Positions 1 through 64,000 of a DNA stretch of 64,000 bases are shown piece by piece. The notes below the pieces were generated by a model. That model saw only the letters and a list, made by a program, of their open reading frames with translations. It made no database searches and was not told the origin of the DNA. The stretch is taken from positions 25,916,001 through 25,980,000 of the forward strand of contig CDPCPM010000106.1 in the NCBI GenBank assembly GCA_976551045.1, written 5' to 3'. Each line of letters starts with the position of its first letter. Positions within the stretch are counted from its first letter, which is position 1. Position numbers and translations under genes: made by a program. The DNA comes from Glaucostegus cemiculus (Eukaryota).

Positions 1-1079
1 AATCCAGAATCACTGAGGAATTGGGGGTGGAGGGGGGCTGCTTGAGAGTCAAGAGTTAAGTATGTTTTCACACAATCAATAATACTAAAGGTTGTAAAAT
101 AAGGCAATTGAAATACAGTATTTTGTAGTACTTGCCAATGAGTATTACTCAGTAGGCAAGAAAAAAACAAATAAGCAATGCATAGCAACAACTTGGATGT
201 CCAAGAGTTGCCCTCATATTGAACCAGGTGCTCCCAGAATGCTGCCCCCATCTCTCCTGGTTGTTCCCTCAGTGCTACTCCCATGTCAACTCAGGTGCTT
301 TCTTAATGCTGTGTCCGTGTCGTCCAGGTTGCTGTCTCGGTGCTGCCCCAATTTGTCTTCAATACTCCCTCGGCACTGCCCCGATATTGGCCAGAGAACT
401 CACTTGGCAGTGCCCCAGTTTTACATCCTGAATTGCCAGTTGGTGAAGTGCTGGATAACTGAACTTTTATTATCATTAGAATTTCAGGGTGGATTGAGGT
501 AAAATGTAGATTCTTATTAACAGGTTGACATTTCAGCTTGTTGAAAATGCATTTCAGTGTATGAATTCTTAAATACTCAACTCTGTTCATCTCAGTTTCC
601 TGGAGAGGATACTCCAGCATTAGTAACATAATTTTCCTTGTTTAAGAGTAAAATAAACATTTTTTTTTAATCTTAACTGTCCCCACAGACCATGTACGTG
701 TTCAATTGTGCCTTGTTTTATTGATAGGAAACAGGTGAGGTAAAATTGGGCAAATGGCATGCCAGCTTACAATCTTGCTACTCTTTGGATAAAGAGGCTT
801 CTCTTGAAATCCCTATTGTGAATGATATTTATGAAAACATACATAGATTTAAAAGAAATTCTACTACACTTATACATCTTAATTAATTAGAAACATTGCA
901 AAGTGTTTTACAATTCTTGCTAATTACTGAGCAGCCACTTTCAGTACAAGAACAAAAAGCTGTTAATTTTAGTTAAGTAAACAGTATTTACCGAGGTTAT
1001 GCTACTGAATATGATAAGTCTTTTTTGATGTTTCTCACACTGAACATCGGGATAAAATAGTTTATGTAATATTTTACAG

Positions 1080-1152
1080 ATCACTGCTTCTGTGCTTGGT
1101 GTCATTTGGGTAACCAGTCGATTTACCTATGCATGGGGATATTACACAGGGG
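1080..1152 (+). CDS. MGST3: MGST3-family microsomal glutathione S-transferase (MAPEG), penultimate coding exon
   Basis: Acceptor ttttacag|, then ITASVLGVIWVTSRFTYAWGYYTG plus 1 nt, then donor |gtaggt. Matches the MGST3 ..AWGYYTG motif and is closest to the fish mgst3b type as I recall it. Its phase-1 end joins the 4302 exon in frame. Confidence 0.85.
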
Positions 1153-2335
1153 GTAGGTATTACTTAAATTATGTTTTTGTACAAATATCTTACTAGAAAA
1201 AATGTTCAAAGGATAAATGAATATGTTTGATAATGTTAAAGGACAATACCATAATTTCACCAGGAAAGAAAAGCATAAATTTTGGCTCACAGGACTCAAA
1301 TGTATCAAAGCATTCTGTTGTTAGAATACAATGCAAATTCAGCAAATATTTCCACAATCAGCAATGAAAAATTTTGGCTATATCATTTGAGGGAAGAATT
1401 TGGATAATACAACAGGATTGTTATTACCTATCAAAACTAATGGAATATGTTGACTGTATCTCTTAGAAAGGATAACACCTTCCAATAATGCAGCAATAAA
1501 AGCCAAAATCCTGGAAGGGAGTTGGAGTCCACCTGTGGATCCACAGGCAGGCATTACCAACTAATAAATACTGTCATTTGGTGTCAGTGTTAGCAAGAAA
1601 TGAAGCAGCAAGAAGTGTTTCTCCATCCAAAATAATTATACTCTAGGTTTAAAACATAATGGTGATGTAGTTTGGTGTCAGTCATAACAATGATGTAGAT
1701 GTAGTTATAAAGGAGGCCTGTAGTTTCAGAAAACCTAACACAAGAAAAACACATTTAATATGAGCTTTATGGCAGAGCAAACTAATTATATTCATCTCTG
1801 TAATACTACTCATCTCTACCCAGACCTCAAATCATTGCTGCTGGAACACTCATCCAGGCTTTTATTAAAAAAATACTTTTGGACTTAACCATTGTTCTTC
1901 TGGGCAACTTATCATCCTCCATAAGCTTATCCAAAACACTAATATGTCGTATTCTGAATTAAATACTAAGCAACCATCACCCTTGTTTTTACTGATCTGA
2001 ATCAACTCTCTGTGCCCCAACATCTTGAATTTAAGGTTCTTCTGGGAACAGAAATGGACATTCAGTTGACCAAGTCTGTTCTGCCATTCGGAATCAGAAT
2101 CAGTTTTATTGTCACTTCCATATACACATTCAGCATGCATGGGAGCGAAATACCGTACTCCACAGATCAAGGTGCTGGTCACATTAAAAACAATGAGAGA
2201 CGCAAAGACTGAAAGACATTAACGACATTGGAACCACCAAAATTAAGCCACCAAAATTAAGAAGAGACTCGATTAAAATATTCTTATAATGAACATACTG
2301 ATGCAGATTTAAAGTGCTGGTGCATTCTTGTACGC

Positions 2336-2820
2336 CTAGCATCCTTTGATGTTGACGAGAGGGATGGGTGGATGAGGGAGTTCATAGTTGTTATTGCTTG
2401 TGGGGAAAAAGCTATTGCACAGCCTGGTAGTCCTTGCCCGGATGCGCTGGAGCCTTCTTCCAGGTGGCAAGAGTGCAAAGAGGTGGTAGGAGGGGTGAGA
2501 CGGGTCAGACATTATGTTTGTCACCTTTCTGACACATCGGTCCATATACATGTCTGCAATAGAGGGTAGAGAGACACCTATAATCTTCTCTGCTGCTCCT
2601 ACTATCCTCTTCAGGGACTTAAGTCCCGCAGCTGAACAGCTCCCATACCAGATGGTGATGCAGTGTGTCAGGATACTCTCAATGGTTCCTCTACAGAACA
2701 TTTTCATGATGGAAGGATGGGAGTTCACTTTCCTCAATCTCCGCAGGAAGTAGAGGCGTTTCTGGGCTTTCTTGGTGAGGGCTGCGGTGTTGATGGACCA
2801 GTTCAGGTCATCAGCAATGA
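2336..2820 (-). mobile_element. Rex1/Babar-type non-LTR retrotransposon 3' fragment inside the MGST3 intron
   Basis: ORF 2336-2737 reads LRKVNSHPSIMKMFCRGTIESILTHCITIWYGSC...DPSHPSYHLFALLPPGRR...RLCNSFFP, typical of the post-RT C-terminus of this clade. Confidence 0.8.
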
Positions 2821-4301
2821 CTTATTTGAATTTTGGTTGCATTTCCCTGGCTGGGTTTTGCAACCCCTAATATCATTGCTTGACAAAGAAGTATCAGTTT
2901 TACACAGAATAGTCTTTGGGAGAGATACTTCCCAATTTTTACTACCCCTTGGGTGAATTAGTGCATTATGGCATCACCTCTGAGTGACAGAGCAATTCTT
3001 CTATGTTCTGGACTCCTGCAGCAAGGGCAGTTGTTTCTCCTTCCACCCTGAAGAAAGTCTCTAATCATCCCAAATACCAATTAGACCAACCTTTGATCCC
3101 CAGATATGAAGTGAATACAAGCCTTGTGTGTGCTATTTATTCTCAAAATGTAACTCCTTTAGCTCCAGTGTCATGCTAGTGAGTCACTGCTACTACCTGT
3201 CCAAGGCCAATATAGTACGAAATATGGACCACAGAACTTGGGTCTAACCAGAGCTAAGTACAGCTGTGATATAACATCCACCCCCAGTGACTTATGTATT
3301 AGGTCATTTTCATTTGTGTAGTTTCTAGCTTCTTGCCATTTAGAAAATACTTGGATTTTTTACGGGTCTGATCTAGATCATCTTGTACTTTCTCACACTG
3401 AACTCCATCTGTTATAATCAATCAGCTCAATTCTCTCATCCATGCCACAGGGACACCCAGTATGCTTTACAACTCTCTGATCTTTTGTGAATAATGTGAA
3501 TAAATGTAATGAAAAGCTGAAATTCGGTACCTATCCCTGGAGATCATCATTGGTCACACTTTACATTGATCAAAACCAAGCACGTATAGATTATTCATGT
3601 GCTCTTTTCCCTGCTTAGTTATTCCTTGTTTCAGCCACTGGGTTGCTCCAATTTCATGAGCCCTCATTTTCATTGTTTCCTTAAACCAATACCATTCCTC
3701 CACCTTCTCATGTTACATTTGCACAGTCCCATCTCTGTATCATTGACATGGGTAATTTGATATCAAACTCAAGTTTTATTAATCGCTTTGACAGTATTTT
3801 TCAAGTATTTCTCTTTAGCAGGTACACTTGTTGATGTTTTCCCTTTTCTAATACCCAAATGTCTATTTATTGGTCTTCTTTAATAAGTTGTTTACAAATA
3901 ACTTTACAAATGCTGACTATCTGCCTGTATATTTTCAGCATTTTACTTTTGTGGTTATTTATTTTTTATCTGCCCAGTTATCATTGTTTTTCCTCTCCTT
4001 GTCTACTTGATTAATATTTGTCATTGTAGTTTTGCAAAACATTCACCAAACCTTTGTCGCCTTTGATTCCTTCCGCACTCATTGGTCAGCATGTAGCCTC
4101 CAAAGAGTGATCTATAGAATTCACTGGTCCACAAGTCATGAAGATCCTACTTTCACACAAAAATTATTCAGTATCTATCCTTTAAATATGATGCACCATA
4201 TAAAACCTGCAATTTATATTTTAATAATAACCATCTCCAATAATGAAACCATTTTTGGTATTATAGATGATGGTTCAGCTGTTATCTGCTTTTCTTCACA
4301 G

Positions 4302-4399
4302 TGCCAGAGAAAAGAATGAGTGGGTCCTACGGATACATTGGCCTTCTGGGAGTTATTTTCCTCTCCATAGTCATTGCTTTTACAACCCTTGTTTCATAG
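4302..4399 (+). CDS. MGST3: MGST3-family gene, last coding exon
   Basis: Acceptor ttttcttcacag|, then (V)PEKRMSGSYGYIGLLGVIFLSIVIAFTTLVS*. This is the MGST3 P.KR..G.YGYIGL.G final TM helix, in frame with exon 1080-1152. The stop TAG is followed by TGA TAA. Confidence 0.85.
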
Positions 4400-7300
4400 T
4401 GATAAACCTTCTCCACTACAATGGGTTGAGGAAAATAAAAAACCAGTGTCCAGTGGTATTTGTCAGCTATTGTACATATCCAGCCATTTTGAGATGAACA
4501 CCATCTTAGAACAAGTTTTACCAACTTGTAGTAGTTTTCTTCCAGGTATGTTAAGCATTACAGTTTGAATAGATTTGTAGTACAAGCCTATTTTTTCTAT
4601 TATATTTAATAAAATAGCACACTGGGAAATAAGATTAAATTCCAAATTTTATTTTTTTTAATAAATTGTTAGGCAAATGATTGTTGCTTCTTCTGCCTAA
4701 ACTTGAATTCCTTTTTTACTTTAGCTAAAGGGTATGTAATTCTTGTTAAAGTGAATATGTAATATTGAACTAAGTTTAACATTTTTCATCTTTCAAGATG
4801 GTCACTAACTCAAGTTATTTCAAAATTTTATTCCAAGAGCCTTAGTTTATATTATGGTTTAAACTTAAATTGTCTGAAAGATCACAAGTAGAAAATGAAC
4901 TGTACAGAACATATGAAATAAAGCCAGGTTGTATTTCAGCTGATAGAAAAGTATAGAGCATTGAAAGAGAAAGCTAGGTACACTACGTGTTTGGGTTTTA
5001 TTTAAAGAAATAATTTTTCAGCACCATTGAGTTATCCATTTTAGACTTTATTCAAATCAAATAATGAAATGGCTTGAAGTATAATTTTGTCTTAAACTTC
5101 GTGTACATTGTTGTAACCATTTATCAGGATCCAACCATAGTCAATGATTTCTTCAAAAGTGGATTTTTTCATGTACAAATCTTGATGTGGCTGTTTCACA
5201 TTTAATTTCTAAATAAATATACATTTTAAAACCAATGATAGTTTAAGTTACTTTTGTTTTAAAAAAATTATACAAGTAGCTTTGTTATTGTTTCGTACTA
5301 ATCTATAAATGGACAGCAACAAGCCATCCAATTCACATTGCAGAATGCTGCAGAAATAACAAATGGTACAACCTTCATAGATTGCAGTGAGACATCAGGT
5401 AAAATTCTTCACACTAATTATTCTGAACAACTAACCAACTCCATGTCCGAGTTAAAAAACAAAATGATGGCAAGCAGCAACAATGGTTTTAAATGTGTGC
5501 TCCATCTTTTAAGTCATTTCAAGAAAATATTTTTTTCTTCAGTGGTCCTGCTTTATACTCCTGACTTCATTTTAGTTTGTATCTTCATCATGCAAGCCAC
5601 AACCGGATCTCCTCTTTATAATATGCAACAGCAATGATACAAATTTCCTAAAATAATTGAAAATAGAATCCCTTTCGCATTTACTAACAAATGGTGGAAA
5701 TATTTGTGTTGATAGCAACTCACAAGATCCAGCTTGGCTCCACATGGACAAACAGTCCAACACTTGGCCAAAGGAACAGTGCCCAACATCCAAAGCATTC
5801 AAGACGAGAAAATGTACTTTGCTACAAATGATGATGTCTTTATGAATCCTATTTGCAAAATAAACCTTTTGTGCCAAAGAGGGGATTTTTTTGTCAGCAT
5901 AAACATATTAATCTCCCTTTGCCAATTATTGCCCCTTTTGTAATTCTTGTAGTTTGGGGAACAAGAACAGCAAAATTAAAAGATATATTTCAATTACAGT
6001 ACTTTTTTCTATTGCCAAAAAGGTTTAATTTTTATACCCACTCATCTCTCCATTAACATTCTGGATCATCAGCACTACACACCAAACTACTGGTGAAAGG
6101 GTAAATTCAACTGTCAACAGGCACCAAATCACAAGGGCAATCACTGGGGTTAGGCTTTGATGGAAGATTGAATAATTTTGATCTCCTTAGCCTTTGAGCG
6201 TGCCATTGTCAGGTGGTCAGTTGAAATGAAATGTACATAAGAGGCAAATAGTGAACCTTTCCCAAACAATGTTTGCACCTTGTTAACTATCTCAATAGGT
6301 AAGCCATAATAATATTGATGATTTGATAGGGAAGTTCATTATGAATAGTTCAGTTAATATTAGTTTCATTACTGAGAAAGGACTACAGCTTTCATGAGAA
6401 GTGCTTGAATATGATATGGAGCATGCAATGTCCACAGGTAAATTCAATACATTTTATTTTTAAGTTTAATTTTGTTCAGTGTTATCCTATTTCATTAAAT
6501 GTAGGAAGATCACTTCTAAATAGTTTCCACCTTAAGGGACTGGCTACCTGGATGCTCCAAAAAAAAAACTAAACTTAAAACCATACTGAGAGGTCCCAGA
6601 GAACTGACTGAATATGCAGACTTGCCAACCAAAAGCCTGGTTTCCAAAGTAATGGTAGCTTGTGTTTCCACTAACCCAATGACATTGCTTCAGCGAGGAT
6701 GGAAGAACAAAAAGTTTGGATAGAATGCTTTTTCCTCCTAAATCTATGACCAAGGTCAAAATTTTCTATTGAATTTCAAAGTAATTTGAACAACAATGAC
6801 CAAGAACACCAACCTGTTGGCCTCCATTACATCAAATAAGCATTAAATATCATTATTTAAATATAGGGCTAGATTACATTCTGAAACAAAAGTCAGATTT
6901 GAACTATGATGCCCTATAGATTGAGGGGGCTTTTATTATTGAACCATATATGGGCATCTTGTGTACTGGAGACAACAAATAATGGCACTAAAAATATAAC
7001 ATGGTACACAAATTAGAATGTTCTACAAGAGATAATATTGGTTGGAAACACACTCCTCTATAGCCCTTAATTTTGATGGCAGGTTTGAATTTTTCTGCTA
7101 ATTCTAAATCACTTTATTAACAGAACAAACTGCTATGCCTTCTTTATATACAAATGCTAGAAAATGGAATACAATTAATTTACTGGGGAATTCTCATGGA
7201 CAGATATATGGATGTGAATTCATAGCTCCAGTACAACCATATCACTAATTTATTCAGTAAATTTGCTCAGAAATAGATTAATGTTGCACAAGATTCCTTC

Positions 7301-7469
7301 AAAAATGAAATATTTACAAATTTTGCATAACCAATTCACCAATGTTAGTACTTGAGAAGCAATTATTTGTTAACTTACAACTCAATTTCCATATTGTTTT
7401 TAATGTAGCAATTCAGAAATGTTATCAATTATGCCAGGTTACACTAAGTAGTAGGGTGCAAGTCCATGA

Positions 7470-7632
7470 CACTTTGTCTACCTGCACTGCCTCTGTCACT
7501 GTTATACTTTATTCTGCATTTTACCTTGTACTACCTCTATGCACTGTGTAATGAATTGATCTGTATGAATGGTATGCAAGACAAGTTTTTCAATGTACTG
7601 AGGTACAAATTACATTAATTAACCAATACAAA
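7470..7632 (+). repeat. 3' tail fragment of a LINE/SINE family, related to 55770-56072
   Basis: tctacctgcactgc...ctgtaatgaattgatctgtatgaatggtatgcaagacaagtttttca...aaccaatac, similar to the 55.9-56.07 kb copy. Confidence 0.55.
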
Positions 7633-8292
7633 GTCCAATGAAGTACAGTGAAGCACATTACAGGAAGCAAAAGAAAACCAGCTTTAGGAAGGAATTTCAA
7701 AACTTCAGTTGCCTCATTGAGGAGTATCTGGTAGAAGAGAAATGAAGATGACAGATGCTTGGGAATAGTAATGTGAAGTCAGTAATGATAAATCTCTGGC
7801 TATGATTGAATAAACAATCACTGGTACTGTTCTAACCAGCTGACCAAGAAGTGCTTGAAGATTGCGAGTTCAACTGCAAAAACATTGATTGCCATTGTCA
7901 GTCACATCAGGTGTCATTAGTGACTGTATTCAGAGCCATTTTTGTAGCAGAAATTTGACTAGAGACATTAACCAAAGTATCAAGCTACCGAAAATTAGGT
8001 CAACCAAAGGATGTTTATTAAAAACTAAAAAATTATCAATATTCCCAATATTAAAGATAGCAAAACAAAGTACAACCAATTGTCATAGCAGTGCACTTTC
8101 AAGTAGTTTTTCAGCGAGTTGATTCATCTGCTTAAAAGGCAAATTCAAACAAAAACAAGATATGCATGTTAATATTTTGACTAATCACCTTTACACAGTT
8201 GGGGTCAACCACCTTCAGTGGATTTTGGAATCTTCAATTATGTGCAACAAACTTTAGACCCACAGAAGTACAAGAATTTTCAACCATACATC

Positions 8293-8298
8293 TTTATT
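8293..8298 (-). promoter_or_regulatory. Candidate polyadenylation signal of SNRPC
   Basis: tttatt on + is AATAAA on -, about 400 nt past the SNRPC stop codon. Confidence 0.5.
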
Positions 8299-8701
8299 TT
8301 TCGGCCAAAAAAAGACATGGCACAGGATGTGGCAAAAAAATGGACAATTAGAATCCGTCTTTTAAACTGTCCTATACACTTGGGGGGGGGGGGGGGAACA
8401 ATTGTACAGCCAGAAAAGTAATACACAAGCCAGCCGTTTCCTGCAAACTGAGTCAGATTCAGTAAATCCCTGAACTGGACAGTACATGTTAAACGATAAT
8501 TCAGATTTGCACGTTGGAAATCCGCTCGCACTGGCTGCACTTTGGTTGTTTAATAAAGATGGCGATAGGTATGGGACCTGCTCAAATTCATAACAAAAGT
8601 GTTACAAAACTGATCTTGAACTGGCGGCGCTGCCGTCCCACTGTCTTTGATCCGGTGGTATGAAACGCTGCACTGGGTAACGTCCTGCTTCCAGCCTTTG
8701 C

Positions 8702-9187
8702 TTATCTGGTTGAGCGTACTAATCCGGGTCTGGAAGGCACCATCATGGGCCGGTGAGGCCCCATCATCGGGCCCGGCATCATGGGCACCGGGCCGCCGAT
8801 GGGCGGTCTCATTCCCGGGCCCACCAACATCATCCCAGGAGGCGCGGGGCCCATCATCGGCATCATCGGCGGCCCTCCCATGGGCGGCCCGGGGAGGATG
8901 GAAGGCCGCGGCGGCGGCACGCCCACGTTGCCAGGCGGCGGCGGGATGGCGGCCCCGGCTGGAGGCGGCCCGGCCGGCGCCGGGAAAGGAGCGGTGGGCG
9001 GGATCTTGCCCTGGCGGAAGGCGGCCGTGGTCTTATCGATGAGGCTCTGGGCCTGTTCCTCCATCCATTTCTGATAGTAGTCCTTGACGTTCTCCTTGTG
9101 CTTGCGGCCCTCGCAGTGCGTTTTGCGGACGGACGGGGAGTCGTGGGTGAGGTAGGTGTCGCAGTAATCGCAGTAATACTTCGGCAT
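8702..9187 (-). CDS. SNRPC: U1 small nuclear ribonucleoprotein C, intronless, 161 aa
   Basis: [57 protein letters not shown] is the U1-C matrin-type zinc finger, followed by the Pro/Met/Gly-rich tail ending RPGLVRSTR. One uninterrupted ORF with ATG at 9187. Confidence 0.96.
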
Positions 9188-9984
9188 CTTGTCTCCTCGC
9201 TCGGCCCCGGCTCTGCGTCTCCAACGGCGCGCCGCGTCACCGCACACGTGACTGCCCACAGAGAGACATGCGCAGTACCTTGGACCTCAACAATATGGGA
9301 GCCCACGCCCTGGTCACGTGACGGGGCTGCTATTGGAACAGCCGTTGCTGGGGGTAATTACTGCAGATACTGGAAATGGGAGCCACAAACATGAAGTGCC
9401 GGAACACACAGCAGGTCAGGCAACCTCCGTGGGAGGAGAAATGGAGTTAACATTTGAGTGTCTTCGACCCGAAACGTTAACATATTTTTTCTCCGCAAAC
9501 GCTGCCAGACCTGCTGTGTGCGTGTTTACAGTATTTCAGAAACTGCTGGAAATGTGTCCTTTCGTTGTAAATATCGCCCTTACAAACACGTACGTTGCAT
9601 CCTGCTCATTGCATCAAACCCTCTGCTGGCAGAGACACAAGTTGCTGGAGGGCCGCGACGCCGGCCGACCGTCCACTCCCCGCCACAGCTGCTGCCCGAC
9701 CCACTCCGTATTGGTGGAACTCAGCGGGCCGGGCAGCAACTGTGGTGGGGAGGGAGGGGGAAAATTTATAGCCATTACAGATCGTTAATTTCCATTGGGA
9801 CTGCGACCCCCTAATCCTTGCTCAGAGAGACAATTGGTCCCTTATAATTGCGTCACTGAAGGGCGGGGTTGCACATGCGCACCGCCGCTTGGACGGGTAA
9901 AAACCAGGCAGTTTATTCTAAATGATTACGTAATGGGGGCCAACACCATCGATCACGTGACGATTAATCCCCTCACGGGCATGC

Positions 9985-10046
9985 GCACTGCTCTCTTGCT
10001 CAGACAGGATTGCCTATTGTTTGTGGCAGGATCTGTGGGTGGTCGA
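9985..10046 (+). other. TMEM50A: Probable non-coding first exon of TMEM50A (start approximate)
   Basis: Consensus donor cga|gtaagt at 10047, just downstream of the + facing motif cluster. The first coding exon has an acceptor 1 nt before its ATG, so an upstream exon is required. A second gtaagt lies at 10163. Confidence 0.6.
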
Positions 10047-10479
10047 GTAAGTACGGGTTGTGTTCTTGTCAAACCCAAGTTTTATCTAATGATCTGGTTG
10101 TTTATTTCGTTCTCTTCGTTTTTTCGGAACGCGCATTGCGCCTCCCAGCCGTGGATGCGGTTGTAAGTGGGGGTTTTATGCCTGGGCCAATGCTGAACTG
10201 TGAAAGGTCCCTGGTAATCGTGCGGAAAGTTTGGGTGTGGGACTGGCTGTTGCAGGGAAATCTGGCTGTGTTAGGAGACAGTTGTATATGTTGTAAATTA
10301 AAAAAAAATTATACCCAGGAGTATAAATTCAAGGCCATGGCTTGGCCTATTCATCCACATTTCAGTAGCTTTTCTCCTCCCACTGCGTTCCTAAAAACCT
10401 TTCTAACCGATATTCAGTTGAGTTCTGATGGGGGAGAAATTTCCTCAGGGGGAGTGCAGCCAGAACCAAGTCCGTGGGT

Positions 10480-12080
10480 CGCTTGTCTGTACAGGGAATG
10501 AGGTGAAAGGTCAAGAGAGCAAGAGTTTAAAAGGGATTCTATGGTTAGGAGGGCAGACAGGTGTTTCAGTGGTTGCAGATGTGATTGTGATGTAGTGCGT
10601 TGCTTTTGTGATGTTAGGGTTGACTGTAGAAAATTCAGGAAGATTGAACAGCTGGTAGTTGTACCCAACATTGGAACCAACAACGTATCTAGAAGTGGAA
10701 AGGAGGTTCTCTTGGCAGATTTTATGGAGGTGGAGGTTAAGAAGCAGGAACTCAGAATGGTAACATCTGGTTTATTCTCTGTGTCACATGCCAATGAGAA
10801 TAGAAATAAATCATTCTGAATAAATATGTGGTCAGAGAAAGTACAAGGCAGAGTGCTTTAGATTCGTAAGCAGTGGGACCAATTATCAGGGATGTCGTAT
10901 ATTTTGACTTTAAAAAGGGGTTCAAAAAGGTGCTATATGAGGTTATTAAACAAAATTAATGTCCTTAGTATTGGGGGTAGTAAATTGACAGATTGACGAT
11001 TGGTTAATGGGCAGATGGCAGATTGTTGGAATAAGTGGTTTATTTTCAAGTTAGTGGGCTGTGACTAATAGGATATTAAGGAGAAAATTTATGGCAAAAT
11101 TGCAAAAATGTGTATAAGCCATAGAATAGACAATGGGAGACTTCAACTGGGATAGCAATAACATGAAGGTTAAAGAGGGGGAGGAGTTTCTTAAGTGAGT
11201 TAAGAAAAGCCTTGATCAATATGTTTCCAGCCCTAGAGGAACTTGACTTTGCTTGACTTGGGTATGAGAAATGAGTGGAGAAATTATCAGTTGTGGACTG
11301 TCTAGAAATCAATGATCAGGAGCTTGAATAGCAATGGAAAAGAATACAGGTTACACCAACATAAAAACACTCAATTGGAAAAGGACAAGTTTCAATGGGA
11401 TAAGAACAGATCTGGCTTGCATAAACTGGAATCAAAGCTGTAATTGAAAAATAGGATACCTTTTTAGTTGGGAGGTATTTTATCTGTAGGTTTAGGTACA
11501 TCCCCATGAGGGAGAAAAGAAAGGAACTTCATAGTTGAGCAAAATTATAGCGGTCAAAATAGAGAAGTGGGATTTAAAAAAAACAGCTGAAAGATTGTTA
11601 ATGCAAATTAGAATTAGGCTGATTCCAAGATGTTCAGAAGAGAAGCAAAAAAAGAAATGAGGCGAAGAGAAATCCTGATGAACTTCTAAAACACTTACTT
11701 GGCCACAATGTGTGTAATGTGCCTGGTTGTGATTGCCACATTTTAGGAGAGATGTGAAGATGTAGGAGAAATGCGGTAAAGATGTGCAAACATATTTCCA
11801 AGGAAGACTTTGGTTTGCATAGATTGGAGAAGCTGAGATAAAAGTAATAGAATCGCAAAGGGTAAAGTCAAAAGGAAGAAACTATTCCCATTGGTGGAGG
11901 GCTCAAGAACAAGGGGACATAGAATAAAGGCAATTGGCAAAAAAAAACAAAATTGACATGGTTGGGGTGTGGAATGCACTGCCAGGTATAGTACTGAAGA
12001 TAAGTTCAACTGTGGTATTAAAAAGAAAGCTGAAAGAATTTGCTGGACTATAGGGGGAGGATGGGGAGTGGGACTTTAAA
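10480..12080 (+). mobile_element. Degenerate CR1-type LINE fragments (ORF1 esterase-like, ORF2 pieces and 3' end)
   Basis: LVVVPNIGTNNVSRSGKEVLLADF resembles the SGNH-esterase ORF1 of CR1. Also seen: gacttcaac (GDFN), RT-like ttcaaaaggtgc..atgaggttatta, and a 3' gggctcaagaacaaggggacatag segment. Confidence 0.65.
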
Positions 12081-13829
12081 AAATGTGGATCTGGATATGG
12101 CTGGCAAACCCTGTATTGAGTCCAAAGGTAGTGGTGTGATAGATTTCTAAATCAATATGATATGTGAATTGGAAGGGAATCTACAGATGGAGGCTCAGGA
12201 TGTTGTCATAGTAACCTGGGTGTGAAACTGCAGTGCTTTTATAGATGTTACATATTGCTATGCCTGTGTGCTAGTGGTGACGACAATGAATATTCAAAGT
12301 GGTTGATACAGTTTCAGTCAAGTTGGTGGGTTTGTTTTGAGCTTCTTGAGAGTTGACAGCTGTTCTCATTCATTCTTTATGAATGGAGCTGACAATGGTC
12401 TCAACAGATGAATGGCTTTTTGTGCTATGAACATCCTGTGATTAATTTATCCAAGATCATTCTTTCATGTGAAGCACAAAAAGAAAAGATATAGTCATTT
12501 AAACGATGAGCATTCTTTGAATGTTTTGCCATGGGTTATTTGGTCAACTTGGAATTGCGAGTATTTTATGTTCAGGAATATTTTAAAGTGGAAAAGATAT
12601 TGATTTATATTGAGTACTTTAAGTGTTCTTTAAAAATCACTACGACATAAGTTATGATTCCATCCTCAAACTGTGGAGCGATACCTTGCTTAATCATTGT
12701 AAACACTAATGCACTAATTCTTTCCTTTTTATTTTTAATATAGTCTAAACTTGTTACTTATATGATTGAGCATAACTAGAAAATATAATAATTAATGTCT
12801 TCACATGACCACTTCATCCCTGGTCATTGTCTCTCGTTGAACGTGGTTGTAGTTGTATCCTATTCATCCTTCAACTGAGCTTCTCCTATTCTCCAAGATG
12901 AATTTCCCACCCCTGTGTTGGCCTAACTGTCAGAAATAGTCTTTCGTACATTTGTCACTAAAGGATGCCTTTCCAATATCCTGGTTTTATTGATCCATGA
13001 ACTTCTGCAATATGTTCATATCCATCCTGCATATACTTTCCATGCTTACCAGCATTGGGTACCCATCTTCCAATACCTAAAATTTGAGAATAGTCATTTG
13101 CCTTGCACTATTATTTTCATTTAATCTATCCTGCCTTGTGCTCTCTTCCCCCTGCCACCCCTGCAGCTTAAAGCTTGTTCCCTCTCAACTTTCCCAACTA
13201 TAGACTGAAATTATTAACTTTATCTCTCCTCAGCTGTTGCCTGATGTGCCAAATATTTCCATATTTTCTGTTTTTATTTTAGAAATCCAGCATTTAAGAA
13301 GACAAAATTAGATAGATATAGCTAGGCATAAAAAGATAGATGGGAAAGCAAGCTGTGCAAAGGACCCAGAGTATGCAAAAGGATATGGGATGGATGAATG
13401 GGTAAAAGTATGGCCATGAGCTTGCTCTATCATTTAATAAGATCATGACTGATCAAATCTCATCCTCTAATTTCCTAACTGATACCCATCAACTTTAATT
13501 TGTTTGTCCAAGTATTTACTTACTTCAGCCTCATGTTCAATAAAATCATCTTGTCTAAATTCCAATAAATCTAGGCCCAACCTGCTCAATTATTCTTCAT
13601 GAAGTAACCCTTCATCCTAGTGAACCTTCTCTGAACTGTCTATAATGCACATAAATTCCTCCTTAAATAAGGAAACCAAAATTGTATGCCTACTCCAGGT
13701 ACTGTCTTGCCAATACTCTGTATAATTTTAGCAAGACTTGCTTGTTTTTGCAATCCATATTTCATATATGTGGATAGCTTGAAGCCACTCTCTCCCCCCC
13801 CCCCCCCCCAACTCACTTTGCCCCTAAAC

Positions 13830-14745
13830 AACAGCATTCTGTACACAAGAGAATAGGAGCAGGAGTAAGCCACCTGACTCCTTGAGAATCTGGTACTCAT
13901 TTTAACCATGGCTAATTTGGCCCAATCTCAACTTCTGTGCCAGATCAGCATAGCCCTCAAATTCCCAATCTCTCAACAATTTGCGTACCTTTTTAAATAC
14001 TCCAGTATTGTAGCATCCGTAACCATCTGAATTAGAGAGTTCAAGGTTGATCAACCTCTGCAAGAAGAAATTCCTATACAGTTTGGCTTTTAAATGTCTG
14101 CTTCCCCCTTTATCTTGTAGCTTTGTCCCCTTGTTCAAAGCTCGTTTAATGGAAGCATCTTAACACCTATAGTTGGGATCTTGTATATTCCAACATGCTC
14201 ATCTTTCATTCTTCTAAATCCAAAGTATATGAATCTAACATTTTTAGCCATTCCCATCCCAGGAATTAGCCTAGTGAATTTCTTCTGGATTATCTCCAAT
14301 GCTATTATATCCTTGCTTAAAATTTCAAGGGGACCAAACTTCTACACAATATTCCAGATGCTTCCACACCAATATCCTGTACAATTGTAACAATACTCTA
14401 TTTCTAAACTCTAACCTCCTTTCAATAAAGGTCATTATGCCATTTGCCTTTCTAATTACTTGCTTCAGCCTCATACTAACTTGGTGTTTAATGCACAAGA
14501 ACACTTGGATCTCTTGGTATTCCACTAATTTGCACTTTGTGTTTAGATAATAATTTGTCTTTTGATTCCTCCTACCTTGCACTTTCTAACCTCCCTTTCC
14601 AAGCTTTCACCCGATCATTCAACCTTTACCCATATTCACTTTGCAGCGTGCCCTCCTGTCTTTTTTTGTCATCAGCAAACTAGGATACCTTGCACTCTGC
14701 TTCCTCCTTCAGGTCATTAATATAGATAATAAATAATGGAAGCCC
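13830..14745 (-). mobile_element. Degenerate CR1 LINE 3' portion
   Basis: ORFs read QVIRKANGIMTFIERRLEFRNRVLLQLYRILVWKHLEYCVEVWSP and RNFFLQRLINL. Confidence 0.75.
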
Positions 14746-15250
14746 TTCTGGATACTGAAATAGACAGGTTCTCTTCTGCTTGTTACATTATCAAAGAACT
14801 CTAGAAAATATCTCAAATGTGATTTTCTTTTTGTTCCTTTCACAAATTGACTTGGTTTGATTGCATTAAGGTTTCTGTTAATGATTATCCATCCTGTTTC
14901 ATTTAATTTCTACTTTTGTTTCAAATCAAAAGTTTTTTTCAGTTTAATGCCTTTTGCTTCCTATGGTGCCCTTAGTTAATTAATGACAGGAGTGGACTCT
15001 TTAAGAGTTTATATGGTTTTATATCTCTCAAAGTAATTCAAACAATCTTCTATTTGTGTAATTTATCCTTTAGCAGTTCAGTCCCAGATACAGGAGTCAG
15101 ATTGTATCAATTCTTGAAAATTTTCCTTACTTGGGATACAAACTACATTTTCAAATTTTAAATGTGGGCACTTTTACCCACATAAAGAATTTTTAAATAA
15201 AAAACATTTAAAATAAAAAAAATTAAATAAAAAAATTAAATAAAGAAAAA

Positions 15251-15666
15251 AAATTAAATAAAGAAATTAAATAAAGAAATTAAATAAAGAAATTAAATAA
15301 AGAAATTAAATAAAGAAATTAAATAAAGAAATTAAATAAAGAAATTAAATAAAGAAATTAAATAAAGAAATTAAATAAAGAAATTAAATAAAGAAATTAA
15401 ATAAAGAAATTAAATAAAGAAATTAAATAAAGAAATTAAATAAAGAAATTAAATTAAGAAATTAAATTAAGAAATTAAATTAAGAAATTAAATTAAGAAA
15501 TTAAATTAAGAAATTAAATTAAGAAATTAAATTAAGAAATTAAATTAAGAAATTAAATTAAGAAATTAAATTAAGAAATTAAATTAAGAAATTAAATTAA
15601 GAAATTAAATTAAGAAATTAAATTAAGAAATTAAATTAAGAAATTAAATTAAGAAATTAAATTAAG
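15251..15666. repeat. 13-bp minisatellite with 32 units in TMEM50A intron 1
   Basis: (AAATTAAATAAAG)x15 at 15251-15445, then (AAATTAAATTAAG)x17 at 15446-15666, with degenerate A-rich flanks. Confidence 0.95.
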
Positions 15667-16160
15667 AAATAAATAAATTAAATAAAAAAATTAAATATTT
15701 AAATAAAAAAAATTTTAGAAGGATACATTTTGGAGAAATCTTGGAAGTTATCTACCCAGGTAGTTAAAGGGGAAAAGGTTTGTATTTATTTGAATAGAAG
15801 AGAAGCTTGCTATTCTACTTTGAGCAGAGAAGGCTAAGAGAAGATTTGGCATGGGATTAAAATCATGAGGAGTTTAATAGAGTAAATGAGAAGCTGTGTC
15901 TGCTGGGGAGAGGTCACTGTTGAGAGCACAGATTTAAAATTCAGAGCCAGAAGTTATGACAAGGAAAACAACCTACCTTAAGGTAATAAAGGTGTGGAAT
16001 GTAGAATGCTGACTATATTCTAGCAGTTGCCCCCAAGAACAAATTGAGTAAATGCTTAAAGGAACATTAAGCATTCAAAGCATATAAGGAAAGAGCAGAA
16101 CAATATTGTTTAGCAAAGCCAGTACAAACATTGAGCTGCTACTTACTTCTGAATCTATAA

Positions 16161-16355
<195 letters not shown>

Positions 16356-17639
16356 TGATAAGATGACTGTAGTAGTATTTTGTAAAAGATTAGATTTATA
16401 AAAAATTATGCAACTGATGATAATGGCACTATAACAAAGTTCTAGTGTATCTTGGATCTCAGAAGTTGCCTGCTTAATCCAAATAGCACTGATTCTGATG
16501 AAAGATCATGAACTTGAAATATTAATTGATTCTCTCTTCACAGATACTGTGTGAGCTGTTAAGTATTTCTAATATATTCTGGTTTTGCTTGAGGTTTCTA
16601 CCATATGCAGATTTTAGCTTTTAAACACCTTTTAAAATTATTTTTCTCCACTAAATAGTACCTATATCAATCAAGCTACATTATGGGTTCCATTTAAGAA
16701 GAGCACCGTGTAAAGCATGAGCTAGTTGCTGAATTAGTTCAGAGTCCAGCATGCTGAATGTAAACTATTTATCTATATGTGTTGTGACTGTGAACTGAAT
16801 CACTGGAGAGATACTGAAACTGGTTGATATAAGAAGTCTTTGTTCATCACAAATGCAAAGTACATCAAGTTTTTATGCTCAAGAACAATAACAGCAGGTG
16901 CTTCAATACAGTTTCAATAGCTATGATGACATTGTCAGATACAAAATATTGAAGTAAACAAAAGGGTTTCATTGATGTACATATTTACAGTGGGAGCATA
17001 TAGTAACTGACAAGATGCCTATGAAGATTCAAACACCTTTGGGGCAAAGTAATTCATATGGGTGGTCTAAAAGGTTCTGCGGACAGAGAACCCAGACACC
17101 CAAAATTACTGTTGTAGGGCTGACTCTCTCAGTACACAAATATCCCAATTATTGATGGAGCAGGTATGCCTGTGACTGTGTTTGTGCTAAGTGACAAAAT
17201 CAGTCTGGTCTGGAAGCTTCCTTAATCTCAGTCTCAATGGTGCAAAATAATTTAGCCAATGTTGCCTGGTTTGATGTAGGCTAATTAACATACTCCATTA
17301 TCTTGCATTTGGCTGATGCATACAAGAACATCTCATGGTTGCATCAGTTTGCAAATCATATCTCTTGAGCAGCCAGTCCCTAGTTGTGGGCCAGTCGCCT
17401 GTTCTCTGTAGATGGTACTGTTTGTTTAGAAAGCTGCCCTTTTAATTTCAAACTTTTAATTTTTGCTTGCAATTTGTATTAAGAACTAAAGACTGGTTCT
17501 CTTTTGAATTAATGCAGGCTATATTTGCATAATTCCATAACTCCTGAATCCCTAACAACATGTAAATAAATATACCCTTTTTATTCCCATCTTTGCTCTC
17601 CAAGCAAGCACAGTAATGCAACAGGTACTGCATTTATCT

Positions 17640-17830
17640 TGTTACTCCAGCAACCCAAGGTCAATCCTGAGTTCTGCTGCTGTCCATGTGGAGTTTGCAC
17701 ATTCTCCTTTGTGACTGCATAGGTTTCTCTGGGTGCTCTGGTATCTTCCCACACCCCAAAAATATGCTGGCTGTTGGCTACTGTAAACTGCTAGTGTAGA
17801 TGGATGGTAGCCAGCATGAACTGAATGAGC
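17640..17830 (+). mobile_element. tRNA-derived SINE relic (V-SINE-like)
   Basis: gctgtccatgtggagtttgcacattctcc..gtgactgcataggtttctctgggtgctctggtatcttcccacaccccaaa. A related fragment lies at 28750-28905. Confidence 0.6.
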
Positions 17831-18334
17831 TGAGTGCCTTCTACATCAAAGAAAATATGATGTAGGAGGCACTCAGCTTATTCCCACCCCCCCCCCCCCC
17901 ACACCCCCTCTTTAGCTCAAAGCATTAGCCTTTTACAATTGGATTATGGGGTCTTCTGGTCCTTCATTCAAGCTGATGACAATTTGAATTTGCGGTGTTA
18001 ATAACCAAGCATAATCTCATCCTTGCACGCCATTAGATGAAGTATGTATCTGACTGGGAATCTAGGCTGATTATCCCAAATTTGGACTGAGGCAAATTAG
18101 TGTTATTACTGCCTTGGCTTTGAGCATTTAATGTCACGGGGGTGAGACTGAATTGGGGAACAACTCAGTTGGTATTGCTTTCCTTGCTGATTTTGGGTGA
18201 ATTTTTTTTGTGCCTTTTTATTCTGATATTTTTACAATTATTTTGTATCCTTGAACTGTCAGACACTAATGTGAGTTAGAGAAAATGAATTCTATATTTA
18301 CTAACACAATTTTAAAGGATTTGGTGCCTTTTAG

Positions 18335-18448
<114 letters not shown>

Positions 18449-19307
18449 TAAGTAGAGATGAATTTTAGCAATGAGATTTGTATTTGCTTACTGGGCTTTG
18501 AATATGTCAATGCCTCCCATATCGATATTTGTGTCCCCTGTAACTTAGTTTGAACTCCATCCATGACTGCTCTCCTGCCCCAAACCAGATGTCTTGAAAC
18601 CTCATTGACCAGTTTTTAGAAATTCTCTGATGTCACTTTCTGTATGATTGTGGGATTTTTTTGCTGGTGTAAATCTTCTTGTATTTCTTCTGTAAATAAA
18701 AAGAACATGGTTTAGTCTGACTGTTGCATTGTTATAGCTGGGTTCATCTGATCCAACTAAATGAAGCAGCATTTTCACTGTAGATTTAATTCATTAGAGA
18801 TGTCTTGTTTTTTTGAGCACGAGCCAGCCCACTATACAAATACACCCTATTTGCCAATCTCATTCTTTGGAAACTATAAATCCTTGTTTTTTGGGCAACT
18901 TGGACCTCTGACCAATTTCAAGTCTTTAAACTGCCTCTGACTTTTAAACTTTTCTTGAGTCTCAATGAGCTGATCAGAGCATTCAGTCATTTATGAATTA
19001 TTTCACAAGCCATTATTCATTGCTGTGTTTTTTCTTTTATGTTGAAGTTTCCTTTCGGACAGCACAGTTCCTGGGATTGCAGAAACCTTAGCTATCTGCT
19101 TTGTTCACACAACATGGGTGTTGAATTGTTTTCTTATCTGCCTAAGGGAAATAGTAGCAAATTGGAATTAAAAACAGAAAATACCAGAAACATTCAACAG
19201 GTCAGACAGCATGTGTTTTTCTCTCCACATGTGCTCCCTGACCTGCTGTGTGTTTCTGGCATTTTCTGCTTTTTTCAGTTTTTTGTTTCAGTTACAACAA
19301 TAAATAA

Positions 19308-19463
<156 letters not shown>

Positions 19464-19829
19464 TAACTGCTTGTTTCTGGTTAACTCTAGTTCTTCTGGA
19501 CCTTTTTGTCATTTTGTTTTTATTCTGATTGGATGTTATAATTCCCTTCTAAACAAGATTTCCTTTAACAGAATCAGTTTTCGTATATAAAAAGATGTAT
19601 TTTATATAATGACTTTTCTCAACTGCACACCAAAACGGCACAACAAAACACTAATAGTACCTTCTGTGATTATAACAAAGGTAATCCATCTCTTCTCACC
19701 TTCCTTAACCCGCTTGCAGCTTTTGACATACTTGCCTAAACAATCCACTTTCAGCATCTCTCTATGCTTATCTCTCTGGCAGGACCATCCTTGCCTGGTT
19801 CCATTCTTGACAACTTAGTTACAGCTAGA

Positions 19830-20130
19830 GAATCACATGCTAGCATTTCTCTTCCTTGCAACATTGCTTCTGTGCCTTCCAAGTATCTCTCTTGACATCC
19901 CCACCCAAATTCTTATCTGCACGCTGCCCTCATCTGAAAACAATGTAAAGGTCCACGTGTGTAGATGACATCCAACACCAGAAGAGGAAAGATCGCCAGT
20001 AGCAAATATTTGGAAGACCAGAGCCATCATCATCTTCCAGTGAACTGCTGGCCTTCAGCCAAACCCCAAACCTCTCAAATCTCTTCACGGAATCCCTCCT
20101 ACAAGCTTTTGATTGTCTTTGCTCCATTAA
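19830..20130 (-). mobile_element. Possible RTE-type LINE 3' relic
   Basis: The degenerate KACRRDSVK...W translation resembles the RTE C-terminus. Heavily decayed. Confidence 0.3.
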
Positions 20131-20159
20131 ATGTGCTATTAAGAGGGTGGATTTGAAAT

Positions 20160-20430
20160 GTGTTGCTATTCCATCATGAAGCAGCCATTATGTACATGGA
20201 AAACTCCCAGAAACAGCAATGTGATAATGCCCAAACTATTTCAGTGATGTTAATTGACCCATACCCAGGGATAATCATACTTGGTGATGTGGGATATTTA
20301 TGATTGAGGTTCTTTTTTTGATTTCTCATTTGAAAGATAACACCTCCAATGGTGGAGCACTCCGTCAATACTCCACAGGAGTAGCAGTGTCAAGAGAGAT
20401 TGAGCCCAAAAGCTGATTGGGAGGACAATC
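20160..20430 (-). mobile_element. Deu-domain SINE relic (SacSINE1-like)
   Basis: Reverse strand reads gtattgacggagtgctccaccattggaggtgttatctttcaaatgaga...cattatcacattgctgtttctgggag. Related copies at about 44280-44620 (+) and 60830-61020 (-). Confidence 0.55.
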
Positions 20431-20737
20431 TCCTAACCAGCTCAAGAATATAATTACATCTATAACCTGCACACCAGTTTTTTTTCCCATGGTTTACCTT
20501 TTGAATTAATTAAAACAACATATTCAAATACTATTGATCAAATAATTCCTCTCAAGATTACATAACACTCATTACTTATGACTTCACTAGTAGACAATCA
20601 TTAAAATAATGTCAATCTTATGTACTACTTGGAACATTTCTGAAGATAACATTTTTAAAGAAGTTACTATCATTTAATCAAACATGGATAATTTTGTTGT
20701 AAATATTATGCTACCGTACCTTCACGTAGTAATTTGA

Positions 20738-20893
<156 letters not shown>

Positions 20894-22159
20894 TAAAACT
20901 GAAACAGAAATAATTGGCTATGATTAATTGCTTCCTGTGTCCATGCCTTCTAAAGATTAAAAAGAAATTAAGAAAAACATGTATTGCCAAGAAATGCTTA
21001 CTGTTTCATTTTTGGATTAAACTTGGATTAGATTTTTGAGGTTGAAGTTTGTGTGGCTTGTTTGTCTAATGTGATCATAGCTGATCTTTTGGCACCACTT
21101 TTCTGTATGAAACTATATCCCTTGATTTCCCCTAACACTTTATTAATTTTGAATACTTCAGTGAACAAACCTCATAAATACATTTATGCAGTTGAGGGCA
21201 TTATTCTTGAGTACATGTTATCTTTGCTGATATTTAGCATCTGTTGTGAGAGACAGTCAAGTTTGTTCACTGGTTTGTTTGAGCACATGCAAGGAAGTCA
21301 CTTAGATACAGAGTTCAGGATAACTGAACCATCATAACTCATAGTGACCATTTGTACCCTAGGCTTAATTGCACATGACCTGCATTATTAAATTTTAAGG
21401 ACACATATCTAAGATGAATCTTTTCTTGACCAGTTAACTGTTACTTTTGGCTAACCAGAGATAAAATTCCCACTCAGAATGTTGATTGTAACAAAACATC
21501 CATTTGATCAGTGTTACATATCTTCAAAGGTCATTTTTAACAAGCTACATATTATTAGATGACATATTTCCTATAATGACCAGATGTTCCTAAAGCCATC
21601 ACCTACATTTCTAGAGTTTACTTTCTTTAGAGGTTCCTTATGTTTTCTAAAACATTTAGTGTGGAGCCAGCAGGTCAGTTAAGTTCTTGCTTATCGTTTG
21701 TTCCTGAATACAATTACAGAAATGGGGTCTAATAGGGCTATTTAATAAGACTGCCCTGAGAAACTCCTGCAGTGATAATCAGTCTGGATCCAGGATAACT
21801 TCCACCACCACAACCATCTTCCTTTGTATGACCCCAGCCATGGGAGTGTTCTCCCCTCAATGCCCATTGACTTCAATTTTGCCAGAGATCTTTGATGTTC
21901 TACTCTGTCATTTGCTGTCTCTGTCAAAGGCAGTTACTGTTACCTTGCCTGGAATTTGGTCCACGTTTGTATGAAAGGCTGTGATGAGGTCTGGAGCTAA
22001 ATGGTCCTGGCAAAATCCAAAGTGGGTATCCATGAGCAGTTTATTGCCGAGTAATTGCAGCTTCATAGCTTTGCCAGTGACACCTTCCATCATTTTGATG
22101 AGTCATAGCTTGCAAAAGGGAATTTGACAAATATTTAAAGGTTTGAAAAAAAAACTGCA

Positions 22160-22626
22160 ATGATTCCTGGTATGAAAGGGCTTACCTATGATGAGCGTTT
22201 ATCGGCTCTTGGACTGTACTCATTGGAGTACAGAAGAATGAGGGGGGACCTCATAGAAGTGTTTAGAATGTTGAAAGGAATGGATAGAGTAGATGTGGAT
22301 AGGCTGTTTCCCTTGGTGGGTGAGTCCAAGACTAGAGGGCACAGACTTAGAATCAGAGGGAACCAGTTTAAAACAGAGATGAGGAGAAATTACTTTAGTC
22401 AGAGGGTGGTGGAATTGTGGAATTCTCTGCCACATACAGCTGTAGAGGCTCAGTCAGTGGGGGCATTTAAAGGGGAGTTGGATAGGTACCTAATTAATCA
22501 AGGTATCAAGGGATATGGGGATAAGGCTGGAAATTGGAGATAGCTATGTTATCTTTTCTCTTCTCATGGAGCAGACTTGAAGGGCTGAATGGCCTACTTC
22601 TGCTCCCTTGTCTTGTGATCTTGTGA
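22160..22626 (+). mobile_element. Young 5'-truncated CR1 LINE
   Basis: Open 127-aa ORF2 C-terminus (MIPGMKGLTYDERLSALGLYSLEYRRMRGDLIEV...RNYFSQRVVELWNSLP), then a 3' UTR ending in (TCTTGTGA)2. Confidence 0.9.
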
Positions 22627-22850
22627 GGGGTAAAGGTGGATGGAATGAGACTGACAATTGCTGTGTAGAGTTGCTGTTGACTGAATGGGCCAAATCCTCA
22701 ACCTCCTAGTACTAATGACTACATTATAAACAATGCTAGTATTCAATTGAGCTATATAAGTGGGTGTTCTGTTTTATTTCTGTCTGTTTTTAATACAGTC
22801 AATTTGCATTTTTATTATACAAAAGAAATTATTTATTTTTCTCTTTTTAG

Positions 22851-22911
22851 AAAAGCCTGATGTTTACCCTGGTATAGCTGTCTTCTTCCAAAATGCATTT
22901 ATCTTCTTTGG
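22851..22911 (+). CDS. TMEM50A: TMEM50A coding exon 5
   Basis: ctctttttag|(Q)KPDVYPGIAVFFQNAFIFF(G)|gtaagt; 61 nt. Confidence 0.95.
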
Positions 22912-22957
22912 GTAAGTAGAAGAGGAGACTAGAAGTCTGCATGAGACCTGTTCCCAA

Positions 22958-23380
22958 AGAACCATAGAAAACTACAGCACAAAAAAACAAACCATTCAGC
23001 TCTTCTAGTCTGTGCCAAAACTTCTGCTAGTCCCATTTACCTGTTCCCAGCCCATAACCCTCCAGACCTCTCTCGTCCATGTATCTATCCAATTTACTTT
23101 TAAAGGTTAAGAGTGAGCCTGCATTTACTACATCAGATGGCAGCCCGTTCCACACTCCCACCACTCTTTGAGTGAAAAAGTTCCCCCTAAAGCTTTCCCC
23201 TTTCACCCTAAAGCCATGTCCCTTCGTACTTATCTCTCCTAATCTAGGTGAAAAGAGCCTACTTGTATTAACTCTGTCTATGCCCCTCATTGTTTTGTAA
23301 GCCTCTATCAAATCTCCCCATATTCTTCTCTGCTCTAAGGGATAAAATCCTAACCTGCTCAATCTCTCCCTGTAACTCAA
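22958..23380 (-). mobile_element. 5'-truncated CR1 LINE
   Basis: ORF reads SYRERLSRLGFYPLEQRRIWGDLIEAYK...GNFFTQRVVGVWNGLP. CR1 3' UTR with a TTCTATGG-type tail. Confidence 0.9.
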
Positions 23381-23484
23381 AGCTTCTATGAACTATACAT
23401 TAATCCTAAGTGATTGAAATACAGAATTGCCTTTCAGTTATTACACTGAAATTCTAACTTTTTCATGATCTTGTTTTGTTGCAG

Positions 23485-23530
23485 GGGTCTAGTCTTCAAG
23501 TTTGGGCGCACAGAGGATCTGTGGCAGTAA
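23485..23530 (+). CDS. TMEM50A: TMEM50A last coding exon
   Basis: ttgcag|GLVFKFGRTEDLWQ*. The six exons total 480 nt, giving 159 aa plus stop. The TEDLWQ end, NGQVRGD and FGGYV fit TMEM50A rather than TMEM50B. Confidence 0.95.
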
Positions 23531-25460
23531 ATATCCAAGAAATGCAGTATATTTGAACACTTACATTATCCTGTAACTGTCTTCCTATATTTGTTCGAAT
23601 TTTCTTTCTCATTGAGTTTACATACCATAACTCTACAAATTACCCTTAAATCTGTCACATATTTGACTTTGTAATAGAAATATAGCTTGCTTTTAAAGGT
23701 GCATTATCAGGATAGATGATATAATTGAAAGATGAAGTTGGAACAGAATTCAAAATTATTGCAGATTGAAGCATAGCATGAACCTTTAAAAATGGATGGG
23801 AATTTCCTGGCAAGCTTAGTTGGTAAGTTGCACCCCAGTTTTACTGGTTTTCATACTAATCCTCCTGCTGCAATCTTTCATATTTTCCTCAGAAATTGTT
23901 CTTTCTAATACACTCATAGAAGTTGGTAGAGGTGTAACCAAGGATATGTCACAAAGCTGCTTAACAATTGGGAATGCCTCGTGGAGCTGCTTTGCAATTT
24001 TGAATAAATTGAGTGGAAACCAGGACCTTGAGTCAGTAAAGTGGAGATAAGCAGAAGAAAACAGTGAGCTAAGGTGGGAACAAGTTCTTGAATGGGGAAA
24101 CCAAGTTATGAATAGTCTTGCCTGGCTAAGAGTCACGTAAGTCATGAAGAAGGCTGTTGTGATTGACATCAGGCCCACTAGCACTGGGATTTCTTGGCTT
24201 AACCAGGTATCACAAGAAGACCATCATGAAGCTAGGTAGCTTGTACTTCAATTGTTTCAAATTGGAGAGAGTTTCAACTCTTCAAAAGGTATGAATGGTT
24301 ATGCCACATAATATTTTCCTCCTGATTTTTGGACTGAAAAACCACATTATGACATAAATAGATCATATTTGTTATGATGGAGACTTGCAGGAAATTCTCA
24401 TCCAATGTATTTTAAATGTAGATGACTTCTGTATATAAAAGAATAATTTGTACTGCACTTTGCATGATGTTTTAGTGCTCTGCAATTAAATATTTTTGCA
24501 ATCCAGTCACCATTGCTGTATGTTTATCTATTAACCAAGGTTCCATAAATAATGAGTGAAAATTTTGCATTTTTCAACTTATGTTGAAACTGATGTGCTG
24601 ATCATCTGCACCATCTTTGATATTGCAAAGATGTCATAAGTTGTAGAGAATCCTGATAAATGCCTCATTAACTTTAGTTCTGTCTCGGTCTCCCTCATTT
24701 CCCAGTTGCTTAAATCCATTTATGAATTCAGTATAAAGCAAATAGCAATGGAATTTAGTTAAGTAACAGAACAATTGAGTTGAATGGAGATGTGGTTGGT
24801 TTTGTATTACAATACTGTATATTATTATTAAATGACTGTGTCTAAATAGGTATTTGTTGAAGACAGCACTGGGGATTGAATAAGCAGTGTTGACATCCTT
24901 CAGACTGCAGCCACTTAAACAAGACTTGCAAATAAACAAAGTTGGCAGTCTTGTCCACTATTAGCCATGATGAAAAAAAATAAAATTCTGGAAGTGGTCA
25001 GCAGGTTGAGCAACATCAGTGGGGATAGATAAAGAGCCGCATTCAAGCCCAGGCCCCCTGTCTTTGTTTCCAATTTCCAGCAATCTGCACTTTTTTTTAT
25101 GCTCTATTTAGCCATGATCCTGATTATTGTGCAGTGGGTAGGTATTTAGTCACTTTGCTATCCAGTTCCATTTCTCACTTTAAAAACTATTGCAAAAGAT
25201 TAGCCATGCTGCTTTTTTGTAATATTCCTCTTTTGTACATAATTTAGTTTTGCACAGAAATGCAATGCAAACTTAAGTTTAATGCAATTATCAATGACCT
25301 TTCTATTGGCAAGTTATCATGAAGCTGAATTATGTATTTTAATGACTTGCTATTTTGTGTAATTGATATTTAATTTGTGTTGATGTATACATGCTGTGTA
25401 ACAGTTACTGAGTATTGTTAAAAATCAGTTCAATTAAAGCCAAATTTCAAAGCTCTTGTG
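23531..25460 (+). other. TMEM50A: Probable TMEM50A 3' UTR with two candidate ATTAAA polyA signals (about 24485 and 25433)
   Basis: U-rich, TGTA-rich sequence precedes each ATTAAA. The transcript end is inferred. Confidence 0.45.
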
Positions 25461-28304
25461 ATAGTGAATATGACTTAATACTTGAAATTAATGAGTTTCT
25501 GCTGTTCCAGTAATTTGTATAATATGCTCAAGTGGAAGGATAGACTAAGGGTTGGTGTTCCCAGCTCGTTGCATTGAGTACTTTTAACCACAACTCTGCC
25601 CACAATGTCATACCTACCAATTTCTAAATGCGCTATGAGCTCATTTACCTTATTTCATATACTGCGGGCATTCAAATATAACACCTTCAGTTCTGTACTC
25701 GCCACCCTCTTCTCAAATTTGTCTCCATGCTGCCTGAAGTTAAATTCTTATTCCTTTCTAAACTTTGTCTTATTCTTTATTCTGAAAACCTTAGTAACCT
25801 TTCTTGCACTCTCCTTCCCTTTTACTTTATCCTTTTCCAATCTGTTGAACCCACCCCCCTATCATTTAGTTTGCATCTGCAGTATTTGGTCTGCCAATCT
25901 GCAGTTAAGTTATGGACATGGGATCTGGCCATGTTAGAAGAGAATGTGGAATGTTTTAGCTATTGTGACATAACCAAATGTTTTGGATCTTCACAAGGAG
26001 AAGCAGGTTGCCACCTTAGTGGAATTGTGTTTAGTACATTTGTTAATGGTAAAGTAATAAATCTCAGTATTGATCAGTATTTTTCTGGTGTTTATTTCCA
26101 AAGGGATAGTGTGGTTTGCTCCCAGTTTTTTTCTTGCTCTTTGATCTTGCCTGCTAACTATCATTTCCCAAAGCTATCTTGCCCATGTTTCTTTCAAAAA
26201 TACCCTTGTCTTCACTTCTGCCCTTGATGAGCTGTTCCCCACCATCCCTATTCACTCTTGCAAACTGAGCTACTCTTTCAATATTGCCTTTACACTAATT
26301 GCCAAGAATTCTATGACAAATATCACTTCAGCCACATGTCCCTTTGGGCATTGCAACCCCTCCTCTGTTCCCTCCAGCCCCTTAATTGGTGTTCCAGCCC
26401 TATTTGCTTCAAGCACCATTCTTCATTAGTATATTCCTGGTAGACTTAATTCAGCTGGTATGCCTCAAAGACTAGTCCCACAATCTTTAACCAATGTTAA
26501 AGATTTCAAGTCAAAATACAAACACTGGTTCAATACACCGATCAATTAACAAACATCTAATGCATAAATTATAGCACTCTGACAAAGGACCCATTTGACC
26601 TGGCAGGTGTCCATGTGTTGAACACAATCTCTGTTAAACTTTTTACCAAAATTCAGATTATCTTTTCAAATAACTGAAATTAGTTGCAACCCCTGGAGGG
26701 AAAATTTAATGTATAGTCTGAATTTTAAAATGTTAATAAACTTCAGATGATGATTGCTAGCTATGGGGACAAGTGAACTGAATCAGCACTCCTATTACTT
26801 ATGTCAGTCCCATTTATGGCACATAAGTGCCCTGAGAGAATCTAGACGATTCAAATTTATCAGGAAAGGGAGAGAAAAAACTAGATTGGGAATGGCAGGC
26901 ACAGCAGTTTACTCCTCTAGTAGTCATGCCTGTCCTTTGTGTTAATTGAAACTGCATTCATTAATGGATCTTGAAGAGTAACCAGTGCTAATGTGAAATT
27001 GTATTCCAGTTTAGATTAAAACTGGATCCAATCAGTTGAAAGGTTTGGAGCTGGAAGTTCCATGTAGCACAATTCGTGAGCTGTGAGAGAGAATTTAATC
27101 TTGTGTATAAATTATGCAGTTTTGAAAATGTTCCAATTCTGTGTATGATATATTTGGAGGTTGCCAGCTTGTGCGGTGATGACAAACAGCGTGCAGCAGA
27201 TACATTGATGTCATTTGCACAAAATCAAGATTTGCAACTGAAGCCCATGAATGGCAATGGACATTTGCACCAATGCAGATCTTGGCTGGAGAATTGGGGC
27301 CTGCTTTAGCATTTGAGTAATAAGGATCATGCTTGCTTGGTCAATGTGCCAATCTTCGAATAGGTAGGTGCTCTAAGAATTGTGCTTGCTGTTCACTTCC
27401 ACCCCAGCCCACTCTTCCCCACTGAAGAGTTGCATTTGTTCCAGTTATGTACTGATCTCTATATAGATAAGAGACTAGACTAATTCATTCAGTTGCAGAG
27501 TTTTAATAGCAAAACTTAAAACAATTAAATTCTATTTTGCCTTTTAACTCTGCTCTTGTAATTCACTTCTCTTCTTGACTACACTGAGAACTCCAGTATC
27601 ATTTTGCATCAATTCCACTTATGACTTGCACAATTTTTGAACTAAAAATAAGTCTGTTATCTAACTACAGTTTTTTGGAAGCCCATATATGGTAAACAAG
27701 CTGCACAAAATATTTGATGTTTTGTTTCTGGTGGTGTGATTCCTCAAATACTTCTATCCACTTAGGCTATCTATCACAATGAACAATGTTGCCCTTGTAA
27801 CTCTACAACAACAGTGTTGCTGTTGTCATATTCTAGTAGGCTATTTCCATGGCACTTTGCTTGACATTTGACAATGGGGTACACATTCACTATTGTGTTT
27901 ATGATTTATTTCACCCAGGTCATCTCAGATAGCTCTATCATTGGACACAAGCCAAGGGGTTTATCATGCAAATCCCTTAACAGATTTGTATTGCTCAAGA
28001 ATCACTAATCCATCTCGTTCTGACATACTGTGGACTAGCAACTCATACTTTGAAACAAAATAGGTGAATTTCTGCATTGGAATCTGAATTGATGGCAGTA
28101 TAGTCTGGCAAAAACAATCTCATTTGATGGCCCTAACAATATTAACAACAGTGATGGGCAACTCGCCCAAGTACAAGCAAGGTACCACTTATTTGGAGTA
28201 ACCTGTACATTAATTGGTAGTGCTATGATTTGCTGATTGTACTGAATACCTTTACTGTAAGCAAAATTAAGGCCCACATTTGCATTCATACTGAAGCTAC
28301 TATG

Positions 28305-28720
28305 GGAACATAGAACAGTACAGTACAGGAACAGGCCCTTCAGCCCACAATGTTGTACTGAACTAATTAAACTAGTAATCAAATTCTTAACTAAAGTAAA
28401 CCCTCCTGCTTGCACAAAGTCCATATTCCAGTATTCTCTGCACATTCATGTGCATATCTAAGAGCCTCTTAAACATCTCTATCATATTTGCCTCCAGTAC
28501 CAACCCTGGCAGTGCATTCTGGACACCCACCACTTTTTTTTAAAAAAGACATGAGAAACTTGCCCCACACATCTCCTTTGAATTTACCCCCCTCACCTTA
28601 AATACCTCTCCTCTAATTATAGATATTTTGACCTGTGGGTGGTGAGGGGGGGGTGGAATATACCAGCTGTTTGTCTATGTCTCTCATAATAAACTTCTTT
28701 CAGGTCTCCCCTCAGCCTTG
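28305..28720 (-). mobile_element. CR1 LINE 3' fragment
   Basis: CR1 3' UTR signature (gaacatagaacagtacagtacaggaacaggcccttcagcccac on +) next to degenerate ORF2 sequence. Confidence 0.75.
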
Positions 28721-30954
28721 ACTGGGTGGGCTAGGTTTGGGTGCTTCTTGTTTCTTCCTACATCCCAAAGACATGAGGGCTGATAGGTTAATTGACCGCT
28801 GTAAATTGTGTGTTGGTGAGTGGTAGAACCTGGGTGGAGTTGACATTAATGTGGGGAGAATAAAAATAACGATTGGGTGTAAATTGTTTCTGTGCTGTAT
28901 GACTCTGCCTATTCCAACAGGTGGACAGATTTTCAGGTATTAATGGACTTGAGTGATATGGAGTTAGTGCAGGAAAGTGATGCAGAGGTAAAAGATCAAC
29001 CACAATCTTGTTGAATGGCAGGGCAGAAATGAGAGGCTAAAGCTTCTATTTTTTTGCACGTGTTGACTTCTATGGCTTCTGAATTCTTGCTAACACTGCT
29101 TTGGTAGCAGTGCCTGTAAAGTTTAGTTTGATGTCCTTGTGCTCTGGAAAATATGAATCATAAGCAAATCCACCATTTGCTGATGTTCTTCACTGTGCAG
29201 TGATGATGATTCCACCTCCCAACGTTTCCCGTACTGCTGCTCTTGCAGCATGCCTCAGCAGGATGACCAGTGTTACATGTGTAGCATTCTTCCTTAAACA
29301 GGGAACAATTTTGGATGAAGTGCTGCACAAAGGCGTTCAATTGGCCTCCAATACCGCTAGCATTACCACTATATTTACCATCATCACCTCTGGTTTCCTG
29401 GAAACCATGACCACTTGGGACTGGGTGCTGCTTTAACTGCAGTATATTCAGTGTTACAGATGTTTGTTCTGGACAAGTCCCTCATTAGCCATATTCAAGA
29501 ACAATGCTGTTGATATGGCAAATCAAATGTCAAGTTGGGAATTGTTGACTATTTACTACAAATAAATTAATTCATCAACCCCCACTGCAAGCAGTCCCAC
29601 AATGTTCTCTCCCTAGGAATTTCCAAAACGGCAGCATGTGGAGAGCGCCACAATACATTCACATGTTGTCAGATTTCAAGTTGATTCCCCAACCTCAGAT
29701 AACTTCTAGCCGATCTCTAATTGCTCAGGATCATGATGTTGTTCCAACTTTTGTCAATATGTTTTTCACTGACATTGAGGTTTTATGAACCTCAGGCCCT
29801 GCTTCAGTTCAGGAGATTGTCCATTTTCTCCCTGATACGAATTACTGTGAAACTTCCATAAGGCTGTTTACAGTGGAAGAACTCTCCAATCTATTCATGG
29901 AATCCATAGTTCTACCCCTAATAGTGGTATCTTTTCAGGGGCTCATATTACACATTACTGTATATGTGTGCATGATTGCTGCCAAATTCAATCTGCTCTG
30001 AGCAGTAGTTTATCCCTCTTACCATACGATGGCACCATTTTACTAACTTCCACAGCAGAGCCAGGACAAGCAAGGCCCTTGTGTGACACCTCGGGCTGGT
30101 TCTATAGGCCTTGTGCACAACAGAATTTTGTTAGTGGGCCACCTGGTGCAAAACAAGTGTGACCTGCCTCTTCAGCACCAGGTTTACTGGGGAAATAGAC
30201 TGAAAAGAATTAAAAATGGAAGTAGAAACAAAGAAAGAGTAATGAAGGAGGAGAGAGAGAGAGATCAAATTCAATGAAAAGAAACTGGACAGGAAGCTAC
30301 TGATGCACTTCACTGTTTTCATGCTCTTCACTTCTGTTGAAGGTGACCATTACTCCCACTATTTTTGGAAAAATTACACTCAGGATCCTTAGGCACAACA
30401 GCTAGAAGATTTTTGGTTATCATTCCAAAGAGGAATACTGAATTAGAATATTGTAGAGATTTTGTGTTTAGAATTACTGTGCAGAAATATTTTTGACTGA
30501 TATTTAATCTAACACAATTCATATGAATATTATCAAGTATTATTCACTTCCCTATCCAATAAAATTCCTAACCCCACCACGCCTGCGGAGTGTAAAATAA
30601 GGTAGCTCACCAAGAGTAGGGAGAGGTAATCACACTGGACTGCCACCAGGTCTGGCTCAAGAGAACGTATCGGGATGCTGAGAAGCAAGTATCTTATTGG
30701 CTGAATGATGCACATCTTATTCCTGACAATAGGAGCTGCAAAATAAAAGGAAGAAATAGGAAATTAATCAAACAGTAGAAATCTTTCAGAAGATACTTGT
30801 ATTCAGATAGAAGAGCCTAAAAGCAATAGAAATTTCATCAAAGCAGTGGTGGTGTATATTAATATGAAGATATTCACAAAATAACAAACTCTGGATATCT
30901 GGAACTCTGAGGATATGAAGATGGACAAAATATTATTTGGTATAATTAACTCAA

Positions 30955-31330
30955 GGACAGTAGCAGCCAGCTTGATCACAGGCACAACCCTCCCCACCAT
31001 CGAGGACATTTTCAAGAGGGGGTGCCTCAAGAAGGTGACATCCATTACTAAAGACCCTCACCATCTAGGACATGCCCTCTTCTTGTTACTACGATCAGGG
31101 AGGGGGTACAGGAACCTGAAGACCCACACACAATGTTTCAGAAACAGCATCTTCCCCTCTGCCATCAGATTTCTGAATGATCCATGAACCCATAAACACT
31201 ATCTCATTATTTCTTTTTTATGCACTATTTACTTATCTTGTAATTTATAGTAATTTTATGTCTGCACTGTACCATGCCGCAAAACAACAAATTTCACATC
31301 ATAAGACTGATAATCTGATTCTGATTCTGA
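30955..31330 (+). mobile_element. Rex1/Babar-type LINE 3' fragment with (ATTCTG)n tail
   Basis: ITGTTLPTIEDIFKRGCLKKVTSITKDPHHLGHALFLLLRSGRGYRNLKTHTQCFRNSIFPSAIRFLN, ending aatctgattctgattctga. Confidence 0.85.
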
Positions 31331-33419
31331 AACGCTGAAAGGAATTGGTGAACACACATTTGTATGGGTTCTATTTGTACATGTGATGTTTCTCTTTGTC
31401 TCCCAATAGAATCTTGCAAAAATTTAATCTCTGTAGCTATGATTTTTTTTACTACATTCAGCTTCCATTCACAGACTTGAGAATCCAAACCAAACTCCAA
31501 AGGAAAAACTGCATTATCACAAGTACTGTCACTTGGATAAGATGAGAAGCTTACTTGACTGTTCATTTCCCTCCATAGATGCTGCCTGACCTGCTAAGTT
31601 CCTCCAGCATTTTGTGTGTATTGTTCCAGATTTCCAGCATCTGCAGAATCTATTGTGTTTCTGTTTACTCTTCTTCTCTTCTTATAGCAGATGTGCACAA
31701 TTTCAGAAAGAACAAAAAGCCAGTTACCCATGTTCATGGCAATGTTGTTCCCGCAACCTAAATTAATGTTAGCAGACAGGCTGATCAGTTGATTGCTGTG
31801 TGCAGGGACATTGTGCAAAATGGTTAACATATTTTCTATGTTGAAAGTAATGATACGAGACTTTTCTGAGAAACCTGATAAGAATTTCAAATTACATAAT
31901 GTTTTATTGTTCCCCCCACACAAATTAATCCTGTGAACAATGTAATTGCTTTCAGTTTTGTATATCTGCAGCATGGTACCATTGAGTTGGGTTTCAAAAA
32001 TGGGCTCTTTTTAAACAATTACAAACAAAGTGAAGGACGTGATTATTTGAAACCAATTGGTTGCGTTGTTATATATTGGAAGACAGTAATTTGTGAATTG
32101 TCATCTTAGAATAAATTTGTTATTTCAAAAATATGAACTAACAAGTGTTTCTCTGTGCCACATGATTTTTGGGAAAAAATTTAATGCTGAGAAACAAGAG
32201 CCTGATGTTTTGATTCAACTGCAGATGATCCAAAACCACCAAACTTTCATTTGAACCTTTCACAAATTTTATCCTTCTAAAATATGAAGAAATGCCAAAT
32301 TTACTGTCAAGGAAAAGATTTATTTTAAATATACTTAGAAGCTAATTGTTTATCTTGGAATGTGGGAAGGCTTTATTTATTGCCCTATCCGCAGTTGCCC
32401 TAGCAGAGGCCCATTGGTAGAGCAGTTGGTGGGCAGGCACACCTGTGATATTGCGGTGCTGTGATGACAACCGCATCACTTCAGTCACGGATGGCTCCAG
32501 CTATTTGAGTGGATTTGACTTGCGTTGATTTAACTTTTGTTCAGGTCTCTTGCTGCATTATTTAATCAAATGCAGCTTTGGTTGTAGTGGACAGCCTTAT
32601 ACACCTCATGCCATTTTGGCAATGTCTAAATCAAGGTTATAATGAAACAGGCATTGAAAAACAGGGGCAGGAGTAGGTCATTGAGCCCGTCACCATTCAA
32701 TATGACTATGGCCGATGCTGTAGCTCATTACCATTCATCCCACAATCCTTGATTGCTTTTCTGGAAATCCATCTATACCCTCCATCACTATATTCAACAA
32801 TTTGGCCTCCACAACTTTCTGGGCAGAGAATTCCACAAATTTACCATGCTCTATGGAAGTTCAACTGGGAAGAGAAGCAACCGATTTTCCTGTGCAGGAT
32901 TTCTGTGCTCCAGTATGATTACAGTCTGTGCTCATGGTCCTTGCTAGATCCCATTGACTTAACTGGTACATAATGTGACATGGATTGAATTGACAACTAT
33001 ACACGTGTATCTATGATAATGGGGACATTAGGGCAAGAAAAGGTAAGGTCATCATCCACTCTACTTCTGGCTGAAGATACTTGTTAACTCTTTAGACTGG
33101 TATCTTGTGTTCTTGGTGGGCTGTAACATGGTTGAGGATGATGGTGTTCTACATACTTTCAGATGGAGAATCTTTCATTTGTCTTTTTATTCTTTGTGTA
33201 AACTTTAGCCTTATCCATATAATTACTTTTAGATCTGTACCCTCCCATCCTGTCACAGTCTGCTTATCATCTCCCATACTACAGATATGTTTGCTCTGTA
33301 TCATGCCTTTGTCCACCAGCTCTCACATGCTGCAACCATGACACATTACCTGTCCTGCCATCACTAATTTAGTCTTGTCTCTACTCTGCTCTGCTCTGCT
33401 CTGCCACATCTTTACAACT

Positions 33420-34310
33420 TTGATCCTTTGCCTCCAGCACTTAATTTAAAATTTCAGTTAGGTGACTCATTAGACTAGTCCCAGACAGTTCAGAGGCAGA
33501 CTGACCCTCCCAGTGCAGCTGCCAACTTCACCCAGTACTGGTACTGATAACCATGTACTGGAATATGCCCCTAGTGCACCAGTCTTTGAGCCAGGCATTT
33601 ATTTTTCTGATCTTATCTGTCCCATACCGATTTGCACAGGGCCTAGATAGCAATCCAGAGAATTTAACCTTTTTGCTTCTGTTTGTTAATTTGTTGCTTG
33701 GCTTCTCATAGTGACCATCAAAAACTTCTTTCTTTATCCTGCTGATGTCATTGATTCCAACACATGCCATGACAACTGGATCCTGCCCCTCCTGCTCTAA
33801 GCTCCTCTCCAGCCCTGGCTCCAGGCAGGCAACTCAGCCGTCTGGACTCGGTGCTCTGTGCTGCAGAGAACCGTGCCAATACCTCTCACAAAGCTGTGGT
33901 CAGTTGGCTCACCCACCCTGCAGCTCCCACTCTCCTTCAAACAGTCTGAAAGAACCTCACACCCATAAGACCTTCGCAAAGGCTGAGGCTCCTGTACTCC
34001 TGCCCTCTGAGACCCCTTATCTGCCTCACTGGCAGTCACACTCCCCCATCATTGACCTCTGATCAAATCAGAAGATCTCATCTTAAGAGGAGTACAAAGC
34101 ATCCTGGCAACTTTCCCCAGTGTCAATACCTCCAGGTGTGTATGCGTGAGGAAATTGTGCTGCATGCATGTGGGCTCCCAGCTACCAGGGTAGATTTCTG
34201 AGCCAAAACTCTTCAAGCTGCAAGTGCTCACTGCAGATGTGTTTATTCTGGAAATCACTGGTGCCCAGGAGGTCCTACGTGCTATAGCAATGACACATCA
34301 CTTGTCCTAA
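33420..34310 (-). mobile_element. CR1 ORF1 (esterase-like) relic
   Basis: VGINDISRIKKEV...KKVKFSGLLSRPCAN...IRKINAWLKDWC is an SGNH-hydrolase-type CR1 ORF1. Confidence 0.7.
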
Positions 34311-37300
34311 CATCACTAATATCCGTTAACTGTTTAATCTCTTTATGCAATAAAGCATTCTGCTGAGATTCTACCATCACGGAAGCTGGTCTTCAATTTG
34401 ATTCACTTCATGTGACATCGAGGGAGCACTGGAAACAGCAAAGATTATGGGACCGGACAACATCGTAGCTGTAGCACTGAAGACCTGCACTGTAGAACTA
34501 ACAGTGTCCCTGGCCAAGCTGTTCCAATATATTTACAACACAGATGACCAGGATAAAACCACTCCGGTGGTTGGAGTCAGAACTCTCACAAAGGAAGATG
34601 GTTGTGGATGTTAGCGGTCAATCGTTCCAGTCCCAGGATATCACTGAAGAAGTTCCTCGTGGCTACTTGACAGCACTTCCCAAATCCATGACCCTGACCA
34701 CAAGAAAGTTGAGGGTACCAGGTGTATGGGAGCTCCGCCACCTGCCTGTTCCCCTCCAGCTTTCCACCATCCTGACCTGGAAATATAGTGTCATTCCTTC
34801 AGTGCGTATAAATCCTGAAGCTCCTGGTGGAGTCCCTCCACCAGAAGGAAAACGGAAGCTTAAGGAAGTGGCTCACCACTGACTTCTCAAAAGCATCAAG
34901 GATGAACAATAATTGCTAACCTTGCTAGTGACACCCAGATTCTGAAAAATGAATAAGTAAAACATTTAAATTAATACATTTTCCTCTTTACAAATTTTTG
35001 CTAACTTACTAGCAGTCCTGGACTACCTTAAACCTTAGATGTAGAATAGATCTTTGCCACCTACTCAATTTCTATCTCCAACTCCCAGCACTCTGTTGAA
35101 AGCTGTACTCAACTGTACTGATGGCTTTTAAAGTTGAAGTTTGTCAGGAAATACTCACCAGCTACTCACCAATCAGCCACTGGTCTTGCACCAATGTCAC
35201 GCCTTTTGAACTGGTACCAATGTTGATTTTCTCGAACTACCCCACCTCACCGAAGCCCCCTCACTCACTTTTACACACCCACTGCTGAATCATCTGACCA
35301 ATTGACGGGCAATGGGCTTCCAAATTACCATGTTCCCCTGGGATTACTGTCACCATCCAACTTCTACTCTCCATTATTCCGCAGGTAAAGTTTACCTTCC
35401 CAAATATAAGTGTAAACTATTTATCTAAGCCCTTCTGTTGGTGATAAAGTTCTTACCTTTATTGACCATTCAGATCTTAGCACATCTTTAAAGATGTCAC
35501 CACTATAATTTACAAAATTGTTCCTATTATTCTTACTCTAGTCCTGCAGAATCTAAAACTGAATGCAGGGGATGGATTGGCATCATGATCAGCACAGACA
35601 TTGTGGGCCAAAGGGCCTGTTCCTGTGCTGTACTGTTCTATACTCTATGAATGTAACACGATTCCTTTCCTTATGGTGAGATCCCTCACAGTAGAGAACT
35701 GTATTCCCCTATCCAGATTCTAATTGAAAGTTGGCAGTGACGTTTTTTTTGGGGTTCACTGCATAGCTGGCAACTGATGAAGGAGGGTGAGAATTTCACA
35801 AGGTGGGGGACAGCATAGTTTTTTAAGTTCCTGACATCATTCGGAAACAATAAAGTCATTTTCCAATGCACAGGTGTTGCACCATCACTCTATAAATGAC
35901 AACCGATTTACTGAAATTCTAACTGTACAAGAAACTTCACACTTTTGGCTATGATTAATCCTGTTAGAATCCTCATTGTTGTGATAATGAAATTGCTGCC
36001 AGTATATAGAGCACAATCTCCTGAAAGCAAAGAAAAATCCATGTGGCTTAAAATGATGCCAAGTAGGAAACAGTGGTATACTTTCTGCAAGTCTGCATTG
36101 TCAGTTGGAAGTCTTACCAACCGTGAGCAGAAATTGTGCCCCAGAATCAATTCTTAAAAAAAACATTGTGAGTGGTGTAGGCCTGTTTCAGTGGCCTTGA
36201 AAAATTTACATATTTAATTAAAAGTTGCAAAACACAAGAAAGGTGATAAACACAAAGCTGCTTTTAGGTTTGAAAAAAACAAAAATGATCAAAATGAAAA
36301 TGCAGCTGTTAGAGATTAGGATACCTTTCCAACTGTAGTACCAATGTATACATAAAGCTAGATCCCTCGAATTCTGCAACACCTCAGAGCAAATCTCTAG
36401 AGCAATTAAACCAATTTCTACATCACAGAATAAAAACAGGGGATATTGTAGAACAGAAGGTCATTTGGCCCAAGTGCTCACATTGAACCTTTGAGTGAGC
36501 TCTCCAATTCAGCAAGGAAAAGTAAACTCTATAGCAAAGGACCAAGTGAGTTGTATCACTGCATCTTGAGAAACATGTAACAGCAGGAATCATTTTAGAT
36601 TCAACTTTAACATTATCGTCTTTAAGGATGAGAAGGTGCAATACAGAATGGTGCATGCATGGAAGCAAAGACTCGTGACAGCAGCAAAACATGTTAAGAT
36701 AGCCTTAACTCATCTATCAATTGCTGGTCAGTTACTTGCCTGTTCCCCACCAGCTTATAGTCAATTAATCAACTGGGGGGGTCAACTGGCCATCCCGAAA
36801 CCAAAGAAGCATGGGAGGTGCTGGTATTTGGGGGGATTCAGGATCTTCTGCATAACTTTCTGTTGTGTCATAGCTCTTGTTCTTTTTCACAACAGCTGAG
36901 AAAATTTTCAAAACTTATAAAGGAAATCCAACCACACCTTAAACCCAAATGTATATTTAAACTTGATGATTAGCAAACCCGCAATTCCTGTAGCTGAGAC
37001 CTTTGATGCAGACATTGCTAAAGGCAACCAGCTGTACACTTGAAGGTGCAGTCACTTGTCAAATGCCTTTATATTTATTAACTTGCTGAACACAACTTGT
37101 TCAGAGTGAAACAAGTTACAAATGCTCTTTTATTTTTCTGAAAAGCTACAAATTCTCTGAGGACAGAAATCCAAGTGCCCTGGGATCACAGTTAACCCTG
37201 CTGTGCATACGTTTATAAGGAACACGGTGAAACTAATAAAATTGAGAAAAAGATCATTTAAAGTATTCTAATCGCTCTCAAGGGGCTGGCATACTTGCTT

Positions 37301-40300
37301 GGTTCAGATTAGGGGCAGCATTACTACAAATTGCCTGTTGTGAGAATGCTTTTTTCCGACACTTCCAAAAATTAGAACTACGTGATTTTCCAACAAAGTC
37401 ACATGGAAAGAAAGGAACTGACAAAGATTTTGAAGAACTTTCTACTTACAGACAATATAACAATAATTGGAAAAAATATAATTGGGGAAGGAGTGAACAG
37501 GACTTTTAACAAACTGAACTAAAATTTCATTTATAAAGCAGTGCAAAATACATTGTATATTAGATACACATTATTAATTAATGCACTTATTTTACAAATC
37601 CCTGGTTAAGATGTTGAATAAGTTAATTTTGTAGCAATGTATTACAGGTTCGAATAATGTTATTATAGAGCAAGAGGACTCTGGATGTTTTGGCTATTCT
37701 TGCCAAACATATCTTTACTAATTTTACTTTTGGAAGTCACTGAGAAGTTACTGAAGAAACTGAGTGCATAAACCAATGACAATAATAAACCAGTACCAAT
37801 ACTGAGAGTATGCTGAGACTCCAATAACTCCAGTTAAACTTTGGGTGTAGAAAACACACCAGCATCATGTACACCCAAATCCAATTCAAATGCTAAAAAA
37901 AGTTCTCTCTTAAATGTGTTGATTCACATTGGTTTACAGTTTCACACATGTCTGCAGTCAGTTCTCTGTTATATGAGCCAACTGCCCTTTCTTCACAATG
38001 TAAGTTTTGGCAGCGCATATCAGCAGGTTGCTCACTGCGGTTGTTTAGCAGAGCCAAGAATACTTCTGCTCTCCACTCTTATACACTCCCATATACATGC
38101 CACTAGACTAGGAAACCTAGCTGGGATTTTATTTTCAATCTTGTTAAGGCCACGTATTTAAGGGCAACAAAACAACTTAGCACAAACCAGAGATCAAACC
38201 TGGGACCTTGCAGTCTGCATGCACGAATGCTTCCTTACATTAGCATATGCCTGCTACATTTGGATTACTTAGCTGGAGAGCTTCTCAAACAGACTCTCCA
38301 CAATCTGCTTCTGATAGCCATCTGTGCATAAACAGTGATGTGCCATGAAATGCAGCAAATTGGTTGCTTGCTCTTAAAGACACATTTCCAAATTTACATG
38401 GAGCAGCCTATTAATGTGACTTCTTTCCTCACACGGATTGGAATTTATAGAGTGAATGAGTTCTGTGAGCCTTGGTCTTCCTGCCCCATAATTCTCTATT
38501 CCTAATAATTTTAGCCTTGATGCTTATATCTCAATAGATCTAGGTGGGTACAATTCTCTTTTGTCAGAGAAAAAGACGGGAAACAAAATAAATATCTATA
38601 TTGTTATGTTTTAATAATACCTTCAGGCACAACCCCCAGGGTGGAAATCAACACCCGCCCCCACCATTGTTATGATGGCTGCTGTTTGATGTCAGAGGAA
38701 CAGAACATCCAGTAGCAACTCCTGTAATCGTGGTGTTGTGGGCATCCGCTGGCTGCCTCTCCGCTCCCCTCCAACCTCCTCATTTGATGGTCATTTGCGA
38801 CCCAGTGCAGGTGAAGACCTCTGTATCTGGAACCCCTAAATTCTGCTCGAGAAGGGAATGGGAGTCACTGTGATTTTATTTTCCCTCAACAATGTCCTCA
38901 TTAGCTGCTTCCTGTTATGTAATTCCACAAACATCACTTACTCTCTGGCATCTTACTGAAAGAATCTCTGGACTATGTGATAATAACCTGTCGGGACACA
39001 GGAGGTATGGCACCAACCTGCAATCTTGTCCTCTCATAGTATCCTGAGCCGCCGTTGGGTTAGACCAGAGAGCTGTCAGGAGCATCAAACATCCCAATGT
39101 AAATATGCCAGAACTGTTTCTAGGATCTCTAGTGGTACAGATAACTCAACACAGATTGAGAACTGAAACCTTGACCATGCATGATCTGTTTGGGTCAGCT
39201 ACTCATTATCTAAACCTGCTCTTCCACTTGAGGAATTGCATCTTAAAGAGGAAGTACCACTTTACAAATAAGGTTGAGGTGTATAACACAGTTTTGTGTT
39301 TAATTCCATGCATAAAAATGAGTTTCTTGTTTGGACTTGCAATTGGTTTCTTGGACTTTTAATTAATTTCTTGGTTAGCCTTTAAATAAAATTTATGAAA
39401 AATTATAAATACAGGAAGAATATCAGCCACCAATATACATTTAAAACAAATACAGAATCTAAAGGGTGGATTAAACATTCAGAATGGAATACCCCAGGCA
39501 ATAATGTATCTTTATCTTTCAGGAGCTTTCTGATTCACTTTATTCTTGCACTGTTTGTTTTTGAGAAATGGGATTGTATAGGAAAACAATCTCCACTGGG
39601 GATTGTATAAGACAGCTATTTAATAAATTATGTATATCACATTTCTGTGAAAAGGGAAATTGTTGCAGCCCTGGAGCATTACCCCTAATGTAAAATTTTA
39701 AGCCAGTTTTGTTTTCCCCCTCCCTGTGACAAGATTATCCCACTTTGGTCATACTTCAGCACAGGTTTAACAAGTAACAATACAAAAATGTAGCATCTTG
39801 GCACAGTAATAATATACTTTTTCGCAAGTGCATTACTCTTATTGTTCATTTTAGTCTTCAGTTTGATGGAAGAATGAATTGCATACTTAACTTTCAAGTT
39901 AAAAAAGGCTATTATTTAAGCGCTGTGTTTTAATGGTATATATTTTTCATTTTGAGTGAATAATTAAGCAATGTGATCCCGCTCAAGATCATTGTTTACA
40001 ACTCAGAATAATAACCTGGCAACAGTAGTACAGTAATTACAAGGAGGAAGCAGGGTAACTGTCACTGTTGAAATTCTGATAAACACACTTAGTCAAAGTA
40101 GATGAAAGTATTCTGTTACCATGTCTAATTTTTCTTTTATTACAGATATGACTGGCAATTGCAAAGGTTACTACAAGCAGCCCAGGCTGTAAGGGTGTGA
40201 AAACTCCTTTCCTCTACACAGACCAAGAAGTGCTGAATTAGAAGTGGCTGCAACAGCACAGAGAGATAACGCTTGTGAACAAGGCGAGGAGTTCTAGACA

Positions 40301-43300
40301 CTGAGGTTGGAACTGGAACATATCTAACAAGAGGCTTACTTTCATGTCAAAATAACAGTGTAAGCAATACTAGAAAGTTACCTACTTCCAAGAATTTTCA
40401 TAATGTATTAACATAAATGGAATACCGTATGCTTTTTTAAGGATTTCCTGGAAAGTATTTGAATCATTATTCTCGTTCAATATTTTTCTGATTTATGAAA
40501 ATGTTCTTTTTGCTTATTCTGAAAAAGAATGCCATGACAACAAAAAAAACTGATAGTGGTTTTTGCTGGGTAAGACTTATTGCAGCAGAAACAAATCCAT
40601 CAGCCAAGTAGATGCAGATGACCTTCAGATGAAATGCTACCCTAAGGTTCCATCTGCCTGTTCCAGGGGTTCAAAGGAAATGTTAAACATCTTCACCGCA
40701 ATTCAAAGATTGGAGAGTTCTCTAGGACTGTACCCCAACTATTGATGCCACCAAAAGGGACAATACTTTTAGTAATAATATGCTGTATAGGGAAAAAGGT
40801 TGGCTGCTTTTCTGTTCTTCAAATTCAATTCTCATGAAACATTAAGATATCCCTGGTGTTATATAAGACCACTGTTCATAAAATATAAAAAATAAACAGT
40901 TATTTTTATTTATATAAGTGATGTACTGCTGAGACCAGTAGTTTCTGTACATCTCTAATTGCCTTTGAGTAGGCTGGTTTCTTGAATAAGGGCAGAGCTC
41001 TTGGTGGAGATACACCCACAGTGCTATTGGAGTGGGAGTTCTGGCGACAATAAAGGAGCTGCAATATATTTACATGACAGGATGGTGGGCAGTTTGGTGA
41101 CACTAAAGGTGGATATGTTTCCATCTGCCCGCTGCACTTATTGTTCTTGGTGGTAGACATTACAAGTTTGGGAGGTGGAGTCAAAATAGCATTACCAAGA
41201 GAGGTCAACAAGTGTGGCATCAACGTGGTAAAACTGAAGTCAATGGAGATCAAAGGGAAGACACAACTGTAGTTAGAGTCATACCTCACACAAAGGAAAG
41301 TGATTTACCAATTAGGTTATTGGCGCATCAAATCTGTGCTGGTTCCCATTCAATCCCATCAATTCTGTTCCCCTGCTTACTTCCCTGTAACTTTTCTTTG
41401 CCGGATGCTGATCAATTCCTCTCTGAATCTCCCACCCTCCGCCTACACTAGATGACCATTTACAGTAGCCAATTATCCTACTTCAATCTCCAAGGCACAT
41501 AAGGTTACAGACCTAATGCCAGTAGATGGAATTCATGTGGAGAGGAACAACAGGCGGCATGAACGTTGTGAGCTGAAGGGCCTGATTCTGTGCTGTATGA
41601 CTCTGTAACCTTTTATGAAGAACTAACAGTGGGAGGTTTAGGCACTACTTAGCTAGTTTCCCATCTTAATAAATCGGAAAAAAATTGAATGAGAATAATG
41701 ATTCAAATACTTTCCAGGAAATCCTTAAAGAAGCATACAGTGCTACCCTCTGCAGCCCGCAGAGGGGAGGGCAGCAATGGCATGCCATGATCCACCCTTG
41801 TAACAGCATGATTTTGGGTCAGTATGGCTTCAAGCAGCAACTTGTATCTGGAAAAGTTAAGTTCAATCCTTACCATGCAGGTCAGCGTCAAGCATTGATG
41901 GCTGTCGGCTGGACAGCGAGTTCAGGCTGGACAGCGATTTGGCCAAGCTATTTGCAAAAAGGAAAGCAAAGTGCACAAGTGCAGTGTTTATGTGGAAGGA
42001 GTTTAGAGGGTTAGGGAACATTGGTGGTAACTGGAACTGAACATAACATCCACTTCACAGTAGGTAATTGAATAGGCATCAGAATTCTAGAAATGGTGTA
42101 GTTTGCTCTTTAATAAGCTTCCTGTCAGAGTTAGGTTGGGGAGTGGAGCAGGAAATTTGCTTCCATTTTAATTACCTAACATTGACTTTCCATCGGCAAC
42201 AGGGAGTTAAAATCTCCCCTAGAAATCCCAGTGGCAAAATATAGTGCAAGGTTGAATAGCAAAGTTGCCAACCCAAACTGGAAAGTTACACAGGAACAGA
42301 AATATATATTCAAACACTCAAGCCCATTTCACCATTCAATGAAACCATGGCTGATTGATATCTCAACTTTATTTTCCAACCTTATGTCATGACACTTGAT
42401 GTCCTTACCAATCAAGACTCTGTCTCAGAACTGAGAAGTTCAATGACTCTTGCCTTTTGAGTTCAATGACAATGGCCTTTTATGAGCAAGAGTTCCATAT
42501 TTCCCAATTTCACTCCTATCTTGACTAAATTTAAGATTACGTGTCCTTGTTCTGGATTACTGCACCAATGGAATAATTTATTCTTATCTACTCTTTTAAG
42601 ATCCCTTATTATTCTAAGCACCTTGATTAAATGATCGTTCAGGTAGAGGCAGCTTTCTGTAGTTATTACGTTGAGTTCTGAGATCTGACAGTGGGCCAAG
42701 GACCTCAGGCCTCCAAGTTCTATGACTCTAAAACTTAACAGATATGTGCACCAACACCACAAAGATTATCAGGACTAACTGCATATGCTTTTGTTTCCTG
42801 AGAGTCTTCCCACTGAGACTGTGGCAACACTGCACTAAGGTTTGGGTGGATTATAATGAAAATAGTAACATCCCATTAGTTACTATAAGCAATCATAAGA
42901 TGGAGCTTAGTTCAAGTGGAACCATTAGGGAATGTCATGAAGTGTGCAGTTAGAGACTTGGAAGGCATACCTGTAGATATTAAACTGGGCAAATATACAG
43001 GTAGCAATATGACATAAGGGAATTTAACCATCAGTTTCACTAGGCTACAGTTACACACCCTTGAACCAGTCTGAAGCAGTTCCTCATGCATGTCAATGCA
43101 AATATTGGCAGTATAGTTTAGGTGTTCATTTGACATCAATCACACTCAAGTGATGTAGCATGAGACTTCCTTACGTCTCTTCTACTGAGCACCAGCTTTG
43201 GTACAGCACTGTCCAGTCTAATGTTCCATCTTACAAGGGTTTAAACTGTGCATTGCATTTCAGTCAGCTGCAATGTAACAATGGTCTGAAGACTGCCCAT

Positions 43301-43584
43301 AGCAAGTAGCAGACATGGCTCACAGAAGACTGAAGAGTTGAAACGCTCTTGGAACTACCAACGCACTCGGATAGTTGCAATATAACAAGGCTTTGTGGAT
43401 GCCAGTGCTAGATGGCAGATACTCAGGTAGCTGCAGTACCTATTTTTTTCCCTTAACTTTTAAATGAAAGACATTATCAATAAAATGACAATCATCTAGA
43501 AGATATGAACGCAGTTTGTACCAATGATGGCAAAATTAACATTTCAACACTACAATTTGAATTTCCTTTTTAGGGAATGTGTCT

Positions 43585-43872
43585 GTAATCAGATCAGGTT
43601 TAGGGTAAAGGGGAAGAAGATTTTGAGGGGATTTGAGGAAGAAATGTTTCACCTAAGGGCTGGTTGAAACCTGGAATGCACTGCCTTAGTGGGTGATGGT
43701 GGCAGGTCCTCACACAATATGTAAGAAACATTTAGATGGAACATTTGAAACCCCATGACGTAGAAGCTATGGGCAGAGTGCTGCGAAACAGGGTTGGTGA
43801 TGGAAGGAACTTGATGGCCAGCAGGGACACGGTGGAGCAAAAGGCCTGACCTTGTGCTATATTACTCCATGA
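43585..43872 (+). mobile_element. CR1 LINE 3' fragment
   Basis: gtttagggtaaaggggaagaagattttgagggggatttgaggaagaaatgtttcacc...aaggcctgaccttgtgctatattactccatgac. Confidence 0.7.
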
Positions 43873-46059
43873 CCTTACTTTCAAATTAACCTCTGCACCA
43901 AATAATAAAAACAACCACCACATCTAGGTTTGTTTTCACTTTTCTGAAATTGTGTAACTTTATGGTACATAAAAAGATGAACATAAAACTTCATTGAACA
44001 GTTTATTTAAATAAAACCAGGAAAAAAGTCATCATATGTAAAGAGAAAATCAGAGAAGTAAATAACAGAAGTATGTATAACTTGTGGTATAATGGTTCAA
44101 AAGTTTGGTGGCTCTTCTGCGGAAGTGGCATAACCCTGCTCAGCTCTCCCTCACGTATCAGAATGGTCTCTGAATAAGAGCAATATCACCTCACTCTCCT
44201 ATGTGGTGCAATCTATCACATTATGCCAAATAATAAGTGGCATGAAGTATATAGATATTGTTTAAATGCAGTGGTAATTGTGGCTCAGTTATAACTTCCA
44301 TCTCCATTTCAGAAAGTTGTGAGTTTATGTTATGTTTGGAGACTTCAGCAAAAAAATCAAGACTGACATGAAGTGCCGTAGAAAAGAAGTACTTTAGAGT
44401 TGCCCTCTATGAGATGAGACATTAAACCTTCCACTCTTGGGTGGTTATAAAAGGTTAAATTGTTCTATTTCGGTATTATCTCAGTACACGTGACAATAAA
44501 AAGCCAATAACAATACCATCCTGAAGCTGTTACATCCAAGGTCCTGCCCATATTTATCTCTTAGTCATTGCTGTTTGTTGGAGCTTGCCTCGTGCACATT
44601 AACTACCATAAATCTGACATTATTGAAGCATATAGCAAACAGGACCAAGGGGCCCCATAATAATCACCTAAAAAGTGTGAGGATATGGACATGTGTATGC
44701 ATTTGCCTCTAACCTAAACACATCATGTATGACCCTGCAAAAGCAGGTAAATTTGAAACCTTGCACATGCCTCTATCACATTACACCCATCTTTACATTG
44801 TAGAAGTACTTCACTGGTTGCAAAGTTTTCTGAGACTTCCTGAGGTCATATAAACTGTAATATTTTTTGTTTTTTATCAACCCAATTACTAAAATTGGTT
44901 AATTTTAAAATATGTAAATTGGTAAATTTGTTGTCAAATTAATAATGAAGAAGGGTTAAGGGTGATGGTTCATCACATAAACTCCCCCTTAGTCGGTCAT
45001 ATCATTTCTGAATCACAGTCCTATGTGGAATGACCAGGAGAAACAACTCTGCTGATCAGATTCCAGCTTTCTGCTGAAATCTGATCATGTGGGCCAAACC
45101 ATTCTTCAGCTGCAAATTAAAAGCATTGAGTATTCTGTGCTCACATCTTCACTAGACAGTATTATGTGTTTTATATTCAAATAAATGAAATGCCAGGGAA
45201 GCAACAAAGTTATACGTTATATTAATATATCAGTGGGAAGCTAAGTGATTAACTCTTACAGCGCATATGATTCTGAAGTGGACAAAATCTAACACAAAGT
45301 ATCCTGACTGTGCTTCTAAACCGTGTGGCAGACAGTATTGGAACATATATGATTTCCAGCTTCAGACAACCTGCTTATCTAGGTGAGTTGCCATGTGAAA
45401 CAATACACTGTGTCTGCACCTGTTGTGCAGAACACATACTGTCAGATATAATCAGGTTCATTACCAGGAATCATTGGAGATGAATTGGTCACATGCTCGG
45501 ATCATTTGTTTTTTTTCAGATGTTCAAAGAAGCAGGTGCCCTGTGAACTGTAAATATTTTGGCCTCCCCATGTCTTGGCAGTAGAGATGCTAAAGAATTG
45601 TTTTCAATCAAATAGACTGCAATACGTAAAAAAATGCCAACATCTTTAATTATTGCCAGGTCACTACATCTGGCAACAAGTAAAGGTGTTGGCATTGTTT
45701 AGCTTACCAGGTTATTGCAAATGCTGTTAACTAAAGGACTGCTCCTCATGAAAAGGTTGTCAGATGAAACTACAATTCACAGTGGTAATGGAGTTTTGCA
45801 TGCGATTCTTTTAACTCTTTTTTAACTTTTTCTGAGGAGTTGTTCTCTTTCTGTTGTCACTGTGGCCTTGTTTTTAGCACTCTTCCCTCACGGTCGGAAA
45901 GTTGTATGTTCAGGCTAACAGTTGAAGACAATTCTGTAATAGAATAGCAATAAGATGGACAACTGAAGATAAATGAAAATGAAACCGTCCTGAAACAACA
46001 TGGCCAAGAGCTGTGAAAAACCTGGAGCACTGCTGAGGAACCACTGAAAGACTTACCAG

Positions 46060-46975
46060 AAATAGATAAGGATGGAAGAGCTTCACTGGTGCCTGAAGAC
46101 TTCTGCGAATGATTATATACTGTTCAATTCCATTAGTAACTCATCGGCAAATGAAGCAACCCGTTCCAGCATGCAGCAACAGTTCAGGCATGGGCTAATA
46201 AGTGGTAAATCACATTCATGTCCCAAATTGCTGGGCAATGACAATCTCCATTAGGAGAGAGTCTAACCATTCATCCTTGACATTCAATGGCAATGGCCTG
46301 GCATTAACCTCCTAGGGGTCATTGTTGACAAGAATGTCAGTAGAAACAGCCATATAAATACCATGGAGGAGGTCAAAGGCTGAGTATCCTGCAGCAAGTG
46401 ATTCACCTCCAGCTCCTGATACCCAAAGGCATTTCCACCATCTATAAAGTTCAAGTCATTAATGTGATAGAACACTCTCTTCCTGCCGGGAAAGAGCAGA
46501 GCCAGAACTCACAAGGAGCTCAACGTGATCCAAGCCAAAGCAACCTGATTCGTCTGTAGCCCATACCATCCTAAACATTCATTCCTTCCACCATCAATGA
46601 AATGTGGCTGCAATATTTACCATCTACAAAAATCACTGCAGTTACTTGCCCAGACTACTCTCACAACGCCTTCCAAGCCCATGATTTCCACCACCAAGAA
46701 GGACAAAGGCATGAGCTTCATGCGAATACCACCACCTCCTAGTTCCGCTACAACTTGCACATCATATTGACTTGGAAATATACTGCCAGTCTTCATCATT
46801 GGTAAGTCTAACTTCCGGGACTCCCTACCCAAGGCACAGTGGGAGTACTTTGCCGAAAGACTACAATAGTTCATTGAGGGAGCTCACGACCAACTTCTCA
46901 AGGACGATTATAGGGATAGGCAATAAGCGCTGGTCTTGCCAGTGAAATCCGCATTCTGAAAATGAATTTTAAAAA
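46060..46975 (+). mobile_element. Degenerate CR1/L2-group LINE 3' region
   Basis: RT-like gcgaatgattatatactgttc and ctaggggtcattgttgac segments. The family tail gggcaataa..gctggtcttgccagtga..catt ctgaaaatgaat also appears at about 34900 and 52640. Confidence 0.6.
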
Positions 46976-49900
46976 AGACACCAGAGGCATTAATGGGTAG
47001 CATGTAAAAGCAAAAATCCTCTTAGTAGTAATAACAAGCTTATTCTTAGAGACTTGCTGGCTCCCCCAACAAAATCAACCAACAAGAGAAGGGACTACTT
47101 AACACACTTGAATAAGTATCCCACTGTGCACCCCTTACTGTGAATCCAGCATATAACTCTTCTCAAAATCTGCAGTCATAAATATCTCACTATACTAAGC
47201 ACCCATCCAAGTATCAAAGGATGCATTTCCTGCCTAGCAGTTGCTATTGAGGTACTGTCTAGATTTAAAATCTTTCTAGTTCCAAAGGCCTAGTGAAAAG
47301 TGAATTAAATCCACAGGGAATTCTGGAAAAGTTAGCCAACTTCAATATTCTGCCTGATATTTTTGCACTCTCAGGTAATCCTGCAATGAATAGGATTATT
47401 GATTATTCCACAATATTTCACTTTGGGCTTCAGTTAAATGAAAAGAAAAACTTAATAACTCAAATAAAGAAGATATTCACATTCCATACAACCTTCTAAT
47501 AATGAGATACAAGGACAGTTTTGCCTAACTTTGCTTACTCATACCTTTGATCATTCAGATACAAAAAGTAACCTTTGCATTGGTACACAGGCTAAAAGAA
47601 GCAGAATGAAGATAATGTCACTGTGTATATATCTGTCTAGAAACATTGCAAGGGACCTGAAGCCGTCAAAGTGTTAACATCTTGAAATAATGAAAGTGAA
47701 AGAAAGAGGGAAAGTGCAGTCAAACTTTAATCATTGGAGGAGAATTAAATCATAATCTAATTGATTTATGACTTTATCAGATGTGTCAAGGAGTGAGCTA
47801 TTACTTCCACTGAAGTAATTACAGTCACCTTTGAAACAACTTTAATTGATTGTAACTTTGTTTCAGAGCCAGTTATTTATCAGTATGTTGGCCATAGGTC
47901 TTGGACTTTACAGCAGTAACTAGGCTTCAAAACACTAGGTTGTAAAATACTTCGTAAAGTCCTGTACTCATAAAAGAAGCTATAGGATACAAATTTCATT
48001 CACTTTCTGGTGTGTGTTAATCTAAATTTTCTTTATCAGCTGATGTTGTTCTGTGGCCATAAATAAATGATCCAATCATAATCTTTACCAATAGATGTAG
48101 TACTTGTATTGTGTTGCTTCAGAACCTGCAGGGATCTCATAGCTGTTACACATGGACCTGCTAGCTTTTCCCACATAAACATTACTAAGTTTGGGATTCC
48201 CATTTGGAAGTCCCATTTAATGCCAAACTTTCCCTAATGCTCTCTATATTTTGGACTCCTCATGGAGCCGAGCAGCAGAGACTGAAGTTGCTGCAATTGC
48301 ACTGAAGAATTTACTCAGAAAATCTAGATTTAAAAAAACCATGCCATCCATTCATTTGAATGGAGTGGAATGGCTGAAAGATGAATGACGTGTATTAACC
48401 AATTTTTTTGTTGTTGAATCTAATTGAGGTAATTGTTTTAAATCAATGACTTTGTGCCTTAATTGTGAAGCTTTTTACAGTAATGTAAAACAACATAACT
48501 AACAATGTTCACAGCAATGGATTATCAACTGGATAGAAACTTTCAGATGTATTTTCAGATGCGGTAAATATTTCTTTCACAGTTTCTAATTTCTTTGTGT
48601 ACTATTTCTTAGTTTAAAACTAGAATGAATAGATTTCCAAATGCTTTTTATAAAGAAATGGTTTCACTTATCAGCAAAGGTATAGTTTAATTTCCCGACA
48701 CTGGGACCAGTGGCTTGGTTTTATCAGGTCTTGGGATTTACTGATGTGAATGACTGATCTCTGTAGCGTTATCCAACACATTGCATCAGAGGAAGAGCCA
48801 AAACACAGCCTTCAAATGTATTCGTTTACATCTTACGTTGTAAGATCATTTCAAAAATGTGCTTTCATTCTGTCACTTACAAAAGATAAACTCCTGAATG
48901 TAATGATTTTCACAAAATTGTTATAAAGCCATGTGGTGATGCACATCAGTGAGTCAAACTTGCCAAACTGTTGACGTTATAGTGATTTGGCTTGTTACTG
49001 ACACCTTGCCAGATGGAACACAGTCTACAGTGCATTCCTTCAAAGTGAAATACTGGGCAATACAACTCAGCTGATCTATCTTACTTAGGTTCCTTTGTTG
49101 CATCCTTTTGCAGTTATGCTTTAAGTTACTTCATAAATAATTCCATTCACTGGGATTGCTTCTCATTCTTTCTATTGTACCTCTTTCTGAAATCAACGGA
49201 ATAAAATCTGACTAAGTAACTTATGGAATGAATAACTCAACACACCTCTCAAATATAAGGCTATAATTTATAACATAAGGAGTGTACCAGGTTTAAAATG
49301 TACTTTTTGATATTTATTATTATTGAGAATTTTTGGAATGGGATTTTTAAAATATATAATTTTCAATATTAGAGTAAAATGTGAATAAAATGGACTAATA
49401 TAGTGCAGCAGCAAGTATTTCACCAGTACTGTGTGCCCACTAATAAATGAAAACAAATTTCTTGGTTGTAACACAGCACATGGCAAATTCAAGAGTTTTC
49501 AGTAGGTTAAGGGAAATCTGATAACAGTTTGTTGTCCTTAGTAAACAGGGAGAGCTTGCAGGGTGAGCTATTCTTGCCCTTTTGATGCACCTCTTATTAC
49601 ATTTATGAGTCAGAGAGTGTGTGGGAAAACTAACAAGAGTGGGAAGATAATTGAGTAATGAAAGGAAAGGGATCATGGAAATAACACTACAACGAAAATG
49701 AAATTTTACATAAGATTCATAAAAGTAAATTTGGGTGATTAGTGCATTCAGAGCAGCATTCAGGTGCCGATTTTGATCTCCGAAGCTTCAAATTTGATAA
49801 CTTCTTTTTGGTACTATGGTGTTCTATCATCCACTACTACCCATACAAAGTTGTCAAGCCAAGGCGGGAGGAAACACAAAACTACATTCATGACAACGTT

Positions 49901-50179
49901 TTAGCCCTAGCAATATTAGCTGATTCTCTCACTGTTCCTGCATTTTTGATGTAAACATCCTGGTTTTGCCTTAGAAAAAAAATTTGCAATTCTATTCCCT
50001 TTTATTTGGTTTGCAGTAATTATACTGACAGGTGCAGAAAATAATTTGGCTATTGACCTTTCATTATTGAAGCATCAATACATGTGTTTTAAAAAATTAC
50101 TTTATTCATAAAATTTGCATATGTATGACATTGAATATTCATAGATCATAATTTTTAGTACAAGCCATGTCACTTCATT

Positions 50180-51000
50180 TATGTCAGTGTGATATCAATT
50201 TTTCCTTTACATAAGTTCCTTGAGTGTTTTTGTAGTTTCCAGCCCCTCAGTGTGTAGTGGCAGGAGGGGCTTAAACTGTGGTCCTTCCACACGGAACCTT
50301 TGCAGCAGAAAGACCAGTGAGGTATGGGCAGCCCAAAGGGAATCTTTCACTGAGCTGCTGGTCTTCAGGCTGCAGTTGGTATCTGTCTCCATATGTTCAC
50401 CTTGGAACAGCCTGTAGAGCACAGAGCCCTATGTAAGGCCTCTGTTTGGGATGAATCTTGACAAAAACGATTGCACCTCTTTGCAGATCTTCTCGGCAAA
50501 TGCACAATCCAGAATGTCTTCAACAGTCTACTTGGGACATCATTTGACTTGATCCATCATCATTTTTTTTTCTTTGAGAACATTCCATACAGACCCTGGT
50601 TGACTTGAAGTCCGAAGTATTCTTCTCGATGGAAACAGTCCACATGAAAGGAATGTTGCATGACACCATGGCCAAACCCATTCCTTCCACCATCAGGGCC
50701 AGAATAGTACCTTAGGATGTTGTGACACTAAGTGCTTGTATACTCAGGGTCTATGCATTACTTGACAAAGATAGCAATCAGGATGAAGCCCATATTAGGT
50801 ACATGTTTCCCCACTTCCTTCAGAAATGTGTACATCATGATTTGTGTGCACAATCCATTTTCAATCTCCAGATAAAACTGGAAAATGGCTCGAGTCAACA
50901 CTGCAGTGCAAGCACAAGGTATGGACCATACCTGCACCACACACAGCAACTGTGAGATCACCTCAAACCTGACGACCAGGAGGAAGTGTTGCTGCCAGAA
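50180..51000 (-). mobile_element. Tx1/L1-clade LINE ORF2 relic
   Basis: LYRLFQGEHMETDTNCSLKTSSSVKDSLWAAHTSLVF resembles the post-zinc-knuckle C-terminus of Tx1-type elements. Confidence 0.6.
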
Positions 51001-51204
51001 TCTCAATTTCTGGTTCACCTTATCTATATACCTCACTTCATGTTCAGTGCATGCTGAGTCAAGAGATATGGAATTAGTGCAGGGAGGTGGAACTGAAGTA
51101 AACACTCAGCCACAGTGTTATTGAACATTAGAGCAGATGAAAAGGTCTTCTTATGCTTCTATTTCTTTGATCATATTTAAAATGTACACCCAGAAACCTC
51201 AGGT

Positions 51205-51482
51205 AATTGAACCTTAAGTTGAGAGGGGAGAGGTTTAGTAGGAAATTGAGGGACAACCTTTTCAGCTAGAGAATGGTCATTATATGGAATGAGCTGCCAG
51301 ACGAAGTGGTTGAGGCAGGTCCATTAACAACATTTAGAAGGTACTTGGATAGGTACATGGATAGGAGAGGTTTAGAGGGATATGGGCCAAATGTAGGCAA
51401 CGCTTAGATGGGAATCTTGGTCAGCATGGACCACTTGGACAAAAGGGCCTGTTTCTGTGCTTTGTGACTCTATGACTCTATG
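51205..51482 (+). mobile_element. CR1 LINE 3' fragment
   Basis: tatatggaatgagctgccagacgaagtggttgaggcagg..., ending (TGACTCTA)n. Confidence 0.8.
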
Positions 51483-52164
51483 GCGGTGGTGGAAACATAG
51501 ATTCAATAGGACCAGTTGCCCGAAGACACAGTCTTGGTTTCACTCAGGCTCCTGAGACCAGTTTGGACTGGTCATAGATGCTTATCAATCTGCAGACTGA
51601 CAGTGGGTCCAAGCAGAAGACGTTGCCCATGTAAAGTGGGGCATATACCTGAGCACCTCTGCTGCCAGGAATCATCACCCCATTTATGCCTATATCCTTC
51701 CTGATGAACTTGGAACATTCTGTAACTACAACACAAGAACAAGACATAAAAGAGGGAGTAACTTTGCATAACCCCATATTTCATTGGGATGATTTTTTGT
51801 TTCGTAATCATTAATATGGACTGTCTTACTGATGTCTGTGTAGAGCAGTCATATCCAATTGCAGATCCCTTCCACAAACTCCATCATATACAAGTGTGAT
51901 ATTCTGTCAAATACTTTCTCCTAGTCCAAACTGACTAAGCAAAGATCCATGCCCAGGTCTTGTCTCCCTGTGCAGCTTCAGTGCTGGTGAGGTCTTCCTG
52001 CTGGGTGCAGTGCAGGTCTGATCTGGGTTAGTCACCAGTCCCAGAGCCAACCGAGGTCAATAAAATTACTTGCGTGCACAGAATGTTTCTTGGTGGTTAA
52101 GTAATGCCAGAAGACTAAACAATTAGAGAGCAAACAGATCAGCCAACATTCTTGTCACACACCC

Positions 52165-52225
52165 TGTGAGACCCTGTCATGCAGAGCCAGTCCTGGTTAG
52201 TACTTGGATAAAGGAATGCCTACAG
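52165..52225 (+). mobile_element. 5S rRNA-derived fragment (SINE3/AmnSINE-like head or 5S pseudogene)
   Basis: cctggttagtacttggat matches the 5S rRNA internal control region exactly for 18 nt. The flanks are degenerate. Confidence 0.5.
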
Positions 52226-55200
52226 TTGGCCCTCTGCTTGGGAGATAAAAGATCGAACCATCAGATCAATTCATCATTAAATCATCAAGTATTTAAAAAG
52301 AAGTAAATGATCCAGAGCGTTAGAAAACTGATGTGCTGAAACACAAAATTAACCTAAGTGGGATAGTTGAAGGTTTTCAAAGGTTTTCATGTAGTGAATT
52401 CCAATTCACTTACAGCAAATATGCATTAACATATTTCACACACATTTTGAAATAATAAATAAATCTGGAATATTTTTTTAAATAGTTTCAGTAACTGTAA
52501 CCATGAAACTACAATATTATTGCAAAAACACATCTAGTTCTCTAATGTCCTTCAGTAAAGGAAATCTGCTGTCCTTACCAAGTCTGTGAGTCCAAAGCCA
52601 CCAACATGTTCCCTCAGTACAGGTTCAGTCAGGGGTGAACAATAAATGCTGGCATTACCAATGCCATCCACATCCCGTGAATGAATAAAAAATAATAATT
52701 TTATTCATACTTACCAAGTAGTGAACTTTTTGTAATTACTGAATAATTCTAATATTATTCCTGCTGTAAATTGAATAATCAGAGCCAGTGATTTCTGATG
52801 CTGGGAGCTAACTTCTGAAACTTCTAAAGTTTCTAAATACTTTAAGTACTTTCTTCCACAGACTAAATGCGTCAGTAAAATGACTAAGTATGAAGTCTCA
52901 TGAATATGTCGGTTTGCTATTACTCAATCACTAACAAAAGCAATTCACATTTGTAACCTCTGACACATCAGTGGTAATACCATACAGTGTTGCCATGTTG
53001 CATAGGGCACAACAGAAAACAATCACAGCTGTCCTCAGCTGCAGAATGTGCTTTGACCTTGCATGGCCCAAACATTCTAGTCACAGAATGCTTCATTTAT
53101 AATTGCTCTCCATGTGGTAGTGCGTGCACTATTATGTTTCTTAGCTGGATTGAGAAGTTGAAACAAATAGTGTCTATTAAATGTCAAAGGGGGGCTGTTT
53201 TGTTTTCCGAAGAACCAGACACAGATTCACAACTTGATTTACTCATCAACTGTCCTCCAGTTATTTTTTCAAATTCATTGCCTGGTTCAGAATTACAAGA
53301 TGAAATAATGATCATTACTCTCAAAGTAACTGATGGCTATGTATTTGATGAAGTTCCCTGCATTAAGATCCACCTGTACATTAACATTCCTTCAGTCCAG
53401 CTAACTGTTAAAACTGATATACCATTTACAACTGTTTTGAAAGTACCTGTAAATATTCAGACATTATTAAATTAACTTTCAGTCCTGAAGGCTACTTTCA
53501 CCAAAGGAAATACCCATGAGTATCAATCTATCAATCAATCATTAACCTCCAGGCAATATTTCTACCACTTTACTCCATGTTATGTCAGGTTCCCTATCTC
53601 CTCACAACAGTCACAAGCAGCAACTGCTCCATCAAAGCTCAGGACATTTATCCAGTGAGGTACCAACATGTCTAGTGCATTTAACATGGTAAAACATCTT
53701 AAGGAGTCCCATCAGGCTAAAACTGAGGGTGAATAAAAGCTGGTCACAGATGTGGTTTTTAAGATGTATCATAAAGGAGGGGGATAGGTAGAAAGGTTTG
53801 GGAGGGGAGTTTGGTTGGGGCGGTGTCAGGAAGCCAGTATCTATGCTGCAAACAATTGAAGACATGACTATCAATTACTGAGGGGGCAGGGGTGAGGAAC
53901 TCAGGGATCTACTGGCAGCCAGAAAAGAGGATCACACAATTTCTGGGAGATTACGTGCTTGGAGGTAGTTAAAGAGTTAGAAAGAAGTGAGGGTATGGAG
54001 GGATTTGAACATAAGAATAGGAAGTTACATTAATGCAGTTTGAACAAGCATGGTGAACAGAACTTGGTGCCAACTAATATGCAGAGAGCAGAGTTTTGGT
54101 TTAGTTCAAGTTTCAGAGGTTGTAAAATGGGAGGCCATTCATTAAATGTTATAGTCATTGAGTGTGGAGGTATTGAGTATGTGGGTGAAGGTTTCATCAT
54201 CAGAGAGCAAGGGAATACATTTGATCTAGAGCTATTAATGAACGAAGAGATTTCAACTGCAAATATGGTAGTAATGTTCCAAGTCCCATTACTATTTGGT
54301 TTGAATGGCTGCAAGTCCATACCCTGTAAGTAATGCATATGCCTACTATAGCAATCAAAAATTTCCATCTAATTAATAGATGGTATTTGTAAACAGATGT
54401 TCAGCTTCTGAAAGCAAAATCTTGTTCAAACAATTTCCAGCCCAAGTCAAAATTTTGCCCGTTTTCAATTTTGCAAATTTTTTTTTTGTGCGGAACTTAG
54501 CACAAGATCTTCTGGAAGCCAGTTGAAGGGGCAGAATAAGTACAGATAGGAAAAGAAAGCTGCAAAGGGATACAGACTGTTGAAGGGTGAGGGAAAATAA
54601 TTGGAGATAGATTTTAAGGTGGGAAAGTATGTATCTACCCATAGGGAGCTATTCATACCCTCAGTCACAAAAGATAAATTTGAAAAGTTGTTAAATGAGA
54701 GAGCAGATCAAAGAGATTTGTGAATACAAATACACAAATCATTTAAAGCCAGTAGACAGTTCAAAAATCAATCAAACACTTTACTTAAATGTGACCTTTA
54801 TCTCCAGAGCACAGAGAGAAAGATTTGGAATCTATGGTTCTCTTGCTTGAGCTGTGTAAACCCTAACTCGGGCTACTGGATGCAGCTCAGAGAGGTGTTG
54901 TTGACCTTGGCTAATGTACCATGTCTCTGGCACTGAGGGTGTTAAATTATGTCACTAAAATACTCCACATTCCTTTCAATGGAAAAGGTTGAAACATTTA
55001 AAATATTAAAAGATTCAGGAATGGGGGAATATAACGTTGGTTATTAGCCAGCCATTTGGAAGGAAATAGGGAAGTATCTTTTCCACACAAACAAAAGTAG
55101 AAATCTCCACACCTTGACCTGACAGGTTGTAGATGTTGGAACAATCAAGTTTTCAAGAGTCTTGTTGAGTAACAGTACTAAGCTAGGAAAGGTAAATGGA

Positions 55201-55759
55201 GTTTACAGACAGATATCTGTGACCAGATGGAGTTGTGGAGGATGACTTACTCCATTTTCAAAAGTATTGGATTTTAGTTCTAAGGCAGGAGGTAGCAAGG
55301 AACTCTTCAGAAGTTGGGTAATCTGGAGTTAAGGTTTCTCGTATGTCCTGAATTTGGATCCCACTGGGGTTCACTTGCTTGGCCAAGAGGAAACATATCC
55401 TCTCGTCCTGACCCTGATGCACATGGTGTTTGTCTAAAGGACTTAACCCTTCTCATCAAGACCAGAAAAACCCAAAAACTGGATCACTGAAAATAAGCTA
55501 GTGCACTCCCAATAAAACACTAATTGACTTTCCGCCTTCTGTAACTGGATTCATTACCCAGCTCTTTCCTGTGTCAGCCAAAACCAGACGTGGGGAATCC
55601 AAAGCAGGTTTAATATCTGTTTCAGATGTTTTGTTTTTTAACCTCCCCACCAAACCAAACCCAGCTATTTCTTGAGAATTAAGGTTCCTCCCTAGTTTAC
55701 ATTCTATCAGAGCAATACAAAATAGATTCAATCCCTGATTTTCTCTCCTTCCCCCTTTC

Positions 55760-56072
55760 CCATCAGGCAGAAGATACAAAAAACCTGAAAGCATGTACAT
55801 CAGACTCAAGGACAGCTTCTATCCAACTGTTATAAGACTATTGAATCGATCTCTTGTATGATAAACTGGGCTCTTGACCTCACAATCTACCTCGTCATGG
55901 CCTTCCACCCTATTGTCTGCCTGCATTGCATTTTCCCTGTAACTGTAACACTTTGTTCTGCATTCTGTTATTGCTTTTCCCTTCTGTTATCTTGATGTAC
56001 TGATGTGGAGAAATGATCTGCATGGATGACATGCAACTGCACCTTGGTACATGTGACAATAATAAACCAATT
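55760..56072 (+). mobile_element. Rex1/Babar-type LINE 3' fragment
   Basis: ccatcaggcagaagatacaaaaacctgaaagcatgtacatcagactcaaggacagcttctatcc (PSGRRY...RLKDSFYP) and the tail gtacatgtgacaataataaaccaat. Confidence 0.75.
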
Positions 56073-59000
56073 TTTAAGAACAAGTGACATTACTTTAAAG
56101 AAAAAACTCTTTGTATTAAGCTTAATGCAATTTATTGCAAGACTATTTTGAGAGGGCAGAAACATCAATAGATCAATTAGAGTGAAATCACAGTTGAAAG
56201 GACTCATGAGGAGAGGGAAGAGATAATTGGGTGAAATCATTAGAGAAGAAATCATTTTACACTGGTGTAGATTCAACAGGGATAGGGATTTCACTGACAT
56301 GGATTTGCCTGTGATATGCCAGATCAGGGAAATGGATTGATTTTACAATAAGAAAAGATGATGATGGGCCCAGTAACCCATTGAATTTCCTTTCATTTCC
56401 TTTCATACTAGGGAGTATATTGAGAGATAGCAATGATCATAGGACAAGCTCACTCACCTAAAGTCATCTTTGTCACGGTTTTCTTTTCCTCATTCACGCC
56501 TTTATTGAAGCCCTTGATATTTAAGGGTTCTCCTGTCCCCATTTAGATGAGACATATATTCCTAGATGCCTTGCTGGAAATACTATCTGTACTGTTCTGC
56601 CCCTCTTCCTAGACAATGGCTTGTGGAGATGTGACCTGGAGCCCACCCTAAATAAATAATCAACCCCACACAATCACAGTAGCCAGAATCCCATTCTGAC
56701 ATTCCTCCAGTGATGCGACCACCCCACAAATAAATTCACCCCTGTATCTCATAATCACCTGTTGTTGCCCTATAATATGCTTTAAAAATGTCAGTACAGG
56801 CAACTTGACAGCCTTTTTCTACCAAATGTTTCCTCCTCTGAGTTTCAAAAAAAAGTCCCATCCCATTAACATCATGAGTGGAAAATGCATTGTGGGTAGA
56901 ATCTTCCATTCATGATGTCACAGGAAGGGAGAGTTCCACACAAAATGTCTGCTTCCAACAATTCTAAAGTGTAAACCAGTTTACAAGAAGAGATTGTGGA
57001 ACACCAGGAAGTGTGCAGGTATTTCATAGAATTATAGTTAGCACAATGAGATATTTAGGATGATAGGGTTTAAATGAAACAAGTAATAATGGTAAAGAGT
57101 TAATGAAAGAAATGTATTTAACAGACCAATCTGTGAGAGCTATAATAATCCTGTTCTATTCAGTTAGAAGTAACGACTGGAGGATTAGATCAATATTAAA
57201 ATATAAAAATTAGCAATTTAGTTTGCTGTAATATGAACTTATGAGCTAGGTATTTCTTGTTTAGTAATGTATTTTTTTTACATTTGTGGACTGCAAACTT
57301 ACTCTGAAACACCAAAATCCATTCTGTGAGTTGGTTTAAACTTTGTCCCAGTCCAAAAGTTTAAGACAAATGTGACTGGATTCTTTTATCACATCTTCAT
57401 ATTCTTGGGGTGAATTTTATAACATTTAATGCTTCTTTATTAGGTTAAATCATCTTTAACCTGTTCCCACAGTTCAGGACTCTCTGAATGCTGTTGTATT
57501 GTTCTGAATATCTAGTGCTTTCCTCTTTTCTTCCATGCCAATCATTCCATAGACTCCCAGAAGAAGCCTGATGAAACCATTGTACTTGACATTAGACTCT
57601 GCATTTCCCATGGCAGGCAAACTAATGTTCTTTTTGGAGCAGGGGGCTGTGGAAAGTTAATTTTTTAAATGTGAAAAATACATTGTATATCAGCCCACAG
57701 CATTTCATGGCAGTGGATATTGTGATATCTGAATGTTCTGCCACGAATAGGCAAGAGGTATCATTATCGTATTTAAACTGACTTCTGCAGGGTAATTGGG
57801 AACCTGATTTAAAATTTACCACAGAGAACTGGGATGGTGTAATAGAAAGGGTCCAGTGTGGGGGTAGGGGTGAGGGAGTGGGTAGATGAAAAGCACTAGG
57901 AGGAGCAGGGGTGCCACCTGCATTTTCTCAACCTGAGTTTTGGCTTTTCCCCATTCCTGTCATCAAAAGTTTTCTTTTCCTACCTGTTGCAATCTCCAAA
58001 TCCCCATTTCCCCCTCCCATTTGCCAGGGACCATCCCCAATAACCCAAGATAGCTCTAAGCTTGAGCAATACCCTCTCATGAGATCTTGTACTTCTACTC
58101 ATGGCCTTGCACTCATTACTCTTGGTAAAATACTTTGATTTGAACTTTCAAAAATAAATAATAACTTGAAATAAGCAATATAAATACATGCTGAAAGCAG
58201 CAATTGAGTGCAAAATGTTTAAAATATCAAATAATTTCTGTCGATTGGTATTGATATTTTTAATTGCATTCTTGGGATGTGGATGTCATGAACCAATTTT
58301 TATTTTCTGTTGCTCTTGAGAAAAGTGGAGCTGAGAATTCACTTTGGTACTCCCACTATGTTCTTAGGTCAAGAGTTGCACTATTGCACTCAACAACAAA
58401 GAAACATCAGTGGAAAATGTCCAATCCTTCAGCTGTGTGACTTAAACAGGAACTTGTACATGATGTTGTTCCCATGCACTTGCTGCCCTTGTCCTCTTTA
58501 AGCTGTAGTAACTGCAGGTTTGGAATGTGCTACCAAACAAGCCTTTCCAAATTCCCAAGGGTGGTAAACACTATTCCAAAAGCACAATATTTAAATGATT
58601 TGCTCAGAGAAGGATATTCTTTTATCAGGACCTTTTCAGTACTCAAAAAGCCTTCCATCTTCATTATGTTGCTGCAGGCAGGTTTCAGTTCCTCATTGTT
58701 TCCCCTTCCCCTTATTTTAGGTGATAAGACATTAGTTTGCAATGGATTCTTTCCAGCTGATTAAACTTCTCTATGTTAGGGAACCATCCAGTCTCCTGTA
58801 TTGTATTGTTTTAAGTCTTGAGTTCTCTGACATCTTTTTGCCTGCAGCTTGCTAAATTGATACAGAAGGGATTGCCATTCCAATTATTGATCATAAATAT
58901 TTTTCAATGTTTAGAACCAGAAATAGGTATTAGGGGAGCATTAAAATTCTCCTTCAATGCAATAAATTAGACCACAAGCTGACGTCTCAATGTTTGTGCC

Positions 59001-61984
59001 ATATTGAAGGTTATGCTGTGATGTGGGATTGGTAGATGTTTGCATGAAATTTGTTGGGAAAGAACTGATGGACAAAACTGAAATGAGTAGAAAACTGATG
59101 TAGAGGCACAAAGCAGGGGTAGGGGATGGTTCAGCTGAGGACCTGTCTCTTTGATGAATTTGCATGTAGTATTCATTGAGATTATGTCACGGTGTAGAGA
59201 CTGCAATCACAACACTTCTATTGGGGTGTCATCACCTTCATCCAAAAAGGAAAAATATCAGGATATTTTCATTGGGTTGTGAGAATGTTGGAGAGGGGGT
59301 GTTGGTAGGAAACAATTTATGCAATTATTATTCCCATTGACAAGAAAGTAACCACGAGCCATTAAATTGTTCAAATTGTCTCCTGACCACTGTGTCAGAA
59401 CGGCAGGAAAATAAAGAAACTAGTCTGAGATCCTCAGGCAGAGATTTTGTAGTCACACTGTGTATATATGCATATCTACCCTTATGGTACTAACATACAT
59501 TTGTCAGAAATTAGTGCTTTGTTTGCAAGAACTCTGGAAAATTGTCTAAATAGTATAATGAAAACTTAATTTCAAGAATAATATTAAGTTCTACCTGTTT
59601 CTAGCAGAGACAATAAATGTGAATAAGGCCCAAAATGAGAATTGGAGAAAATCTAACCTTGTATTGTGAAATAGTCCTACTTACATAAAAATGTTAAGAT
59701 TCAGGGCTTTTAACTTGAATGATGGTACAGAGCCTTCAAGTTTAGGTTATTCATTAAAATAATTAAATCATAAAAATAATTAAAATGTAACAAAATTAAT
59801 TTTGATTACATTCTAAAATTAAATGGATATTAAAGGCAATTTCAAACAGAAAAATGTGACACACTTGATGAATGAAGACGTTCAGTTTTAAACATAGATC
59901 ATGCACTATTTATTAAACAAATGTAATCACTTAAATTATAATTTAAAAGATTAAGGAACTCATCCTTTGATTGTGCTGATGCCATACAGAAAACATAGCC
60001 TGCAATTACTTTTAACTTGACTCAAAAAAAATTTCTCACTGGGTTTTTATCAGCAGTGCTCAGTCCTCAGTTATTTCCATCAGTGTCCAGGAATTTAGAA
60101 AGGATGCAGGTTCACTAACAATTTGTTCCGGCTTGCAATGTAAACAAGTAAATAAACAACCGCAGGGCAGCTCAGTGGAATTCTTGAAGAAAGTCAGCTG
60201 TTTCACAGCTTTTTTTACTAAGAGATGTTGTATATTATTCTGCAAATGTTCAATCACTGTGAAGTAATTTCAGACCCGCAGATCAGTCAGAGTGGTTTAG
60301 CCAGGTTGGAAAATGGTTGGCAGTTCTGAATATGGCTGAGAAGCACAGGGATTTTAATATAGCACCTACAAACATTGTGACATTCAAAAGGAGAGCTCCA
60401 ATGAGGTGACTGAACATGCAATCATATTATTTTTTATTACTATGAAGACAGATAGGTAATTTCATCCTGTATTAATTAAAGATCACATTCCCCAGCATCT
60501 TTCATATAATAGAGATATTGCTTTTCAATTTAGTGTGGTTAATTTCTACAATCCAGGCTTTTGCCCTTAAAGTGAGTTACTATTTGCATAATTAAATATT
60601 TCTTGCATATTGCCTTTGTAATTTGATGTCTGACACATGCCATTACAGTCAGATCAACTGCCAGCAAGAAAATGATGGTATACAAGAACCATTGGTACAG
60701 CCAGTGACTGTATCAACTAACAAAAAAAACTGGGAGCTTATCATCTCTCCAAATGGATGAAATTTCTTCATGTACCGCAAATAAGCCTGAAATTTGAAAC
60801 AATAATGAAATTAGCCCTGTTAATTTAGTTTCACTCATATGTATTGAGGAAGGCAAGTTTGTTGGGACACCAGAAGAATACCTCTGATTGTTGTCGTGGG
60901 ATCTCTGATATCTGTTTAGATCAGTGTAACAGGCGGCACATTAACACGCAGGTTAATCTCTCATTCCAAGCAAAGCATCCAAATTCAATTACCTCATCTG
61001 GGTACAGTGCAACCGTGCATTCAACCAACCACCCTTAACCATATGATACTCTAATGAGGAAGAAAAAATACATCTGAAATAGTATGAAATGCAGACCAAT
61101 AAATTTGCATTGTGCTCTGTCTTCATTAGGGATTTAAGGCTTACCAAAATGTCTAATACTGCTGATTATAATTTTCACAAGGATTAACATTTTCATTAAG
61201 TGACAAATGATAACTACAAGTAATTTACATGTTCCAGTCTATAAATGTTGTAATACCTACAGCAACCATCTTGATCCAAACTCCTACAAAATAATCTTCT
61301 CCAGATAGGATCTGTTGCCAATGATAACTCCTTTTCTCAACCATCTTTAACAGATTTTACCTGAACTAGTGCTTCTGTGAATAAGACACGATGGTGTAAT
61401 ATTCCATATCTTTGTTACTTATACAGATCATGCACCTTTAAATCTTATTTTCCATTTTTTTCTATCTTTGACATGTGGATCATCAACAAGGCCTCTCTTT
61501 TCACAGCACAAGCATGTCAGTTTCACCAATAAATGTCCTTCATGTTACAACTTTGACCTCCATCTCAATCAACTGCAATTTACGTGAGGTGATTTTTTTT
61601 TCTTGGCTTATGAGTTAATGTTAGCATGAGATGTATTAAAGGAGTATACATCAAAAGGAAGCAAAGTACTAATGCACATAACATCTATAATCAGTGCACT
61701 GCACACTCTGCACTAATATCTCAATAACTAATTGTCAAAAAATAGAACTATTGCAAAATGGAACAGAAATGCAATCAACCAAAATCACCAGGTTTGTACA
61801 ATTACATTTTTGAAGTTGGTATAGTACAGTTTTATGTGTCACCATACTATGAAACGATTATTCACAGGGCAAAAAAAAAAAGGTTTGAAAGTAGTAGCTA
61901 CATTTTTAAATTTTCAGTGCAAGTATATTTGAGGTAGTCTATGTGAATCTCAATCAATTTAAAATCTACATTGCAAACAGCAGA

Positions 61985-63600
61985 CATGGGATACTAGAAT
62001 CTGGGTAACAAATAATCTGCTGGAGGAACTCGGGTCAGGCAGCATCTGTGGGGGGGTGGGGGGGGGGAATGGTCAAAACCCTGCATCAGGACCGAGAGTG
62101 GAGAGGGAAGATGGCTGGTATAAAGAAGAGAGGGAGAGTGATGAGATGGGCTAGTAGTTGTTTGGTGGACCGAGGAGGGGTGAAGGATGATGGGCAGATG
62201 GAGCCAGGAAGGGGGGAGGGGTGGAGTGGAGGTGGGAGACAGAAGAAGAGGCTGGTGGAGCTAGGTGGAGACAGGCAACAAAAAAAAAATTAGATGGAGC
62301 TGGGTGGGGGGAGGGAAGGGGAGGGTGAAGGTGCTGGAGGGTGATACTGGGAACATAAAGGCTACCAGTGCTGGAATCTGATATGTAAGGAAGTTGATAA
62401 TGGGATCCATTGGTGGAGAGGTGGAACCAGGTGGGGGAGGGGATCTGGTGTGTGAAACGTGTGGGTAGTAGGTGGATGGAACCAGGGAGGGGAATGAAGA
62501 TTGGTGGGGGAGGTGGGAAAGGGGACAAAAATAGGGGGACCAGAGGTGGATGGGAAGAAGAGAGAAAGGGGTGGGACATAGGAGGTGCACGTTGCCAGAA
62601 ATTGGAAAATTCAAAGTTCATACCTTTGGGTTGTAGACTACCCAGGAGGAAAATGAGCTGTTGTTCCTCTTGTTTGCATTGGGCCTCACCCTGGCAGTGG
62701 AGAAGGCAGAGGATGGATAGGTCAGTGTGGAAATGGGAAGGGGAGCTGAAATGACATGCAACCGGAAGCTCATGATAAAGAAGACAGGGTGCAGGCACTT
62801 GGCAAATCAGTCACCTCGTCTGTGCTTGGTCTCAGTGACGTACACGAGGCCACATCAGGAACACCGAATGCAGTAGACGAGGTTGGAGGAGGTACATGTA
62901 AATTTTTGCTTCACCTGGCAGGGCTGTTTAGGTCCTTGGATGTTGTTGAGGGAGGAGGTGTAAGGACAAGTGTTTCACCTCCTGTGGGTGCAGGAGAAAG
63001 TGCCAGGGATCGGGGGGGGGGGGGGGGGTGGGGAGGAATGAGCGGACCAGACAGTAATGGAGGGAGTGGTCCTTGCAGAACGCAGAAAGGGGTGGGAGGA
63101 GAAGATGTGGCTGGTGGTGGGATCTTGATGGATCTGGTAGAAATGATGAATGATGATGTCCTGGATGCAGAGGCCAGTCAGGTGAAAGGTGAGGGCTAGG
63201 GAAACTCTATCTCTGTTCAGAATACTGGGAAATGGAGAAAATTCAAGATAGGACTCCACCAACCACAGTAGAAGGGAAGCCACATTTCCTGAAAAAGGAG
63301 GACATTTCAGATATCCTGTAATGGAAGGCCTCATCTGGAGAACAGATGCAGTTGAGAGAGTGAAGCTGAGAGAAAAGGATGGCATCCTTTCAGAAGATAG
63401 TATGGAAGGTGATTTAGTCTAGGGAGCTGTGGAAGTCTGCGACTTTATAGTAAATGTCAGTGGATGGTTTGTCTCTTGAGGTGGAGATGGAGAGCTCCAG
63501 AAAAGGGAGTCAGAAATGGTCCATGTGAATTTGAGAGCAGGGTTAATGTTAGTAGCGAAGGTGAGAAAATTGATGAGTTCCGCACAGGTGCAGGAGGCAA
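61985..63600 (-). mobile_element. Penelope-like element (RT C-terminus plus GIY-YIG endonuclease), degenerate
   Basis: LPVACHFSSPSHFHTDLSILCLLHCQGEAQCKQEEQQLIFLLGSLQPKGMNFEFSNF and RVSLALTFHLTGLCIQDIIIHHFYQIHQDPTTSHIF are typical Penelope-like motifs. A pyrimidine-rich 3' region is followed by a gatgctgcctgacccgagttcctccagc end. Confidence 0.85.
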
Positions 63601-64000
63601 CATCTTTGCAATTTTAGCAGACTGACATTGAGAATAATATGTTAATATTATTAGAATAGTAGTTGTAATAATTTCTAACTGCTCATGGTTTGTTTTTATT
63701 TAACTATGCTAGCATTTATGAAATTTTAATCAAATAGTGTTAAAAGTGCTTGTAAATTTTATGTGCTTGGTCAATGATTGGCATTTCTTCCTTTTCAAGA
63801 TTTTGTTGCATTCATAACATCTGTTATAAGTTCTAAAGTATCCTATATCTTTTACAAAATCAACAATTGTACATTTTTACTTAATTATACATTTGTAATG
63901 TAGCATAACTTCCAATAGAGAGACATTATTTCAATGCAAGTTATAATTTTTCAATTGCCCACTATTAGAATAGAAAGACAGTTATGAATCTGCAATTTCA

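Follow-up and report, generated by a model that had tools for sequence, protein, structure and literature searches.

How a gene for the spliceosomal protein U1-C (SNRPC) came to lie, as a single coding exon, next to TMEM50A is the question raised by a stretch of 64,000 nucleotides from Glaucostegus cemiculus, which as a whole is referred to here as the window. A sequence-only reading had taken this gene for an intact retrocopy at the TMEM50A promoter, old and kept under selection, which either replaced the parental gene or acts as a second U1-C. The features on which the argument is based are collected in Table 1.

Table 1. Coordinates of the features discussed, in positions of the window, with the basis of each assignment.
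Feature	Positions	Strand	Basis or remark
SNRPC (U1-C) CDS, single coding exon, 161 aa + stop	8702..9187	-	ORF, Pfam, alignment
U1-type (matrin) zinc finger, residues 1-38	9074..9187	-	Pfam; contact list from PMC4383343
Codon 26, Glu (Ser in bony vertebrates)	9110..9112	-	Alignments
In-frame 135-nt stretch of the CDS, bounded GC...AG	8875..9009	-	Equals the segment missing from the Callorhinchus model
AATAAA, likely polyadenylation signal, use inferred	8293..8298	-	403 nt past the stop, then a GT/T-rich stretch
CpG island over the SNRPC CDS and the divergent promoter region	8501..10500	.	CpG o/e per bin
SNRPC-side motifs: CACGTG-core 9245-9252 and 9313-9322, TGCGCATG 9267-9274	9245..9322	-	Motif search
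TMEM50A-side motifs, same two kinds: 9874-9881, 9953-9961, 9980-9987	9874..9987	.	Motif search
TMEM50A non-coding first exon, inferred, start guessed; end 10046, donor GT 10047	9990..10052	+	Donor score
TMEM50A coding exons, six blocks (16224, 18335, 19359, 20741, 22851, 23486)	16224..23530	+	Divergent partner
MGST3b last two coding exons (1080-1152, 4301-4399)	1080..4399	+	Tail-to-tail with SNRPC

The SNRPC reading frame runs uninterrupted from ATG to TAA. Its residues 1-38 match the Pfam family zf-U1 (PF06220) with an E value of 6e-23 and 80.8 bits against a cut-off of 22, and residues 1-160 align with residues 1-158 of human U1-C (PDB 6qx9_1C) with an E value of 6e-71. As this end-to-end alignment shows short indels only, the coding sequence, though not necessarily the UTR, is without introns, and as the Pro-rich tail is included in it the orthology extends over the full length of the protein. 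Reading frame, Pfam match and human alignment agree in this way with the earlier description of an intact, intronless U1-C of 161 residues without disabling mutations. Within residues 1-61 three differences from human U1-C are found, namely Tyr4, Glu26 and Arg58, the first of which is common to lamprey and invertebrates.

The codons are as rich in GC and CpG as had been stated. The coding sequence has 67% GC and a CpG observed/expected ratio (o/e) of 0.92, where the window as a whole has 38.5% and 0.21; GC3 is 0.82 in SNRPC, 0.32 in TMEM50A and 0.37 in the MGST3b exons, and NCG codons amount to 25/60, 0/29 and 0/14, respectively. Past the stop codon the AATAAA reported before is present, and an ATTAAA lies at 8554. 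Equally in line with the earlier description, no poly(A) remnant was found in the 800 nt past the stop, where the longest run of A is 5; this absence is expected since the insertion would be old. The search for a target-site duplication gave one 8-nt direct repeat (8259-8266 and 9255-9262), whose copies lie near the expected SNRPC transcript start and cleavage sites, and it was rejected because 380 of 2000 shuffles match it, which is chance level. No long flanking pair was found in the repeat search around SNRPC. A long G homopolymer of the plus strand (8382-8397) corresponds to a C-run within the SNRPC 3' UTR.

Homologues were taken from a database clustered at 90%, in which 120 of 779 matches were listed and 107 of these carry a full source name. 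Three of the 107 are named as chondrichthyan, from Chiloscyllium (bamboo shark), Callorhinchus (chimaera) and Narcine, the last being a degenerate 'like' copy; the chondrichthyan shark cluster has seven members. The window protein differs from that of Chiloscyllium at 6/161 positions (96% identical), from that of Callorhinchus at 9/116 and from the Narcine copy at 16/111, and in residues 1-60 there is no difference from either Chiloscyllium or Callorhinchus (0/60 each). In a tree built from 22 named rows it forms one clade with the three chondrichthyan proteins (support 99/98) and groups with the Narcine copy (88/76, a node not starred), two residues being common to both. Tetrapod and ray-finned U1-C among the matches listed are at most 85% identical to the window protein. 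The ESM Atlas matches are U1-C clusters only.

The Narcine protein (P0089, 'U1 snRNP C-like') is of the Glu26 type but degenerate, with 8/60 changes in residues 1-60 and an internal gap of 45 residues, and it suggests that secondary copies have been made from a Glu26-type SNRPC in rays. The Callorhinchus model is without 45 residues that correspond exactly to the GC...AG stretch of the window, the ends of which do not match what we take to be the exon boundaries of human SNRPC. This gap is most likely a false intron, produced by gene prediction across a very GC-rich segment, and the stretch is possibly equivalent to a real exitron. The resemblance of the gap to a false intron gives a hint that the chimaera SNRPC is contiguous too.

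The sequence-only reading had also pointed to Glu at residue 26 where human U1-C has Ser. This difference is real in the alignment with 6qx9_1C, but as a special feature it did not hold. Glu26 occurs in 3 of the 107 named homologues among the matches listed, all of them chondrichthyan (Chiloscyllium, Callorhinchus and Narcine), and Ser26 in 95; lamprey and hagfish carry Gly at this position, Saccoglossus carries Gln and a sandfly Thr. A novelty of the window copy is ruled out, as shark, ray and chimaera proteins have the residue in common. The paper on the U1 snRNP structure gives T11, Y12, T14, H15, S19, R21, K22, H24, R28 and K29 as contacting or near the RNA or SmD3, all ten are identical between the window protein and human U1-C, and the paper's text makes no mention of Ser26 (PMC4383343). 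The same source reports that yeast growth is unaffected when conserved contact residues are replaced singly by Ala. As Glu26 is common to the chondrichthyan proteins listed, stands at a variable site and is unnamed among these contacts, it is, judged by sequence comparison, a lineage trait, and a small electrostatic effect beside Arg28 and Lys29 is conceivable.

The number of exons gives the change its direction. In the survey of PMC8458698, lamprey U1C has 6 coding exons, zebrafish, Xenopus, anole and turtle have 6 exons, bony-vertebrate U1-C genes in general have 5-7, and Drosophila, Ciona and yeast are each listed with a sole U1-C of one exon; terms for sharks and Callorhinchus do not occur in the accessible parts of that survey. 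Since lamprey and bony vertebrates carry 5-7 exons the intron loss is derived, and so is the single-exon state of the coding sequence among vertebrates. Moreover, in the 95 of the 107 named homologues that could be anchored (12 rows are without an anchor), the match starts at residue 4 in 25 cases and at residue 18 in 3, among the matches listed, and these starts are therefore regarded as footprints of early exon junctions.

SNRPC and TMEM50A are divergent and have one CpG island in common, as in a bidirectional pair, and no other run of 500-nt bins in the window exceeds a CpG o/e of 0.5. The best-scoring plus-strand donor within 9200-11000 is that of the putative first exon of TMEM50A, and it is 859 bp from the SNRPC ATG. 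The placing of the gene at the TMEM50A promoter is thus correct in that TMEM50A adjoins SNRPC in divergent orientation, but the TMEM50A start codon is 7 kb off and the link to the promoter goes through the putative exon. SNRPC does have the upstream motifs of its own that had been attributed to it, with CACGTG-core and TGCGCATG elements on its side. The counts exceed those expected from shuffling, with 2 against 0.22 for TCACGTGA, 3 against 0.48 for TGCGCATG and 5 against 0.21 for GTCACGTG, four of the five copies of the last being inside 9245-9961. This enrichment in the divergent region is suggestive, since the patterns were chosen post hoc and the shuffles ignore the composition of the island. 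The CACGTG-core and TGCGCATG motifs are presumably E-box/USF-like and NRF1-like, respectively. Because the motifs form two sets, one on the side of each gene, SNRPC and TMEM50A may have two core promoters on one island. The divergent promoter region has at its centre an inverted repeat of 30 nt (9676-9752, 87% complementary, spacer of 17 nt), and a second inverted pair of 18 nt is formed by 9405-9422 and 9503-9520.

On its other side SNRPC is followed by a MAPEG gene, whose closest matches are all named MGST3b and comprise five shark entries at 84-87%. The neighbours formerly given as MGST3 and TMEM50A are in this way identified by matches as MGST3b and TMEM50A; no Chiloscyllium entry was found among the matches for either. 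The skate Mgst3-2 promoter appears on another chromosome, Leri_10C, in the supplement of PMC10115646. RSRP1 was looked for between MGST3b and TMEM50A (4400-10100), and none of the 67 segments sent to Pfam, out of 106 candidates and including all 57 of the minus strand, gave a match; SNRPC may occupy the RSRP1 slot beside TMEM50A. Downstream of TMEM50A (24000-64000) none of 63 candidate segments matches Pfam, although TMEM50A is followed by RHCE in chicken and human; RH or other genes may nonetheless lie there, and a strong candidate exon is present at 46407-46482 (-). Open reading frame remnants that look retroelement-like by translation are present at 2336-2821 (-), 22139-22543, 23027-23392, 30885-31187 and 62750-63418, the first of which matches Pfam ALKBH8_N (E 4e-15), probably a repeat-derived match. 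The Rfam scan of the window gave no matches.

The order ILRUN-SNRPC-BLTP3A is presumably that of mammals, ILRUN being C6orf106 and BLTP3A being UHRF1BP1. Published mammalian data place SNRPC beside C6orf106, on chromosome 6 in human (PMC6459222, PMC6345421). For the little skate, Table 10 of PMC10115646 gives H3K4me3 promoter anchors, in which the Snrpc bait is at Leri_26C 20.75-20.76 Mb and the Tmem50a bait at 20.76-20.77 Mb, so that the two promoters are in adjacent 10-kb bins of chromosome 26. The C6orf106 and Uhrf1bp1 baits of the same table are at Leri_24C 8.26-8.27 Mb and 8.28-8.29 Mb, and LER24 corresponds to chicken chromosome 26. The site of SNRPC therefore differs from the mammalian one, whose neighbours sit on another skate chromosome. 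No 24C bait is present at 8.27-8.28 Mb among the 11,485 rows of the skate table (50,601 interactions are reported), which is a weak sign of the absence of the parent, as a multi-exon gene could fit the 10-30 kb gap. In chicken and human the genes near TMEM50A include RHCE, RSRP1 and SYF2 (PMC11188259), and the SNRPC-TMEM50A linkage common to the Glaucostegus window and skate is not seen in these two species in that source.

The skate orthologue is transcribed, with a baseMean of 2018 in fin RNA-seq besides its H3K4me3 bait (PMC10115646). In the same data it bears the symbol Snrpc without the paralogue suffix seen in Mgst3-2, and the only carriers of PF06220 in the fin table, which is one of differentially expressed genes, are Snrpc, Wbp4 and Zmat5. 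According to SI Table 5 of that paper Snrpc (LE28302) differs between pectoral-fin regions (log2FC -2.5, padj 2e-24); this is odd for a housekeeping gene and could be a GC bias acting on a GC-rich single-exon transcript.

By position the event took place no later than the separation of Glaucostegus from the skates. It may predate the shark-chimaera split, as suggested by protein data, which do not date the insertion itself. No position of SNRPC in cyclostomes or amphioxus was found in five supplementary files of PMC8302630 (file 4 was outside the search), and the direction given to the move is an assumption, since it is set by intron loss and not by an outgroup position.

Taken together, the best explanation, to which we assign a probability of about 0.65, is that SNRPC is an orphan retrogene that captured the CpG-island promoter of TMEM50A and became the main U1-C gene. 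A spliced SNRPC mRNA would have been reverse-transcribed and inserted head-to-head some 0.7-0.9 kb from the TMEM50A start, where the unmethylated housekeeping island would have given the retrocopy broad expression, and the later spread of the island across the short gene would account for the CpG-rich codons. The intron-containing parent, which probably lay between ILRUN (C6orf106) and BLTP3A (UHRF1BP1), would then have turned redundant and been lost. Composition points to a long residence of the copy in an unmethylated island, since a recent copy made from a methylated gene with several exons would be expected to resemble its neighbours. The protein would have the ordinary role of U1-C, which is to stabilise the duplex of U1 snRNA and 5' splice site through backbone contacts, and the window gene is by prediction a working, lineage-specific U1-C gene of a cartilaginous fish acting in the U1 snRNP. 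The earlier view of an old retrocopy kept under selection is supported by the ancestral introns, the conservation of the protein, the island-equilibrated codons and the expression of the skate orthologue at the same site. Of the two fates it had left side by side, replacement is the one favoured. Among the 107 named homologues (matches listed, 779 in total) no further chondrichthyan U1-C of the parental type was found, and a distinct parent in sharks would in most cases be expected as a 90% cluster of its own because tetrapod and ray-finned U1-C are already so distant; the parental gene is, on these sequence comparisons, probably gone. Slow-evolving lineages can hide in clusters, and a parent with the same residues could be concealed in the seven-member shark cluster.

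The same facts can be arranged differently. The introns may have been lost in place by recombination with the gene's own cDNA, the gene being already beside TMEM50A, with the bony vertebrates as those that moved, or having been moved as DNA. The lack of both a poly(A) remnant and a target-site duplication would suit such a course, as would the missing outgroup position in the five files of PMC8302630, and the sole U1-C genes listed for Drosophila, Ciona and yeast show that short genes can lose every intron (PMC8458698). We nevertheless regard it as unlikely, as two independent events, a complete loss of introns and a move, are needed, and retroposition is preferred because one event explains both the intron loss and the new site. 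Moreover, C6orf106 and Uhrf1bp1 are still adjacent in skate, which is what the loss of a gene from between the two would leave (PMC10115646).

Somewhat less probable again is a functional retrogene beside a surviving intron-containing parent, that is a second U1-C, for instance a tissue-biased one. Extra intronless copies are common, with 18 of 110 animal U1C genes intronless and 72 of 110 in multi-copy sets (PMC8458698), and a coexisting parent could sit within a 90% cluster; yet only one chondrichthyan type is seen among the named homologues listed, the skate fin table holds no further SNRPC-like carrier of PF06220 among its differentially expressed genes, and the high expression is in embryonic fin and not in gonad (PMC10115646). 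In addition, the degenerate Narcine copy derives from the Glu26 form, which suggests that it is this form that was copied in the germ line. A young or dead processed pseudogene, intact by chance, has hardly any probability left. The transcription evidence does come from the skate orthologue, and Narcine P0089 demonstrates that degenerate copies occur in rays, but the window protein shows no N-terminal difference from shark and chimaera, CpG has been kept at an o/e more than four times that of the window, and skate has the same site with active chromatin and expression (PMC10115646).

The orphan retrogene reading can be extended. That a single U1-C, intronless, retroposed and co-regulated with TMEM50A, has served all cartilaginous fishes from a time before the shark-chimaera split is a proposition for which we would give even odds. 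Highly doubtful is the further proposal that this U1-C, through a fixed Glu26 or a regulated GC-AG exitron, measurably changes the stabilisation of weak 5' splice sites; the exitron would remove 45 residues of the Pro-rich tail, and Glu26 would act two residues from the RNA-facing Arg28/Lys29.

Cartilaginous fishes have the slowest-evolving genomes of the jawed vertebrates. If the parent is truly gone, an essential core-spliceosome gene would have been replaced in them by its own retrocopy by means of the CpG island of a neighbour. The event, if true, would be a rare genomic change by which the batoids, the elasmobranchs or the chondrichthyans as a whole could be marked, would call for caution in synteny-based orthology of SNRPC, and would provide a natural test of the importance of the SNRPC introns for the regulation of SNRPC. 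The mechanism would remain unchanged, as orphan retrogenes are known and one-exon U1-C genes are listed for Drosophila, Ciona and yeast (PMC8458698).

As to novelty, it had been asked whether an intronless SNRPC is already annotated at this position across vertebrates. Snrpc is annotated here in skate (PMC10115646), but the position is not vertebrate-wide, since TMEM50A is accompanied by RSRP1/RHCE in chicken and human (PMC11188259). In literature listings and abstracts nothing was found that reports a chondrichthyan SNRPC as retroposed, and subscription papers or bioRxiv and catshark supplements could hold one; a term search of the main text of the silver chimaera paper (PMC12952989) gave nothing on SNRPC retroposition, and searches of PMC8792474, PMC10924073, PMC11406177, PMC7677710 and PMC8302630 added nothing. 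The skate annotation and the class of orphan retrogenes are thus known, and it is the retroposed origin that seems to have gone unremarked.

Head-to-head pairs of genes on CpG islands with bidirectional promoters are a known arrangement. The window resembles them in its putative divergent starts less than 1 kb apart, its one island and the repeated CACGTG and TGCGCATG motifs, and differs in the separate motif sets of SNRPC and TMEM50A. RNF113A and ZNF830, both with a spliceosomal role, belong to the class of orphan retrogenes. Of these 25 have been described in human, with these two on the list (PMC3548309), and 21 in Drosophila (PMC2879276), and like them the window gene is intronless, presumably relocated, conserved and of housekeeping type, whereas other genes and lineages are concerned and the parent of SNRPC is only probably lost; SNRPC is not named in the accessible text of the former paper, nor do U1C or snRNP terms occur in that of the latter. 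The intronless SNRPC-like copies of mammals (PMC8458698 Table S2) are one-exon U1-C genes from the same mRNA, but in the species listed a multi-exon gene is also present and many of the copies have zinc-finger changes, unlike the window gene, which is unchanged in residues 1-60 across shark, ray and chimaera and bears a plain name in skate. Compared with the U1-C/SNRPC family itself (PF06220; 6qx9 chain 1C), the window protein has the full-length match, the zinc finger, the contacts and the Pro/Met/Gly-rich tail, and it is set apart by one coding exon where lamprey and bony vertebrates have 5-7, by a place beside TMEM50A where the mammalian gene is beside C6orf106, and by Tyr4, Glu26 and Arg58.
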